From positions 128,001 through 192,000 of the forward strand of contig JAVJNR010000009.1 in NCBI GenBank assembly GCA_040217195.1: a stretch of 64,000 nt of DNA, read 5' to 3'. Shown here one piece after another: positions 1-64,000 of the stretch. Under the pieces are notes generated by a model. That model saw only the letters and a list, made by a program, of their open reading frames with translations, was not told where the DNA came from and did not search any database. The DNA is from Leptospiraceae bacterium (GTDB lineage: Bacteria > Spirochaetota > Leptospiria > Leptospirales > Leptonemataceae). Positions within the stretch are counted from its first letter, which is position 1; the number at the start of each line of letters is the position of its first letter. Both the position numbers and the translations under genes were made by a program.

Positions 1-1
1 A

Positions 2-445
2 TCGATCCTTTTCCAGATCTCTGCGCAATTCCCGAATCACTTCAAGACAGGTAGATATCTTTCGCATGCTAACCCAGGGAATCCTGTCTCTGAAAAATCT
101 CCTTTCCTGTCTTAGAAGGCTTTCTGCAGATCTGCGTCCGCTCACCGTCAAATTGATCAGATTGGATTTTTGATGTCTGGGATTCGATTCCTTGAGCAGC
201 ATACCCTGCTCAATCAGCAGATCCACCACTTGCTGCATCCTCTGTCTGCTCACTGCTTTTCTGTAGGCCAGGTCTGGAACCGTCAGCGGGCCTTCCGAGA
301 AAATTGCAAACAGAGTGAAACGCCCGGTTCGTCCACCGGGAAAAGGCTGCTTTTCTTCAATATCTTTGAACGCAAAATAAGATCTGTAGATCTCATCTGA
401 AATCTCCAGAAGTTCCATCTCGCGGCTTCGTCCATCCCGGGCCAT
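2..445 (-). CDS. MarR-family winged-helix transcriptional regulator (3' end runs off window)
   Basis: Not in ORF track; manual translation from ATG 445: MARDGRSREMELLEISDEIYRSYF...GPLTVPDLAYRKAVSRQRMQQVVDLLIEQGMLLKESNPRHQKSNLINLTVSGRR..., typical MarR HTH-wing; open to window edge. Confidence 0.8.
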   Translation of the reverse strand, partial: MARDGRSREMELLEISDEIYRSYFAFKDIEEKQPFPGGRTGRFTLFAIFSEGPLTVPDLAYRKAVSRQRMQQVVDLLIEQGMLLKESNPRHQKSNLINLTVSGRRSAESLLRQERRFFRDRIPWVSMRKISTCLEVIRELRRDLEKDR

Positions 446-572
446 ACTCCATTGGACAGTGAATTGTCATTATGGCAAGTAGATTGTCATCCTGAGCTAT
501 TTTTTCTGCATTTGAGCGACCCAACGCTTTAAGCGGATTTGACTCAAATAGTAAACCGGGCTATCAAGACCT

Positions 573-989
573 ATGATAGTAAACGTTATGCTGTGGGTAA
601 TCCTGGCCATTTTCCTGGTGGCAACCAGTTTGATTCCCGGAATTGCACCCGCCCAGATCGAAAATGTAGACACCACTGCCAGACTATTCCAGTACATCAT
701 TGGATCAATCTGGCTGGCTTTTCTTGTCTACAGCCTTTATTGTTCCTACCGGGAAAGCCTGGTAAAGACCGTTCGCAGAATGGCATCCTGGCACTGGGGA
801 AGACAGATTGGATTGGACCTTTATCTGGGACTTCTGATGTTTTGCGGGCTGATCTTCTTAGTAGAAGGAAATGTATGGATCGCTCTGGTCTGGCTGGTTC
901 CAACGCTCATTTATGGTAATCTGGTGCCTCTATTCTATGCGTTCACTAGATTGCCAGTGATTGTAATGGCTTTCCAGCAGGGGACCTGA
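573..989 (+). CDS. small integral membrane protein (DUF1475-like)
   Basis: 138 aa, four hydrophobic segments, WGRQIGLDLYLG...GN motif; divergent from MarR gene. Confidence 0.6.
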   Translation: MIVNVMLWVILAIFLVATSLIPGIAPAQIENVDTTARLFQYIIGSIWLAFLVYSLYCSYRESLVKTVRRMASWHWGRQIGLDLYLGLLMFCGLIFLVEGNVWIALVWLVPTLIYGNLVPLFYAFTRLPVIVMAFQQGT

Positions 990-1168
990 TCTACTTTCGG
1001 CTGCCCGAAATGTATACCCGCTATTTGCAGCATTGCTGCTTGCAACGGGCCTGCAGGTGGAGAAACAATGAGTTGTGGAGCTGAATTTTCTCCCTTTAAA
1101 AAAAAAACGGTGGCTTCGATACGGTACCGGGCATAATGAGCCGGCTGACCAGGCCCCGGATTTAGGTA

Positions 1169-1822
1169 GTGAAACTCTGGCTCTTAATTACAATTCCAAT
1201 GATGTCTCTGGCATTTGGCTGCTGGTTACATCCTGTTTATCAGCAGGAGAATGCGAATTCACCGCCAGAAGAGCGAAGCCTGCTGGCCCTGATAGCGGGA
1301 AGCAATTCGGACAGCTCTGCTTCCCGGGGGTTCAAATACCTTTTTGTGACATCGGCCACTCCCACAGGAGGAGCCGTAAACGGACTGTCCGGAGCGGATC
1401 TCCTTTGCCAGACAGATAGCAGAAACCCTGGAACCGGAACTTTCAAAGCATTACTTGGAATCAAGGATGTGCGTCACTGGTGCCGCTCCGACCAGGGTAG
1501 TTGTCCGGGAGGGAGCTCCATGAACTGGGTACTCAGCCCATCTACAGAATACCGTAGACTGGATGGGATTACAACAGTCGCTACATCCACCGCTGATTCA
1601 CATTTCCCTTTTCCTCTGGATAATACCTATTCCAATGATACGGATGATGCCTGGACCGGATTGGCAAGCGATATGAGCTCCAATTCAGGAACTTCGGAGT
1701 GCGGCAACTGGGTAAGCACAGGATGCTGTGGGAACCATATTGCACTTACAAACATTGTTGGTATCAACGAGGGAAACCTGAATTGCAGTTTTCCAGCCCG
1801 GCTGATCTGCGTTGAGCAATAG
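1169..1822 (+). CDS. DUF1554 / Leptospira endostatin-like (Len) exported protein
   Basis: Signal peptide ending FGC; FVTS...GLSGADLLCQ...FKALL...NWVLSPSTEYRR...WTGL...LICVEQ matches the DUF1554 pattern. Confidence 0.8.
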   Translation: MKLWLLITIPMMSLAFGCWLHPVYQQENANSPPEERSLLALIAGSNSDSSASRGFKYLFVTSATPTGGAVNGLSGADLLCQTDSRNPGTGTFKALLGIKDVRHWCRSDQGSCPGGSSMNWVLSPSTEYRRLDGITTVATSTADSHFPFPLDNTYSNDTDDAWTGLASDMSSNSGTSECGNWVSTGCCGNHIALTNIVGINEGNLNCSFPARLICVEQ

Positions 1823-1845
1823 AGAATCACCAACGACAGAATCGC

Positions 1846-1875
1846 TTGACTACTAAATAGTTCGTATATATTACT
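1846..1875 (+). promoter_or_regulatory. putative sigma70 promoter
   Basis: TTGACT at 1846 followed by TATATT/TATTAC 15-17 nt downstream, ~25 nt before ATG 1899. Confidence 0.4.
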
Positions 1876-1898
1876 GTCCGGATTTAACGGAAGCAAGT

Positions 1899-2534
1899 AT
1901 GAAAATCAGCAGATTATTAACCACATCTTTCCTCGCACTGACTATTGCAGCCCAGTGCTCTGCGCCGCCAGAAGAGCAGGTTATGGAAACCTTCCAGACC
2001 TACAAATCAGCTATTCTGGACAAGAACGGTGAACTGGCCTACGAACAGGTAGATGCCAATACCAGGAAGCGCTATGCTCGCACTCTGGATCATGCACTGA
2101 ACCTGTCTGCTGTCAAAACAAGAGAACTTCCCATTGTTGATATGATGGAAGTATTGATGGCCCGTCACATGATTGAACCGGAAACCCTTCAGGCAATGGA
2201 TGGAAAAGGATTTTTCGTTCATGCAGTCAATGAAGGCTGGATCGATGAACAGGGAGTTCGGGGCCTGGAAATTGAAATTCAGAGTGTGGAAGGAACGAAA
2301 GCCACCACGCATGTAAAGAAGGGAGAGATTACCGCTCCCATTGGCTTTGAATTTAACCTCGAAGATGAAAAATGGAAAATCGATCTAACATCCATCCTGG
2401 GTATGGCAGAAAAACAATTCCAGGGAATCATTGATCAGTCCGGTATGAGCACCGAGGAACTGATGTTTGCAGTCCTGATGGAGTTGTCTGGCCAACAGCC
2501 CACTGCGACTATCTGGGAGCCGTTAAATCAATAA
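1899..2534 (+). CDS. hypothetical lipoprotein
   Basis: 211 aa, signal peptide with AAQC lipobox; C-terminal EDEKWKID motif. Confidence 0.75.
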   Translation: MKISRLLTTSFLALTIAAQCSAPPEEQVMETFQTYKSAILDKNGELAYEQVDANTRKRYARTLDHALNLSAVKTRELPIVDMMEVLMARHMIEPETLQAMDGKGFFVHAVNEGWIDEQGVRGLEIEIQSVEGTKATTHVKKGEITAPIGFEFNLEDEKWKIDLTSILGMAEKQFQGIIDQSGMSTEELMFAVLMELSGQQPTATIWEPLNQ

Positions 2535-2570
2535 TATTCCGGTCGAAGTATGCGAAACTGACACAGAAAT

Positions 2571-3497
2571 TCAAGCTCGATGAAGTCCAAAGTATTCGGC
2601 CAGCTGGTTGCGCGCATCTGAGTATCCAGCCTGGATCAACTGGTCCGCCTGCCTTGCAGTAAAATTCAGAATAGACTGGAAACCCAGCATACGATGAGGA
2701 GCTACAGTGGCAATTCTAGTATCGCCCAGAGTTAACGTTCTACGCACCAGGCTTTGAAGCATACCCTGCTGTTCTCGCAGCTTGAATTCCCAGGAAAGAT
2801 GGGCCATAAAGGATTCGTAAGAGCCAATCAAGGATTGCTCAAATACCCTTTCTGCAGCCTGCCTGCGACTGTTGGGAAGAGGCATACGGGCACCGCCCAC
2901 CGGACTCAGTAGTACTACAATTACTTCCCGTGCCCCTCGCTCCAGAGCTGGCAGAATGGGAGTGTTGGCCATGACTCCTCCATCCCAGTAAGGCTCACCA
3001 TCTATGTACTGCCAGGGAAATAAAATGGGTATGGCGCTGGATGCCATAACATGCTCAATGTCGATGACCTGATTGTTAAAAAATTTCAGCCGAGACTTCA
3101 GAATATTTACGGCTGTGATAATGATTTCTCGATCGCTCTTTCGTAAAGTTCTGAGATCCATTCGATCCAGGATCAGGTTCTTCAATGGCTCGGTATCCAT
3201 TAAAGGACTAAACCCTCGCCTGGTAAAGAAATGAACGATCTGCTTCCATAGCGATATCCGGTAGATGCGCCCTCGTTCGATGGTTTTCCAGAGATGAACC
3301 AGTTCCTGCAGATTAAGGCCGCAGCCAATGGCGCTAGCATTTACGGCCCCCACCGAAGTGCCACAGATTAGATCTGGATTCCAGCCAATTTCCTGCAGGA
3401 ATTTCCACACTCCCACCTGATAGGCTCCCCTGGCCCCCCCGCCAGAAAGGATTAATGCTCTGTTTCGTTTTTTCTGTTGAACCGGCGCTGTTGCCAT
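2571..3497 (-). CDS. patatin-like phospholipase
   Basis: LSGGGARG, GTSVG nucleophile and WDGG motifs. Confidence 0.92.
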   Translation of the reverse strand: MATAPVQQKKRNRALILSGGGARGAYQVGVWKFLQEIGWNPDLICGTSVGAVNASAIGCGLNLQELVHLWKTIERGRIYRISLWKQIVHFFTRRGFSPLMDTEPLKNLILDRMDLRTLRKSDREIIITAVNILKSRLKFFNNQVIDIEHVMASSAIPILFPWQYIDGEPYWDGGVMANTPILPALERGAREVIVVLLSPVGGARMPLPNSRRQAAERVFEQSLIGSYESFMAHLSWEFKLREQQGMLQSLVRRTLTLGDTRIATVAPHRMLGFQSILNFTARQADQLIQAGYSDARNQLAEYFGLHRA

Positions 3498-3616
3498 GGA
3501 ATAAGAAATTTAATCAGGGGCCTGTAGAGAAAGGACAAATTGAAGGTCCGGGCATAGAAAACCCGCGGGATTTCAGCCGAATTCGCCGGGCCTTACATTC
3601 AGCGGAAACTCATTTT

Positions 3617-4090
3617 CTACTGGGAGTCTGGATGATCCGCGGAATTCTTACCTTTCTTTACCACTTTGATTCTTTGCACGTCCAGAAGGAATCGCTCCGG
3701 ATCGCCTTCATATATAGCTAAGACCAGATAGGGTCCGCTTTTAACGACATACATATAGTCAGAAGGTACTATATAACCCAGCTCATGAAAAATTCCCCTG
3801 GTGTACATAGAGTCCCGGTTGATTTTTTCATATTCAAAATCCCCGACGTTGAGTTTCTTTACGTAATCAGCCCCTTCAAAAGTATCCTCCCTGGGAAGGA
3901 CGCTTTTTAACATACGCAGGAGATTATTCTCCAGTCGGTCCTTGCGGTCGGCTTCCGGGTCCTTCTGACCATCCATGTAGGAATCGTAGTAGTCTTGATC
4001 CAGATTCTTACCTGGTTGCTCCATCTTCTGATGGAATCCACTGATTTGTGGGTCGGTAATGGCCGTAAATATATAGAAGAGTACAAGCAT
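3617..4090 (-). CDS. hypothetical protein with N-terminal hydrophobic segment
   Basis: 157 aa ORF filling the gap between patatin and FapA genes. Confidence 0.65.
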   Translation of the reverse strand: MLVLFYIFTAITDPQISGFHQKMEQPGKNLDQDYYDSYMDGQKDPEADRKDRLENNLLRMLKSVLPREDTFEGADYVKKLNVGDFEYEKINRDSMYTRGIFHELGYIVPSDYMYVVKSGPYLVLAIYEGDPERFLLDVQRIKVVKKGKNSADHPDSQ

Positions 4091-4112
4091 ACCCCGGAAA
4101 TAACCCGGGCAT

Positions 4113-5570
4113 TTGCCAAATCCAGTAGAATTTGGGGGCAGATTGGAAACATCGGCAGAAAAAGGACCTCATCGAGAACAGGTCAGACTGGAACTAAACG
4201 TTCAAAATGATATGATTGCCACTGTACGGATACGTGGCAATCCAGATACCTCATTTGCCGCCGCACAAATCTATCAGGCCCTAAATGAACACCATGTCAA
4301 ATACGGTGTGGATCAGCAGGCCATTGAAAAGGTAGTCCATACGGTGCGAAGCAGCATCGAGCCAGTCCACATAGAAGAAACTGTAGCCCGGGGGCATCCA
4401 GCCACTCCTGGCATCGATGGCAGCTACCACAGGCTTGTCCGGGAAGTAAACAAGGTCAATATTCGAGAGGATGGCAAAGCGGATTTCCGCAACATCGAAA
4501 AATTCGTCACTGTGGACAAAGGCGACCCTGTAGTTGAAATAGTTCCTGCAAGCCCGGGCAAACCCGGGTATAATCTGTACGGTGATGAAATCCATCCAGA
4601 GCCGGCAAATCCCGCTCCCAGAAAGCCGGGAAAGAACATCAGTCAGATGCCAGGCTCCAATAAGTACATTGCCAGAATCCATGGAATCTATGTGGACGAT
4701 GGAAATACAATCGACATCAGCCCGGAGCTGGTGGTGGAAGGAAATGCTGGCCTGGAAACTGGAAACATTGAGTACGATGGTAACGTTCGCATTCTGGGGA
4801 ATATTGAACGTGGCACTCAGGTTCGCGTGGGCGGGAATCTCTATGTTGGAGGCACCATCGAATCCGGGCACTTAAAGGTTGCTGGAGATATTGAAGTGCA
4901 CCAGGGAATCAACACAGCCCGACAGGGAACCCTGCAATGCAGTGGAAGTATCCAGTCCACATATATTGAAAATTCAGTCATTATCGCAGATGGCAGTCTT
5001 TATGTTCAGAAATCCATCCTGGCCAGCTATGTAATAACCCATGAGAATATTGAACTGGCATCTGGAGGTTCAGTACTGGCCGGAAGCGAAGTAGTCTGCT
5101 TTGGCAATCTCTCCACCGATCATCTGGGTAGCAAGGCGGGAAGCGTCACTCGACTGTTTATGGGCACCCATTACAAGAATACCAGACAATGGGAACAATC
5201 CAGAAAAGAACTGGAAGGCCTGGAAGAACATATAAATAAATTAACCCATTCTCTGAAGCAGTATCGCGATAAAGTGCAGCGATATCGCGGCAATCCTCCG
5301 GTGACCCTGCAGGCTGAAATACGTCAGTCTTTTCGAGAATACAAGGAGGAACTGGCAAAACAGAAACGAGCCAGATCTATTTTTAACTACCTATCCCAGC
5401 ATAGAAACAATCCTGACTCCATTCGAATCACAGCAAGACAGATGATTCATCCAGGGGCAGAAATTCGCTACCACGGGCATACAGAAAAATACACCACGGA
5501 ATCTTCGGCCACCGTTCTGGAATACTTTCCCGGTGAACAGAAGCCAGAGATTAAAGCTTTCAAGAAATGA
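4113..5570 (+). CDS. FapA / DUF342 family protein
   Basis: VARGHPATPGIDG, ADFRNI, ETGNIEYDGNVRILGNI beta-helix repeats and C-terminal coiled coil. Confidence 0.88.
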   Translation: MPNPVEFGGRLETSAEKGPHREQVRLELNVQNDMIATVRIRGNPDTSFAAAQIYQALNEHHVKYGVDQQAIEKVVHTVRSSIEPVHIEETVARGHPATPGIDGSYHRLVREVNKVNIREDGKADFRNIEKFVTVDKGDPVVEIVPASPGKPGYNLYGDEIHPEPANPAPRKPGKNISQMPGSNKYIARIHGIYVDDGNTIDISPELVVEGNAGLETGNIEYDGNVRILGNIERGTQVRVGGNLYVGGTIESGHLKVAGDIEVHQGINTARQGTLQCSGSIQSTYIENSVIIADGSLYVQKSILASYVITHENIELASGGSVLAGSEVVCFGNLSTDHLGSKAGSVTRLFMGTHYKNTRQWEQSRKELEGLEEHINKLTHSLKQYRDKVQRYRGNPPVTLQAEIRQSFREYKEELAKQKRARSIFNYLSQHRNNPDSIRITARQMIHPGAEIRYHGHTEKYTTESSATVLEYFPGEQKPEIKAFKK

Positions 5571-5857
5571 TCTACCTGCAGGGGACCCGGCAGCTCCCCA
5601 GTGGATATACATTGGCGGATTGCGCTCATATTACCTGAGCTTCAAAAAAGGATGGACCCGATCTGTGTATTCATTTATTATGAAGGCCAGTTCCAACCCG
5701 AGCGGTGTTGCCAACGAAAGAAGGCAATTAGAACAATGGTAATATAATCACTCCCATATCTTCGCTGAAACAGTCAGCTTCCGAATTCGGCATCGCGAAA
5801 TCGGATTATTATGATTTTGGATCCGACCCGAGCGTTGGACCAATACAGGAGTGAGTT

Positions 5858-6397
5858 TTGAAAGAAATAGTATATCATGTGGCCATTTCTCTGGATGGCT
5901 TTATTGCACATTTGGATGGCTCTGCTGAAGGCTTTCTGTGGGAAGGCCAGCACGTCACAGACTATCTTGAATCCCTAAAAGAGTACGATACGGCCATCAT
6001 GGGCCGCAAAACCTATGAGTCTGGTTATCAGTTTGGGATGAAACCGGGAGCCAATCCCTACCCGCATATGAGAACTCTGGTTTTTTCCAGCCGGCTTCAT
6101 TTGCCGGAGGGTGCAGATCAAGGAATCGAATGCATTGGGCAGGAGTTTATCCCATCCGTTCAAAAGCTCAAGGATGGCCCGGGTAAACCAATCTATCTTT
6201 GCGGAGGAGGAGAATTCGCAGGACTTTTGATGCAACATGATCTTGTGGATCGCTTGATCTTGAAGTTGAATCCGGTCACCTTTGGTAATGGTATTCCTCT
6301 GTGGCGATGTGCTCAGTCCGCAATCCGTAGTTGGTCCTTGAAGCAACAGATGGCCTATGGCAATGGTCTTCTATTGCTCGAGTATGTCCGAAACTAA
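5858..6397 (+). CDS. dihydrofolate reductase / RibD C-terminal family protein
   Basis: AISLDGFIA, IMGRKTYE, IYLCGGGEFA, GNGIPLW; SD AGGAG before TTG. Confidence 0.9.
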   Translation: MKEIVYHVAISLDGFIAHLDGSAEGFLWEGQHVTDYLESLKEYDTAIMGRKTYESGYQFGMKPGANPYPHMRTLVFSSRLHLPEGADQGIECIGQEFIPSVQKLKDGPGKPIYLCGGGEFAGLLMQHDLVDRLILKLNPVTFGNGIPLWRCAQSAIRSWSLKQQMAYGNGLLLLEYVRN

Positions 6398-6406
6398 TTC
6401 CGGTAG

Positions 6407-6435
6407 GCCGCGCTTTTCTCAGCGCGGCTTTTTTT
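6407..6435 (+). terminator. intrinsic terminator
   Basis: GCCGCGCT-TTTCTC-AGCGCGGC stem-loop then T7, 10 nt after the stop at 6397. Confidence 0.85.
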
Positions 6436-6577
6436 CGGATTGAGATCAGAGCAAATCCGCGAAGAAAATCTATTCGCGGATCTCGATCCAGGGCTCCAGC
6501 TTTGGGGATGTAGCCATCGTGCAAGGAAAAATGGAATTGGCCTTCCGTTCCGGAAGTACGGAAAGCTTCCAGGGTAA

Positions 6578-7819
6578 TTATCGCTTCAATCCCAGTTGAT
6601 ACTGCACTGTCTGCATGCGACCATTCACCATTTCTTTCCAGGGCCCATGCTTCTTGTTCTGAACGAAAGTGCCTTCGCCCACCACCTGACCACCGGGCCC
6701 ATAGAGCTTCCAGGGACCATTCTTGAATATGGCCGATGTATGGATTCGATCTTCGCTCTGCTCATACTTCACAAGGCCCATCGATAGTGGGCCCTCGGCT
6801 GATTTTCTTCCATTTTCATAGAGAACCGCATATTTGGGTGAGAAATCGTTGCCTTCGAAGCGAAATTGAAATATGATATTTCCCGATTTGTCCCAGAATG
6901 TCCACATACCCTGCCTGGCATGTACTCGCTGTCCCATGGCCATTTTCTGTCCCGATTCATAGTACTCGGTCCAGGTTCCGTTTCGCTTTCCTGTAGTGGG
7001 ATTGTAAGAGCCTTCTGAAAAGAGCTTACCGTTATCGTGATAGATCTTCCAGGTGCCGATTCGCTTTTCGCATTTGGTCTTATCTCCATCCGGAGGATTC
7101 TGAAGGCAGGTCAGATCGGCCCGGTAATCTCCGGTGGCCATAGGCTCCCCTGTAGGATGATAAAATGCTGCCGGACCGTCTTTAAGCCCTTTTCTGTATT
7201 CACCCACAAAGCCTTTATAGATATCCCCATCCTGGGATTTCATACATTCGGTCCACTCTCCCTGCTTGTTGTCTTCCACGTATCGCCCGGTAGAAATACA
7301 ATCGCTGTTCGCTGCCAGTCTTTCTTCCCAGGTACCGGTTTTCTTGCCATTACTGTTCTGCCCTCTGGCACGCCAGTCTCTGGTGCCCGGAAAGTAAAAT
7401 GTATCCTGGCCATTCTGAAAGTCATTTTGATACATAACCTCGCGAATCAACTGCCCTTCCTGGCTGTAAAACGTCCACATACCTTCCTTTTTTCCAGCAC
7501 TGTATTGACCTTCGCCCAGTTTTCCACCTGATGAGTAGTACTGAATCCACTGGCCTTCTTCCTTCAATTGAAGCATTTGCTTGTCGTTAAAGCCTTCTGC
7601 ATCGGAACAGCTTGCACCGGAGGGTAGTGCCACCGGTCCTTTTTGTAGTATGCTACCTGTATCTTTCTTGTAGTGTACACGGATAGTCTGAGAATTCTCA
7701 CAGAAGATATCCACGACTTTGCCAGGCTGATTTTCATCCACGGAGGCGGTCTTACAGCCTGCCATGGAAGCGAAGAAAAGAATGGAAAGGATTGGCAAAA
7801 TGCTTTTCAGAAGAGACAT
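6578..7819 (-). CDS. MORN-variant repeat lipoprotein (LIC20035-like / YwqK-type repeats)
   Basis: Repeated GxW-x-Y-x-x-x-G motifs; start moved to ATG 7819 (MSLLKSILP...MAGC lipobox). Confidence 0.8.
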   Translation of the reverse strand: MSLLKSILPILSILFFASMAGCKTASVDENQPGKVVDIFCENSQTIRVHYKKDTGSILQKGPVALPSGASCSDAEGFNDKQMLQLKEEGQWIQYYSSGGKLGEGQYSAGKKEGMWTFYSQEGQLIREVMYQNDFQNGQDTFYFPGTRDWRARGQNSNGKKTGTWEERLAANSDCISTGRYVEDNKQGEWTECMKSQDGDIYKGFVGEYRKGLKDGPAAFYHPTGEPMATGDYRADLTCLQNPPDGDKTKCEKRIGTWKIYHDNGKLFSEGSYNPTTGKRNGTWTEYYESGQKMAMGQRVHARQGMWTFWDKSGNIIFQFRFEGNDFSPKYAVLYENGRKSAEGPLSMGLVKYEQSEDRIHTSAIFKNGPWKLYGPGGQVVGEGTFVQNKKHGPWKEMVNGRMQTVQYQLGLKR

Positions 7820-7847
7820 AGGTAGAGAGGAACAAATGGTGCAGAGG

Positions 7848-8552
7848 ATGGCAAGACTTTTCAATTCAGGAACATACCTCTCTATACTGATCTGGATTGC
7901 CGGATGTTCAGCGCCAGGGCCCATTCTTCCGACGAAAGAGGCTCCTGCCGCCTCACCGGCCCTCTACGAAATGGATGCACTGCAACATAGATTCAAAAAC
8001 AATGTGGCGGCCTTCTTGCAGATTTTTCCAGGCGGAAGAACGGAACTATGGCAACTCTCCCTGAGTAGCACAGGCAAGATTCATCTGTTTCAATACATTG
8101 GACACAGCTATGACGGAAATGAGATTGAGTTTCGAGCTCAGAAATGTTTCCTGCATGCGAAGGATACTCCTGACTCTGATCTGGTCGCTCTGGAAGTATT
8201 CACCTGTGATCATCTAATCGTGGAGCTTCAACCAGCCGATTGTACGGGCTGCCTGATTACTACCAGGGGGCCCTATGGGGATGAACTCACAGATGCCTCG
8301 GACTTTCTGCTGGACCGACATCTAACGCCACTATCGTCTACCCGATATACCGGCAAAAAAATGGATGCATTTAGCGACCCTACTCAGGTATGGTACTGGG
8401 GACTGAGTCGTGAGCGAAAACCTGCGACAGGCACGACCACATCTGCGGGAACAGTCAAGACGGTTCTGGACGGATTCGTGCAGATTGAGCCGGGACCGGG
8501 ACCGGATAGAATTAGTATCCCGCTGCCGGAACCGAGCAGTGATTTGTTTTGA
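7848..8552 (+). CDS. hypothetical lipoprotein
   Basis: Start at ATG 7848 avoids overlap with the divergent gene; IAGC lipobox. Confidence 0.65.
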   Translation: MARLFNSGTYLSILIWIAGCSAPGPILPTKEAPAASPALYEMDALQHRFKNNVAAFLQIFPGGRTELWQLSLSSTGKIHLFQYIGHSYDGNEIEFRAQKCFLHAKDTPDSDLVALEVFTCDHLIVELQPADCTGCLITTRGPYGDELTDASDFLLDRHLTPLSSTRYTGKKMDAFSDPTQVWYWGLSRERKPATGTTTSAGTVKTVLDGFVQIEPGPGPDRISIPLPEPSSDLF

Positions 8553-8673
8553 TATCAGGGATTCCTACCCAGGGGATCGAATTGGATCGAATCTGTGTCA
8601 GAATGGATCCCAATCCCACCGGGGATAAAGAATGCCAGATTTAGCTCGAAATGGTATTCAACTTTCGTAATTA

Positions 8674-9543
8674 ATGTCTTTTAAAACTCTGGATAGAACT
8701 ATGCCAACTGTAGAAGAATATATAGAACAAATTCGAGACCTGGCCATTATACCCCCGGTCCTGGTTTCCGTACTTAGTCTGCCGGACGATACGGATCTAT
8801 CCTTTGGAAAGCTGGAGAATATGGTTCAATCGGACCAGGTGCTGGTAGCTCGAATGCTAAAACTGGCCAATTCCCCTTTTTACAGCCGTGGGAATCGAGT
8901 TACTGGAATCCGTCAGGTAATTACCAGACTGGGGTTTCGAACTGTTCGATCCATGGTGGCCATCGCTCTAGCAGATTCCATCTTTATGCACGGAAATTAC
9001 AGAAAGTTCAAAGATGAAGTCTGGACTCATTCCATTTCCACCGGTGTACTGGCTCATTACCTGGCCCATGACTACAAAATGAAGGAGTACGAAGATTTCG
9101 CGCTTGTGGCCGGACTCCTGCTGGACCTGGGTAAAGTGGTATTGAACTCCCTGGACAGAAAAAAATACATTGAAGTACTGACTGAATTCCTGGAAGAAGG
9201 ACAGACGAAGCCTATCGAAGAGTTTGAGGAAAAGAGATTTGGTGTTCGCTCCGAGGTAATCGCAGTGGAAGCCGCGAAATTGTGGAACCTGCCCGGTTCC
9301 GTAGTGGAAATCCTGGAACAAAGGCCTCTAAACATAGAAGAACAAAAGGATTTGTCTAGATTATTGAACCTGGCCGACCTGCTGGTGCGCAAACTGGGAT
9401 TTGGTAAAATGTTAGCCCACCACGAAAGCGAACTGGAACAGTACGCAGAGTATTACGGAATTACTCTGTCTGACGATTACCTGGAAGCAAAGAAGAAACA
9501 GATTGAGGCCGACGGACTTTACCAGTTCTGCCTGAGCCTCTAA
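8674..9543 (+). CDS. HDOD domain signalling protein
   Basis: DQVLVARMLKLANSPFY, ITRLGF, WTHS, AGLLLDLGK, LWNLP. Confidence 0.9.
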   Translation: MSFKTLDRTMPTVEEYIEQIRDLAIIPPVLVSVLSLPDDTDLSFGKLENMVQSDQVLVARMLKLANSPFYSRGNRVTGIRQVITRLGFRTVRSMVAIALADSIFMHGNYRKFKDEVWTHSISTGVLAHYLAHDYKMKEYEDFALVAGLLLDLGKVVLNSLDRKKYIEVLTEFLEEGQTKPIEEFEEKRFGVRSEVIAVEAAKLWNLPGSVVEILEQRPLNIEEQKDLSRLLNLADLLVRKLGFGKMLAHHESELEQYAEYYGITLSDDYLEAKKKQIEADGLYQFCLSL

Positions 9544-9618
9544 TCCATTTCCTGGCTCGTGCCAGAATCCAGACCTATCCTAAAATAACGGAGGCAACTC
9601 CGAAAACAGGGAAGAGAT

Positions 9619-10533
9619 ATGCACGAGCTGGATGCGATTCAGTTAAATTTCAGTAAAGATAGCTTATTTTTATTAAACATAATTCTGGGCCTGGTCATGT
9701 TTGGCGTGGCCCTGGATCTTACCGTTCATGACTTCAAACGATTATTGAGAGCCCCTCTGGCGCCCATTATCGGTCTTGTAAGCCAGTTCATTATTCTACC
9801 GGCCCTGTCCTTTGGACTCATCCAGATTCTGGATCTCAGGCCATCCCTGGCTCTGGGGGTGCTTCTGGTCGCGGCCTGTCCCGGTGGGAACATTTCCAAT
9901 TTCATTGCGCACCTGGCCAAAGGCTCAACAGCACTATCCGTCAGTATGACTGCACTTTCCACAGCTGCAGCCATTGTCATGACTCCTTTCAATATCACAT
10001 TCTGGGCCAGTTTGAACCCCGGCACCCGGCAACTACTCACCGATCTGAGTGTGGATCCGCTGGAATTGTTTGGCACGGTGGTCATGCTTCTGGGAATACC
10101 TCTGGTGCTTGGCATGTGGATTCATCATAAGTATCCAAAGACAGCTCATAAACTAAGAAAGCCCTTTCGCATCTTTTCACTTATCTTCTTTGGTGGCTTT
10201 GTTCTGGCAGCCCTGGGTGCGAACTGGACTCACTTCCTGAAATACATAGGTGCGGTATTTGGTCTGGTACTTGTGCACAATGCTCTGGCCATCGCCATGG
10301 GCTATACAGCCAGTTTTCTGGCTCGTCTGGAAGAACAGGATCGCAGAGCTGTTAGCATTGAGGTAGGTATTCAGAACTCCGGTCTGGGACTGACCCTGAT
10401 CTTCACTTTCTTTAATGGAAATGGAGGGATGGCTCTGGTGGCTGCCTGGTGGGGTATCTGGCATATCATCGCAGGGATGAGTCTTGCATTGTTCTGGTCC
10501 AGGTTTCCGCCTAAAGGACAAAGCGTCAATTGA
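9619..10533 (+). CDS. bile acid:sodium symporter (BASS) family transporter
   Basis: MFGVAL, LVAACPGGNISN, IEVGIQNSGLG. Confidence 0.92.
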   Translation: MHELDAIQLNFSKDSLFLLNIILGLVMFGVALDLTVHDFKRLLRAPLAPIIGLVSQFIILPALSFGLIQILDLRPSLALGVLLVAACPGGNISNFIAHLAKGSTALSVSMTALSTAAAIVMTPFNITFWASLNPGTRQLLTDLSVDPLELFGTVVMLLGIPLVLGMWIHHKYPKTAHKLRKPFRIFSLIFFGGFVLAALGANWTHFLKYIGAVFGLVLVHNALAIAMGYTASFLARLEEQDRRAVSIEVGIQNSGLGLTLIFTFFNGNGGMALVAAWWGIWHIIAGMSLALFWSRFPPKGQSVN

Positions 10534-11327
10534 TGGATCAGGCCCAGATCATTACCGCCCTGATTGTCGTAGCGCTGATCGGGCCGGGTATTACTATCGC
10601 AGGAATTACAGGTTTTGGCGGTATGGTAATTACCCTGGCCGCAGGAAGCTTATTCTTTGCCCTGGATCAAATATCCGCCGCAGCATTGATGGCCAACCTG
10701 ATTGTCAGCGCCTATGTTCTGGGAAGCGATCTACATCATGTGAACCGGCCCGTAATATTCCGTTTAATCGTTCCTATCATGATTCCGGGAGTTCTTGCAG
10801 GCGTGTTCTTGCGAGAGTTGTTGATCCCGTTGCCTGCCATGCTGGGTATCTTCTTGCTTCTAATCGTTCCCTATCGCTTTTATCGAGAGCGACAGAGTCT
10901 TGCCTCGGGTAAAGAGCAAGCCCCGGATGACAGAAGTATGCATGAAAGAGGGCATCATGCGGCCCGCAGCCTGGCAGGTCGCCTCTGGACTGCATCAGCA
11001 GGATTTGTACAGGGATGGATGAACACCGGAGGACCTCTTCTGGTGTATGGCCTGGCTCGAGCCGGTCTATCCCCTCGGTCCTTTCGCGCAACCCTGATGG
11101 CTATATGGACCGTGATCAATACTGGAATCATGATAAGTCATGTAATCTCTGGAGAATTCGCCAGGCCACAGCTTAACCAGATGGCATTTGTGATTCCCAC
11201 GCTACCAATCTTCTATAGTATTGGAAACTACCTGCATCATCGCATTCCCACCCGGCAGTTTAATTCTGTAATCTACGGATTGCTTACATTGATGGGATTA
11301 TTTCTGGTGATTCGTTCCGTTACCTGA
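10533..11327 (+). CDS. TauE/SafE family membrane exporter
   Basis: GITGFGG and GWMNTGGP repeats; TGATG coupling with the upstream gene. Confidence 0.85.
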   Translation: MDQAQIITALIVVALIGPGITIAGITGFGGMVITLAAGSLFFALDQISAAALMANLIVSAYVLGSDLHHVNRPVIFRLIVPIMIPGVLAGVFLRELLIPLPAMLGIFLLLIVPYRFYRERQSLASGKEQAPDDRSMHERGHHAARSLAGRLWTASAGFVQGWMNTGGPLLVYGLARAGLSPRSFRATLMAIWTVINTGIMISHVISGEFARPQLNQMAFVIPTLPIFYSIGNYLHHRIPTRQFNSVIYGLLTLMGLFLVIRSVT

Positions 11328-11490
11328 ACCACTGCAAAATCCCCGGTCCGATAGCCTTGGCCTCAACATACGCTCTGCATCTCTACTGCTTGGAGAGGTT
11401 CGGGGATTTCCTGATTACAGATTTCCAGCGATTGCCCGGCTACAGGTGCTGAAGCTTTAAAACCTGGTTCCCGCCGATGAAACCATGGGC

Positions 11491-12729
11491 CTAGCTAAAT
11501 TGCACGGACCAGACCCGTTGCAGGCCATGCTTGCCCTTTAATTCAACAGGCTCTAGTTCTTTAAAATCGTACTTGGAGCGAACTTCCCCCGTTAGCCCAT
11601 CTACAAGGTCTGTATTTACCAGAACCTGACCTGGTTTGGCAATACTCTCCAGGCGGGCAGCCACATTCACAATGTCACCAATGGCGGTGTAGGACAATTT
11701 CTGAAAGGAGCCTACATTACCCAGAGTCACATTACCGGAAGCCACACCAACGCCCATTCGCGGCGAAATTCCATACGATTGCTTCCAGTTCTGGCTCCAT
11801 AAATCGAAGATGCTCTGCATCTCCACTGCAGCCTGCACTGCATTATCCCGATGCTCCGGGTTATACACCGGCGCTCCGAACAGACACATAATTGCATCGC
11901 CAATGTATTTATCGATCAATCCTTCGTAGCCCAGTAATACCTCTGTCATGGAGGTAAAGTATTCATTCAAAAAACTAATTACTTTCTCTGCATCCAGCTC
12001 CTCGGCCATGGTAGTATATCCCCGGATATCAGCAAAAAGCACAGACACCTCCTGCTCCACCCCTTTCTGTTCCAGGGCAATGTCTCCTTTCATGATTCCC
12101 TGAACAATGGCCGGATCCACATACATACCAAACACCGACTGGATTTTCTTTTTTTCTTCCTCCAGTTTGTTGCGGGATTCATATTCCTTTTCAAGCTCCC
12201 TTCGCATCTCAGAAACAAGATCATTCAGATCTTTGATCTCAGACTGGGACGTTCCATGGGCCGATTGGAAACGATGAAGTGCATCATCGATCTGCCTGTA
12301 CAATAGCTTGGTGCGAAACTGCATTCGGAAGAGATTCTTTAATCGATATTGAAGCAAATAGGCATTGGTTCCTTTCTTGGGAAAGAACTCCGCAACCCCG
12401 GCCCGAAAAGCATAGACTGCAAACATATCCTCTTTTAGATCCGAGTACACCACTACCGGACTGTCAGCTGCCCCCGGTTCTTCCATCAATCGATCGATAA
12501 ATACAGTGGGATCCCCCTGGCCAGGCAATACCACTTCGGTGAACAGCACATCCACTCGGTCCGAGTTCAGCTCCTCTATGGCCTCTTCTACACTGCTGGT
12601 CCAGCGAGCGGACACATAGTCTCCAAACCAGTAGGTCAAGAATCCTGCAAGTGTATCAAAGGCAGACTGATCGGGATCCAGGTGAAGAACCCGAACACCT
12701 TCATCAAGCGAGGAATCAATGGAAGACAC
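11491..12729 (-). CDS. class III adenylate/guanylate cyclase with N-terminal receiver-like domain
   Basis: VLFADIRGYT, DKYIGDAIM, YTAIGDIVNVAARLE; REC-like N-terminus and coiled coil. Confidence 0.92.
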   Translation of the reverse strand: MSSIDSSLDEGVRVLHLDPDQSAFDTLAGFLTYWFGDYVSARWTSSVEEAIEELNSDRVDVLFTEVVLPGQGDPTVFIDRLMEEPGAADSPVVVYSDLKEDMFAVYAFRAGVAEFFPKKGTNAYLLQYRLKNLFRMQFRTKLLYRQIDDALHRFQSAHGTSQSEIKDLNDLVSEMRRELEKEYESRNKLEEEKKKIQSVFGMYVDPAIVQGIMKGDIALEQKGVEQEVSVLFADIRGYTTMAEELDAEKVISFLNEYFTSMTEVLLGYEGLIDKYIGDAIMCLFGAPVYNPEHRDNAVQAAVEMQSIFDLWSQNWKQSYGISPRMGVGVASGNVTLGNVGSFQKLSYTAIGDIVNVAARLESIAKPGQVLVNTDLVDGLTGEVRSKYDFKELEPVELKGKHGLQRVWSVQFS

Positions 12730-12807
12730 AGTGCAATCCGCCTTTTAATCCAACCACATTCAACCTATTTTTACTTGCCTGGAGGCAGTATTGAGGCTTC
12801 CTGCGGT

Positions 12808-13749
12808 ATGATTCAAAACTTTGACCAGGTACTGGACAAGATCCATGATTACCCCGTACAACGTATTGCTGTGGCCAACGGAGTGGACCCGGCTACACTG
12901 AATGCAGTTTGCGAAGCCCGGGACAAGTCCATAGCAGAAGCAGCGCTCTTTGGTGATGAATCCCTGATCAGAGAAAATGCCCAGAAGCAGGGCCTGGATC
13001 TGAAAGGAATCGAAATATTCGATCATAAAGAACCCATCCATGCAGCCAATGCTGCGGTACAATCTGTAAGCGAAGGCAAATGCACCATTTATATGAAAGG
13101 ATATATCCATAGCGATGACTTTCTGCGAACCGTCATTGCCAGAGATGGCGGACTCCGTACCGACAACATATTGAATCATGTATTTATCCTGGAGGCCAAA
13201 CATCTGGGAAGATTGCTTTTTATTACCGATGGGGCCATGAATATTAAACCGGACCTGGAGCAAAAGGCCCGTATTATTGCAAATACGATAGCCCTGGCCC
13301 AGACCTTTGACATCCAGAAGCCAAAGGTAGCTGTACTAAGTGCCGTTGAAGTTATTGCACCGAAAATTGAATCAACTCTAGAAGCCGCTGCGCTTGCAAA
13401 AATGGGCGATCGAAACCAATTCCATGGGGGTCTGGTGGACGGCCCTTTCGCCCTGGACAATGCCATAAGCGAAGAAGCAGCCGCCTATAAAAAGATTGGT
13501 GGTGAGGTAGCAGGCAAAGCAGATATACTTCTGGTGCCGGACATTGTAACCGGAAATGCACTGGCTAAAAGCTTCGCCCATATCACCGGAGGAACTTCTG
13601 CAGGGCTAATTTATGGCGCCTCTGCACCAGTGGTTCTGCCCAGCCGATCAGATCCAGAGCGATGCAAGCTAATGGGTATTGCCTGCGCCGTATATGTTGC
13701 AGGAGCCCAGGCACAAAAACGAGTCAAAATCGGAAAAGTGCACTTCTAA
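12808..13749 (+). CDS. phosphate acetyl/butyryltransferase (short Ptb-like)
   Basis: YMKG, ITDGAMNIKPD, VDGPFALDNAIS, ADILLVPD...GN, PSRSD; start ATG 12808. Confidence 0.88.
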   Translation: MIQNFDQVLDKIHDYPVQRIAVANGVDPATLNAVCEARDKSIAEAALFGDESLIRENAQKQGLDLKGIEIFDHKEPIHAANAAVQSVSEGKCTIYMKGYIHSDDFLRTVIARDGGLRTDNILNHVFILEAKHLGRLLFITDGAMNIKPDLEQKARIIANTIALAQTFDIQKPKVAVLSAVEVIAPKIESTLEAAALAKMGDRNQFHGGLVDGPFALDNAISEEAAAYKKIGGEVAGKADILLVPDIVTGNALAKSFAHITGGTSAGLIYGASAPVVLPSRSDPERCKLMGIACAVYVAGAQAQKRVKIGKVHF

Positions 13750-13847
13750 TTTTCGATTCTTTGCTTTGAGTATCAGGTTCCTTCGCATTTTGGCAGCTCG
13801 ATGCAGATCCGAAATTCTAAGCGCAACCAGTTTCCCCGGAGTCCTAA

Positions 13848-15065
13848 ATGAAAAATGAAATCCTTGTATGCAACTCAGGATCTTCTTCCTTGAAGCTGGA
13901 TGTGTTTCGATCCGGCGAATCTCTGGAATACCTGGCCAGCGCTTCCGTGGATCGAATCGGACAGAAACAAGGAGCTACCAGTACACTGGAAGTTGAAATT
14001 CCAGACCAGGATACGTACCAGGAAGAAGACCAATTCGAGGATCATCGCAGCGCCCTTCTAAGAATCTCTGCCATTCTAGAAAAGGAAGGTGTATTTCTGG
14101 AAAATCATCGCATGGCTGTGGGCCATCGAGTGGTGCATGGGGGGCCGGGCATCACCAGACCAGTAATCATTGACAAGGATATAGAGCAAACCATCGAAGA
14201 ATGTGCGCTCTATGCACCACTGCATAATCCGGCCAACTTGAATGGTATCAAGGTGGCCCGGGAACTATTTCAATGCCCTCAGGTGGCTGTATTCGACACG
14301 GCTTTTCATGCGAAAATGCCTGCTCCGGCCAGAACCTATGCCATCCCTCTAGATCTGGCAACAAAACATGGAATTCAAAGATATGGATTTCATGGCACCT
14401 CTCATGGCTATGTGGCAGAAATCGCAGCCCGGAACTTGAACCGAGCAGCCCAGGATGTAAATCTAATCACACTTCATCTTGGAAATGGGGCCAGCGCCTG
14501 TGCAATACACAATGGAATCAGCATCGATACAAGTATGGGATTCACTCCCCTGGAAGGGCTGATCATGGGCACCCGCTCCGGAGATCTTGACCCGGCCATT
14601 GTGGCCTATCTCCAGGAAAAGGAGCAGCTAATTTTCCAGGAAGTGGACACACTACTGAATCGTCAGTCCGGCCTTCTGGGACTGGGAGGAGCTTCGGACA
14701 TGCGCGATCTACTGGAAAAAGAAAAACAGGGAGATCAAAACGCAGCGCTGGCGGTAGATGCATTTTGTTATCGTGTGCGAAAGTACATCGGCGCCTATTT
14801 TGCAGCCATAGGAGATCCTGTGGATGCAATCGTTTTTACGGCAGGCATAGGCGAAAACTCACCTGTTATTCGAGAACGGATCATGAAGAATCTTTTTGCC
14901 GATCGTATATACTTTGACCGGGAACTAAATGAGAGATCCCTGGAAAGCAGAGAGGGAAACCTGCTCACAAAAGAACATAGCCCGGTGGCAGTCTATGCGA
15001 TTCCCACAGATGAAGAGTGGATGATTGCAAGGCTTGCCCGGGATTTGCTTTTAAGTGCGGATTAA
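13848..15065 (+). CDS. ackA: acetate kinase
   Basis: NSGSSSLK, GHRVVHGG, APLHN, RYGFHGTSH, HLGNGAS, FTAGIGEN, PTDEE. Confidence 0.95.
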   Translation: MKNEILVCNSGSSSLKLDVFRSGESLEYLASASVDRIGQKQGATSTLEVEIPDQDTYQEEDQFEDHRSALLRISAILEKEGVFLENHRMAVGHRVVHGGPGITRPVIIDKDIEQTIEECALYAPLHNPANLNGIKVARELFQCPQVAVFDTAFHAKMPAPARTYAIPLDLATKHGIQRYGFHGTSHGYVAEIAARNLNRAAQDVNLITLHLGNGASACAIHNGISIDTSMGFTPLEGLIMGTRSGDLDPAIVAYLQEKEQLIFQEVDTLLNRQSGLLGLGGASDMRDLLEKEKQGDQNAALAVDAFCYRVRKYIGAYFAAIGDPVDAIVFTAGIGENSPVIRERIMKNLFADRIYFDRELNERSLESREGNLLTKEHSPVAVYAIPTDEEWMIARLARDLLLSAD

Positions 15066-15262
15066 TCGCAGGCAGAAGTCATAATCCGATTTTGTGCCAT
15101 CCTGAACCAAAACGAAAGTTAGGCAGGTTCAGCTCTGAACCTCCAGGCAGGCCGAAAATAGAGTTCAGCAGATTTCTGGCTACGCAAGGAGACCCCGATC
15201 GCAGGTAGCGGAGCGTCATTCTGACTTTCCCCGGAAACAGTCAAATTCTCCTGTTCCGGCCA

Positions 15263-15928
15263 CTACTCAGTGGAAAACCGGATCGTTCGGTAGAACTGTA
15301 AAACCCCATTTCGGGTACCGGAGATGATTTCCTGATCCGTCAGAGGCTCAGGCGAAAGCCGTAGAGGAGACATTCGGTAGTGAATCATAAATATCATGTC
15401 TTTCAATTGGAAGCAAAGTATACCCCAATGAGCCTTTCCTATCCCTCCGCCTGCTTTGCGAATGGCACCGTCCGGAGCCTCAAAGACTACCAGATGCATT
15501 TCATGCCCATCTTCTACCAGGCTCTCTGTGCCAACCACTCTGGAATTCCTCATGGTTTTTAGAATACTGGCAGTGAACCACTCCCGGGCCAGCTTTTCCA
15601 ATTTTTCTTTCTGGCTGAGGCCTCCATAGCCCGGCGCAATGGAAAAGTCAATTGTACGATAATCAATGCGATAATAAGCAGGTCCATCGTCCTTGAACGT
15701 AACGCTCCGATCTCCTTGCGTGTAATGACCATTGTAAAGTCCCCGGGGGGCAGGCACCGAGTAGACCCCTCCTGGATCCCGGTAATACTCACCGGATTTA
15801 ATGGCACCACTGCCAGTGGCGCAACTACCAGCTGCCAGGCCAGTGAAGATTAGAACTAGAAATCGGGCCCTGCGATAAAATAGACTCTCCTTCCGCACTG
15901 AAATCTGCCTTGAACCATAATCTTTCAT
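15263..15928 (-). CDS. hypothetical lipoprotein
   Basis: 221 aa, hydrophobic segment ending AGSC. Confidence 0.7.
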   Translation of the reverse strand: MKDYGSRQISVRKESLFYRRARFLVLIFTGLAAGSCATGSGAIKSGEYYRDPGGVYSVPAPRGLYNGHYTQGDRSVTFKDDGPAYYRIDYRTIDFSIAPGYGGLSQKEKLEKLAREWFTASILKTMRNSRVVGTESLVEDGHEMHLVVFEAPDGAIRKAGGGIGKAHWGILCFQLKDMIFMIHYRMSPLRLSPEPLTDQEIISGTRNGVLQFYRTIRFSTE

Positions 15929-16179
15929 AACGCTGTAATTTTATCTCCTATAGATTTCCTGAAGTATGAAACCCCTCCGGGCACGGACCGGAATTAAAAT
16001 AGCCCCTGCAGGCAGGTCAAATGAATATCCAGAGTTTCGCCTGTACTTTTGCAAAACAGGGTTGCGAATTATAATCTGGGTCGCCCATCCATGGTCTGAC
16101 TCATATGCGACTTCATCTTTTCATCATGTATTAAGAAAAGGGCAATTGGCACCATTCCAGTGGCTGCAAGAATGGACTC

Positions 16180-16788
16180 ATGAGAACCATTCTCCAGCTG
16201 GCGTCCGCCTCCCCTCGCCGAAAACAGATTCTGGAAAATCTGAAGCTCAGATTTGAAGTCCATCCAGTGGATGCAGATGAAAGCCTGGATCCGGCTCTTA
16301 ACAGTCATCCAGCACTTTACATTGCGCAAAGAAAAGCGAAACAGGCTCATGCGCAGCATAGGGGGAAATGGATTCTGACCTGCGATACGGTAGTAGAAAC
16401 AGAAAATACCAATGGCCCGGTCTATCTGGGAAAAGCCAGGAATCGAAACGAGGCTCAATCCATGCTCGAAGCTCTGTCTGGACGCAAACACCTGGTTCGC
16501 ACCGGACATTGTCTGGTTACTCCAGAAGGACAGTTTCACACTGCACTTCCAGAAACCAGGGTTCAATTCCGGGAACTGGATGATCGATTATTGGACTGGT
16601 ATCTGGATTCCAACGAATGGACCGATAAAGCAGGGGCCTATGGCATTCAGGACCAGGGTGCATTGCTCATCGAATCCATTGAAGGTGATTACCTGAACGT
16701 TGTTGGCCTTTCGCTCATCGCCCTGTATGGACTCTGCAAGGAAGCTGGCATAAACCTCCTGGATTTCACAAAAGACCTGAACCGTTGA
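16180..16788 (+). CDS. maf: Maf family nucleoside triphosphate pyrophosphatase
   Basis: LASASPRR, CDTVV, DKAGAYGIQ, NVVGL. Confidence 0.93.
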   Translation: MRTILQLASASPRRKQILENLKLRFEVHPVDADESLDPALNSHPALYIAQRKAKQAHAQHRGKWILTCDTVVETENTNGPVYLGKARNRNEAQSMLEALSGRKHLVRTGHCLVTPEGQFHTALPETRVQFRELDDRLLDWYLDSNEWTDKAGAYGIQDQGALLIESIEGDYLNVVGLSLIALYGLCKEAGINLLDFTKDLNR

Positions 16789-16877
16789 AACCATTGCTCC
16801 AGTCTTCCAGGACCCCGCCCAGTAGGCTGTACCGGGCGGCTTCCTATCCCGGGTCCCGGGCTCGCTTCCAGGTATGA

Positions 16878-17453
16878 TTAATTTCCGTTCGAACGAATTA
16901 GATCGAAGAATTCCTGGCGAGTTCTGGGATCCTCTCGAAAAGAGCCCAGCAATGTTGAGCTAGTCATTATGGAATGTTGCTTTTCCACACCACGACAGGT
17001 CATACACATATGACGAGCCTCAATAACGACTCCCACTCCGGCTGGCCTGAGCTCCTCATAGATTGCATTTGCTATTTGATGGCAGAGCTCTTCCTGGATT
17101 TGCAGTCTTCTAGCGTACACTTCCATGACCCGGGCCAGCTTGCTAATGCCCAGAACCTTCCCTTTGGGGATATAGCCTATATGACATTTGCCGGTAAACG
17201 GCAGCATATGATGCTCGCACATGGAATACAGCTCAATATTCGAAAGCACTACCATCTCTTCCGTGCTCGAAGTGAAGGTCTTTCCCAGGATCTCTTTGAA
17301 ATCCTTCTTATATCCGCTGTATATATGATCGTAGGATCGCACCACTCGATCCGGGGTTTCCAGCAATCCTTCCCGTTCGGGGTCGTCTCCAATATATCTT
17401 AAGAGGGTTCGAACCGCTTCCAGCGCCTGCTCTCTACTAACTTCCTGGCTCAA
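16878..17453 (-). CDS. folE: GTP cyclohydrolase I
   Basis: [43 protein letters not shown]. Confidence 0.96.
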
Positions 17454-17615
17454 ATGGTAACTCCTGTGTCTTCAGAGACAAGACACAAGAACAGTAGGTT
17501 AACGATTACAGACCAGAGTTTTTTTTCCGCCCACCCGGAGCCAGGCAAAGGTCCGGTGCCGAACTTCGATATAGAAAGTCTGGCCCCGAAACAGGCCGCT
17601 CAAATCCTGACCTGA

Positions 17616-18347
17616 ATGGATATACGTAATGTAATTATTGAAACCTTTGAAACCGGAGCCGCCGGTTCAGTCATCATCTCCGCCGGCAATACCCGGGTTC
17701 TTTGCACAGCCTCCCTCTCTACAGATCTACCAGGATGGCTTGCGGCTAAAGAGCCTCCGTCGGGCTGGATCAGCGCTGAGTACAATATGCTTCCAGGCTC
17801 TACTTCGCCGAGAAAAAAAAGAGGAACGGATGGCCGTAGCACGGAAATTCAAAGATTGATCGGTCGATCCCTTCGCGCCATGGTAGAGTTAACTTCTATT
17901 CCAGGACTGAGCATCATCTGCGACTGCGAAGTTCTTCAGGCCGATGGAGGAACGCGAACGGCCGCCATATCCGGTGCATCCGTAAGTCTGATGCTTGCCC
18001 TGGGCACGGCTCTGGATCAAGGAAAACTGGCAGCACCCCCCACAGACCGTCTACCCATCGAACTGGTCACTGCCATCAGCGCCGGTGTGGTGGATGGAAA
18101 ATGCGTGGTGGATCTGGACTATGACAGAGACAGCCGAGCGGATGTAGATCTTAACGCTGTTCAAAATCAGAAGAAGGAATGGATTGAACTTCAGGGCACC
18201 GGCGAACGTGCCGGATTTAATAAATCTCAGCTAGATGAGATTCTGGAACTATGCGATAGTGCCATGGATGACATACGAAATCGACAACTGGAATTCTTGA
18301 AAAAAAATCTATCCCCGAAGTCAGCGGCCATTCTTCTGGGTGCCTAA
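17616..18347 (+). CDS. rph: ribonuclease PH
   Basis: GNTRVLCTAS, EYNMLP, EIQRLIGRSLR, QADGGTRTA, ELQGTGE. Confidence 0.94.
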   Translation: MDIRNVIIETFETGAAGSVIISAGNTRVLCTASLSTDLPGWLAAKEPPSGWISAEYNMLPGSTSPRKKRGTDGRSTEIQRLIGRSLRAMVELTSIPGLSIICDCEVLQADGGTRTAAISGASVSLMLALGTALDQGKLAAPPTDRLPIELVTAISAGVVDGKCVVDLDYDRDSRADVDLNAVQNQKKEWIELQGTGERAGFNKSQLDEILELCDSAMDDIRNRQLEFLKKNLSPKSAAILLGA

Positions 18348-18426
18348 AGAATTGAATATTTTGCTTTTCCATGTGCTCCAGTTCTGATATACCAGCGTAA
18401 AGCCTTTTCTAGAGCTGGAGCATTCA

Positions 18427-20079
18427 ATGATTCGCACCTATGCCCGTTTTACAATCCTGGCACTGACCTCCATCGCATTACTACTTCCTTACAATCCCGT
18501 GACGGCTGAGCAGTGGGAGTCTACCACCTGGCTGGATGGGCTCACTCTATTTGGGATGGCACGATTGAGGCCAGAGTTTCGCGCCAACGGTGATTTTAAT
18601 CGAAACACCGACGACACAGATGAATTTGTGGCCAGCAAGATTCAATTTGGAATCCAAAAGAAATTCACAGAAGACACTTCCATAGTTCTTCGATTGCAGG
18701 ACTCCAGGCTCTGGGGCGGAAGCCCTGGATCGGATACCGGTTTTTCCACCGCAAACGATGCCACGGGAGAGTCACTGGATCTTCGGGAAGGCTACATTAA
18801 ATCCGATAACCTGCTGGGCCCACTGGGCATTACTGCAGGCCGTCAAATTCTTGAATATGGAGGCGGTCGACAGATCGGAGCAACCGACTGGAACAATGTA
18901 GGACGAAGCTTTGATGCTCTGGAGTTTCACTGGGATCTGGGCTTCTGGAATGCCTCCCTTCTGGGAGCAGTGCTTGCTGAAGAAGACAATAATGGCGGCG
19001 GCAACTCCACGGATGTAGGGCGATCCAATGCATCCGACTTTACCTTTAACTGTGATGCCACCACCGGAGCCTGCACCGTTCAGGCCAATACGGCCCGGGA
19101 AATGGACGATGCGTACATGGCTGTATTCTACAATGAGCTCAAATTTCATCCCCAATTTCAGGTGGAGCCCTATTACATTGGAGTGTACAAGAAATGGATT
19201 CCTGCTACCACTTCCCCGTTTCCCGGGCTTCCGGTGCCGCCCAGGCAAAGAGATAGGCAACGAGATAATCTACATACCCTGGGGATTCGATTCACAAACA
19301 AGACTGTGAACGGAAAGAGTGCTTCGGATTTCATTGATTACTCTTTTGAATTCGCCTATCAGACCGGATTCAACGGTCAGAGAGTGCAATCCGGATGGGA
19401 CATTTTGAATCAGACAGACCCTAACGGAAATCCCATCTACACAGACAGACAATACTACGATGCGTATGCTGCCTATGGGGAAATAGGCATCATTCCAGTG
19501 GACTTTATGCGAATCGCTGTAGCAGCTGATCTGGCATCCGGCGATCCAGACCGTACGGATGCAGCTGTGGCCACCTACCAGCAACTATTTCCCACCAATC
19601 ATGGAGCTATGGGTGACATGGACCTGGTGGGCTCTCGCAACCTGGTAGGCCGGGCTTTAAAGCTGGGTTTTGCTCTGGGTAAATTCGGCAACCTGCAGCT
19701 AGCCTACTGGCATTTTAAGAAGCATAAAGCGCAAGACAGCCTCTATGGGAATGGAGGCGAAGTCCTAAGAGACCTGGATGGGGAGCTTCTGAGCACAGAA
19801 ACACAGTCCAATGCCCGCTATATGGAAGTCCTGGACTCCAGTGGGAAAATTGCCGAGCACAATGTATCTCAGCTTGGCACCCAGCTCTTCCATGAATACA
19901 ATTTAATCTATTCATTCAAAGCCAATGGATTGAAGTTTAATATGGGCTATGGTCAGGCCCATGCCCTGGATGCAGTGAGACATGCGGTGGATGAAACCCA
20001 TGTTCGCCCGGATCTCAGAAGTCCTGCATTTGACCCGAGAAGCGACTGGGCTTATTTCATGTTAACAGCCGAGTTTTAG
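18427..20079 (+). CDS. alginate export (AlgE-like) outer-membrane beta-barrel
   Basis: Signal peptide; LQDSRLWG, GRQILEYG...DWNNVGRSFDA, ASGD...QLFPTNH; C-terminal Phe. Confidence 0.82.
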   Translation: MIRTYARFTILALTSIALLLPYNPVTAEQWESTTWLDGLTLFGMARLRPEFRANGDFNRNTDDTDEFVASKIQFGIQKKFTEDTSIVLRLQDSRLWGGSPGSDTGFSTANDATGESLDLREGYIKSDNLLGPLGITAGRQILEYGGGRQIGATDWNNVGRSFDALEFHWDLGFWNASLLGAVLAEEDNNGGGNSTDVGRSNASDFTFNCDATTGACTVQANTAREMDDAYMAVFYNELKFHPQFQVEPYYIGVYKKWIPATTSPFPGLPVPPRQRDRQRDNLHTLGIRFTNKTVNGKSASDFIDYSFEFAYQTGFNGQRVQSGWDILNQTDPNGNPIYTDRQYYDAYAAYGEIGIIPVDFMRIAVAADLASGDPDRTDAAVATYQQLFPTNHGAMGDMDLVGSRNLVGRALKLGFALGKFGNLQLAYWHFKKHKAQDSLYGNGGEVLRDLDGELLSTETQSNARYMEVLDSSGKIAEHNVSQLGTQLFHEYNLIYSFKANGLKFNMGYGQAHALDAVRHAVDETHVRPDLRSPAFDPRSDWAYFMLTAEF

Positions 20080-20083
20080 AATT

Positions 20084-20962
20084 CTAACCCAGGCTTTCGC
20101 TCAGAGCTCGGAGCTTATCTGCTACGGCCGGGTCATTGGACGCCGGCAATGGATTCTTCCTTTTTTTACCATGAAAATAGGTTCCGGACGGTCCTGGATC
20201 AGGTAGAGTGGCCAGTTGCACCAGAGGAATGGCTGCTTTCTTCGCAGACTTGCTAATCATACCCCAGAGAACATGGACTACTCCTGGATAATCCCGGACC
20301 AGGCCTGTATTTACAACTCCAGGATGGAATGCATAAACAGATACATTCTTACTCTCCAGCCTGCGAAACAGATCCATAGTGTAGATTACATTGCAAAGCT
20401 TGCTATCGTTGTAAGCTTGAAAACCGCTGTATTTTTCCTTTCGATTCAGGGCTTCGCCGCCGGCCAGAAAATCAGTTTTGCCGCGATAATGCAAAGCGGA
20501 GGCAACATTAATGATTCTGGAAGGAGCATTCTTCTGGAGTATGTCGGTCAAAGCTTCAGTTAACCAGAAGGGCCCCAGGTGATTCACTGCAAAAGTGGCT
20601 TCAATACCATCGGCACTCTCTTTTCGATCCGGATGGTTAACGCCTGCATTGTTGATGAGTAAATCCAGGCCTTTATGTCTTTTCTTGAAGTTCTTAACAA
20701 ATTCCTGAATCGATTTCTTTGAGCCCAGATCCAGTTCGTATAATTCCACCCGGCTTCGACCGGACTTCATCTGGATTTCTCGCTGCACTGCCTGCCCGCG
20801 CGAAATGTCTCGAGCTGTGATCACGACCTGGGCGCCCAGTTCAAGCATTTGAATGGCCGCCTCCTTACCAATCCCGGATGTTGCACCGGTGATAAGGCAT
20901 AGTTTGCCCTGAATATGTTCTTTCTGCAGGTTTTTAAGTAAGGAATCGTCCTTTCGCGCCAT
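20084..20962 (-). CDS. SDR oxidoreductase (retinol dehydrogenase-like)
   Basis: TGATSGIG, LINNAG, YNDSK, HPGVVNT. Confidence 0.93.
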   Translation of the reverse strand: MARKDDSLLKNLQKEHIQGKLCLITGATSGIGKEAAIQMLELGAQVVITARDISRGQAVQREIQMKSGRSRVELYELDLGSKKSIQEFVKNFKKRHKGLDLLINNAGVNHPDRKESADGIEATFAVNHLGPFWLTEALTDILQKNAPSRIINVASALHYRGKTDFLAGGEALNRKEKYSGFQAYNDSKLCNVIYTMDLFRRLESKNVSVYAFHPGVVNTGLVRDYPGVVHVLWGMISKSAKKAAIPLVQLATLPDPGPSGTYFHGKKRKNPLPASNDPAVADKLRALSESLG

Positions 20963-21069
20963 AAGCAAATGCCATGGGCTGCGGCGCTGTTGTCAAGCCT
21001 GGAGCAGAATTCCTTGAAGGCCGGAAAACTCCCGAAAAAGTTCCGGCCTTCCTGGCAGCACTGATTGGA

Positions 21070-21783
21070 TCAATAACTGGTTGGGTCCGGGCTGTTATCG
21101 GTAGCCAGGTCTGTCATTTTATGACACATGGTACAATCCTGCATTTTGGGATCCTTATCGATCGCCGACTGGAATGCGTTGTCTACTTTCAGGCCCCGAA
21201 AGAGCTTTGTAAAGTCATTGGTCTGAACTTTGCCGTCTTCATCAAAGTCATTGCTGAATCCTTTATTCACATCTTCGAAATCGTCTTCATCCACATGTCT
21301 TGTGGCCACGGTTCCTTCGCAAACACAGGTAGCACTTCCATGCTCATCGTGACTTACGGAGAACTTGGTACCTCGTACGGAAGCCACAGCGGTCGGACTT
21401 ACCACTTCCACTCCCTGATCCGAAAGCTTTTTCACATCGATCCAGGTAAAACCTTTCTGGAGTTTAACCTGTAGAGGCTCATCTTTCTTCTTCAGGTTTT
21501 CCAGGGTTACTTCCGTCTTTGGTCCCAGACGAATTTCTTTTCCCTGATAGATAATTACCAGATTGCTTTGTGGGCCGGTCTGAATGCGATCCTTGCTTTC
21601 AATTATGGTACGCAATTTGAGGTTTTTGTAGTCACCCTGCCCTCCTTTTTGAATGCGAGCCACTCCAACCAGGCGAGTTACAAGAGCCCGGTCTTCTGCT
21701 TTCAGGCCGTCAAAGGCAGACACAGCAATTAATAGAGCCAGTGCGGCCATCAGAGGTTTCACTATGGGGGATTCGTGATTCAT
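21070..21783 (-). CDS. exported FecR-domain protein with C-terminal CxxCH motif
   Basis: Signal peptide; DRIQTG, SPTAVASVRGTKF FecR motifs; CTMCH near C-terminus; SD AGGAG. Confidence 0.85.
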   Translation of the reverse strand: MNHESPIVKPLMAALALLIAVSAFDGLKAEDRALVTRLVGVARIQKGGQGDYKNLKLRTIIESKDRIQTGPQSNLVIIYQGKEIRLGPKTEVTLENLKKKDEPLQVKLQKGFTWIDVKKLSDQGVEVVSPTAVASVRGTKFSVSHDEHGSATCVCEGTVATRHVDEDDFEDVNKGFSNDFDEDGKVQTNDFTKLFRGLKVDNAFQSAIDKDPKMQDCTMCHKMTDLATDNSPDPTSY

Positions 21784-21953
21784 AAATACTCCTTCCTGCG
21801 GTATGCAGTTGTACTATACGTTACATACCGAAAAACAAATGCAAGCCCCTATTTTGCAAGAATTCTTTATTATCGATTACACAGAAATGATCAACTTCGG
21901 GTAATGAACCTGTCATATTGCGATCTTTAGGCCTGCGGGGGTAGAAGGCAGAA

Positions 21954-22343
21954 CTAATCTTCCATAAAGGCAGCGTGAAACCGAAACTCCATTCTGGCCC
22001 CTATAGCTCCGGCAAGAAGTAGATAGCGACTATCCAGTTCAAAATAAGCTTCTGTTTCATCGCCTGCATCCATAACACAGGAGACTCGAACTTCATGGTC
22101 TCGGGCCAATTGCCTTAAACTTCGCCGCACAGGAGAAAGTCTGCGCAGTAAATCCTTAACATGCTCTTCAATAGGCTCATTGCCTGCGGGTCTGCTATTG
22201 ATCTGCCAGATTCCTCTTCCCCAGGCATCCCGGGGAATAATTCGGTCCGGTTCCACACCCAGGATTCTACTTACATCCTCTGGATGAAGGTCCGAGCCTG
22301 AAATGGTAAGAATAGCCCAGCCTGTAGTTACTCTGTTTGACAT
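21954..22343 (-). CDS. DUF4279-like protein
   Basis: LTISGSDLHPEDVSRILGVEP...W pattern; start ATG 22343 avoids overlap. Confidence 0.7.
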   Translation of the reverse strand: MSNRVTTGWAILTISGSDLHPEDVSRILGVEPDRIIPRDAWGRGIWQINSRPAGNEPIEEHVKDLLRRLSPVRRSLRQLARDHEVRVSCVMDAGDETEAYFELDSRYLLLAGAIGARMEFRFHAAFMED

Positions 22344-22394
22344 CTTATGGAATTCCTGTAACCGTGGAATCAACTTCTCGAATCCACACTGCCC

Positions 22395-23771
22395 ATGAAA
22401 GAACCAGTACTGGTAATTATCGGTAATGGCATAACCGGAATCACGGTTGCCAGAACTGTCCGCAAACAATTCAGGGATATCCGCATTCGTATTATATCGG
22501 ATGAGACGGACTACTTCTTTTCCCGTCCTGCCTTAATGTATATCTATATGGGTCATATGGAAGCTAAACATACTGAGCCCTATGAGCGGAATTTCTACGA
22601 TGAAAATCGTCTGGAGTTGATCCGTGGCCGTGTAGAATCCATGGATCCGGATTCCGGAAATCTGACCCTGACTGGCGGTCAGCAGGTACCCTTTGACTAC
22701 GTTGTGATGGCCACAGGCTCAGTGCCCAATCGCTTTGGCTGGCCCGGCCAGGATCTGGACGGTGTTCAAGGTCTCTATTCCATGCAAGACCTGGATAGCC
22801 TGGAATACTGGACAAAAGAAGGGATTCACAATGCAGTTATAGTAGGTGGAGGATTGATTGGTATAGAACTGGCGGAGATGCTACATACCCGAGGGATCCC
22901 GGCAACCTTTCTAGTGAGGGAAAGTCATTACTGGGGGAACATCCTGCCCGTTGAAGAATCCAATCTGGTCAAACAGCAAATCGATGCCCATCATGTTGGG
23001 TTAAAGCTAAATACAGAGCTGAAATCCATTGAATCCGATTCAAATGGCAGAGCCAGCGCCGTCATCACTTCGGATGGAGAGAGCATACCAGCCAACTTCG
23101 TAGGACTTACGGCTGGTGTTAGACCCAACATTTCTGTTTCGCATCCTTCTGTGGAAACGGCACGCGGCTATTTAATCGATTATTCATTTCAGACCAGCCA
23201 TAATAAGGTATTCGCGGCAGGCGATTGCGCCCAGTTTCGCACAAATGAAGGCGCCGGCCCGGTGGAGCAACTATGGTACACCGGGCGGATGCAAGGAGAA
23301 GCTCTGGGTTCCATTCTGGGATACAGGATTAAGGAGGAGCATTCCTTAACGTTGCGGGATGATATCCCGGTTGCGGATCAGGTATTTCCGGAAAACACCC
23401 CTTACGATCGGGGAATCTGGTTTAATTCAGCCAAGTTCTTTAACCTGGAATATCAGACCTACGGATATGTGCCTGCCAGACTTGATTCGGAGCAAACCTT
23501 TTACTGGCAGCATCCGAAAAAGAGTATCGCCTTTCGCATGGTATGGCAGGGAAATCCGGAATCTGGTCAGGTTACCGGATTCAATGTATTCGGATTGCGC
23601 TACAGACAGAATGTATGCCAGCAATGGATTGCGGATGGCCGAAGCCCCCGCCATGTAATCGATCATCTCAAGGAGGCCAATTTCGATCCAGAGTTCTTCG
23701 AAAAACCGGAGAAGCAAATACGAAAAGCCTTCAAAGAATTTGTCCGCAAGGCCCCGGCAGTCACGGGATGA
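22395..23771 (+). CDS. FAD/NAD(P)-dependent pyridine nucleotide oxidoreductase
   Basis: IIGNGITG, ATGS, VGGGLIGIE, FAAGDCA. Confidence 0.92.
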   Translation: MKEPVLVIIGNGITGITVARTVRKQFRDIRIRIISDETDYFFSRPALMYIYMGHMEAKHTEPYERNFYDENRLELIRGRVESMDPDSGNLTLTGGQQVPFDYVVMATGSVPNRFGWPGQDLDGVQGLYSMQDLDSLEYWTKEGIHNAVIVGGGLIGIELAEMLHTRGIPATFLVRESHYWGNILPVEESNLVKQQIDAHHVGLKLNTELKSIESDSNGRASAVITSDGESIPANFVGLTAGVRPNISVSHPSVETARGYLIDYSFQTSHNKVFAAGDCAQFRTNEGAGPVEQLWYTGRMQGEALGSILGYRIKEEHSLTLRDDIPVADQVFPENTPYDRGIWFNSAKFFNLEYQTYGYVPARLDSEQTFYWQHPKKSIAFRMVWQGNPESGQVTGFNVFGLRYRQNVCQQWIADGRSPRHVIDHLKEANFDPEFFEKPEKQIRKAFKEFVRKAPAVTG

Positions 23772-24291
23772 TCACAAGGTCCAAAGGACCGCAAGATTCA
23801 TTACGGGAGCACTGTTACACGAGATAGCAAGGCGAGCGAGATTCTGGCCGCTCCAAAGAGCGGGCCAGAAAGCGATCAGGACGATCGCCAGGTCCGAAGG
23901 ACCGCAAACAATTTCGTGGGAGGCGCAATGCACGAGGCATTGCGACGAGCACAACTAGATCGCAGAGTGCGTAGCACTCGCCGCGGGCAGGATGTCCGCA
24001 AGGCCCGAAGGGCCGCATAAACTTTCACGGGAGCACTGCTACATGAGGTAGCAAGGCGAGCGAGATTCTGGCCGCTCCAAAGAGCGGGCCAGAAAGCGAT
24101 CAGGACGATCGCCAGGTCCGAAGGACCGCAATAATTCTCGTGGGAGGCGCAATGCACGAGGCATTGCGACGAGCACAACTAGATCACAGAGTGCGTAGCA
24201 CTCTGCGCGGACAGGATGTCCGCAAGGCCTGAAGGGCCGCACAAATTTTCACGGGAAGCGCATTACAGGACGTAATGCGCTGAGCGTACCT
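23760..24291 (+). repeat. array 1 of ~112-bp multi-hairpin units (A/B alternation, 224-bp higher-order repeat)
   Basis: Unit starts 23803, 23916, 24027, 24140, 24251 (spacing 113/111); units 1 and 3, and 2 and 4, are near-identical; ends GAGCGTACCT. Confidence 0.95.
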
Positions 24292-24293
24292 AT

Positions 24294-25643
24294 ATGAACG
24301 ATTCAGTACCTTTTAAAATATTTCAACCCTATAACCTCATGGCCAGTTTGCTGATAGCAATCAGCCTGGCTGTTCCGGTGCTGGGCCTGGCCGGGTTGCC
24401 CGTAGCCCGGGGCGGGCTCTATCTGGTATTATTTCCGGGACTACTCTGTCTTGGCTTCTTTATGATGGCCGCTCAGCGTGCGCTTTCCCGACCGGCTGGA
24501 ATAGACAACCATGGCATTTACCATAGCAGCGTCACTGGCCGAGGGCTGGCAGGCATTTTGCTTGGAATTGTAATTACGGGTCTCTACGTTGTAATCTATT
24601 TTGGAGACCGAATCAGCCTGGGAGACAGCACTCTGCATAGTTTCTTTCAGGAAAGATTGTACAGCCATTTCGATGCCATTAGCCAGGCCTTACGCGGCCA
24701 ACCCGCCGATAATTGGTTCTTCTACAGTCTAATGTACACTCTAGCTGTATTCGTATTCGGAGTACGGATGATCCTGAAGCACAGGCATTCTCCCTACCAG
24801 ATCATTCGCACCATATCTGTAGTCATTGTTCAAACCGGATTTGGATTTCTCATCCCGTATCTCCTGGTGGCGCTTCAAAAGCCGGAGTTCTATTTCAGCT
24901 ACTTCTGGCCTTTGAAGCCCGAGTACCTCTATCCTGGTAAATGGCCGGACCTGGCATCGGGAGCACTCACCACTTTCTTTACCGGAGAAGCTGAACTGTT
25001 CACCTACTTTCTGGCCTTTGGCGCCTTTATGACCTTTGTGGCTACACCTGTGCTCACATATTTCTTTGGAAAGCGCTGGTATTGCTCCTGGGTTTGCGGA
25101 TGCGGAGGACTGGCAAACACTGCAGGTGATCCGTTTCGTCAGCTAAGCGACAAAAGCCTAAAAGCCTGGAAGATCGAACGATGGACCATCCACTCGGTTC
25201 TCGTGGCCATAGTCCTGATTACCGGAGTCCTCTGGCTGAATTCCATAACCGAAGGCAGGTTCTTGCCGGGATGGGGAGCTTCCCTTCAGCAAGCATATAC
25301 ATTCTACATTGGCTTAATATTCAGTGGAGTGGTTGGCGTGGGGTTCTATCCACTCCTGGGAACCAGGGTCTGGTGCCGATTCGGCTGTCCCATGGCTGCC
25401 ATCCTGGGAATCATTCAGAAGTTCTTTTCCAGATTTCGCATTACCACCAATGGAGGGCAATGTATCTCCTGTGGCAACTGCTCCACCTATTGCGAAATGG
25501 GCATCGATGTGCGATGGTATGCGCAGCGCGGCCAGAATGTGGTACGAGCATCCTGTGTGGGATGTGGCCTGTGTTCGGCAGTATGCCCGAGAGGTGTACT
25601 CAATCTGGAGAACGGAATTGTTACTGCAAGAGTGCCTTCCTGA
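24294..25643 (+). CDS. membrane 4Fe-4S protein (NapH/YccM-like)
   Basis: Multiple TM helices; RWYCSWVC, RVWCRFGCP, CISCGNCSTYC, CVGCGLCSAVCP. Confidence 0.9.
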   Translation: MNDSVPFKIFQPYNLMASLLIAISLAVPVLGLAGLPVARGGLYLVLFPGLLCLGFFMMAAQRALSRPAGIDNHGIYHSSVTGRGLAGILLGIVITGLYVVIYFGDRISLGDSTLHSFFQERLYSHFDAISQALRGQPADNWFFYSLMYTLAVFVFGVRMILKHRHSPYQIIRTISVVIVQTGFGFLIPYLLVALQKPEFYFSYFWPLKPEYLYPGKWPDLASGALTTFFTGEAELFTYFLAFGAFMTFVATPVLTYFFGKRWYCSWVCGCGGLANTAGDPFRQLSDKSLKAWKIERWTIHSVLVAIVLITGVLWLNSITEGRFLPGWGASLQQAYTFYIGLIFSGVVGVGFYPLLGTRVWCRFGCPMAAILGIIQKFFSRFRITTNGGQCISCGNCSTYCEMGIDVRWYAQRGQNVVRASCVGCGLCSAVCPRGVLNLENGIVTARVPS

Positions 25644-26750
25644 TCATCCAATGCATAGATAATCCAGCCCGGCCCTGAATCCGTTTTTGGCAAGCGCCAA
25701 TTCGATTACTGGTCGGGCTCCCCTGGCATTTACGTAGACCAGCACAAAAGGATTTCGCCTATCCTGAAACAGCTCTTCCGGGCTACAGACTTTCATTTTA
25801 CGGGAGCCGGGTAACCTCGCATTTTTTGAGTTATTCTCGTGCCGGGTTGTTTTTTCTACTGGCAAAGTCTCTTCTAGATTCGCAGATCTGGAATCCCCTG
25901 GATGAGCCAGAAGAGATGGTTTTATATCTACGAAATAATCTGGCTTCGCTTCCGGAAAATGAGCTTCGAATCTTCTACGGCTCATTCGAGAAGCTCCCCA
26001 TACAACAAGCGGACGCAGATGAAGTATTTCTTGCAGAGACTCATCTGCGGCGATATAGAACTTTCGCAGATCATGAAAGGAGGATTTGCTGTACCGAGAA
26101 TCAATGTATGACAATTGATCTTCGCTGCATCTGTATTGCAACAGAGCACCGGGCAGTTTTTCCATTCTCAGGCCTGCCTGCATTATTCTAAGAAACAGAT
26201 CGTAGTCTTCCGGGAAGGGCCCCTTTCTATAGCCGCCCAGATCCTGCAGGACTTTCACTGGAAGTGCCAGAGTGGGATGCTGAAATGGGCATTCCACATA
26301 TCGATTTACATAAAAATCCTTCGCTGTCAGAACACCGTTTTGCCAGGCGAAGTAGGCTTCCCGACCGGCACCAACAAAGCCGATGGGCTGCACCTGGCAG
26401 CAAGAAATATCCACTCTGGCTAGATGTTCCACCTGCTTTCGCAACCTGGAAGGCTCCATCACATCGTCTGCATCCATGCGAATATAATAACTACTGCGAG
26501 CTTCCGAAATACCCTGATTCAATGCATCCACCAGTCCCTGGCCGTTAGCCTGAACCAATCGAATACTTGTATCGGAGTTGCTATCTCTTGAGGCCCTATC
26601 AACAATGGATGAACCATCATCGCTGGAATGATCATCGATAAAGATAACTTCAAAAGAGGAAAGATCCTGATTTAGAATCGACTGAAGACAGGCAGACAGA
26701 GTGCCGGATGCATTTCGAAAAGGAATGATTACACTTGCAGAAGGTTTCAG
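25644..26750 (-). CDS. glycosyltransferase family 2 (probable CTG start)
   Basis: Frame is open upstream of the ORF-track start: CTG AAA CCT TCT GCA AGT GTA ATC ATT CCT = (M)KPSASVIIPFRN...EVIFIDDHSSD; RMDADD, EDYDL. Confidence 0.85.
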   Translation of the reverse strand: MKPSASVIIPFRNASGTLSACLQSILNQDLSSFEVIFIDDHSSDDGSSIVDRASRDSNSDTSIRLVQANGQGLVDALNQGISEARSSYYIRMDADDVMEPSRLRKQVEHLARVDISCCQVQPIGFVGAGREAYFAWQNGVLTAKDFYVNRYVECPFQHPTLALPVKVLQDLGGYRKGPFPEDYDLFLRIMQAGLRMEKLPGALLQYRCSEDQLSYIDSRYSKSSFHDLRKFYIAADESLQEILHLRPLVVWGASRMSRRRFEAHFPEAKPDYFVDIKPSLLAHPGDSRSANLEETLPVEKTTRHENNSKNARLPGSRKMKVCSPEELFQDRRNPFVLVYVNARGARPVIELALAKNGFRAGLDYLCIG

Positions 26751-26771
26751 ACCGCCCCAGCCTGCGACTGG

Positions 26772-27380
26772 CTACTCAAATGGCGAGAACTTTATGCCAT
26801 AGGCAATGTAATTGCTGCCGCAAGTACGAGGACAGAAAGTGCCGTAGATGCCGCTGCGATGGTGCAGACGAATAAAGGCCCTGGGCTCATAGGCATCCAT
26901 GGGAAGTCCAAATTCCACCTCAAATACAAGGTAGTTCAAAAGATTCTGAGAGTATTCCGATTCCCCATCGATTCCATAAAAGCTTCGCGGATTTTCCAGG
27001 TCCGGATTCCTGGTAGCCAGGGACAATCCTTCGCCCACTGCAAAACTAACTGGCACCCCGGAGAAATCCAGACTGTCGCCTACCCGGGCCATCAGGACTG
27101 CATTGAACTCTAGATGTTTCTGAGCACCTGAATGATGGACCACCTGGCCCTCCCATTCTGTGGGCAGGCCAAAAAAATCTACAGATGCAGGGGCGGATAC
27201 AGCACCGGTGAAGATATAGCTGGGCTGATATTCCGTATCACCTTTTAGCATGATGTTGCCCAGAGTCGTTCCGGTAAACTGCCCCCGATAGAAAGTAAAA
27301 TCCAGGCCTCTGGCTTCCTCCACGGCACCCAGGGCTGCAGAACTCAGAAATGCCAGAAACAAGATAATGCCCCGTACCAT
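26772..27380 (-). CDS. outer-membrane beta-barrel, PagL/acyloxyacyl hydrolase-like
   Basis: Signal peptide from ATG 27380; GEGLS, LLNYL.FE, RLHHRSG His-x-x-Ser motif near C-terminus. Confidence 0.55.
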   Translation of the reverse strand: MVRGIILFLAFLSSAALGAVEEARGLDFTFYRGQFTGTTLGNIMLKGDTEYQPSYIFTGAVSAPASVDFFGLPTEWEGQVVHHSGAQKHLEFNAVLMARVGDSLDFSGVPVSFAVGEGLSLATRNPDLENPRSFYGIDGESEYSQNLLNYLVFEVEFGLPMDAYEPRAFIRLHHRSGIYGTFCPRTCGSNYIAYGIKFSPFE

Positions 27381-27466
27381 GTACCTTAGACGAATCCAGC
27401 CACCGGAGGTTTCACCAACGTTCAATTTTTTAAAGCTATAGAAATGCTTTTGGACCGGGCCAGATT

Positions 27467-28621
27467 CTAGTCCACGACCAGGCGGGGAATTCCGGGCTCT
27501 ATGCGAGTGACGATTTCATAGTTGATCGTGCCTGCCAGATCGGCCAGTTCATCTGCTGTCACTGTCTCCGAACCATCCTGTCCGATCAAAGTGGCAACGT
27601 CACCCACTGCGCATCCAGGAATGGAGGTCACATCCACCATAATCATATTCATACATACCCGGCCCAGAAGTGGCGCCCGACGGCCACGAATCAAGACATG
27701 AGAACGATTGGAAAGGCTGCGATCATATCCTTCATAGTACCCAACCGGCAGCACTGCGATGGTGGTGGGCGCCGTGGTACGATGGGTGCAGCCATACCCC
27801 ACATCCACGCCTTCCCCCACTCGATTGATGTGCACGATACGAGTTCTCCAGGATAGAGCCGGTCGAAATTCTGGCATTTCTGCAAATATGGTACGAGCGC
27901 TAAGTCTGGTGGAACTGGAAGGCCAGAAACCATACAGTGAAATGCCCACTCGAATCCAGTCCTGACGGGATTCAGGCAAAATCAGGGCCGGTGCGCTGGC
28001 TGCACTGTGACAGATCAGTTCACCCGAAAAACCAGATTGCTGAAAAATGGCCCGGGCCCTTTCCATGGCAGCTGCAAATCTGGAGTATTGTAACCTGCCA
28101 TAGCCCTGGTCCATCACATCCTCGACGTTGGCAAAATGAGTCATTAATCCACGCCAGGGAAGTTCCGGGGTCTCAGACAGGTATTGAAATAGTTCATCCA
28201 GATAGGCATCGTGAGCGCCCAGGCGGCTCATTCCGGTATCGACCTTGATGTGGAATGGCAGATTCGGTCTACGAGCCTGGAGCGCCCGAACATCGTCCAC
28301 CGTGGAAAGCACGATATGGAACTGGTCTTCGGATTCAGGAATCTCTGAGTACTGTTGATCATCGTTACGACCCATGATCAACACAGGACCTGAGAATCCC
28401 AGATTTCGTAACTGAAGTCCTTCGAAAATGGCATTTACAGCCAATCCCCGCACATCTCCTCTCTCATAGAGAGGTAGCAAAATCTCAACCATCTGCTGTA
28501 GGCCGTGACCATAACCATTGGATTTGATAACAGCGTAGAAATCGCTATCGGGAGCGGCCGCTCTGTAGTTCAAGACGGACTGCTCAATGGAGCTTCTGCT
28601 GATCTCCAGCCAGGTATTCAT
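27467..28621 (-). CDS. alr: alanine racemase
   Basis: AVIKSNGYGHG, HIKVDTGMSRLG, VGYG, GRVCMN, TINYEI. Confidence 0.95.
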   Translation of the reverse strand: MNTWLEISRSSIEQSVLNYRAAAPDSDFYAVIKSNGYGHGLQQMVEILLPLYERGDVRGLAVNAIFEGLQLRNLGFSGPVLIMGRNDDQQYSEIPESEDQFHIVLSTVDDVRALQARRPNLPFHIKVDTGMSRLGAHDAYLDELFQYLSETPELPWRGLMTHFANVEDVMDQGYGRLQYSRFAAAMERARAIFQQSGFSGELICHSAASAPALILPESRQDWIRVGISLYGFWPSSSTRLSARTIFAEMPEFRPALSWRTRIVHINRVGEGVDVGYGCTHRTTAPTTIAVLPVGYYEGYDRSLSNRSHVLIRGRRAPLLGRVCMNMIMVDVTSIPGCAVGDVATLIGQDGSETVTADELADLAGTINYEIVTRIEPGIPRLVVD

Positions 28622-28697
28622 AGGGCCAGCCAAAAAAACAGACTTGCCCTGTATACCGGTTTGCTGAGCATGGAGGATTCTTATGGTATTTCACCTT

Positions 28698-29027
28698 TTT
28701 CTGGCCTCCCCGCGGGCCAGAAATCGATCAGGACGATCGCCAGGTCCGAAGGACCGCAATATTTGCTACGGGAGCAATGCACGAGGCATCGCGACGAGCA
28801 CAGCTGAAAAAGAACGCGGAGCGTTCTTGGTGATCAGGATGATCACAGGGTCCGAAGGACCGCAATATTTGCTACGGGAGCAATGCTGCACGAGGTAGTA
28901 TTGCGAGCGAGATTCTGGCCGCTCGGGAGAGCGGGCCAGAAAGCGATCAGGACGATCGCCAGGTCCGAAGGACCGCAAAATTTACTACGGGAGCAATGCG
29001 ACACGAGGTAGTATTGCGAGCGTACCT
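28698..29027 (+). repeat. array 2 of the same multi-hairpin repeat family
   Basis: Unit starts 28768, 28874, 28987; shares GCGATCAGGACGATCGCCAGGTCCGAAGGACCGCA with array 1; ends GAGCGTACCT. Confidence 0.95.
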
Positions 29028-29043
29028 CTAAAGGAGCCGGACA

Positions 29044-29178
29044 GTGAAGAAGCTGAAGACCAGACTATCCGTTCGAAAGCGACTGCAAAAGAAACGTGAA
29101 GCAAGAGCGCTGCGCAGCAAGGCCAAACAGGCCCATCGCCGAGGCACTGGATACAAAGACCTGGAAGATGCTGAGTGA
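29044..29178 (+). CDS. small basic protein, 44 aa
   Basis: AAGGAG SD 7 nt before GTG; MKKLKTRLSVRKRLQKKREARALRSKAKQAHRRGTGYKDLEDAE; stop overlaps next ATG (TGATG). Confidence 0.7.
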   Translation: MKKLKTRLSVRKRLQKKREARALRSKAKQAHRRGTGYKDLEDAE

Positions 29179-29807
29179 TGAAGCCTATTGCAGGCCTTCC
29201 ACTTCGCAATCATTTCATCCCCGCAGAACGAAGAGACTCCGCATTGCTGGTCATTATGCATGGCCTGGGCGATCGTATGGAGTCTTTTTTCGATTTCCCG
29301 GAAATGCTTCTGGGAAGCAAGATCTCCTATCTATTTCTAAACGCTCCTGATCCTTACGTGGTAGGCTGGAAGTGGTACGATCTGGATGGCCAGCAAGAGA
29401 CTGGCCTGAAAAACTCCAGGAGCCTATTAGACCAAACCCTCCAATACTTACGAAAGCACCAGGGCATTGCACCGGAGAGTATAGTGCTTTCTGGATTCAG
29501 CCAGGGCGCTGTTGTCAGCCTTTACACAGGGATTCGGAGTGAATTGCCACTTGCAGGTATTGGAGCTCTGTCAGGTTATCTGTTCGGCGGCGTGGACGAT
29601 GCCACAGAGGCAAGCAAGGAAACGCCCATCTTCATGACCCATGGATTATACGATGAAGTGCTACCCTATGAGCGATCCGAAGGTCATGGCCAGTTGCTTT
29701 CGGAGGCCGGTTACAAACTGGACTGGAGGGAGTATCCCATGGGGCATCAGATTTGCCAGGAAGAAATGCAGGATTTCGCACACTGGTTGAGCGCTATTGC
29801 TGGCTGA
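29178..29807 (+). CDS. phospholipase/carboxylesterase (alpha/beta hydrolase)
   Basis: MHGLGD, GFSQG, HGLYDEV, YPMGH. Confidence 0.92.
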   Translation: MKPIAGLPLRNHFIPAERRDSALLVIMHGLGDRMESFFDFPEMLLGSKISYLFLNAPDPYVVGWKWYDLDGQQETGLKNSRSLLDQTLQYLRKHQGIAPESIVLSGFSQGAVVSLYTGIRSELPLAGIGALSGYLFGGVDDATEASKETPIFMTHGLYDEVLPYERSEGHGQLLSEAGYKLDWREYPMGHQICQEEMQDFAHWLSAIAG

Positions 29808-29836
29808 TTTTAACACTTCCATCCGAGCCTCTCAAA

Positions 29837-31150
29837 CTAACTTTGCAAAAGCGCTTTCAGGTCATTGAGCCAGAGAAGCAAAGTTAATAAAACAACCCAT
29901 AGAAACGACAATCGAAACATCCAGTTCTTTCGCAGAAATGCCAGAAATACCATGGCAGGCGCAAATAGGCGTACTATATTTGCAAAGGTTAGCCAGTACT
30001 CCTGGGCGCTGGCCATAGAGATAAGTGCAAGATTCAACCAGAGGCCAGGAAGCACAAATCTATGTTCCATCCAGGAGCCCTTACCCTTCCAGCAGCGAAT
30101 AAATAGCAACAGGGCAAGAATGGTCAGCCAGAGGATTCCAGGCAATAGAAGGCCGCGACCGCTAATTAGTGCAGGCCGGGTCTGAATAAAATCCAGGACT
30201 CCCGAAAACGGGATGTTCATTTTGCCGCCAGCCCCATCGCCGGAGAAAAAGCCAGCCCATAGATACCAGGCAAAGGCAATGGCTCCAGAAAGCAGCAGTG
30301 CTACGATTACTGGCCAGCGAAGCACCACACTAAAATCTCTTTCAAGAATCGAACCTATTTTCGCAGCCCCACTTTTTCCAGATCCAATAGCCCGGAAAAT
30401 TTTAGTAAAAGCAGCCACCGATAATCCAGCACCAAAAGCCAGACCCACAATAAACATTGTTTCTTTACTTAGAAATCCCAGGATCAAAAGGAAAGCGCTG
30501 GCTCCATAAACTAACAGTGGGCTTTTTCGCATCATCCCTGACTGGCCAGAAATCCTGCCGGAACCTTTCTGAAGCAACAGAAGAATCGCAACCAGAGATG
30601 CAGAAAGGGCCAGAGGCTCGGCCAGATTCAACCCAAAGGAAAGCAGGCTTACAGGATTCAAAGCGAACAGCCATCCTGCTCGCGGACGAGCCGAAAAGAG
30701 CATAGAGGATGCACATAGATGAACAAGGAGCAAAAGAAGAGGCATCCCCAGCATCAGCGCGCGGGAGCCCAGACCAAAGAGCCAGCCAGTAACCAGCGGA
30801 AATCCAATACGAGGAAGTCGAAAGCCCATGCTATCCACTACCAGAACGTCTGAATTCGTTTTTGAGTCTTTCAGTTCAGAAAGAGAAACAAGTGTATAGT
30901 CGCTGTAGATCGCAGCAGCTACGTAGTAGTAGAATTGGCCATCGTATCCTCCTGTGGAAAAGACAGGAGCCCCTTCCGGGATCACAGAAGAGTTCAAACC
31001 AGAAAAGCAAACATCATCTACAATACAACCAAACCCAATTAAGGATCCGGGCCCACCAAAGCGGGCGGAACGCAAAGCTGCATAAGATAGGAAAATCGAT
31101 GCTACAATGAGAAGGAATAGATATTTATTTCGAAACACCCAGTGATTCAT
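29837..31150 (-). CDS. GT-C-like polytopic membrane protein (AZOBR_p60025-like glycopolymer formation)
   Basis: GYDGQFYYY motif after first TM, LAEPL, SKET, many TM helices; start ATG 31150. Confidence 0.65.
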   Translation of the reverse strand: MNHWVFRNKYLFLLIVASIFLSYAALRSARFGGPGSLIGFGCIVDDVCFSGLNSSVIPEGAPVFSTGGYDGQFYYYVAAAIYSDYTLVSLSELKDSKTNSDVLVVDSMGFRLPRIGFPLVTGWLFGLGSRALMLGMPLLLLLVHLCASSMLFSARPRAGWLFALNPVSLLSFGLNLAEPLALSASLVAILLLLQKGSGRISGQSGMMRKSPLLVYGASAFLLILGFLSKETMFIVGLAFGAGLSVAAFTKIFRAIGSGKSGAAKIGSILERDFSVVLRWPVIVALLLSGAIAFAWYLWAGFFSGDGAGGKMNIPFSGVLDFIQTRPALISGRGLLLPGILWLTILALLLFIRCWKGKGSWMEHRFVLPGLWLNLALISMASAQEYWLTFANIVRLFAPAMVFLAFLRKNWMFRLSFLWVVLLTLLLWLNDLKALLQS

Positions 31151-31580
31151 ACGGAGTCGTTCTTCCATGCTGATCCACGCGAAAATGGGTACCGCAGGCC
31201 GGGCAACCGTAAAGTCCGGCTCCCTGAATCTGGAGTTTTCTTGCGCAATCCGGGCAACGAGCCGTGGGCCCTGCATCTGCCTGGGAGCTTTCCACAACCT
31301 GCTCATCAGAACTGCAAAGAGCTATTCCATCATGGAAATTCCATCCGCAATATTGAAGGGCCACTCTACAATCTGAATTCAAATCCAGGATGGCCAGCTG
31401 GCTGCCTGCTTTTTCCACTCTATCTTTCAGCAAACAGGCAGAAGCAAAGTCCACGGAAAAAAGAGAAGATCCATCCGCTCTGTAGCGAATGTGCGGCCTG
31501 GATCCAATTTCTTCCATTACGGATTCTACCATGGGCCGATCCAGTGTGCCTTTCAGTATAAAATGTACGGTCTGGTTCAT
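31125..31580 (-). CDS. STAS-like domain plus C4 zinc-ribbon protein
   Basis: LKGTLD...LFSVD...LAILDLN STAS-like pattern; CPDC and CPAC pairs. Confidence 0.6.
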   Translation of the reverse strand: MNQTVHFILKGTLDRPMVESVMEEIGSRPHIRYRADGSSLFSVDFASACLLKDRVEKAGSQLAILDLNSDCRVALQYCGWNFHDGIALCSSDEQVVESSQADAGPTARCPDCARKLQIQGAGLYGCPACGTHFRVDQHGRTTPYESLGVSK

Positions 31581-31623
31581 AACTTGTTTGCTATCTGCGA
31601 GTCTAAATGGTTTTGAGTCCTAC

Positions 31624-32478
31624 ATGGAGCCTGTATCTCGTCTGAGATTGATTCTGGGCTGGAGTCTGGAAGTATTGCTGCTTCTTCTGCAGCTTATCTT
31701 CGTCTTTTTGCCCTTTCCACTGCCTTCTTACAGAAGAGGAAGGCGTGGTACTGTTATCATCGTCACAGATATACTGACCTCGCCACTGTTTTATTTTCTC
31801 CTGGCCAGCAGGCTAAAAAAAAATGGTTACAGTGTTTTCGTTCATTCCTGCTACAATCCGCTAAAAGGATTTCGCGTCCATGCACGAACGCTATCGGCCA
31901 ACCTGGAGAAATGGAATGTCCATCGAGCAACTCTGCTCTGCCACGGCTCCGGAGGGCTTACCTCTCTTGGATTACCTGATCCCGGGCGCCAGAGGATCCA
32001 TAACCTGGTCACCCTGGGTGCGCCCTTCCATGGAACCACTCTTCTAAACTGGCTTCCATTCATTCCTGCATTTCATGATCTAACTCCTGGAAGTGAATAC
32101 CTGCTCATCAATCGAATGAATGCACTTCTATTTCCATCCTTCTCTCCTTTTGTTCCCTGGAAAGATGAATGGATTGTTCCATCCGGCCTTGCCCGATTCG
32201 GCCAGGGACGGGACCTGATCTTGGACTGGCCTGGACGATTAAATCTTCTTTTCAGTGCCGATGTAGGCGATACCGTAATGGAGCATCTGAATCGAGAATA
32301 TCCCTATCCAGTGACCGCAGCTCATATGGCGCAACAGACCCCGGAACCGGAAGGTGCAGTTCCCAGATCCGCTCCAGTACGCCCCACTCAGGTGCAAAGT
32401 GCTGGAGCCCGGGTCGCAAAGAAATCGGCTACGAAGAAGACAGTCCAGAAGAAAGCGACCAAAAAGAAGAAGAGATAA
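31624..32478 (+). CDS. membrane-anchored lipase-like alpha/beta protein with Lys-rich tail
   Basis: NLVTLGAPFHGT, DEWIVP; nucleophile elbow reads CHGSGG; tail KKSATKKTVQKKATKKKKR. Confidence 0.75.
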   Translation: MEPVSRLRLILGWSLEVLLLLLQLIFVFLPFPLPSYRRGRRGTVIIVTDILTSPLFYFLLASRLKKNGYSVFVHSCYNPLKGFRVHARTLSANLEKWNVHRATLLCHGSGGLTSLGLPDPGRQRIHNLVTLGAPFHGTTLLNWLPFIPAFHDLTPGSEYLLINRMNALLFPSFSPFVPWKDEWIVPSGLARFGQGRDLILDWPGRLNLLFSADVGDTVMEHLNREYPYPVTAAHMAQQTPEPEGAVPRSAPVRPTQVQSAGARVAKKSATKKTVQKKATKKKKR

Positions 32479-32565
32479 TCGCTGAATCACGAAAGCCAGA
32501 ATTCTTTGGGTGCAAAGAAAGACCATGGGGCCGAAACAACTGGCCTGTTGCACACATGAAATATT

Positions 32566-33192
32566 GTGATTGCTACGCGCCCCAGAGAGAAGCTGGCTCG
32601 TTCCACTATAGAACAGCTTTCAGACCTGGAACTCTGGATGCTCATTCTGGGCCGCGGAAGCAGAAATCGAAAACTGGAGCCCCTGGCGCAATCGGTTATG
32701 GATTTGCTGGACCGATCCCGGTCCCCCACCCTGCAGGATTTAACTTCACTGAACGGGATCCACACCATCCGGGCCGGAATGATCCAGGCAACTCTGGAGC
32801 TTGGTCGCCGACGATATGCCAGAAATGGTCATCCAATTACCGGGCCGGAGGAAGCCTTTCAAATCCTTCGCTCATTGGGAGATCGCAAACAGGAGCATTT
32901 TCTCTGTCTCAGCCTGAACGGCGCAGGGGATTTAATTCAATTGCATACGATAACAATTGGCCTTGTAAATCGAACATTGATTCATCCCAGAGAAGTATTC
33001 GCTCCTGCCATGGAAGACCGGGCCGCCTCCATTCTGGTAGCTCATAACCATCCATCCGGCAACCTGGAACCCAGCCAGGAAGACAGAGACATTACCAGAC
33101 GATTACAGGAGGCAGGAGATCTTCTGGGAATTCCAGTGCTGGATCATATCGTTTTTCACTCCAGAGACTTTCGAAGCATCCTTTGCGCTTAG
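32566..33192 (+). CDS. radC: RadC / JAB domain protein
   Basis: RPREKL, LSDLEL, HPREVF, HNHPSG, LDHIV. Confidence 0.93.
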   Translation: MIATRPREKLARSTIEQLSDLELWMLILGRGSRNRKLEPLAQSVMDLLDRSRSPTLQDLTSLNGIHTIRAGMIQATLELGRRRYARNGHPITGPEEAFQILRSLGDRKQEHFLCLSLNGAGDLIQLHTITIGLVNRTLIHPREVFAPAMEDRAASILVAHNHPSGNLEPSQEDRDITRRLQEAGDLLGIPVLDHIVFHSRDFRSILCA

Positions 33193-33312
33193 ACATAAAC
33201 AGGGCCCATTCTGGCCGTTGTCGTTGGTAATAATTCTTGAAAGAATAGAACTCTTATAGTGACACAGAAGGTTTGCCCTCCTGAACCACCCGACAAAATC
33301 TGGTCATAGATT

Positions 33313-33657
33313 ATGCGAGCCACCGTACTTTCTGTCCTTCTTTTGAGCACTCTGGCGCTGGCGAATTGTGCCACATCCAGTGCTGGAATTGCCACTTCCA
33401 ACATTCCTCTTACTGGCAAGAATTACCGAATCGTAGGTAACGGTCAGTCACAGGTGGACTGGTGGAGCGTGGATATCGGGGTTCTTGGCCTGCCTCTGCA
33501 GGAACCACCCATTGACAAAGCTGTACAGGAATTGATCCAGGCCCACAATGGAGATGCTCTTATCAACCTGAGATACAGCACCGATCGATTTATTTTCCTG
33601 TTTATGACCAGGCATCGGTTCACTTTAAAGGCGGACGTAGTCAAAGTTCAAAACTGA
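33313..33657 (+). CDS. TRL-like small lipoprotein
   Basis: LANC lipobox; SAGIATSNIPL, GDALINL. Confidence 0.75.
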   Translation: MRATVLSVLLLSTLALANCATSSAGIATSNIPLTGKNYRIVGNGQSQVDWWSVDIGVLGLPLQEPPIDKAVQELIQAHNGDALINLRYSTDRFIFLFMTRHRFTLKADVVKVQN

Positions 33658-34166
33658 TGTCAGTCAGGTCTTACAATCAGGCCCTTGCTCCGGTGCTCCT
33701 ATCGGCTTGCATCCTTTTCGGCAATTGCTTTCCAGGAGGAATGTCCGAGGAAGGCGGATTCGTAGATCATGCCGGCTGGATTCCGGAAGCCACATTGACG
33801 AACAATGCTCCCTATGACTTTGTCTGTCCGGATCCAGAAGAAGTGAAGCGCCGTCAATCCCTGAAAGAAGAAGGACTGCCAGTACCGGGTGAGCCCCCTG
33901 TAAGATACGTTTCGCCCGAAGAATACACAGGTGGATGCGAACAGACTGCCAGCACCTCCGTCTATTATTTGTTCCATCTCTTTCCCGCCACTCCTCCCAT
34001 GGATGCACACTATGCCCTGGGCCTGGCTGTACAGAAACTGGAAGGCGATACAATGATAAATATCAAAACCTGGCATGAAACCCATTATTATTCCATTTTG
34101 GGGCATGTCCGATTATTCAAAGTAAAAGGACATGTGATTCGCTTTAAGAAGAGGCCAGAAAAATGA
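33657..34166 (+). CDS. TRL-like lipoprotein
   Basis: FGNC lipobox; YYLFHLFP, EGDTMINI paralogous to the upstream gene; TGATG coupling. Confidence 0.75.
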   Translation: MSVRSYNQALAPVLLSACILFGNCFPGGMSEEGGFVDHAGWIPEATLTNNAPYDFVCPDPEEVKRRQSLKEEGLPVPGEPPVRYVSPEEYTGGCEQTASTSVYYLFHLFPATPPMDAHYALGLAVQKLEGDTMINIKTWHETHYYSILGHVRLFKVKGHVIRFKKRPEK

Positions 34167-34459
34167 AACGAGTATGGACCATACTTGCACTGGCCTGCAT
34201 TACCTTCGTAGCTGCTTGTCCGGAAAACACTACGGTTCCGGAAGATGAGGCATGGAGTCAGATTTACGCTGCCATCGACTACAAAGCCCGAGAATGCGGT
34301 AATCAACCCAACTATATTTTGATCGTTCCCCGGGAACCTTCGCAGTACGGAGTGGAGCTCTGTTCCCTTACCATTCTTCGACAGGAATGTCCCTTCAATG
34401 ATTATCCGATTTTCTGTGTGGAAATGTACGAAATTGACCTACCGGGGATAGGCCCCTGA
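34163..34459 (+). CDS. small Cys-rich lipoprotein
   Basis: VAAC lipobox, four mature Cys; ATGA overlap. Confidence 0.75.
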   Translation: MKRVWTILALACITFVAACPENTTVPEDEAWSQIYAAIDYKARECGNQPNYILIVPREPSQYGVELCSLTILRQECPFNDYPIFCVEMYEIDLPGIGP

Positions 34460-34460
34460 G

Positions 34461-37052
34461 ATGAAAGCGACTCGCAGGATACTTCCGGCCAGATTCGCAG
34501 CTCAGCCTGATGCGAAGAGCAAAGGACCGTTCTGGAAGCGGTCCCCTGGTGGCTTTCGCATCGCCCTGCTGAGTATTGCACTATTTCTTCCTTCCTTACT
34601 ATCTGCCTTTGAAGTACAGGTCCGGGTTTATGATCCAGTAAGTCGTAAGCCTGTACCGGATGCGCAGGTAATCGTCAAAGAAACCGGGCAGCAAACCTAC
34701 ACGGACGGTCGGGGGATGGCTACCCTGGAAGTGCCGGAACCGGGCTTTTATACCGTACGAGCCATATTGCCCGATGGAAACCTTGTCCAGCCAAGACTGC
34801 AGGTCCAGGGAGCCGGGCAGACACTTACAATCTTCACATCAGAGCCAGAGAGCCAGCCAGAGCCTTCCGGCCCGGAAACCCAGGTTGTGGAAGATGAAGG
34901 CATTGTAGTCCGTGGCCGGAGAGATAAACAAAACCTCTCCAGATACAACGTCAGACTGGATGAGGTGCGAAGACTTCCGGGCCAGTTCGGAGAGGCTCTT
35001 CGAGGCATCGAATCCCTGCCAGGCGTAAATGCACCACCGTTCGGCAATGGAGACATTGTATTGCGAGGTGCCAATGAAAACGCAAATACATACCTTTTAG
35101 ATGAACTTCCTCTAGGCTATCCATTTCATCTGCTGGGTCTGAACTCAGTAGTTCAGAACAATATCATCAATAGCATTGATGTGTATTCCGGTTCTTATCC
35201 GGTTAAGTACGGAGATGCCACAGGTGGAGTCATTTCCATTGATACCATCGATTCGGTGGAAAAATTTGGCGGTCATACAACCTTTTCTCTCTGGTCTGCC
35301 AGCGTTCTGCTCAAAGCCCCAATAGGAGAGAAAGGAGAGGATGGATACTGGGTGGCCGGTGTTCGCGGCTCCTATCTGGACAAAACTCTGGGCAACCTGG
35401 TCCCGTCTGGATATACTCTTATTCCTCGCTATCAAGATGCACAGTTCAAACTTCGCTACAATCTAACCAACAGGCAGAGCCTGTACTTCTACGTTCTGGG
35501 AGCAAAAGACACTTTAATTGCATCTGTGGATAATCGTCCTACCTGGGATCCTACCACAGAAATCAGTCCGACTCTGTTCGGAGCAAGCATTGCTCTGGAC
35601 CGTGTTTTTCACACAGAGGCTATTCGACATATATGGCAGCCAAATGCGAAGTTTCAGCTCAAGACTACTCTTCTAAATCATAACAACATCGCCTATACAG
35701 ATGGAACTCTTGGAATCATAGATGCGAAGCAAAACCTGGAAAACGGTTATGCAGCCCTTCGAACCGAAGCCTTTATGGAGCTCTGGAAAGAACATGCATT
35801 TCTGGATGTTGGTCTGGAGGCTCGCCGATTTCGCTACGTATTCGAAGGCACCACGGTTCAGCAGGTAGATGTTCTGGATCAGAATCCGGACCTTTTTGAC
35901 ACAACCGACCCTGACTTCTCGGTGGTACCGGTAGATGATAGAAACTTCGCAAGCTTCAACAGTGGGTATGCAATGCTCACCTTACGAGGCTGGTGGATCG
36001 AGTTCAAGCCTGGAGTTCGAGTGGATTATTTCGGTCCCACAAAGCAACGGGTCACAGATCCAAGAGGTACATTGTCACTGCAGCTTCCTACAGAAACCAC
36101 ATTTACAGCCGGCGGAGGCATCTATCATCGAGTTCCTGATCCAGAGCAATACAGTCCCACCTCGGGCAATCCCAGACTGAAGCTGGAACAGGCGGATCAT
36201 GCTGCCCTGGGTGTAGAGCAGGTTCTGGGAAACTGGATAATCAAGCTGGAGGGCTTTCGCCAGGTATATAGAGATATTGTAATTTCAGATCCTTATGCCA
36301 GGCTTGCCTTTCGAGAAAATCCAGATCCCTACACTCAGTATGAAACTCCAATACTCGTAAACACTCCGGCCTACTATTCCAATAGCGGCTATGGCTATTC
36401 AGAAGGTATAGAATTCTACATTAAGCGCAGTAAACCGCCCAATGAATCAGGCTGGTATGGATGGATTTCCTATACCTATTCCAGAAGCTTTCGAGACGAC
36501 AATCGTTTCCGGCCCAGTCCATTTGCGCCCTCCACTCAGTACACGGCCGATGAGCTTCGCCTTTTGCAGCAGTATGATAACACAGATGCCATTTATGCAG
36601 ATTTCGACCGAACTCATATTATTAATGTAATCCTGGGCTATAAGATCAATCCGGAATGGCAGGTTGGAATTAAATGGCGCTACGCCACCTCCAGGCCATT
36701 CACTGAGATCATTGGCGATGATGGGGCCCAGCAGAATAACGACGGCAGACCCATTTTTGATCCTGTATATTCTCCCTTCGAAAACACATTGCGGTTGAAG
36801 CCCTACCATCGTCTTGACATTCGCATTGATCGATTCTTTAACTATGAATGGGGCTTTGGTAACGTTTTCATTGAAGCGCTAAATATCTATCTCAGGGACA
36901 ATCCAGGAGCTTATTCATTTGATGATAGCCAGCCATTTTCAAAAGCCAATCCATCTGTCACTCCAGAGTTCGGGAATCTGGTTGTGCCTACATCCAACGA
37001 AGCCGGTCTTCGCATTCCTCTGATTAATTTCGGCGTGGAGGTGCAGTTCTAA
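34461..37052 (+). CDS. TonB-dependent receptor with N-terminal CarboxypepD-like domain
   Basis: ESLPGV, VLRGA, IDVYSGSYPVKYGDATGGVI plug; YHRLDIRID; ends VQF. Confidence 0.92.
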   Translation: MKATRRILPARFAAQPDAKSKGPFWKRSPGGFRIALLSIALFLPSLLSAFEVQVRVYDPVSRKPVPDAQVIVKETGQQTYTDGRGMATLEVPEPGFYTVRAILPDGNLVQPRLQVQGAGQTLTIFTSEPESQPEPSGPETQVVEDEGIVVRGRRDKQNLSRYNVRLDEVRRLPGQFGEALRGIESLPGVNAPPFGNGDIVLRGANENANTYLLDELPLGYPFHLLGLNSVVQNNIINSIDVYSGSYPVKYGDATGGVISIDTIDSVEKFGGHTTFSLWSASVLLKAPIGEKGEDGYWVAGVRGSYLDKTLGNLVPSGYTLIPRYQDAQFKLRYNLTNRQSLYFYVLGAKDTLIASVDNRPTWDPTTEISPTLFGASIALDRVFHTEAIRHIWQPNAKFQLKTTLLNHNNIAYTDGTLGIIDAKQNLENGYAALRTEAFMELWKEHAFLDVGLEARRFRYVFEGTTVQQVDVLDQNPDLFDTTDPDFSVVPVDDRNFASFNSGYAMLTLRGWWIEFKPGVRVDYFGPTKQRVTDPRGTLSLQLPTETTFTAGGGIYHRVPDPEQYSPTSGNPRLKLEQADHAALGVEQVLGNWIIKLEGFRQVYRDIVISDPYARLAFRENPDPYTQYETPILVNTPAYYSNSGYGYSEGIEFYIKRSKPPNESGWYGWISYTYSRSFRDDNRFRPSPFAPSTQYTADELRLLQQYDNTDAIYADFDRTHIINVILGYKINPEWQVGIKWRYATSRPFTEIIGDDGAQQNNDGRPIFDPVYSPFENTLRLKPYHRLDIRIDRFFNYEWGFGNVFIEALNIYLRDNPGAYSFDDSQPFSKANPSVTPEFGNLVVPTSNEAGLRIPLINFGVEVQF

Positions 37053-37636
37053 TGCCAGTCTATTTTTCCTGCGAAATACTCATTCGCAGCCAGAAACTAC
37101 TGGTCATTTCTCTGTTCGCTCTGGGGATATTCTCGGGCTGTGAAACAGATTCTTTTGACGATGTGCCAGACACGGAAGAAACGGCCTCATTTTATTTGCT
37201 GCTGACGGCCCCCACCAGGGAATCGGCTCTTGCAAAATGCATTGAAGCAGAAACCATCGCACTTTCCTGCACCAATGATGGTGGCCGGCAAACCCAGTAC
37301 ATAAATGCTGTAGATAGCACCTACAATCCGGACAGCACATCCACGGATGCAACCGCATTATGCAATTCCGAAATCGATGCTGCAGTATTCAACTCGCCTA
37401 CAATATTCACTTATGGAGCCCGGTACTGTCATTTTGAATGTAACCGACAGTACTGGCAGGCAACCAGAAATAGCTCCCTGTGCAACTCCGCTGGCACATC
37501 TGCGGCCATTATTGATCATCAGCAATGCGGCCCCTCAAACTGGCGAAACGAATGCCAGAGCGAAACATTTAAGACCTGTCTTATCGATTGTTTCATCGAT
37601 GGAACAGATACCTACTTCCTGCCCCAGGGCTACTAA
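37052..37636 (+). CDS. Cys-rich lipoprotein
   Basis: FSGC lipobox, ten mature Cys; TAATG coupling with TBDR. Confidence 0.75.
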   Translation: MPVYFSCEILIRSQKLLVISLFALGIFSGCETDSFDDVPDTEETASFYLLLTAPTRESALAKCIEAETIALSCTNDGGRQTQYINAVDSTYNPDSTSTDATALCNSEIDAAVFNSPTIFTYGARYCHFECNRQYWQATRNSSLCNSAGTSAAIIDHQQCGPSNWRNECQSETFKTCLIDCFIDGTDTYFLPQGY

Positions 37637-37684
37637 ATCAAAAAAACTCTTCCCGGCGGGCTCGAGCCTATGCAGTTTAACCCT

Positions 37685-38140
37685 ATGAAACGAACTTCCT
37701 TCACCGCCCTACTTCTAGCAGGCATCCTGGCAGGGACTCTCGGATGCACCGAAACCGAGCAGAGTGGCAGCGATGGCATTCCTGAAGCCAGTATCCGGGC
37801 TGCAGCTCTAAACGAAAAAGTCACTGTTTCGATCACCATTCCAGAGGACCATCATGCCTATCTGAACCGGGGGCCGCATGAAAACCTGATACCGGTGGAC
37901 TTTGACTGGAAACCAGCCCTGGAATCCGGAAAAATTCTTAAAGAGCCCGAACTTGAATCGTCTCCGGAAGGAGAAAAGGAAAAAGAAACAGGCGCTGCGG
38001 TATTGCGAGGCACCGGAGAATTTGTTTTTACTGGAATCAGCCCTGCCGCGGATACATCCCTGCGAGTTAGAACACAGATATGCAATGAAATCACCGGGAT
38101 GTGCTTTCGTCCAGCCTGGCAGACGATAACCATTCAGTAA
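37685..38140 (+). CDS. lipoprotein with DsbD N-terminal (alpha)-like domain
   Basis: TLGC lipobox; ITIPEDHHAY; QICNEITGMCFRP. Confidence 0.7.
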   Translation: MKRTSFTALLLAGILAGTLGCTETEQSGSDGIPEASIRAAALNEKVTVSITIPEDHHAYLNRGPHENLIPVDFDWKPALESGKILKEPELESSPEGEKEKETGAAVLRGTGEFVFTGISPAADTSLRVRTQICNEITGMCFRPAWQTITIQ

Positions 38141-38155
38141 GGATTGGATATCGGA

Positions 38156-38677
38156 ATGGAGAATCGGTTTCGCACAATACTTCTAGCTTCCATAGTTGCC
38201 AGCCTCCTGGTGGGGGCTGCCGGAAGTTTTCTATTTCTGTACTTCCAGGACGGTCTGGGAGCCAATGCAGAAAGCCAGACTGACCAGACTCCACCTGAGT
38301 CAGATATAGCTTCCATAGAACATGGAAACCTTGTAGTGCACAGAAATCCGGCAGAAGCCTTTAGAATAGCCCGGCAAAAGAATCGACCGGTATTTCTGGA
38401 TTTCTATGCAGACTGGTGCGCCAACTGTGTTAAGTTCCAGAGCCGCATGCTGGAAGATAAGGCGTTGAACCAGGCACTGAAGAACTCTGTAATCCTCAAA
38501 GTGGTGGATACAGACGTGGCTTTTGACCATTACTCCAGGGAGGGACGATTTTCCGAGCTAAATGAATCCCTTCCGCTGTTTGCCGTACTGAACTCAAGAA
38601 ATGAACTCATCTGGAAAGGCCAGGATTATCTGGACACAGCGGCCATGATCCAGGCTCTCAAGCAGGCAGGACTGTAA
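38156..38677 (+). CDS. membrane-anchored thioredoxin (DsbD gamma-like)
   Basis: N-terminal TM; PVFLDFYADWCANCVKF. Confidence 0.85.
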   Translation: MENRFRTILLASIVASLLVGAAGSFLFLYFQDGLGANAESQTDQTPPESDIASIEHGNLVVHRNPAEAFRIARQKNRPVFLDFYADWCANCVKFQSRMLEDKALNQALKNSVILKVVDTDVAFDHYSREGRFSELNESLPLFAVLNSRNELIWKGQDYLDTAAMIQALKQAGL

Positions 38678-38897
38678 GAGCCTTTTCGCCGTAAAGAAAG
38701 GGCCTTCGGATCAACGAAACTCATCCATAAGCATTCGAAGCCTTGCTTTTTCTGGCTGGTGCCGCAGCTTCAACGAAATCCAAATTGGCGGCAAGAACAC
38801 TTCATATCTCGACGTCCAGAGCTTAAATCCAACAACGAAAACCGAAGCGAACCGCCATTCGAATCCGCGGTTCAAACCTGCAGCCGATCCAGCAGGT

Positions 38898-40046
38898 TTA
38901 ATCTACCCCTTTCCGAATCAGTGGATAAGCATCCATGGCAACAGAAAGAACCGGATTATAGCATTGCAACGACATATGACTCCCGTCTGCAAAGGTATTG
39001 CAATGGAAAGGATCCCCATCTGTAAGATCGATTAACATCTCACCTTTAAGTCTCTGATCCATTCGACGATTCCAGATTCTGGTGTTTTCCTGAATCAATT
39101 CATCCTTGTCGAGAATAGACTGCATGGGCCTGGATACCGGAGGTCGCAGAAATACCAGAGGGGCTTCAGCAGCCCGGGATCGCTCAATGAGCTGGTCCAG
39201 AAAATGCCACTGCCTTTCCGACAATTCATAGTTTCCATAAATCCAGCGCACAGTCATGGCTGAAGTAGCCGCAAGATTCGCATAGTCCCTCTCATAATAA
39301 TCAGGTCTGGGAATCAGAGACATGCCCCCTCCTCGATTCTGGCGTTGAAAGGTATCCATGTTCTCGATGGCGATAAGGAACTTATCTCCGGGATCGGCCA
39401 GACGCTCAAAAGCTTTATCCAGGTGTGGACGAAAACGATACCCTGCGAATAGATTCTTGGCCAGAAACTGACTAACTTCATCCGCAGTAAAACCTCGATC
39501 TCCGGACAATAAATAAAAGTTATTCAAAACATAGGAGAAATCAAAGCTATAAGCCAGGTTGGATTTTACAAAACCGGGAGAGTTTTCGTTGAACTGAAAT
39601 GGATCTGATTCTACGATTACGTAATCGGGCTTCACTCCGGTGGCCAGAACTTCCTGAAGCATATAATCGAAATAGGCAGGCGAACTTACCGGAGCTGAGA
39701 AGTTAAACATTTCCCAGTTCGGATAAGCATGCTTGAAATTTTCGTAATTGAAATAGAGCAAACGAGAACTGCCCAGAACTACCAGGATTCGCTTCCCGGA
39801 ATGGACAGAACAGGGTCCGGTGACATCTTCCAGGCATTTCCCTTCTTCATCCGCCGGCGGAAGCTTGCGAAGCCGATCAAACTCCTTCAACTCATCTAAA
39901 AGCTCGGGCTTATAGTCGTAGTAGATATAGGTTGCGTCGTCCTGGGTATATCTTTTTACCGAATCCAGACACATCAATTTATCCACGGCAAAAAATGAGA
40001 GGAAAAGGGCCACAGGAAAGATAAGAAATCGGCGGCTTTCAGGCAT
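38898..40046 (-). CDS. DUF1574 family SGNH-like protein
   Basis: N-terminal TM; VLGSSR, FNFSAP, FADGSH. Confidence 0.75.
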   Translation of the reverse strand: MPESRRFLIFPVALFLSFFAVDKLMCLDSVKRYTQDDATYIYYDYKPELLDELKEFDRLRKLPPADEEGKCLEDVTGPCSVHSGKRILVVLGSSRLLYFNYENFKHAYPNWEMFNFSAPVSSPAYFDYMLQEVLATGVKPDYVIVESDPFQFNENSPGFVKSNLAYSFDFSYVLNNFYLLSGDRGFTADEVSQFLAKNLFAGYRFRPHLDKAFERLADPGDKFLIAIENMDTFQRQNRGGGMSLIPRPDYYERDYANLAATSAMTVRWIYGNYELSERQWHFLDQLIERSRAAEAPLVFLRPPVSRPMQSILDKDELIQENTRIWNRRMDQRLKGEMLIDLTDGDPFHCNTFADGSHMSLQCYNPVLSVAMDAYPLIRKGVD

Positions 40047-41502
40047 AGTGTGCCTCCTTGCGCATTATGCGCAGTGTAAACAGAATACTCCAGATACAGA
40101 GAATAAACATCAGCCAGGCATGCACGCTGTACATGGCCAGAAGATCACGAAACAGACCGGAGAAGATAAGATTTCCGAATCCGGAAAAAGCGATAAGACC
40201 AATCATCCACTTTTCTTCATTAACTAACGCTTCGGAACCGAATAGACGGAAGGAAAGTGGTAGTAATAGCAGGCTATAGGCATGAAACCAGCTTACACCG
40301 GAGACCAGCAAACTTACAAGAATCAGTGTTTGCACAAAATAGACTCTGGCAAGTCGCTTATCCGGACGCGTGAATTTACGTCTCAGTGCAAATATCAGGG
40401 CCATCGAAGATACAGCGGCTATCAGGCTATATACAATTGTCTTGATTGCAGTGCGAAGCCAGAATGCGCCGGATGCACCAAGGTTCTCCAGGGAATGAAA
40501 TAGCAATGGCAGGCCAGCCACCGCCTGCTTTTCCGGATCGGAGCCGGCCACAAATAGTTTGGAGAAAGCAGCGGATATAGTTTGATTGTTTGCGTACGGT
40601 CGCACCACTCCATATTGGCTGTAGGTATTAATCATTAGATCATACCATTCCAGGTGCCACTGAAGATTCATAGACCAGCCTGCATAGATTGCAGGAATCA
40701 ATAAACAGGCCAGACCGGTAATCACTGCTGCCGCAATGGCGCGAAAGTTTCTGCGGCTCAGCAGATACAATCCCAGGATGGCCGGCATAATCTTGATTAC
40801 CGCAGCCAGCCCCAGCAATGCTCCTCCAATCCAGGCCAGTCTTCGGGATCCGGTATTCTCTGCCTGCCCTCCAGCAAGATCCGGAGATGCAAGGAGCAAA
40901 CCTCCGCCGGTCAGAAAGATAAGCAAGAACCCCACATTTGCATTGGCCGAATTCTCAGATAGAAAGGAGGCCACGGGCAGCATACAGAGCAATGCAATGT
41001 ACCAGAATTTCTCTCGATCCAGGGTTTCATGGTGCCTGCGAAAGAGCACAAAGAAGTACCAGAGCAAAAAGAGCGATGAAATTTGAAATACAATAACCGC
41101 TACTTCGTAGCCCACCAGACTCAAGGGCAGTAACAGAAATGCGAAGAAAGGTAAATAAAGATAAGAACCAGCCCCTTTCAGGGATTCCAGATAGGCTCGT
41201 CCTTCCGGAGTCATGGAAAATTGAAGCAACTCCACTGGATTATTTACATCAATACCAGGGTCAGCTGAGTCTTCCATGCTACGCAATGCTTCCATATTGT
41301 ATAGATCGCCGCGGTCAGCCATCCGAACAGAGGCACTGTAATAATCTTCAAAATCGCTGCGAGCGCTACGAAGCTGCAGTAATCCACCATCTGCCTCATC
41401 CAGCACACGAAGGCCGGCAATAAACAGAGCCAGAAATGCAATCAAAGACAGATAAACTCCGTAACGCTTACAAAATCCGGAAATCTTTTTTAGTAAATTC
41501 AC
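40039..41502 (-). CDS. GT87 / DUF2029 family glycosyltransferase
   Basis: SDFEDYY, YLYLPFFA, AAVIKIMP, NNQTI, SWFHAY; GTG start with GGAGG SD. Confidence 0.82.
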   Translation of the reverse strand: MNLLKKISGFCKRYGVYLSLIAFLALFIAGLRVLDEADGGLLQLRSARSDFEDYYSASVRMADRGDLYNMEALRSMEDSADPGIDVNNPVELLQFSMTPEGRAYLESLKGAGSYLYLPFFAFLLLPLSLVGYEVAVIVFQISSLFLLWYFFVLFRRHHETLDREKFWYIALLCMLPVASFLSENSANANVGFLLIFLTGGGLLLASPDLAGGQAENTGSRRLAWIGGALLGLAAVIKIMPAILGLYLLSRRNFRAIAAAVITGLACLLIPAIYAGWSMNLQWHLEWYDLMINTYSQYGVVRPYANNQTISAAFSKLFVAGSDPEKQAVAGLPLLFHSLENLGASGAFWLRTAIKTIVYSLIAAVSSMALIFALRRKFTRPDKRLARVYFVQTLILVSLLVSGVSWFHAYSLLLLPLSFRLFGSEALVNEEKWMIGLIAFSGFGNLIFSGLFRDLLAMYSVHAWLMFILCIWSILFTLRIMRKEAHYA

Positions 41503-41615
41503 CGTACCTCCGCAAATCACTTTCGTGGACAGGGCAGCGCCGAAATATTGAATCCGGCCATGGGTACAATGCCTGAGATCGGCCCATTCTGGCAAAACCA
41601 ATTTACAGCATTCAA

Positions 41616-42665
<1,050 letters not shown>

Positions 42666-42700
42666 CCGTAGGCTGCTTCCAATCTAAGACTCTGGAACCT

Positions 42701-43606
42701 ATGCAGACGTTGGAAGATATCACCAGGGTAGAAATGATACGGGTCCCTCACTTTGAGCTGGATGCATTCCAGAAAAGTGTCCTGGATAATCTATATCTGG
42801 AGTTTTTTCTGGAGCAATGTAGAGTACTTGTTACACCGGACCTGAACTATATGACTACAGGCCCTACATCTGCAGGGGAACTGGAACGACTGGAAGAGCT
42901 GCTGGCCTCGGAAAATGAAACTCTGGATAAACTGAAATGGTATCTACTGTACGATCTCAGCCTGTATTCAGCTCTTCTGGAAACGAATTCCTATTATATA
43001 TCCTCCAATGGCCATGTACTGATATCCAGATTCGTTCCTGTAGAAGGAGAGGATCAGCGCTTCGAAGTAAAACTGTACACCATTGCAGCCAATGACCTGC
43101 CAGAAAACTACAAAGACAAGCTATACCTGGGTCGAGACTTCTTCTCGTTAAAGACTCTCCGAAGGGAGCACTTTGGATTAAAGCTAATTCGCGGCTCAAT
43201 TATCGGGCAATTCTATAAGATGCGCGAAAGAGTCAACCAGTACACTCTTCAGGAATACCACAGCGAACTGGACTCCGAGTACATGAAAGAAATCGAAGAG
43301 ATTTCAGGAGAGTTTGCAGAAGCCAGCGAAAGCATCCTTTCTTCTTTTCCGGTGGACATCTCCACCGATAGCCTGGAAAAACCAGCGCTCATCGAGGCAA
43401 ACCAGAAGTTTCGTGATCTAAAGCATATTCTAATTGAGATGGAAGAATCTTTACGAGAAATGGAAAGTCGACTCTTTGAGCTGGATCAAACCCGGGCTGT
43501 AAGATACGTCACCAAATTCAGAAAAGATATCACAAACTACACGAACTACTTCATCATCAAAGTAAATGGTCGCATCTCCGACGCTGTAAACGGAATCCAC
43601 ATGTAG
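42701..43606 (+). CDS. hypothetical protein
   Basis: ~300 aa open frame, acidic and helical C-terminus; no family recognised. Confidence 0.8.
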   Translation: MQTLEDITRVEMIRVPHFELDAFQKSVLDNLYLEFFLEQCRVLVTPDLNYMTTGPTSAGELERLEELLASENETLDKLKWYLLYDLSLYSALLETNSYYISSNGHVLISRFVPVEGEDQRFEVKLYTIAANDLPENYKDKLYLGRDFFSLKTLRREHFGLKLIRGSIIGQFYKMRERVNQYTLQEYHSELDSEYMKEIEEISGEFAEASESILSSFPVDISTDSLEKPALIEANQKFRDLKHILIEMEESLREMESRLFELDQTRAVRYVTKFRKDITNYTNYFIIKVNGRISDAVNGIHM

Positions 43607-43745
43607 GTACGCTCGAAAAGCTATCTACTGTAGCTTCTCGAGCGTAAAGCAATAGGCGCAGCTGAGCGCCGACCAGGTCTTAGAAACGATTAATCTACCC
43701 GGCGAGCCAACCCTGGCTCACCTGGTAGGGCCCGGGCTGTAGCTT
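43605..43745 (-). repeat. palindromic intergenic segment, possible degenerate member of the hairpin repeat family
   Basis: Minus strand GAGAAGCTAC-AGTAG-ATAGCTTTTC-GAGCGTACCT has the same geometry and terminal decamer as the array ends. Confidence 0.45.
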
Positions 43746-43748
43746 GCT

Positions 43749-45815
43749 TCAGGCTGATTTCAACAAACCTTCTCGCCGCAGCAATGCATCTGGATCCGGG
43801 TCCCGCCCCCTGAAGTTACGGTATAGCTCGGCCGGGTCCTGGGTATTTCCTTTTTCCAGGATGAATCCACGAAACCTATCTGCACTTTCACGATCAAACA
43901 GACCCTTTTCTTCAAACAACTCGAATGCATCCGCTTCGAGAATCTCAGCCCATTTGTAGGAATAATATCCGGCGGAGTAGCCTCCTGCGAAGATATGACC
44001 GAAGCCAGTGGCAAAGCAGGTCCGGGGTGCATCGTCCACCAGACTGGTTTTCTCTGTGGCCTTCCTTTCGAACTGTTCCACATCTTTGATTTCATCTGCA
44101 GATGCAGTGTGAAATGCCATATCCAGAGTGGCATAGTTCAATTGGGTCATGAATCCCCAACCGGCACGAAATGTTTCAGAGGCCTGCATTTTTTCGACCA
44201 GGTCGGCAGGTATTTTTTCTCCGGATTCGTAGTGCGCGGCAAATAGGTCCAGACCCTCCTTCTTTCGAACCCAGTTTTCCATGAACTGACTTGGTAACTC
44301 CACAAAATCCCAGTATACGTTTGTGCCTGCCAGGCTGCTGTAGGTGCAGCGAGACAGCAAACCATGCAATGCATGGCCGAACTCATGGAAAAGCGTCCTG
44401 ACTTCATCATAGGAAAGCAGGGATGGACGGTCCTTGCCAGGTTTGGTAAAATTGCATACAATCCCTATGTGTGGACGTCGCACCTTGTTGCGAAAGAGCC
44501 CCTGCTCCTGAAAGGAAGTCATCCAGGCTCCGCTTTTCTTGGTTTCCCGCGGGAATAGATCTACGTAGAACAATCCCACATCCTGGCCGGCCCCATCGCT
44601 CACCTGGTAGACCTGCACCTCTGGATGATAGACCTGGATACCTTCCTGGAGTTTAAATTTAAGCCCGTACAGTTTTTCCGCGGTGGAGAATAAACCATCC
44701 ATCACCCGATTCAGAGGGAAGTATGGCCGTAGCTCTTCAGAATCGAATTTATGGATTTTCTGTTTTAGCTTTTCAGACAGAAAACGTATATCATACGGCT
44801 CCACCGATTCATAGCCCAGTTCGCCGGCGAATTCCTCCAGCTCCTTTTGCTCCTTCTTCGCAGCCGGCAGACTTGCCTCAACCAGTCGATCCAGAAAGGA
44901 TATCACATTCTGCGGACTTCTTGCCATCCTCTTTTCTAGTATGTATTCTGCATGGTTGGAGTAACCCAGCAGCCTGGAACGCTTTTCCCGTAGTCGCAGA
45001 ATATCCAGAACCACCGGCCGATTATCGGTATCTTCCGGCTGACCGTAATCAGATGCGAACTCCCCCATACCCCGGCTTCGAAATGCAAGATACATCTGCT
45101 TTCGCAGCTCACGACTTTCTGCATAGGTCATAAATGGCATGAAATCAGGGAACTGAAGTGTATAGATCCAGCCTTCCTTGCCTTCACTGGCAGCGTTGGC
45201 CGCTCCCTGCTCCACTGCCATTTCTGGCAGGCCGGCCAGATCCTTCTTATCTGTGATATGAAGCTTAAAGTGATTGGTGGCCTTTAGCAAATTCTCCGAG
45301 AACCTGGGAGCCAATGCTGCCAGCTCTTGATCGATGGAGCGAAGTTCGTCTCGCCTGGGCTCTGGCAGAGACGCTCCGTTTCGAACAAAGTCCTGGTGAG
45401 TCTCTTCCAGAAGGCGAGACTGCTCCGCATTATCCACGCCTTTTCGCGATTCATACACAGACTTGATTCGCTTAAACAAATCCTGATTCAACGTTACATC
45501 GCTAGAAAACCCCGCAAGAAACTTGGACACCTCGCCGGCAATCTTCTGTATTCCTTCGGTGGCATGGGCGCTAAATAGAACATAATAAATGGAAGCCACA
45601 TGACTGAGCTCTTCAGAGGAAGTTTCCAGGGCCTCGATTGTATTTTGAAAGTCTGGTTCTTCCGCGGATTGAACAATGGAGTTCACGTTTTGCTCCGCTT
45701 CTTTTTTGAAGTGCTCCAGCGCCGGCAGAAAGTGTTCAGCCTGCACCTCTTCAAATGGAATGGTTTCGGAGGGTCCGGTCTTTTTTTCGATCAATGGATT
45801 GTAGTTTTGCGACAT
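43749..45815 (-). CDS. dcp: M3 family metallopeptidase (Dcp/oligopeptidase A-like)
   Basis: TLFHEFGHALH, WDFVELPSQFMENW, HIFAGGYSAGYYSYKWAE. Confidence 0.9.
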   Translation of the reverse strand: MSQNYNPLIEKKTGPSETIPFEEVQAEHFLPALEHFKKEAEQNVNSIVQSAEEPDFQNTIEALETSSEELSHVASIYYVLFSAHATEGIQKIAGEVSKFLAGFSSDVTLNQDLFKRIKSVYESRKGVDNAEQSRLLEETHQDFVRNGASLPEPRRDELRSIDQELAALAPRFSENLLKATNHFKLHITDKKDLAGLPEMAVEQGAANAASEGKEGWIYTLQFPDFMPFMTYAESRELRKQMYLAFRSRGMGEFASDYGQPEDTDNRPVVLDILRLREKRSRLLGYSNHAEYILEKRMARSPQNVISFLDRLVEASLPAAKKEQKELEEFAGELGYESVEPYDIRFLSEKLKQKIHKFDSEELRPYFPLNRVMDGLFSTAEKLYGLKFKLQEGIQVYHPEVQVYQVSDGAGQDVGLFYVDLFPRETKKSGAWMTSFQEQGLFRNKVRRPHIGIVCNFTKPGKDRPSLLSYDEVRTLFHEFGHALHGLLSRCTYSSLAGTNVYWDFVELPSQFMENWVRKKEGLDLFAAHYESGEKIPADLVEKMQASETFRAGWGFMTQLNYATLDMAFHTASADEIKDVEQFERKATEKTSLVDDAPRTCFATGFGHIFAGGYSAGYYSYKWAEILEADAFELFEEKGLFDRESADRFRGFILEKGNTQDPAELYRNFRGRDPDPDALLRREGLLKSA

Positions 45816-46158
45816 TTCCTTCAATAAAGTCTTCAGGCCACCCTCCAGGCAACCATTTCCATTCTGAAGCATGATCCTTTCAAGTAAGACGCTTGCCTGT
45901 ACGCTTTAAAGGCATTATGCTTGAGGCAGGGCAGTGCTGCATTTGCCGGGCCATGGAATTACTGAAGGTCTGATATACGGCTCAGCTCGAGCTAAAAATG
46001 TAGCAGAATCCATGGATTCCTGCGCCAAAAGGGGTGATTTTCACCCTCCGAAAAGCTCCAGATCGATGAATTAGAAGTTAGTGGCAGCCCCCGACCACCG
46101 CCTGGCGAATTAGCTACATTTTTTGGCCCGGGATAGCCGTTCGAGGTTTTTTGCGCGA

Positions 46159-46174
46159 AGGTACGGAACTTGCA
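46159..46174 (+). promoter_or_regulatory. putative sigma54 (-24/-12) promoter
   Basis: AGGTACGGAACTTGCA against consensus TGGCACG-N4-TTGCW, exact GG-N10-GC spacing, 145 nt before ATG 46319. Confidence 0.6.
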
Positions 46175-46318
46175 TTTTTAATCCGGGCTACAGGGGAATA
46201 CGAGGGATTCGACTTTCATTGGCACCGACAATGGCAATCGGGGCTGCAATGAGCGACGTTAGTCAGAATTCTCCCTTGTAATCACAGGCCCCATGATATA
46301 GAAAAGGATCGGAACTCT

Positions 46319-47746
46319 ATGATGTTAAAGAACTATGCAACCGGAGCTTTTTTTGATGAAATGTTCGCCGCGGATGGAGAACCGCGACCCGGATATTTTC
46401 CTTTGAGAGATCAGATTCAATCCATGACAGAGAAAGAACTGCAGCATAGAAAGGATGAAGCAGAGCAGGCCCTGATCTCACTGGGAATTACATTTCGTGT
46501 ATACGGAGATGCCAAAGCAGAAGAAAGAATCATTCCATTTGATATTATTCCACGGGTGATCACGCGAAAGGACTGGGACCCCCTGGAAAAAGGCTTAAAG
46601 CAACGAACCACGGCCCTGAATGAATTTCTCAAAGATATTTATGGTGCCAAAAGGATCCTGGAAGATGGTGTCGTGGATCCGGATTATGTGTATTCAAGCC
46701 CCAGCTACCTCAAACAGCTAGAAGGGTTTCGACCTCCCAGAGATATCTGGATTCATGTAGGTGGTACCGACCTGGTAAGGGATGCAGAAGGCACGTTTCG
46801 AGTCCTGGAGGACAATGTTCGATGCCCATCAGGTGTTTCCTATGTCCTGGAAAACAGAGAAGTAATGAAACGCACCTTCCCGGACCTATTTCGCAGTCAC
46901 AAGATCCGCACTATCTACGATTACCCCATTCGTCTGAGAGGAGCCATGGAGTATTTAAGCGATGCAGCAGCACCCTCCTGCGTAATCCTCACCCCTGGTA
47001 TCTATAATTCCGCTTATTATGAACATTCCTTTCTGGCCCAGAAGATGGGTATACCCCTGGTAAGCGGCACAGATTTAATAGTAAGAGATTACAGAGTGTA
47101 TATGCGAACCACCCAGGGGCTAAAACCTGTGGATGTAATCTATCGTCGCATTGATGATGATTTTCTTGATCCTGAGGCATTTAATCCGGACTCCCTGCTT
47201 GGAGTTCCAGGATTATTTGAGGCCTACCGCCGAGGGAATGTAGCCTTGCTAAACGCTCCAGGGACTGGCGTTGCCGATGACAAAGTGATATACACCTTTG
47301 TGCCTGAAATGATTCGGTACTATCTGAATGAAGAACCAATTATTCCCAATGTGGACACCTATCTGTGCTCCAGACCAGACGATCTAAAATTTGTGTTAGA
47401 AAACTTGAAAGATCTAGTAGTTAAAGAAGCGAATGGAGCCGGTGGCTATGGGATGCTAATTGGGCCCAGCGCCTCAAAAGAAGAAATTGAATCCTTTCGC
47501 AAGAAAGTGCAGTCTGCGCCACGGAATTTTATAGCCCAGCCGGTACTGGGCCTGTCCAGAGTGCCCACCATGGTGGATGAAGGTATTGAAGGCCGCCATG
47601 TGGATTTGAGACCTTTTATTCTCTACGAGGAAGAAATCTACATTATGCCCGGAGGCCTGACTCGAGTGGCCCTGCCCCGAGACTCTCTTGTGGTGAACTC
47701 CTCCCAGGGCGGAGGCACAAAAGACACATGGGTAATGGGGACCTGA
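46319..47746 (+). CDS. circularly permuted type 2 ATP-grasp protein
   Basis: VLEDNVRCPSGVSY, DVIYRRIDDDFLDP, GVADDK, GGLTRVAL, NSSQGGGTKDTWV. Confidence 0.93.
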   Translation: MMLKNYATGAFFDEMFAADGEPRPGYFPLRDQIQSMTEKELQHRKDEAEQALISLGITFRVYGDAKAEERIIPFDIIPRVITRKDWDPLEKGLKQRTTALNEFLKDIYGAKRILEDGVVDPDYVYSSPSYLKQLEGFRPPRDIWIHVGGTDLVRDAEGTFRVLEDNVRCPSGVSYVLENREVMKRTFPDLFRSHKIRTIYDYPIRLRGAMEYLSDAAAPSCVILTPGIYNSAYYEHSFLAQKMGIPLVSGTDLIVRDYRVYMRTTQGLKPVDVIYRRIDDDFLDPEAFNPDSLLGVPGLFEAYRRGNVALLNAPGTGVADDKVIYTFVPEMIRYYLNEEPIIPNVDTYLCSRPDDLKFVLENLKDLVVKEANGAGGYGMLIGPSASKEEIESFRKKVQSAPRNFIAQPVLGLSRVPTMVDEGIEGRHVDLRPFILYEEEIYIMPGGLTRVALPRDSLVVNSSQGGGTKDTWVMGT

Positions 47747-48682
47747 ATGCTTAGTCGAGTGGCCGATTCCGTATACTGGATGAACCGCTATATTGAGCGG
47801 GCCGAAAACTACTGCCGCTTTATGGATGTGAATTTCCAGCTCTCCCTGGATTCACCGGAAAGCGCCAATCAGTGGGGACCCATGGTTACCACCACTGGAG
47901 ACAATGTGATCTTCGAGGAAAGATACGGAGATTACACCCGGGAAAATGTCATTCAATTTATGACATTCGACGGTGAAAATCCCAGCTCCATCTTTTCCTG
48001 TATTCGCAGGGCCAGAGAAAACGGGCGAACCATCCGGGAAAACATAAGCACCGAGTTATGGCAGATTCTAAACGAGCTGTACCTTGAAATAAAGAATCAA
48101 AGCAATATTTCGGATATGGAGCGCCTGGAACGATTCTATACCCGTGTGCGAAGAACCTGTTTGCTTTTCTATGGAACCATGGATGCCACATTGTCCCACG
48201 ATGAAGTGCATCGCTTTGCCCTCACAGGTCGTTACCTGGAACGAGCGGACAAAACCACCCGAATCCTGGACATGAAGTATTTTATTCTACTGCCCAGTGT
48301 TCAGGATGTAGGAACCACTCTGGATCTAATACAGTGGCTTTCTCTTCTAAAGTCAGCCAGTGCCCATGAGATGTTCAACCGAATCTATCAAAAGGTAACT
48401 CCCAAAAACATTGCGGAATTCTTGATTCTGAATCGAGACTTCCCCAGAGCATTGATCTACTGCCTGTCCGAACTGGATCGAAACCTTCGCTCCATTTCGG
48501 GCAACGCCGGCCGGTCCTTTTCCAATGAGGCAGAACGGAAAACCGGCATACTTCTTTCTGACCTGAACTACACAGATATTGATGCAATCTTCGATAGAGG
48601 CATGCACGAATACCTGGACTCCGTTCAAAACCGATTGAATGATATCGGTGGCCACATTGTGGAACGATATTTTGCGGTGTAG
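47747..48682 (+). CDS. alpha-E domain protein
   Basis: MLSRVADSVYWMNRYIERAEN, GRYLERAD, FPRA. Confidence 0.93.
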   Translation: MLSRVADSVYWMNRYIERAENYCRFMDVNFQLSLDSPESANQWGPMVTTTGDNVIFEERYGDYTRENVIQFMTFDGENPSSIFSCIRRARENGRTIRENISTELWQILNELYLEIKNQSNISDMERLERFYTRVRRTCLLFYGTMDATLSHDEVHRFALTGRYLERADKTTRILDMKYFILLPSVQDVGTTLDLIQWLSLLKSASAHEMFNRIYQKVTPKNIAEFLILNRDFPRALIYCLSELDRNLRSISGNAGRSFSNEAERKTGILLSDLNYTDIDAIFDRGMHEYLDSVQNRLNDIGGHIVERYFAV

Positions 48683-48684
48683 CC

Positions 48685-51600
48685 ATGACCCGTGTTTCGC
48701 TCTATCATCAGACATCCTATCGCTTTGACCGGCCGGTTCAGATTCATCCACATTCGATCCGACTGAGGCCGGCTCCTCATACCAGAGCTCATATCCATTC
48801 CTATTCATTAAAAGTCAGCCCGGAGCATTTTCTCAACTGGCAGCAGGATCCAGCAGGTAATTTCCTGGCTCGAGTTGTATTTCCGGCGAATGCCTGGGAA
48901 CTGCGCATTCAGGTAGATATGGTCGTGGAGTTACGAACCGTTAACCCGTTCGATTTCTTTCTGGAGCCGGCTGCCAGTAATTTCCCCTTCGAATACCCCG
49001 AAGAACTGCTTCAGGACCTGGCCATCTACCAGAGAACCGAACTAACGGATCCGGAGTTATTGCAATGGGAAAAAGAGGTTCGTAGCCAGGTTCTAAAACC
49101 GGGGATGACCACCGTAGACATGCTTGTGGGCATCAACCAGTTTGTAGCCAGTCGAGTGGGCTACGTCATTCGCATGGAGCCAGGAATTCAGAGCTGTGGT
49201 CAGACCATCCAGTCCGGCAAAGGCTCCTGCAGAGATACTTCTTTTCTGTTAATGCATTTACTTCGCAGGTTGGGACTGGCCAGCCGCTTCTGCTCTGGCT
49301 ATCTAATTCAGCTAAAGGCTGATGAGCCTCCCAGAAAAGGTCCGGCCGGACCGGACCAGGACTTTACAGATCTGCATGCCTGGGCTGAAGTATTTCTACC
49401 CGGAGCCGGATGGGTTGGACTGGATCCCACTTCCGGACTTCTAACCGGCGAAGGGCACATACCTCTTTTTTCCGCAGCGGAACCTGCCCGGGCAGCCCCG
49501 GTTAGCGGAGCCACAGATTTCTGCGAATCCACACTGCACTTTGAAATGAAAGTGGAAAGAATTCGAGAGGCTCCACGCACAACCAGGCCCTACCAGGATC
49601 GAACGTTCCAGCATTTCCAGAAAATGGTCCCGGCTATCGATAAAAAACTAAATGAACTGGATATGCGACTGACCATAGGAGGAGAGCCTACCTTCATCGC
49701 AGACGATGATTTTGACAGCCCGGAATGGAATTTTCAGGCCATGGCTCCGGACGGAGACCAGAAAAAACGGGACTTTGCAGAGAGATTGCGAAATCGCATG
49801 GTTCATAATCTGGCTCTTCCCTCTCCTTTTCATGTTATTGGCCAGGGGAAATGGTACCCGGGAGAGCCTCTACCTCGATGGGCTTACTTCACCCACTGGA
49901 GACTGGATGGTCAACCGCTGAGCCTTCTTTATGCGGAGAGCAACGAACGAGACAAAGCCACACCGGAGCATGCAACCACCTTGCTTGAATTATTGGCCAA
50001 ACGTCTCAATCTCTCAGATGAATTTCTGAAACCTCTACATGAGGATCCTCTGGAGCAGCTTAGAAAGGAAGCGTCGCTGCCCGAGAATGCAAAGAAACTC
50101 CAGCAGCTGGAGACGTTTCATGCCCTGGAAAGGAATCGTATCCTCAAATTAATGGAGCAGGACCTGTCCGCCCCATCAGCATTTGTACTTCCCCTGGCCT
50201 TTGAGCCAGAGAGTCAACGGTGGTCGTCTTCCAGATGGGAGAGCACTCGCAGTCATTTATTTCTGCTTTCTGGAGATTCACCGGCCGGACTGAGACTACC
50301 TCTCGGATCTCTGGGCGATGAGTTTCGTAGCGTCTACCTGGAAGACCCCACAGAGCAACCAACCCATCTTCCAGACCCGGAACATCTGGCCAGAGAGCTG
50401 TCCGGATCGAAATACACTCTGAAAGAAGACGAAGGCAGGCCTCCCTTGCGAGTGGCCCTGGTTGTGGAAATTCGAAGGGATATATTGCATATATTCTTAC
50501 CACCTCCATCGTCTGTTATTTCTCATCTGGCACTTATAGCACACCTGGAAAGCTGCTTGCTTGAATTGAAAGTGGCGTACCGATTTGAGGGCCACCCTCC
50601 TCCTTCGCATCCGGCACTGAATCATCTTTCCATTACACCGGACCCTGGAGTTCTGGAAGTAAACCTTCAGCCGTCTAGCTCTCTTGACCAGGCCAATCGA
50701 ATCAGTCAGGTGTTGTATCGGTCCGCAAAAGAAGAAGGCCTTACGACTCAAAAATTCTTAATCGATGGCAGACCGGCTGCCACTGGCGGAGGTAATCACA
50801 TTACGCTGGGAGCAAGAAGCACTCTGGAAAGTCCTTTTCTGCGATTCCCATCTCTGCTGCCTGCTCTGTTAATCTACTGGCAAAAACATCCATCTCTCAG
50901 TTATCTATTTTCCGGACTATTCATTGGACCTACAAGCCAGGCTCCTCGCATCGATGAGGCCAGGATAGACACTCTGTATGATCTGGAAATCGCATTAAAG
51001 GAGCTCTATCAATACGAAAAGGATGGATGCCCGCCCTATATGATCGATCGACTGCTAAGGCATCATCTTACAGATCTTACCGGCAACACCCATAGAGCGG
51101 AGTTTTGCATCGATAAACTATTTGATCCGGGTTCCCTGGGCGGGCGACGAGGCCTGCTGGAAATGCGAGCCTTCGAAATGCCTCCTCACTGGAAGATGAG
51201 TGCCGTGCAGCAAGCACTGATAGGAGCCATTCTTTGTCTTATGAGAAAGAATCCTCCCGGGCCGTCCCTGGTTAGATGGGGACTGGACCTACGAGACCGA
51301 TTCATGATACCTCATTACATAGAGGAAGATTTGCAGGCAGTACTGATCGACCTGAAAGAGATTGGTCTGGACTTTTCCATGGAACTGTTTGAGCCTTTCT
51401 TTGAGTTTCGCTTTCCTGTGTATGGAGAAGTGCAATATCCAGGGATTCGACTGGAACTGAGGATGGGATTGGAACCCTGGAATGTTCTGGGTGAGGAAGC
51501 ACATACAGGTGGCACATCAAGAGCCGTGGACTCTGCCACAGAACGGATGCAGGCAACCCTGGAAGGGGATGCAGCCGGCCGATACCGGCTGGCCTGCAAC

Positions 51601-51978
51601 GGGTATGCAGTGCCGCTCAAAAAAGTCAGCTCAGAGAAGCGGGTGGCCGGCATTAGATTTAAAGCCTGGAATCCCGCCTCCACCATGCATCCACATATTG
51701 AACCGCATAATCCATTGACGTTCTCTGTTTATGATACCTACAACGAACGTTATGTAACTGGCTGCACCTACCATGTCTCTCATCCTGGAGGCCGCAGCTA
51801 TGAAAACCTGCCAGTAAATGCTCTAGAAGCAGAAAGCCGGCGGATTAGCCGATTCCAGTCTGGTGATTTTGGCTCATCCTCGGCCCCTGCACCTGTAGCC
51901 ATAGAGAACCGGGAGTTCCCCTGTACCCTTGATTTAAGGCTGGCCGCAAAACCGCAGGAGCAGTTGTCTGACTCCTAG
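48685..51978 (+). CDS. transglutaminase / DUF2126 amidoligase-like fusion
   Basis: GSCRD, HAWAEV, LDPT triad; GGEPTF, PDPGVLEVN, TGGGNH, EMRAFEMPP. Confidence 0.93.
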   Translation: MTRVSLYHQTSYRFDRPVQIHPHSIRLRPAPHTRAHIHSYSLKVSPEHFLNWQQDPAGNFLARVVFPANAWELRIQVDMVVELRTVNPFDFFLEPAASNFPFEYPEELLQDLAIYQRTELTDPELLQWEKEVRSQVLKPGMTTVDMLVGINQFVASRVGYVIRMEPGIQSCGQTIQSGKGSCRDTSFLLMHLLRRLGLASRFCSGYLIQLKADEPPRKGPAGPDQDFTDLHAWAEVFLPGAGWVGLDPTSGLLTGEGHIPLFSAAEPARAAPVSGATDFCESTLHFEMKVERIREAPRTTRPYQDRTFQHFQKMVPAIDKKLNELDMRLTIGGEPTFIADDDFDSPEWNFQAMAPDGDQKKRDFAERLRNRMVHNLALPSPFHVIGQGKWYPGEPLPRWAYFTHWRLDGQPLSLLYAESNERDKATPEHATTLLELLAKRLNLSDEFLKPLHEDPLEQLRKEASLPENAKKLQQLETFHALERNRILKLMEQDLSAPSAFVLPLAFEPESQRWSSSRWESTRSHLFLLSGDSPAGLRLPLGSLGDEFRSVYLEDPTEQPTHLPDPEHLARELSGSKYTLKEDEGRPPLRVALVVEIRRDILHIFLPPPSSVISHLALIAHLESCLLELKVAYRFEGHPPPSHPALNHLSITPDPGVLEVNLQPSSSLDQANRISQVLYRSAKEEGLTTQKFLIDGRPAATGGGNHITLGARSTLESPFLRFPSLLPALLIYWQKHPSLSYLFSGLFIGPTSQAPRIDEARIDTLYDLEIALKELYQYEKDGCPPYMIDRLLRHHLTDLTGNTHRAEFCIDKLFDPGSLGGRRGLLEMRAFEMPPHWKMSAVQQALIGAILCLMRKNPPGPSLVRWGLDLRDRFMIPHYIEEDLQAVLIDLKEIGLDFSMELFEPFFEFRFPVYGEVQYPGIRLELRMGLEPWNVLGEEAHTGGTSRAVDSATERMQATLEGDAAGRYRLACNGYAVPLKKVSSEKRVAGIRFKAWNPASTMHPHIEPHNPLTFSVYDTYNERYVTGCTYHVSHPGGRSYENLPVNALEAESRRISRFQSGDFGSSSAPAPVAIENREFPCTLDLRLAAKPQEQLSDS

Positions 51979-54456
51979 ATGGAAACCCTGCAAAGGCAAC
52001 TATTGTCCGGCTATCAACCGATTGCCGGGATTCACGATGAGTTTTTGCAGAACGGACAGATTCGCCCCCACTATGATTTTCTGATTTCCAGCCTGGATAG
52101 CCTGGGCAGCGAACGGCTGAATCAGCGCCGAAATGAAGCCTACCGTTTGCTTCGAGAAAACGGAGTCACCTATAGCATCTACGGCAGCCCCACCGGCGAG
52201 AATCGGACCTGGCCTCTGGATCTGATCCCGGTTATTATTCCAAGTGATGAATGGTCTCCCCTGGAAAGAGGACTGATTCAAAGAGCGGAACTGCTGGATC
52301 TGCTTCTGACTGATCTGTATAATCAAAGAACTGCCATCCAGGAAAAACAGATCCCTGCAGATCTTTTGTTTCGCTCCCGGGCTTTTTTACGCCCCTGTCA
52401 TGATCTTTACGCTCCCAGAAGCAGTGCACTTTCCTATTTTGCCACGGATGTAGGCAGGAATCCGGATGGAAGCTTTGTAGCTCTGGGCGATCGCATTCAG
52501 GCGCCCTCTGGCTCAGGCTACAGTCTGGAGAATAGAATCGTTCTTTCCAGGGTTCTACCCAGCATCTATCGAGATAGCCAGGTACATAGACTGGCAACTT
52601 ACTTTCGTACGCTACGGCGAAACATGATTCGCAGAGCACAGATTCGAAAGAAAGATCCTCTGACCATTCTTTTGAGCCCGGGACCGGCCAACGAAACCTA
52701 CTTCGAACATGCCTACCTGGCTTCATACCTGGGCTTTACCCTGGCCCAGGCAGATGACCTGACCGTGCGCGAGCAGAGGCTCTATCTGAAAACGGTAGAA
52801 GGCTTTCAGCAAGTCGATATAGTTTTTCGCCGGGTGGACGATTCCTTCCTGGATTCCCTGGAATTAAGGGGAGATTCACTTCTGGGAGTACCCGGTCTGC
52901 TGCAATGCATTCGAGCCGGCACGGTTACAGTTCTAAACCCACCAGGATGCGGTATTCTGGAGGATCGGTCCTTTCTCGCTTATTTGCCCGAGCTCAGTCG
53001 CCACTTTCTGGGCGAAGAACTTATACTTCCAAATGTAAAGACCTACTGGCTGGGCGATGAAAGCCACATGCAGCAGGTAATGAATCGAAAGGACCTGGTC
53101 ATCAAACCCTCCATCCGCAGATTGGGTGAAGAGGGCTATTTTCTGGAATACATGAGCGATTCCGATCGAGGGGAGCTATGGGCCAGGATCCAGCAAAGAC
53201 CCTATGATTACATTGCTCAAGAAGTACTATCTGGCTGTGGCTGTCCGGTCATAAACAACGGTGAGTTTATTCCGGCCCGGGGAATCTACAGAACTTTCAT
53301 AGCGGCTGCAGACTCAGGATACATTGTACTTCCAGGCGGCCTGGCACGCTTTACCATCAATCCAGAAAGTTTCATAATCACAAACCAGGCCGGTGCATTA
53401 AGCAAGGATATCTGGATTCTGGCCAGCGAGCCACAGAAAAAGGAAACCCTGCTGTCGGTATCTGCAGATACTACGGAAATCTATCGCAAAGGAATTGGGC
53501 TTCCAGGTCGAGTGGCGGACAATCTATTCTGGTTGGCCCGGTATGCAGAACGAGCGGAGAATCAATGTCGTTTTCTTCGCATGATTGTTGAGAGTTCAGA
53601 CGATGAAACCAGCACCACAGCCCTGCAAACCGAGCTTTCAGGTTTACTAACCGGACTGGCCGGCAGTGCCGGCCCGGGCTACAATCAGGACATTGTATCG
53701 TTCATGCTCGCAACCAGCAATGACAATGGCTCCATGGCCCATGACCTGCAAGCTCTGGTTCGAGCCGGACGTAGAATCCGGGATAGACTTTCAGAGGATA
53801 CTCGCAGGGTAATCTCAGGCCTGGAAAGCACTCTTGCCTCTCTGAAAGACGATGATGTAGTGGAGGCCTCCGAAGCGCTGTTTCAAATCATCCTGCTGCT
53901 TACTTCTCTCACAGGGCATTTGTCCGAGAATATGAGCCGGGAAGCCTCGTATTTCTTTCCCAGAATTGGAAAGCGCCTGGAAAGATCGCTCTTCATACTT
54001 CGTCTGGTGTATTCCATGTCCCGGTCCGGATCGCTGGGCTGGTGGGACCTTCTGGATGGTATTCTTAGAATCAACGACATCAGTATTACATACAGACGCA
54101 GATATCGCAACCGAATGGATGTTCGCAGCGTGCTGGACATTCTTCTGTTTGACCGCACCAATCCCCGTTCTTTGATCTTTCAAGTGGACGAAATGTATTC
54201 CATGACCGAGCAACTCCCAGGAGTGGAGAATTCGGACAAGAGCCGACAACGCAAGCTGGCTCTGGAGCTGTATACCAGGGTTCACCTCACAGAAATTGAA
54301 TCCCTGTTTGCACCGGATGGCACTCTTCTGGGAGAGGAACTGCAGGCTTTTTCCTTACAATGTCAGAAGCTAACCCATTCTCTCTCGGATTCAATCAGCG
54401 ATCGGTACTTCCAGTATATGGAGCAAAGCCAGCAACTGGAGGATCTGGGTGCCTGA
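51979..54456 (+). CDS. circularly permuted ATP-grasp plus alpha-E fusion
   Basis: QAPSGSGYSLENR, FRRVDD, PGGLAR, KDIW; then RVADNLFWLARYAERAE, GKRLER, NPRSL. Confidence 0.92.
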   Translation: METLQRQLLSGYQPIAGIHDEFLQNGQIRPHYDFLISSLDSLGSERLNQRRNEAYRLLRENGVTYSIYGSPTGENRTWPLDLIPVIIPSDEWSPLERGLIQRAELLDLLLTDLYNQRTAIQEKQIPADLLFRSRAFLRPCHDLYAPRSSALSYFATDVGRNPDGSFVALGDRIQAPSGSGYSLENRIVLSRVLPSIYRDSQVHRLATYFRTLRRNMIRRAQIRKKDPLTILLSPGPANETYFEHAYLASYLGFTLAQADDLTVREQRLYLKTVEGFQQVDIVFRRVDDSFLDSLELRGDSLLGVPGLLQCIRAGTVTVLNPPGCGILEDRSFLAYLPELSRHFLGEELILPNVKTYWLGDESHMQQVMNRKDLVIKPSIRRLGEEGYFLEYMSDSDRGELWARIQQRPYDYIAQEVLSGCGCPVINNGEFIPARGIYRTFIAAADSGYIVLPGGLARFTINPESFIITNQAGALSKDIWILASEPQKKETLLSVSADTTEIYRKGIGLPGRVADNLFWLARYAERAENQCRFLRMIVESSDDETSTTALQTELSGLLTGLAGSAGPGYNQDIVSFMLATSNDNGSMAHDLQALVRAGRRIRDRLSEDTRRVISGLESTLASLKDDDVVEASEALFQIILLLTSLTGHLSENMSREASYFFPRIGKRLERSLFILRLVYSMSRSGSLGWWDLLDGILRINDISITYRRRYRNRMDVRSVLDILLFDRTNPRSLIFQVDEMYSMTEQLPGVENSDKSRQRKLALELYTRVHLTEIESLFAPDGTLLGEELQAFSLQCQKLTHSLSDSISDRYFQYMEQSQQLEDLGA

Positions 54457-55336
54457 GTACATTGTTACACACATATCCAGGTACGACTATGAGCAGACGG
54501 TATCACTGTGCCAGAATCTTGCTTTGATGGAACCTCAGGACAGCAAGATCCAGACTGTTCGAAGTTTTACGCTGCAATGCGAACCTGTTCCTGCCGTTCA
54601 CGATAGAAGGAAGGATTATTTCGGAAATGCTGTGCATTACTTTTCCATTGAGCAGCCCCATTCCCACGTTCAATTTGTGAGCACTACAGACCTGTTTACG
54701 GAAGATCCGAAACCTCTGGATCTGTCGGGCACTCCTCCGTATGAGCAGGTAAGAGATCAAATCCGCAGAGCCCTGCAGCCGGAGGAGCTGGAAATTGTTC
54801 AGTATACTCTTCCGTCCCGATTCGTACCCACCGGACCGGAATATGCAGAGCTGGCCGCCCAGGATTTCAGCCCGGGTCGACCATTTGCAGAGGCTGCACT
54901 TTCTCTCACTCGTCGAATCTACCGGGAATTCAAATACGATTCTGGAGCAACGACCATTCTAACTCCCCTGCAAGAAGTTCTCGAGATTCGCAGGGGAGTC
55001 TGTCAGGACTTCAGCCATATATTTCTGGCCGCACTACGAAGCCTGGGCCTGCCCTGCCGCTATGTTAGCGGCTACATTGAAACTTACCCACCACCGGGGC
55101 AGCCCAGGCTCCAGGGGGCCGATGCCAGCCATGCCTGGGTTTCAATCTATTTGCCGGGACAGGGATGGATGGATCTGGATCCTACAAATGGAAAGCTACG
55201 CACCCATGAATACATTCAGGCTGCTGTGGGAAGGGATTACCAGGATGTTAGCCCGCTTCGAGGAGTTCTCTTTGGCGGGGGCAAGCATAAGGTTCATGTA
55301 TCGGTGGATGTTAAGCGAAAAGAAGGTATAGCCTGA
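54449..55336 (+). CDS. transglutaminase family protein
   Basis: GVCQDFSH, RYVSGY, SHAW, DPTN, GRDYQDVSP. Confidence 0.94.
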   Translation: MPEYIVTHISRYDYEQTVSLCQNLALMEPQDSKIQTVRSFTLQCEPVPAVHDRRKDYFGNAVHYFSIEQPHSHVQFVSTTDLFTEDPKPLDLSGTPPYEQVRDQIRRALQPEELEIVQYTLPSRFVPTGPEYAELAAQDFSPGRPFAEAALSLTRRIYREFKYDSGATTILTPLQEVLEIRRGVCQDFSHIFLAALRSLGLPCRYVSGYIETYPPPGQPRLQGADASHAWVSIYLPGQGWMDLDPTNGKLRTHEYIQAAVGRDYQDVSPLRGVLFGGGKHKVHVSVDVKRKEGIA

Positions 55337-55418
55337 TTGATAGCTAAAACCGGGAAGGCTTACACTGTTTACACAGGTCAGTTCGCCCCTCTATGGCCTG
55401 ACAAGATCGCTTGTGACT

Positions 55419-55862
55419 TTACCGCGGCTCCTGCAGCATAAAAGTAACCGGTCCATCGTTAATCAAATGGACTTTCATATCTGCACCAAATTCCCCTTTC
55501 TTTACAGAGATCCCATCTTCAGCCAGATAGCTACAGAATTGATCGTATAGTTGCCTGGCTTTACCCGGAGCCGCAGCGGGACCAAAGGAAGGTCGATTTC
55601 CACGAGACAAATCGGCACAAAGGGTAAACTGTGAAACCACCAGGATGGCCCCGCCAGACTCCTGGACCGAAAGATTCATCTTACCCTGACTGTCTTCAAA
55701 GATACGGAATCTGCCTATACGACCGGCCAGCGCCTTTGCATGTTCCAGGGAATCTTCCTGAACAGCTCCCAGAAAAATCAGCATCCCCGGGCCAATGGAT
55801 GAAATGACTGCACCATTCACTTTGACGCTGGATTCCAGAACCCTCTGAATCAATGCATACAT
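55419..55862 (-). CDS. dtd: D-aminoacyl-tRNA deacylase
   Basis: LIQRV, RIFED, VSQFTL, GNRPSF, NDGPVT. Confidence 0.95.
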   Translation of the reverse strand: MYALIQRVLESSVKVNGAVISSIGPGMLIFLGAVQEDSLEHAKALAGRIGRFRIFEDSQGKMNLSVQESGGAILVVSQFTLCADLSRGNRPSFGPAAAPGKARQLYDQFCSYLAEDGISVKKGEFGADMKVHLINDGPVTFMLQEPR

Positions 55863-55872
55863 AGAAAGAAAA

Positions 55873-57054
55873 TCAGGAATGCACAGACTGCAAAAACCGA
55901 TCCGCTTCCGGATCTTCCACACCCAGTTCCCTGGCGGCTCGCAGTTCCTGAAAGGCAGCTTCTTTTTTTCCCATTCTTAAATAGAGCATTCCCATATCAA
56001 ATAGAGCCCGACCCAGGTAAACCCTGGCTCGCTGCAGTTGCTCCACTTCGCTTCCAATTCTTGAAAGCAGAATCTCTTCTTTGAATACCCCGGAACGAAT
56101 AATGCTGTTTACCCGGTCTCGGATATTATCCAGGACCTGCTCCAGCCTGACCGCCTGATCCACTCGATTCAGGCGGTTGGCAAGATCGATATTCTTACTT
56201 ACCAGAGCATCATACTTCTGAGACAGCAGGCTATACTCCTGCTTCAGACTTTCCATTTCCGATGCATCGCCTCTGGTCACAATTGTAGTAGGCGCCGATA
56301 TGATCTGCTCGGCCAGTCGCTGCACTTCCTCTTCCAGAAGATCTGCCCTTGTAGTTTCGCGTTTCAGCTGAGCTCTAAGATCATCCTCTTGCTCCAGAAC
56401 TTCCTCAAGACGCTTTTTTAGATCTGAATCCGGAGTCCTTACATCTCTTACTTTTTCATTGCGAATTTCATGAGTGCCTTCCAGCACATCCTCTCTCTGC
56501 CGCACAAGATCTCTCAACGCGAGAAAGATGGACCATTGAATCTCAGAAGATTCGGCCTTCTTCAAGTTCTTCTCTACAGTAAGCTTATTCTTGAGGGTCT
56601 GAAGTTTCTTATAATGCTTTTCCTTTTCTTTTTCCCTTTCCTGACGCTTTAGCTCGGCTGCAGAAACATTCTTCCCCTTCTTTTCGTTGAGCACTGTACG
56701 GGTGGCTCTTTGCAGGGCAGTACCTTTCTTTTTTTGCCGGGGCCTGAACTGTTTTTGAAATTCATTCAAATAATAACATAAAACCAGGGGATGCTCCGGG
56801 CTGTCTGCATCCGGCCCAGTCCAGTGATGAAAAAGCCCCTGCAGAACCTTAATTCGATCATCCACTTCGACTAAAGGATAGGGGATCTCTTTCTTGCCCT
56901 TCTTGATTAGATAATCGGCAGAAAAATGGCTGGAATAATTATCCGGCCAGAGGATGGCCTCTATGGGCACGGCCTTGCATTGATGCAGGAAATCCTGCTG
57001 CAGGGAACGGTCTTTGTGATAGTCTTCAATTTTTTTCTGGACCCGGGCTGACAT
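55873..57054 (-). CDS. hypothetical coiled-coil protein with C-terminal TPR-like motif
   Basis: K/E-rich heptads; ALFDMGMLYLRMGKKEAAFQEL. Confidence 0.75.
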   Translation of the reverse strand: MSARVQKKIEDYHKDRSLQQDFLHQCKAVPIEAILWPDNYSSHFSADYLIKKGKKEIPYPLVEVDDRIKVLQGLFHHWTGPDADSPEHPLVLCYYLNEFQKQFRPRQKKKGTALQRATRTVLNEKKGKNVSAAELKRQEREKEKEKHYKKLQTLKNKLTVEKNLKKAESSEIQWSIFLALRDLVRQREDVLEGTHEIRNEKVRDVRTPDSDLKKRLEEVLEQEDDLRAQLKRETTRADLLEEEVQRLAEQIISAPTTIVTRGDASEMESLKQEYSLLSQKYDALVSKNIDLANRLNRVDQAVRLEQVLDNIRDRVNSIIRSGVFKEEILLSRIGSEVEQLQRARVYLGRALFDMGMLYLRMGKKEAAFQELRAARELGVEDPEADRFLQSVHS

Positions 57055-57111
57055 AGAATTGCTCCGTTATAAGATCGGAACAGCGGCCGTTTTGCCGCAG
57101 TAAAAACCAAA

Positions 57112-57705
57112 ATGATGCTAACACTGTTTCTAATCGCCATAAACGTACTTGTCACCCTCATTTATATGCAAAAGGAGGAACCCAGAGATTTTCTGTTCTT
57201 TCCGTATCTGGTGGCAAAAGGCCAGGGCATCCGGGGACTAATCTACTCTCAGTTTTCCCATAGCGGATGGAGTCATTTGATCTTCAATATGATCACTCTA
57301 TTCTTTTTCGGAAGGAGCCTGGAAGAAACTGCCCCGGGAGTATTCCTGCTGACCTACTTTTTTGCAGCGGTGGGCGCGGACCTGGCAACAATTCTCATAC
57401 ATTCGAAGAATCCAAATTATGCAAGTCTGGGAGCCAGCGGATCTGTGGCCGGCGTTCTGTTCTGTTCCATTGTATTCTATCCAGCAAATGGAATTATTAT
57501 TTTCCCGCTGCCCATACCGATTCCTGCTCCAATCTTTGCTATTCTTTACATTGCCGGAAGCATCTACATGGCCCGAACCGAGGCAAGAAACGTTAACCAT
57601 GAAGCGCACATCGGCGGCGCCCTGGTGGGTTTTGTAATTGGAGCCCTCTCGGCACCAGGAGGCCTGAGCGGAATAATCGATTACTTTCGAAACTTTATCG
57701 GATAA
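57112..57705 (+). CDS. rhomboid intramembrane serine protease
   Basis: FSHSGWSHLIFNM, LGASG, HEAHIGG. Confidence 0.93.
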   Translation: MMLTLFLIAINVLVTLIYMQKEEPRDFLFFPYLVAKGQGIRGLIYSQFSHSGWSHLIFNMITLFFFGRSLEETAPGVFLLTYFFAAVGADLATILIHSKNPNYASLGASGSVAGVLFCSIVFYPANGIIIFPLPIPIPAPIFAILYIAGSIYMARTEARNVNHEAHIGGALVGFVIGALSAPGGLSGIIDYFRNFIG

Positions 57706-57852
57706 CAGGCGGCCATCTTCCAACGATTTAACCCAATACATTATCGAACGGACTCACCGATCTGTATACGGGCCTCCCACCTGACCGAAGGTCACACCCG
57801 CACCCGGCCAGATTTCTCCTTGACCCGGCCCCAGGAACTTGCATGATTATTT

Positions 57853-58740
57853 ATGCATTCAACTTTCAGAATAATAACGGTTATTCTCATCTCGCTTGCC
57901 GCCTTCCAATGCAGCGCCAATACGGCGCTCATAGATGCGCTGATTGATGGGCGCGTCCCCGAGGCGCGAAATCTTGCTCAATCCAGCGAAGACTTTGCCC
58001 GGATGGGGGAATGCTTCAATGCGCTGATGGTTGCTTCCGGGATTGGAGACACACAAACGGTTCGCACCCTTCTGAAAAGAGGCATGGACCCAAATACACG
58101 ATCACCGGTCTGCTACCCAAGAGGAGCCACCTCAGCGTCTTCCGGGGAAGGTGGAAAAACGGCTTTAATGTTTGCCGCAAACTCAGATATTGCCCGATTG
58201 CTCCTGGAGGCCGGTGCAGATCCGGACGAAAGGACCACCAGGGGACATACCGCCCTGTACGAAGCACTGTGGTCCAATAATTATGAAGTGGCCATGGTCC
58301 TCATCTCAGGCGGTGCCGATGTAAACGTATTTGATACCTGCGGCGACAATGTTTACCTTAAGCGCATGGCCTGGCAGAAAAAGAAAAACGAATATGGCCC
58401 GAAAGCGCAGAGAATACAACAAATGCTAGTCTCCCGAGGGGCAAAAGATCTGACCTATAACCCCTCCGTAGGTAATCTTGAAGGTTTGCCCGATGATGAG
58501 GTGATTCATACGAGAACGGGTATCAAATACCCTCTGGAGAAGTTCGGACACACCGAAGATTTCTTTCTCAAGTATCCACCTGATTATTATATTACGGATG
58601 TTCCAGAGAGGCTTAACAGATTTCATCCAAGTGAATTCAAATGGGCCTCCACGGGCAACTCTCTACTATACTGGGAAGCTCAGCGAAAAATGAAAAAGAT
58701 CAGGGACAAAGGAGATACTTCCGGCTGCGCTCGGCCCTGA
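57853..58740 (+). CDS. ankyrin-repeat lipoprotein
   Basis: AFQC lipobox; GKTALMFA, LLEAGADPD, GHTALYEA, GADVN. Confidence 0.88.
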   Translation: MHSTFRIITVILISLAAFQCSANTALIDALIDGRVPEARNLAQSSEDFARMGECFNALMVASGIGDTQTVRTLLKRGMDPNTRSPVCYPRGATSASSGEGGKTALMFAANSDIARLLLEAGADPDERTTRGHTALYEALWSNNYEVAMVLISGGADVNVFDTCGDNVYLKRMAWQKKKNEYGPKAQRIQQMLVSRGAKDLTYNPSVGNLEGLPDDEVIHTRTGIKYPLEKFGHTEDFFLKYPPDYYITDVPERLNRFHPSEFKWASTGNSLLYWEAQRKMKKIRDKGDTSGCARP

Positions 58741-58824
58741 TTCAAACTCCGGGTCTATCCGCACAGTCCGCTCCCGCCTGCACTTGCACAGCATCCGCCG
58801 CTTGACCAACCGGCCACCACATAT

Positions 58825-58856
58825 AAAAAAAGCCGGCTCCTTACTCAGAAGCCGGC
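58825..58856 (-). terminator. intrinsic terminator downstream of metH
   Basis: Minus strand GCCGGCT-N11-AGCCGGC then T7. Confidence 0.75.
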
Positions 58857-58915
58857 AGTTTGTTTTAGAACCCTGAACCAGCCAGGTCCAGGATTCCTGT
58901 CTTAGCAGAGAATCG

Positions 58916-61900
58916 TTATCGATCGTAGGCCAGGTTTGGTCCCAGCCATTTTTCCATTTCATCCAATGGCATGTCTTTTCGTTTTGCGTAGTCCTCTAAC
59001 TGGTCTTTGTTTAATTTACCCAGATTAAAATACTCCGCATCCGGATGCGAGAAGTACAGTCCGCTTACGCTGGCAGCGGGCATCATGGCCAGGCTCTCGG
59101 TAAGCTGAACACTGGCATCCTCGGTAGCATTCAAAATCCTGAACAGATCTAGCTTTTCCGTATGGTCTGGTTGAGCCGGATAACCTGGTGCCGGTCGAAT
59201 TCCCTGGTATTTCTCTTTTACCAGCTCTTCATTGGACAGGCTCTCTCCAGAACCAAAGCCCCAGATTTCCTTTCGCACCTTTTCATGAAGGTATTCTGCA
59301 AAGGCTTCCGCCAGACGGTCCGCCATTGCCTTGGAAAGGATGGAATTATAATCGTCCTGATTATCGTCAAATTCCTTAACCAGAGCGTTTAGCCCAAGTC
59401 CAGAAGTGACGACAAAGCCGCCCAGCCAGTCTTTCACGCCAGAGTCTTCGGGAGCTACATAGTCCGCCAGAGACCGGTTGGGCTGCCCGGACCGCTTTTT
59501 CGCCTGCTGACGCAGGCAATGGATTACAGCAAGCTCTTCCTTTCGATCTTCATCTTTATAGAGCTTAATATCTTCTCCGGTAGAATTGGCAGGAAAAATG
59601 CCATATACACCTCGGGGGCGCAGCAGTTCTTCTTTAACAATTCGGTCCAGCAACTCCTTTGCATCATTATGAAGCTTGGTTGCTTCCTCGCCCAGCCGGG
59701 GATCTTTTAAGATATCAGGATACTTTCCGCGCATCTCCCAGGTTAAGAAGAAAGGAGTCCAGTCAATGTAAGGAATCAAATCTTCCACTTTAGGTTCGAT
59801 CTGGAATACTCCGGTCATTTTTGGCTCAAAGGTATTTCCTTCAAACTTCACTTTATGTTTGTTCGCTACAGCCTTTTCGAAGGATAAAATCTCCTTCTCA
59901 TCCTGGCGATTTTTATGAGTTTCCCGCACACCTTCATACTTTTCTCTGATTTGTGCCACAGTCTTATCCCTGTGAGTATCCGAGGCCAGGTTTGCCACCA
60001 TGGGAACGCTCAAGGAAGCATCCAGTACATGGACGGTTGCTCCTGAATAGTGGGGCTCAATCTTCACCGCAGTATGCACTTCACTGGTGGTGGCTCCACC
60101 TATCAATAAAGGAAATTGCATCTTACGCTTTTCCATCTCTCGGGCCACTTCCACCATCTCATCCAGAGAAGGGGTAATCAGCCCGGAAAGACCGATGACA
60201 TCCACCTTTTGCTTTTCTGCTTCATCCAGGATTTTATCCCGGGGCACCATCACTCCCAGGTCAATGACATCATAACCATTACATGCCAGAACCACGCCCA
60301 CAATGTTTTTACCAATATCGTGCACATCGCCCTTAACAGTGGCAAGAAGCACCTTGATGGCTTCCTTTTTGGAACCAGGGTTCTTTCTTTGCTCCTCTTC
60401 CATGTATGGAATTAGATAGGCCACAGCCTTTTTCATAACCCGTGCACTTTTAACAACCTGGGGCAGAAACATCTGACCGGAACCAAATAGCATGCCCACA
60501 TGATTCATTCCATCCATGAGAGGACCTTCGATCACATCCAGAGGCTGATCGAACTTCTGACGGGCTTCTTCTGTATCCTCTTCGATAAACTCTACAATTC
60601 CTTTTACAAGTGCATGACGAATTCGCTCACCCACATCAGCTTCCCGCCAGGCATTCTCTTTTCCTTCATCCTGTTCACCCTCATCCTTGTAGCTTTCTGC
60701 GAAATCCACAAGCTTCTCTCCAGCTTCGGGATCCTTGTTAAGCACCACGGCCTCTACCAGGTCCCGAAGATCCCGGGGAATTTCATCGTAAACATCCAGC
60801 TGGCCCGGATTTACAATACCCATGTCCATACCGGCACGAATTGCATGGTACAGAAACACCGAGTGCATGGCCCGGCGCACCGGTTCATTTCCTCTAAAGG
60901 AAAAGCTCATGTTGGAAACCCCACCGCTCACTCTTGCATGCGGCAGATTCTCTTTGATCCACTTCGTTGCATTGATGAAATCTACGGAGTAATTGTTATG
61001 CTCCTCAATTCCGGTAGCGATAGGGAATATGTTCGGATCAAATATGATATCCTGGGCGGGGAAGCCCACTTCCTCGGTAAGGATTTTATAAGCACGACCA
61101 CAGATCTCGATCATTCGCTCATAGCTATCCGCCTGGCCCTTATCATCAAAAGCCATTACAATGACGCTGGCACCGTAGCGCATGACCTTCCGGGCCTGTT
61201 CTACGAATTGCTCCTTCCCTTCTTTCATGGAGATGGAGTTAACAATGGCTTTACCCTGCACACATCGAAGGCCGGCTTCAATAACACTGAATTTGGAAGA
61301 GTCGATCATGATAGGCACTCGGCAGATGTCCGGTTCTGCACCAATCAGATTCAGGAACTTCACCATGGCAGCCTCGGAATCCAGCATACCCTCATCCATG
61401 TTCACATCAATAACCTGGGCACCGTTTTCCACCTGATCCAGGGCTACAGCCACAGCCTCTTCATAGTTCTCTTCCCGAATCAATCGGGCAAACCTTTTGG
61501 AACCGGTTACATTTGTACGCTCTCCTACGTTCAAAAAGTTGGCCTCCGGTCGAACCACCAGGGGCTCCAGTCCGGAAAGTCTTAAAAAAGGCTCCTGTTT
61601 GGCAGGCTGTCTGGGCTGAATCCCTTCAACGGATTTAGCCATGGCTGCAATATGATCGGGTGTGGTTCCGCAGCATCCTCCAATGATGTTTACCCAGCCT
61701 TCGCTGGCATAGTTGTGGATTTGCTCTCCCATATACTCGGGAGTCTCATCGTATCCACCAAATTCGTTGGGAAGACCTGCATTGGGATAAAGACTAACAC
61801 GGCATCCGGCCACCCGGGAAAGCTCCTGAATAAATGGCTTCATCTGAGCAGAGCCAAGGGCACAATTCAAACCTACACTTAGCAGATGCGGCATATGGGA

Positions 61901-62620
61901 AATGGAAATCCAGAACGCTTCCGTAGTCTGACCAGAAAGGGTTCTACCGCTCTGATCCACAATCGTTCCAGACACCATGGTTGGCAGGGTGTAGCCGATT
62001 CGATCGAATACATTCTCGATGGCAAATAAGGCTGCCTTGGCATTCAAAGTATCAAACACTGTTTCCACCAGAAGGATGTCCACTCCACCTTTGATCAGAC
62101 CCTCTACCTGTTGTTCGTAGGCCAGAACTACTTCCTGGTAGGTTACTGCTCTAAAACCCGGGTCATTTACATCCGGAGATAGAGACAGAGTTTTATTCGT
62201 CGGCCCAATGGCGCCGGCCACAAAGCGAGGTTTGGCAGGATTTTTCTCGGTGTACTTATCCGCTGCCTTGCGAGCCACCCTGGCTCCTTCGATGTTCAAC
62301 TCATCCACCAGGCTTTCCAGGTCATAGTCTGCCTGAGAAATTGTGGTGCAGCTAAAGGTATTTGTTTCTATTATATCCGATCCTGCTTCCAGGAACTCTT
62401 CATGAATTTCCTGGATTAATTCAGGCCTGGTTAAGGTAAGAAGGTCATTGTTGCCTTTCAATTCTCCCGGATAAGCCTTGAATCGATCTCCGCGAAAGTC
62501 TTCTTCTTCCAGCTTGTGCTTCTGAATCATGGTACCCATGGCACCATCGAGCACCAGGATGCGCTTTTCCAGCTGCTCATAGAGTAACCTGGTTCTATCC
62601 TTTGTTTCTGTCTGACTCAT
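58916..62620 (-). CDS. metH: cobalamin-dependent methionine synthase
   Basis: [40 protein letters not shown]. Confidence 0.98.
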
Positions 62621-62737
62621 AATGTCTCCTTTTCTCTATGTAATGAAGTCTGCACCGACTTCGAGGCGACCCGGCGGGTCCAATGAGCTCCATTCGAATT
62701 GGTCGAAAGCCCTTGATTTTGAATAATGTATAATTGC

Positions 62738-62764
62738 AAAAGGCTGCCCCGGCCTGGCCGGGGC
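62738..62764 (-). terminator. GC-rich hairpin after ahcY (possible terminator or stabiliser)
   Basis: Minus strand GCCCCGGC-CAG-GCCGGGGC then AGCCTTTT. Confidence 0.45.
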
Positions 62765-62773
62765 GCATAGTTT

Positions 62774-64000
<1,227 letters not shown>

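Follow-up and report, generated by a model that had tools for sequence, protein, structure and literature searches.

An undescribed, genus-specific folded RNA module in tandem arrays upstream of unrelated genes of uncultured marine spirochaetes

The repeats between an oxidoreductase gene and a 4Fe-4S protein gene of this genome consist of a module that is an undescribed, genus-specific folded RNA of uncultured marine spirochaetes. It is found in tandem upstream of about a dozen unrelated genes, and both its copy number and its presence vary between close species. Tentatively, we interpret it as a once-mobile RNA leader module that acts in cis and is probably a protein-binding platform, with CsrA as the leading candidate for the protein bound.

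Two module arrays in one window

The window, that is, the whole analysed stretch of 64,000 nucleotides, contains two arrays. Window coordinates of covariance model matches are the genome coordinates minus 128000. The module starts with a hairpin carrying a C-A(G/C)GAN-G loop (hairpin 3), followed by a 5-bp hairpin with a GNA triloop and the letters GCA, an A/U-rich linker, and a long hairpin with the same loop type (hairpin 1), which is closed by ACG/CGU across a GGA/GAG internal loop. Both loop hairpins have the top (A/U)(A/U)C-A(G/C)GAN-G(A/U)(A/U), and the last module of an array ends in CGAGCGUACCU(C/A)UA, mostly 1-25 nt ahead of a start codon. The unit boundaries of the original prediction had to be redrawn, because single-copy versions elsewhere in the genome show that the natural unit begins with hairpin 3, includes hairpin 1 and ends with the GAGCG box.

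Array 1 (23760-24292) comprises five head-to-tail copies of the ~86-nt module, which belong to two alternating subtypes, A and B, and are separated by a variable hairpin. Tandem Repeats Finder reported a period of 224 with 2.0 copies (23803-24256, 94% matches, score 815), which corresponds to four ~112-nt units with the two subtypes in alternation. All copies lie on the plus strand and were matched by covariance model R1. The degenerate copy 1 (23760-23844, 63.8 bits) overlaps with its hairpin 3 the stop codon TGA (23769-23771) of the upstream gene, which encodes a pyridine nucleotide-disulphide (FAD) oxidoreductase (22395-23771, plus strand; Pfam Pyr_redox_2, E 9.6e-43). Copy 2 (subtype B, 23872-23957, 92.6 bits; alignment A1 and fold) consists of a GCGATC-AGGAC-GATCGC hairpin, a GGTCC-GAA-GGACC hairpin with GCA, the linker, a GTGGGAG box, hairpin 1 with an ACGAG loop and a CGAGCAC box. 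The corresponding order in copy 3 (subtype A, 23983-24068, 87.7 bits; alignment A1) is a GCGGGC-AGGAT-GTCCGC hairpin, a GGCCC-GAA-GGGCC hairpin, an ACGGGAG box, hairpin 1 with an ATGAG loop and a CGAGCGAG box. Copy 4 (subtype B, 24096-24181, 95.0 bits) is followed by the terminal copy 5 (24207-24292, 94.5 bits), in which hairpin 1 is AGCGCATTAC-AGGAC-GTAATGCGCT. Its GAGCGTACCTA box stops one base short of the ATG at 24294, and the junction sequence between the two contains no Shine-Dalgarno sequence. The downstream gene encodes a membrane protein with 4Fe-4S dicluster domains (24294-25643, plus strand; Pfam Fer4_21, Fer4_5), and its orthologues in three sister genomes also have an array at the start codon (L147, L163, L177). 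By sequence and fold, the variable spacer hairpin 2 between copies 1 and 2 (TTCTGGCCGCTC / GAGCGGGCCAGAA) occupies 23845-23871 on the plus strand, with equivalent spacers at 23958-23982, 24069-24095 and 24182-24206.

Tandem Repeats Finder and the covariance model agree that the repeat array predicted between these two genes is real. The CAGGAYG motifs listed for it (23877, 23988, 24101, 24212, 24266) were exactly placed, and each of them sits in a hairpin loop according to sequence and fold. The loop letters given for hairpin 1 (ACGAG and ATGAG) were likewise right, and these loops contain no GGA. Across the window the heptamer CAGGAYG is common (44 vs. 19.3 expected), while the GGNCC-GAA-GGNCC-GCA hairpin was found nine times with up to three mismatches (0.39 expected), eight of these within the two arrays. 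We rejected a coding repeat, since the unit lengths (96-113 nt) are not always divisible by three, every frame of array 1 is interrupted by stops, and the covariation follows helices.

Array 2 lies 4.4 kb downstream of array 1 (28724-29028, plus strand); the original prediction had described array 1 alone. It holds three copies (28724-28806, 28830-28915 and 28943-29028; R1 matches of 68.8, 87.2 and 93.2 bits), and Tandem Repeats Finder gave a period of 113 with 2.8 copies. Array 2 is the 5' leader of a small ORF, with a divergent gene (388 aa, 27467-28633) on its other side. This ORF (29044-29178, plus strand) encodes 44 Arg/Lys-rich amino acids without a Pfam match, starts with GTG behind an AAGGAG Shine-Dalgarno sequence 3 nt past the array, and is followed by a carboxylesterase gene (29175-29807; Pfam Abhydrolase_2). 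Single copies of the ORF are conserved in 32 of 36 further genomes of the family; where it occurs in other genera, its leader is short and lacks the module. It is therefore not a genus-specific partner, and we rejected it as a dedicated partner protein of the module.

Folding and covariation of the module

The RNA of positions 23872-24296 was predicted to fold with -195.8 kcal/mol, compared to -143.3 +/- 5.9 kcal/mol for shuffled sequences (z = -8.9), and none of 100 shuffles equalled it. Among the 22 copies of this genome, 85.8% of the cells pair, with both-side changes at 18 of 24 pairs; the stems differ between the subtypes yet still pair, as had been predicted. We then analyzed 101 copies retrieved from six sister genomes with the covariance model. 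In this alignment, which was fitted to the model and is in this respect biased towards pairing, 93.0% of the cells pair, compared to 65.1% after shuffling (0/500 shuffles reached the observed value) and at most 40.4% in slid controls. Compensatory changes occur at 23 of the 24 pairs, and the top 16 column pairs by mutual information are all predicted base pairs. At orthologous loci, the stems of the terminal hairpins differ while their pairing is kept. Overall, the covariation of the module is very strong, and the claim that structure is conserved beyond sequence holds both in this genome and in the sister copies. On the sense strand, stem G:T outnumbers A:C by 61 to 26 in the 101 sister copies, whereas the 22 copies of this genome show the opposite direction (19 A:C vs. 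12 G:T). Some evidence favours the strand displayed here as the constrained one.

Unpaired letters are conserved as well. AGGA occurs in hairpin 3 of 43 and in hairpin 1 of 62 of the 101 sister copies, ACGA in 31 and 18, respectively. Position 2 of the hairpin 3 loop is almost solely G or C (51 G, 32 C, 1 A, 1 T), which resembles a specific alternative rather than a decayed GGA site. The loops of the two hairpins measure 5 nt in 84 and 78 copies, the triloop is closed as C-GNA-G in 85, and the GGA/GAG internal loop is present in 63. AGGA in hairpin 1 is only mildly enriched in terminal copies (31/42 vs. 31/59 internal ones). Tertiary covariation of loop position 2 was not seen (26 GG, 18 CG, 9 GC, 4 CC), nor was any non-helical column pair prominent. 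All copies but one (100/101) share the orientation of their array, the exception being an inverted unit inside one array (L018).

Distribution, placement and turnover

The covariance model detected the family in all seven genomes of one Leptonemataceae genus, and no convincing match was obtained among 149 other Leptospirales genomes. A loose hairpin-3/hairpin-4 pattern, applied to 156 Leptospirales genomes, matched in the seven genomes of the genus and, outside them, at just two isolated sites that do not pair, with none in the reversed control. A similar hairpin pair is seen in a single 30-bit match from another genus (L015). In a public genome collection, the exact triloop-hairpin pattern matched at least 119 stretches, mostly by chance; among 80 loci examined from the matches listed, only three scored as true modules (L046, L072 and L087; 53.8-86.9 bits), derived from Leptonemataceae or Spirochaetaceae MAGs, and the rest scored at most 29 bits. 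Rfam gave no match for the whole window at the gathering threshold, only chance-level matches on array 1 at E up to 10 (Acido-Lenti-1 14.8, Bacillaceae-1 14.5, CsrB 9.4 bits), and nothing on 18 related loci at E up to 0.1. Beyond chance level no Rfam family matched, in agreement with the suggestion of an undescribed structured repeat family, and we found no account of the repeat in the literature on Leptonemataceae or on CsrA with Leptospira and GGA. No RNA run was found to contain the locus, and two metatranscriptome runs that share their sample with a DNA source of the locus lacked it, which is uninformative on expression; the DNA contigs break inside the array.

The orientation of the arrays is not random. 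A co-oriented start codon lies within ~60 nt of the array end at 7 of the 10 loci of this genome and for 26 of 41 arrays in the sister genomes, and most arrays stop 1-60 nt short of the start codon of genes that are orthologous across species. Together with the genome-wide model matches, this placement bears out the original prediction of a dispersed repeat that is, by position, embedded in mRNAs. Arrays occur in two to six genomes upstream of genes for the 4Fe-4S protein, the 44-aa ORF, an arginyl-transferase-like protein, an SNF transporter, a DinB-like protein, a GDSL lipase and citrate synthase, and for at least six gene families the array is retained in most of the sister genomes; by Pfam, the downstream genes share no single functional theme. 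Four gene families have no Shine-Dalgarno sequence between module and ATG, and in these the start codon follows the module after 1-15 nt (46 nt for citrate synthase). Intercistronic arrays include the one between the oxidoreductase and 4Fe-4S genes here and the one between korA and korB in a sister genome (G004). At two of the ten loci of this genome the module is antisense, between minus-strand genes (C4:613087, C1:7124), and one further locus lies in the 3' region after a gene.

Orthologous loci carry between 1 and 6 copies. Sister genomes have the module at the korA-korB, CCG/Fe-S and MoxR loci, which are empty here although the proteins are 94-98% identical. The module is therefore dispensable at these genes, and a mobile or expanding repeat is suggested. 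Arrays are mosaics of several module types, and a ~57-nt sub-module was found inserted in hairpin loops and, in frame, in a Hint-domain ORF. In G004, a tandem duplication took along the 3' end of an acyl-CoA dehydrogenase gene with the module, and decayed remnants exist as well. The filled korA-korB array of G004 carries a GAGCGTACCTC box at both ends as a direct, not an inverted, repeat, and comparison by eye with the empty site of this genome revealed no clear terminal inverted repeats or target duplication. A search of this genome, which is 93.7% complete, for a Y1 (RAYT) transposase of the REP type (PF01797) gave no match.

Candidate functions and origins

The original prediction had pointed to CsrA. 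A csrA gene is indeed present, directly after fliW and flgL (C2:66856-67008; PF02599, 89 bits), and the solved structures closest to its product are the FliW-type CsrA proteins 5dmb and 1t3o. The motif C-AGGAN-G is the repeat of CsrB, and by their letters the module loops look like putative CsrA docking sites. Like CsrB/RsmB sponges and CsrA-repressed leaders, such as flagellin leaders of FliW-type organisms, the arrays display many hairpins with such loops, several of them near the ribosome-binding site; the CsrB-type feature of many GGA motifs in hairpin loops is present, as the above AGGA counts show. In contrast to CsrB, the arrays do not constitute a free-standing sRNA gene, and the Rfam CsrB model (RF00018) gave 9.4 and 8.1 bits at a gathering score of 71. 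Array 1 lies between two cistrons, from a stop codon to the next ATG, and array 2 is a 5' leader extending from the divergent gene to the Shine-Dalgarno sequence and GTG; a free-standing CsrB-like sRNA gene is therefore not supported for the arrays of the window. Furthermore, the module has ACGA loops, the GNA triloop hairpin, the GGA/GAG internal loop and a CGAGCGUACC box in addition; the latter three are not accounted for by CsrA and are not features of known CsrA targets. The organism's own flaB leaders carry C-A(C/A)GGAG-G hexaloops over the Shine-Dalgarno sequence, that is, ANGGAN hexaloops in contrast to the pentaloops of the module, and some arrays hold GCAC-ACGGAG-GTGC hairpins as well. 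For Leptospira CsrA, binding to sites of the flaB-leader type has been demonstrated by EMSA (PMC8668096). Array 2 has AAGGAG 3 nt past the module, whereas the array 1, transferase, DinB-like and citrate synthase leaders lack a Shine-Dalgarno sequence, and their nearest GGA loop lies ~25-30 nt 5' of the ATG. Further observations argue against CsrA: 18-31% of the loops are ACGA and have no GGA, the enrichment of AGGA in terminal copies of hairpin 1 is slight, and csrA is widespread whereas the family is confined to a single genus.

For the mechanism, we infer that the arrays are transcribed in sense within mRNA leaders and intercistronic regions and that the module acts in cis on the adjoining translation start. 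The GNA-triloop hairpin and the ACG/CGU-closed long hairpin may hold the two loop hairpins in a fixed arrangement, and an array would offer a multivalent platform for a presumed RNA-binding protein, for which the FliW-partnered CsrA of this genome is the leading candidate. Its occupancy beside or over the ribosome-binding region would set the translation of the downstream gene, the direction of this effect likewise being presumed, and the many copies could retain a considerable part of the CsrA pool; flaA of C. jejuni is a known case of an mRNA leader that responds to CsrA and also titrates it (PMC4894983). The module would have spread to ~10-17 loci in the ancestor of the genus, with ongoing expansion, contraction, gain and loss via tandem duplication and deletion. 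The antisense loci, the 3' locus, the inverted unit (L018), the empty sites, the module-free leader of the 44-aa ORF in other genera and the excess of A:C over G:T among the 22 copies of this genome all speak against a regulatory role of the sense strand. A bolder version, which we consider rather unlikely, is that the arrays would be the first known case of an RNA arm in a CsrA system of the FliW type: mRNA-embedded multi-copy platforms would tie about a dozen genes of metabolism and transport to the CsrA-FliW checkpoint of the flagellum and, like CsrB in enterobacteria, buffer the pool of free CsrA, with the GNA hairpin and the purine internal loop as a scaffold or second protein site that spaces two loops for one CsrA dimer. 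Among the genes concerned would be those for citrate synthase, 2-oxoacid:ferredoxin oxidoreductase (in one sister genome), Fe-S oxidoreductases, the GDSL lipase and the SNF transporter.

The module might instead be a selfish or neutral structured intergenic repeat of the BOX, ERIC, BIME or MITE kind, either non-autonomous mobile or recombination-driven and tolerated mainly in one orientation near gene starts, which we regard as doubtful but worth serious consideration. Its conserved boxes and loops would then serve propagation, and effects on mRNA stability or translation would be incidental, without a dedicated trans-acting regulator. The restriction to one genus, the filled and empty sites beside nearly identical proteins, the varying copy number, the mosaic arrays, the sub-module insertions including the in-frame one, the G004 duplication, the decayed remnants and the lack of a common theme downstream are all in line with such an origin. 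BOX elements of Streptococcus pneumoniae (boxA-boxB(n)-boxC) are also structured intergenic repeats of modular build, in which the number of internal modules varies; PMC3049150 describes them as lineage-specific and often co-transcribed with their neighbours, with reported effects on expression. By the same account, BOX, RUP and IS elements are enriched between convergent genes, whereas most module arrays abut start codons in sense. Module stems covary widely between loci and have no sequence relation to BOX; nearly full randomization with 93% of cells still paired and G:T exceeding A:C in sense is not expected of recent copies of one master element, and the retention of arrays by at least six gene families also argues against a selfish element. 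Units of REP/BIME and ERIC in enterobacteria are likewise short palindromes clustered in intergenic or intercistronic regions, and they can affect mRNA stability or attenuation. In contrast, the module comprises four hairpins in ~86-112 nt rather than a single palindrome, and its units are arranged head-to-tail, not alternately inverted; the lack of a detected Y1 transposase and of clear insertion marks at korA-korB (by eye only) also weakens a mobile origin of this kind.

An unlikely alternative does without CsrA and sees a ribosome-directed or RNA-turnover element, in which 30S subunits would use the GGGAG box and the loops that resemble Shine-Dalgarno sequences (AGGAG, GAGG) as standby or decoy sites, or in which stacked hairpins with A/U-rich linkers would set mRNA half-life and processing and thereby the relative expression of neighbouring cistrons. 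Nearly every loop and the GGGAG box contain a 4-nt Shine-Dalgarno core, and since four gene families have no separate Shine-Dalgarno sequence, initiation must cope with the module there. The intercistronic arrays fit a turnover element as well, and PMC3049150 reports that ERIC, Correia and BIME repeats change transcript cleavage or attenuation. But anti-SD pairing leaves the strict C-G-closed pentaloop with its UAC/GUA top stem, the GNA triloop and the purine internal loop unaccounted for, some loops (ACGAC) have no SD core, and a stable hairpin one base 5' of an ATG should hinder 30S binding. We consider it highly improbable that the arrays are tandem riboswitch aptamers or a DNA-level element, be it an operator or a recombination site acting as single-stranded DNA. 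The internal loop and boxes are well conserved inside a covarying scaffold, and the hairpins could form in single-stranded DNA as well, but up to six tandem copies in one genus, upstream of unrelated genes and with empty orthologous sites, resemble no known riboswitch class; a riboswitch would call for one pathway and conservation across lineages. No riboswitch in Rfam matched the window, array 1 or the 18 related loci, and the one-strand G:T excess and the head-to-tail orientation oppose a symmetric DNA operator. TwoAYGGAY (RF01731) also has paired hairpins with GGA-containing loops and a function that is unknown, and PMC2864571 lists it among probable RNAs without a cis-regulatory role. Its loops are AYGGAY hexaloops, in contrast to the A(G/C)GAN pentaloops of the larger, tandem and gene-proximal module, and its model matched neither array 1 (E up to 10) nor the 18 related loci (E up to 0.1).

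If CsrA or another regulator binds the module, a global post-transcriptional regulon could be built fast by spreading a ready-made leader module before unrelated genes, and copy number would tune the regulatory dosage. CsrA-FliW systems are not known to have RNA antagonists, and an RNA component would then be added to them. Even as a selfish element, the module would represent a new RNA fold that is missing from Rfam, clean and with strong covariation; its architecture is unusual, and one coding gene carries a sub-module inserted in frame.

Architecture of the repeated module

The repeat array at 23760-24292 of the window consists of head-to-tail copies of a folded RNA module of ∼86 nt. Tandem Repeats Finder described this array with a period of 224, 2.0 copies, and 94% matches, equivalent to four ∼112-nt units in which two subtypes alternate, and a second array at 28712-29022 with a period of 113 and 2.8 copies. 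All five positions assigned to CAGGAYG in the original prediction proved exact on recount. The first hairpin of the first array overlaps the stop codon (TGA) of the Pyr_redox_2 oxidoreductase gene that precedes it, and the ATG of the membrane 4Fe-4S protein follows one base after its final box.

The natural boundaries of the module emerge from diverged copies, single and multiple, at other places in this genome. It begins with hairpin 3 (6-bp stem, 5-nt loop; e.g., GCGAUC-AGGAY-GAUCGC), followed by two bases (AA or CA), hairpin 4 (5-bp stem, GNA triloop closed by C-G) and GCA, an A/U-rich linker of 9-13 nt, box 1 ((C/U)ACGGGAG), hairpin 1 (variable-sequence stem of 7-10 bp, conserved UAC/GUA top, 5-nt loop), and box 2 (CGAGCGUACCU). 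The two boxes pair through ACG/CGU and enclose a symmetric GGA/GAG internal loop stacked beneath hairpin 1. The variable hairpin 2 is the spacer between successive modules. At ∼43590-43665 (minus strand), we observed a decayed remnant comprising a hairpin-1-like stem and a GAGCGTACC box; its position corresponds to full arrays in three other genomes of the genus (G004, G006, and G002; "locus k"), and no co-oriented gene is located downstream.

With a covariance model of the module (R1), 101 copies (99 distinct) were gathered from loci of six sister genomes of the same Leptonemataceae genus. The 5-nt loop length is kept in 84 of these copies for hairpin 3 and in 78 for hairpin 1. Hairpin-3 loops start with AGGA in 43 and ACGA in 31 copies, hairpin-1 loops in 62 and 18, respectively, and the second loop position is G or C with almost no exceptions. 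AGGA in hairpin 1 is slightly more common in terminal (31/42) than in internal copies (31/59). The triloop reads C-GNA-G in 85 and C-ANA-G in 10 copies, and the internal loop reads GGA/GAG in 63.

Base pairing and position relative to genes

The predicted RNA fold of 23872-24296 is far more stable than that of shuffled sequences (z = -8.9). Across 22 copies taken from this genome, pairing holds in 85.8% of cells, and 18 of 24 pairs have changes on both sides; none of 500 shuffles reached the observed pairing, and slid controls gave at most 40.4%. The 101 sister-genome copies are 93.0% paired (65.1% in shuffles), with compensatory changes in 23 of 24 pairs and a covariation score of 0.618 vs. 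0.162, all in an alignment fitted to R1, which favours pairing. In an independent ranking by mutual information, the top 16 places were all predicted base pairs. On the strand shown, stems of this set contain 61 G:T vs. 26 A:C combinations, an excess that argues for an RNA in the orientation of this strand, whereas the ratio is reversed (12 vs. 19) in the 22-copy set, which includes degenerate copies.

Seven of the ten loci in this genome end 1-46 nt upstream of a co-oriented start codon, one lies in the 3' region after an acyl-CoA dehydrogenase gene, and two are antisense between minus-strand genes. Of 41 arrays in the sister genomes (a count that omits one inverted unit and a split of the same array), 26 abut a co-oriented start. 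Eleven do not, and these represent three recurrent locus types and one other locus; four are unclear due to contig ends or tiny ORFs. Arrays recur at the genes for a 44-aa basic ORF plus carboxylesterase (six genomes), an ATE_N/ATE_C transferase and a GDSL lipase (five each), the 4Fe-4S membrane protein and an SNF transporter (four each), a DinB_2 protein (three), and citrate synthase (two), with single cases at a 2-oxoacid:ferredoxin oxidoreductase beta subunit, a CCG/Fe-S protein, a MoxR ATPase, and a lipoprotein. At orthologous loci, the stems of the terminal hairpins differ in sequence and keep their pairing. Four gene families lack a Shine-Dalgarno sequence between module and ATG; in the remaining families an AAGGAG-like one is found 0-15 nt after the CUCUA tail. 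The Arg/Lys-rich 44-aa ORF (29044-29178, plus strand; MKKLKTRLSVRKRLQKK...) has no Pfam match. Of 36 other genomes of the family, 32 conserve one copy of it, and the loci examined place it downstream of a gene transcribed divergently.

Distribution, gain, and growth

R1 gave 31 matches at 10 loci in this genome and 2-44 in each of the six sister genomes. Outside the genus, it gave a single 30-bit match among 35 genomes from 20 other genera of the family, and the 24 sister-family genomes searched yielded no match. In the lone outside match (L015 1501-1585, minus strand, in G010 of another genus), which may be a distant relative, a GCGGAC-AGGAA-GUCCGC hairpin is followed by a GGCC-GCAA-GGCC hairpin and GCA, and a lipoprotein-like ORF lies downstream. 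A loose hairpin-3/hairpin-4 pattern, searched in 156 genomes of the order, was found in all seven genomes of the genus and outside it only as two single non-pairing matches (reversed control, 0). Among the matches listed, public contigs with the module were labelled as Leptonemataceae or Spirochaetaceae MAGs. The module had no match in Rfam, and the family is distinct from every Rfam model tested. The tests run for membership in the CsrB, TwoAYGGAY, and REP/BIME families came out against it.

At one orthologous locus, the number of copies varies between 1 and 6. Arrays occupy the korA-korB, CCG/Fe-S, and MoxR sites in G004 or G002, whereas these sites are empty in this genome despite protein identities of 94-98%; upstream of its lipoprotein gene a decayed module fragment persists. 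In other genera, the intergenic region before the 44-aa ORF spans ∼100 nt and lacks the module; the array at this ORF is therefore a genus-specific insertion. In G004, modules of an array at L148 (G004:C9:107000-113000; array 1186-1745) are interleaved with three repeats of the final ∼60 nt of the coding region for acyl-CoA dehydrogenase, which shows that this array grew by tandem duplication and that the duplicated segment exceeded the module in length. Some loops carry a ∼57-nt sub-module (CAACUGNAAGGCGRCAGU plus a small hairpin) inserted after AGGA. In this genome, the sub-module (CAACTGGAAGGCGGCAGT plus small hairpin) is also present at ∼3190-3250 in C1:1819-3532 (minus strand), in frame within a 571-aa Hint-domain ORF and leaving the reading frame unbroken, an arrangement that recalls Rickettsia palindromic elements. 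A search of this genome for a Y1 transposase was negative. One complete module (L018 1609-1693, plus strand; G003:C288) is inverted relative to the others, which run head to tail, in an array preceding the transferase gene. A further module type within arrays (L148 ∼4400-4560, L150 ∼1440-1560; AACAGGAUGACG..ACGGAGGUGCUAAUGYCGGCGGAG) has a GCAC-ACGGAG-GUGC hairpin with a canonical ANGGAN hexaloop.

A proposed leader module and its candidate binder

Covariation, some strand evidence, retention at orthologous genes, and start-codon placement argue for selection on RNA structure and for action in cis. Genus restriction, empty sites, mosaicism, and copy-number changes in turn argue that the module arose as, and still behaves as, a spreading and expanding repeat. 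Together, these two bodies of evidence lead us to read the module as a once-mobile leader module. A selfish repeat of the BOX or ERIC type and nothing more seems less probable to us, and a riboswitch or an element working at the DNA level very improbable.

Its AGGAN pentaloops with (A/U)C...G(A/U) closing pairs match the CsrA consensus minus one base, and its ACGA loops do not fit. In this genome, csrA follows flgL and fliW, and the nearest solved relatives of its product are the FliW-type proteins 5dmb and 1t3o. Leaders of flaB carry C-A(C/A)GGAG-G hexaloops over the Shine-Dalgarno sequence. Of the four flaB genes (C4:139941, C3:203289, C1:74059, and C3:204396; loci L200-L203), at least two have a leader with a 4-5-bp hairpin whose A(C/A)GGAG hexaloop covers this sequence, the classical CsrA operator form. 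Leptospira CsrA binds such C-A(C/A)GGAG-G-type sites by EMSA, and the same source gives fliW as present and csrB and csrC as absent in Leptospira (PMC8668096). An element directed at the ribosome or an RNase without CsrA is unlikely. Our tentative preference is for the once-mobile leader module, for whose conserved loops and boxes a trans-acting binder would be the simplest explanation; CsrA is the leading, unproven candidate.
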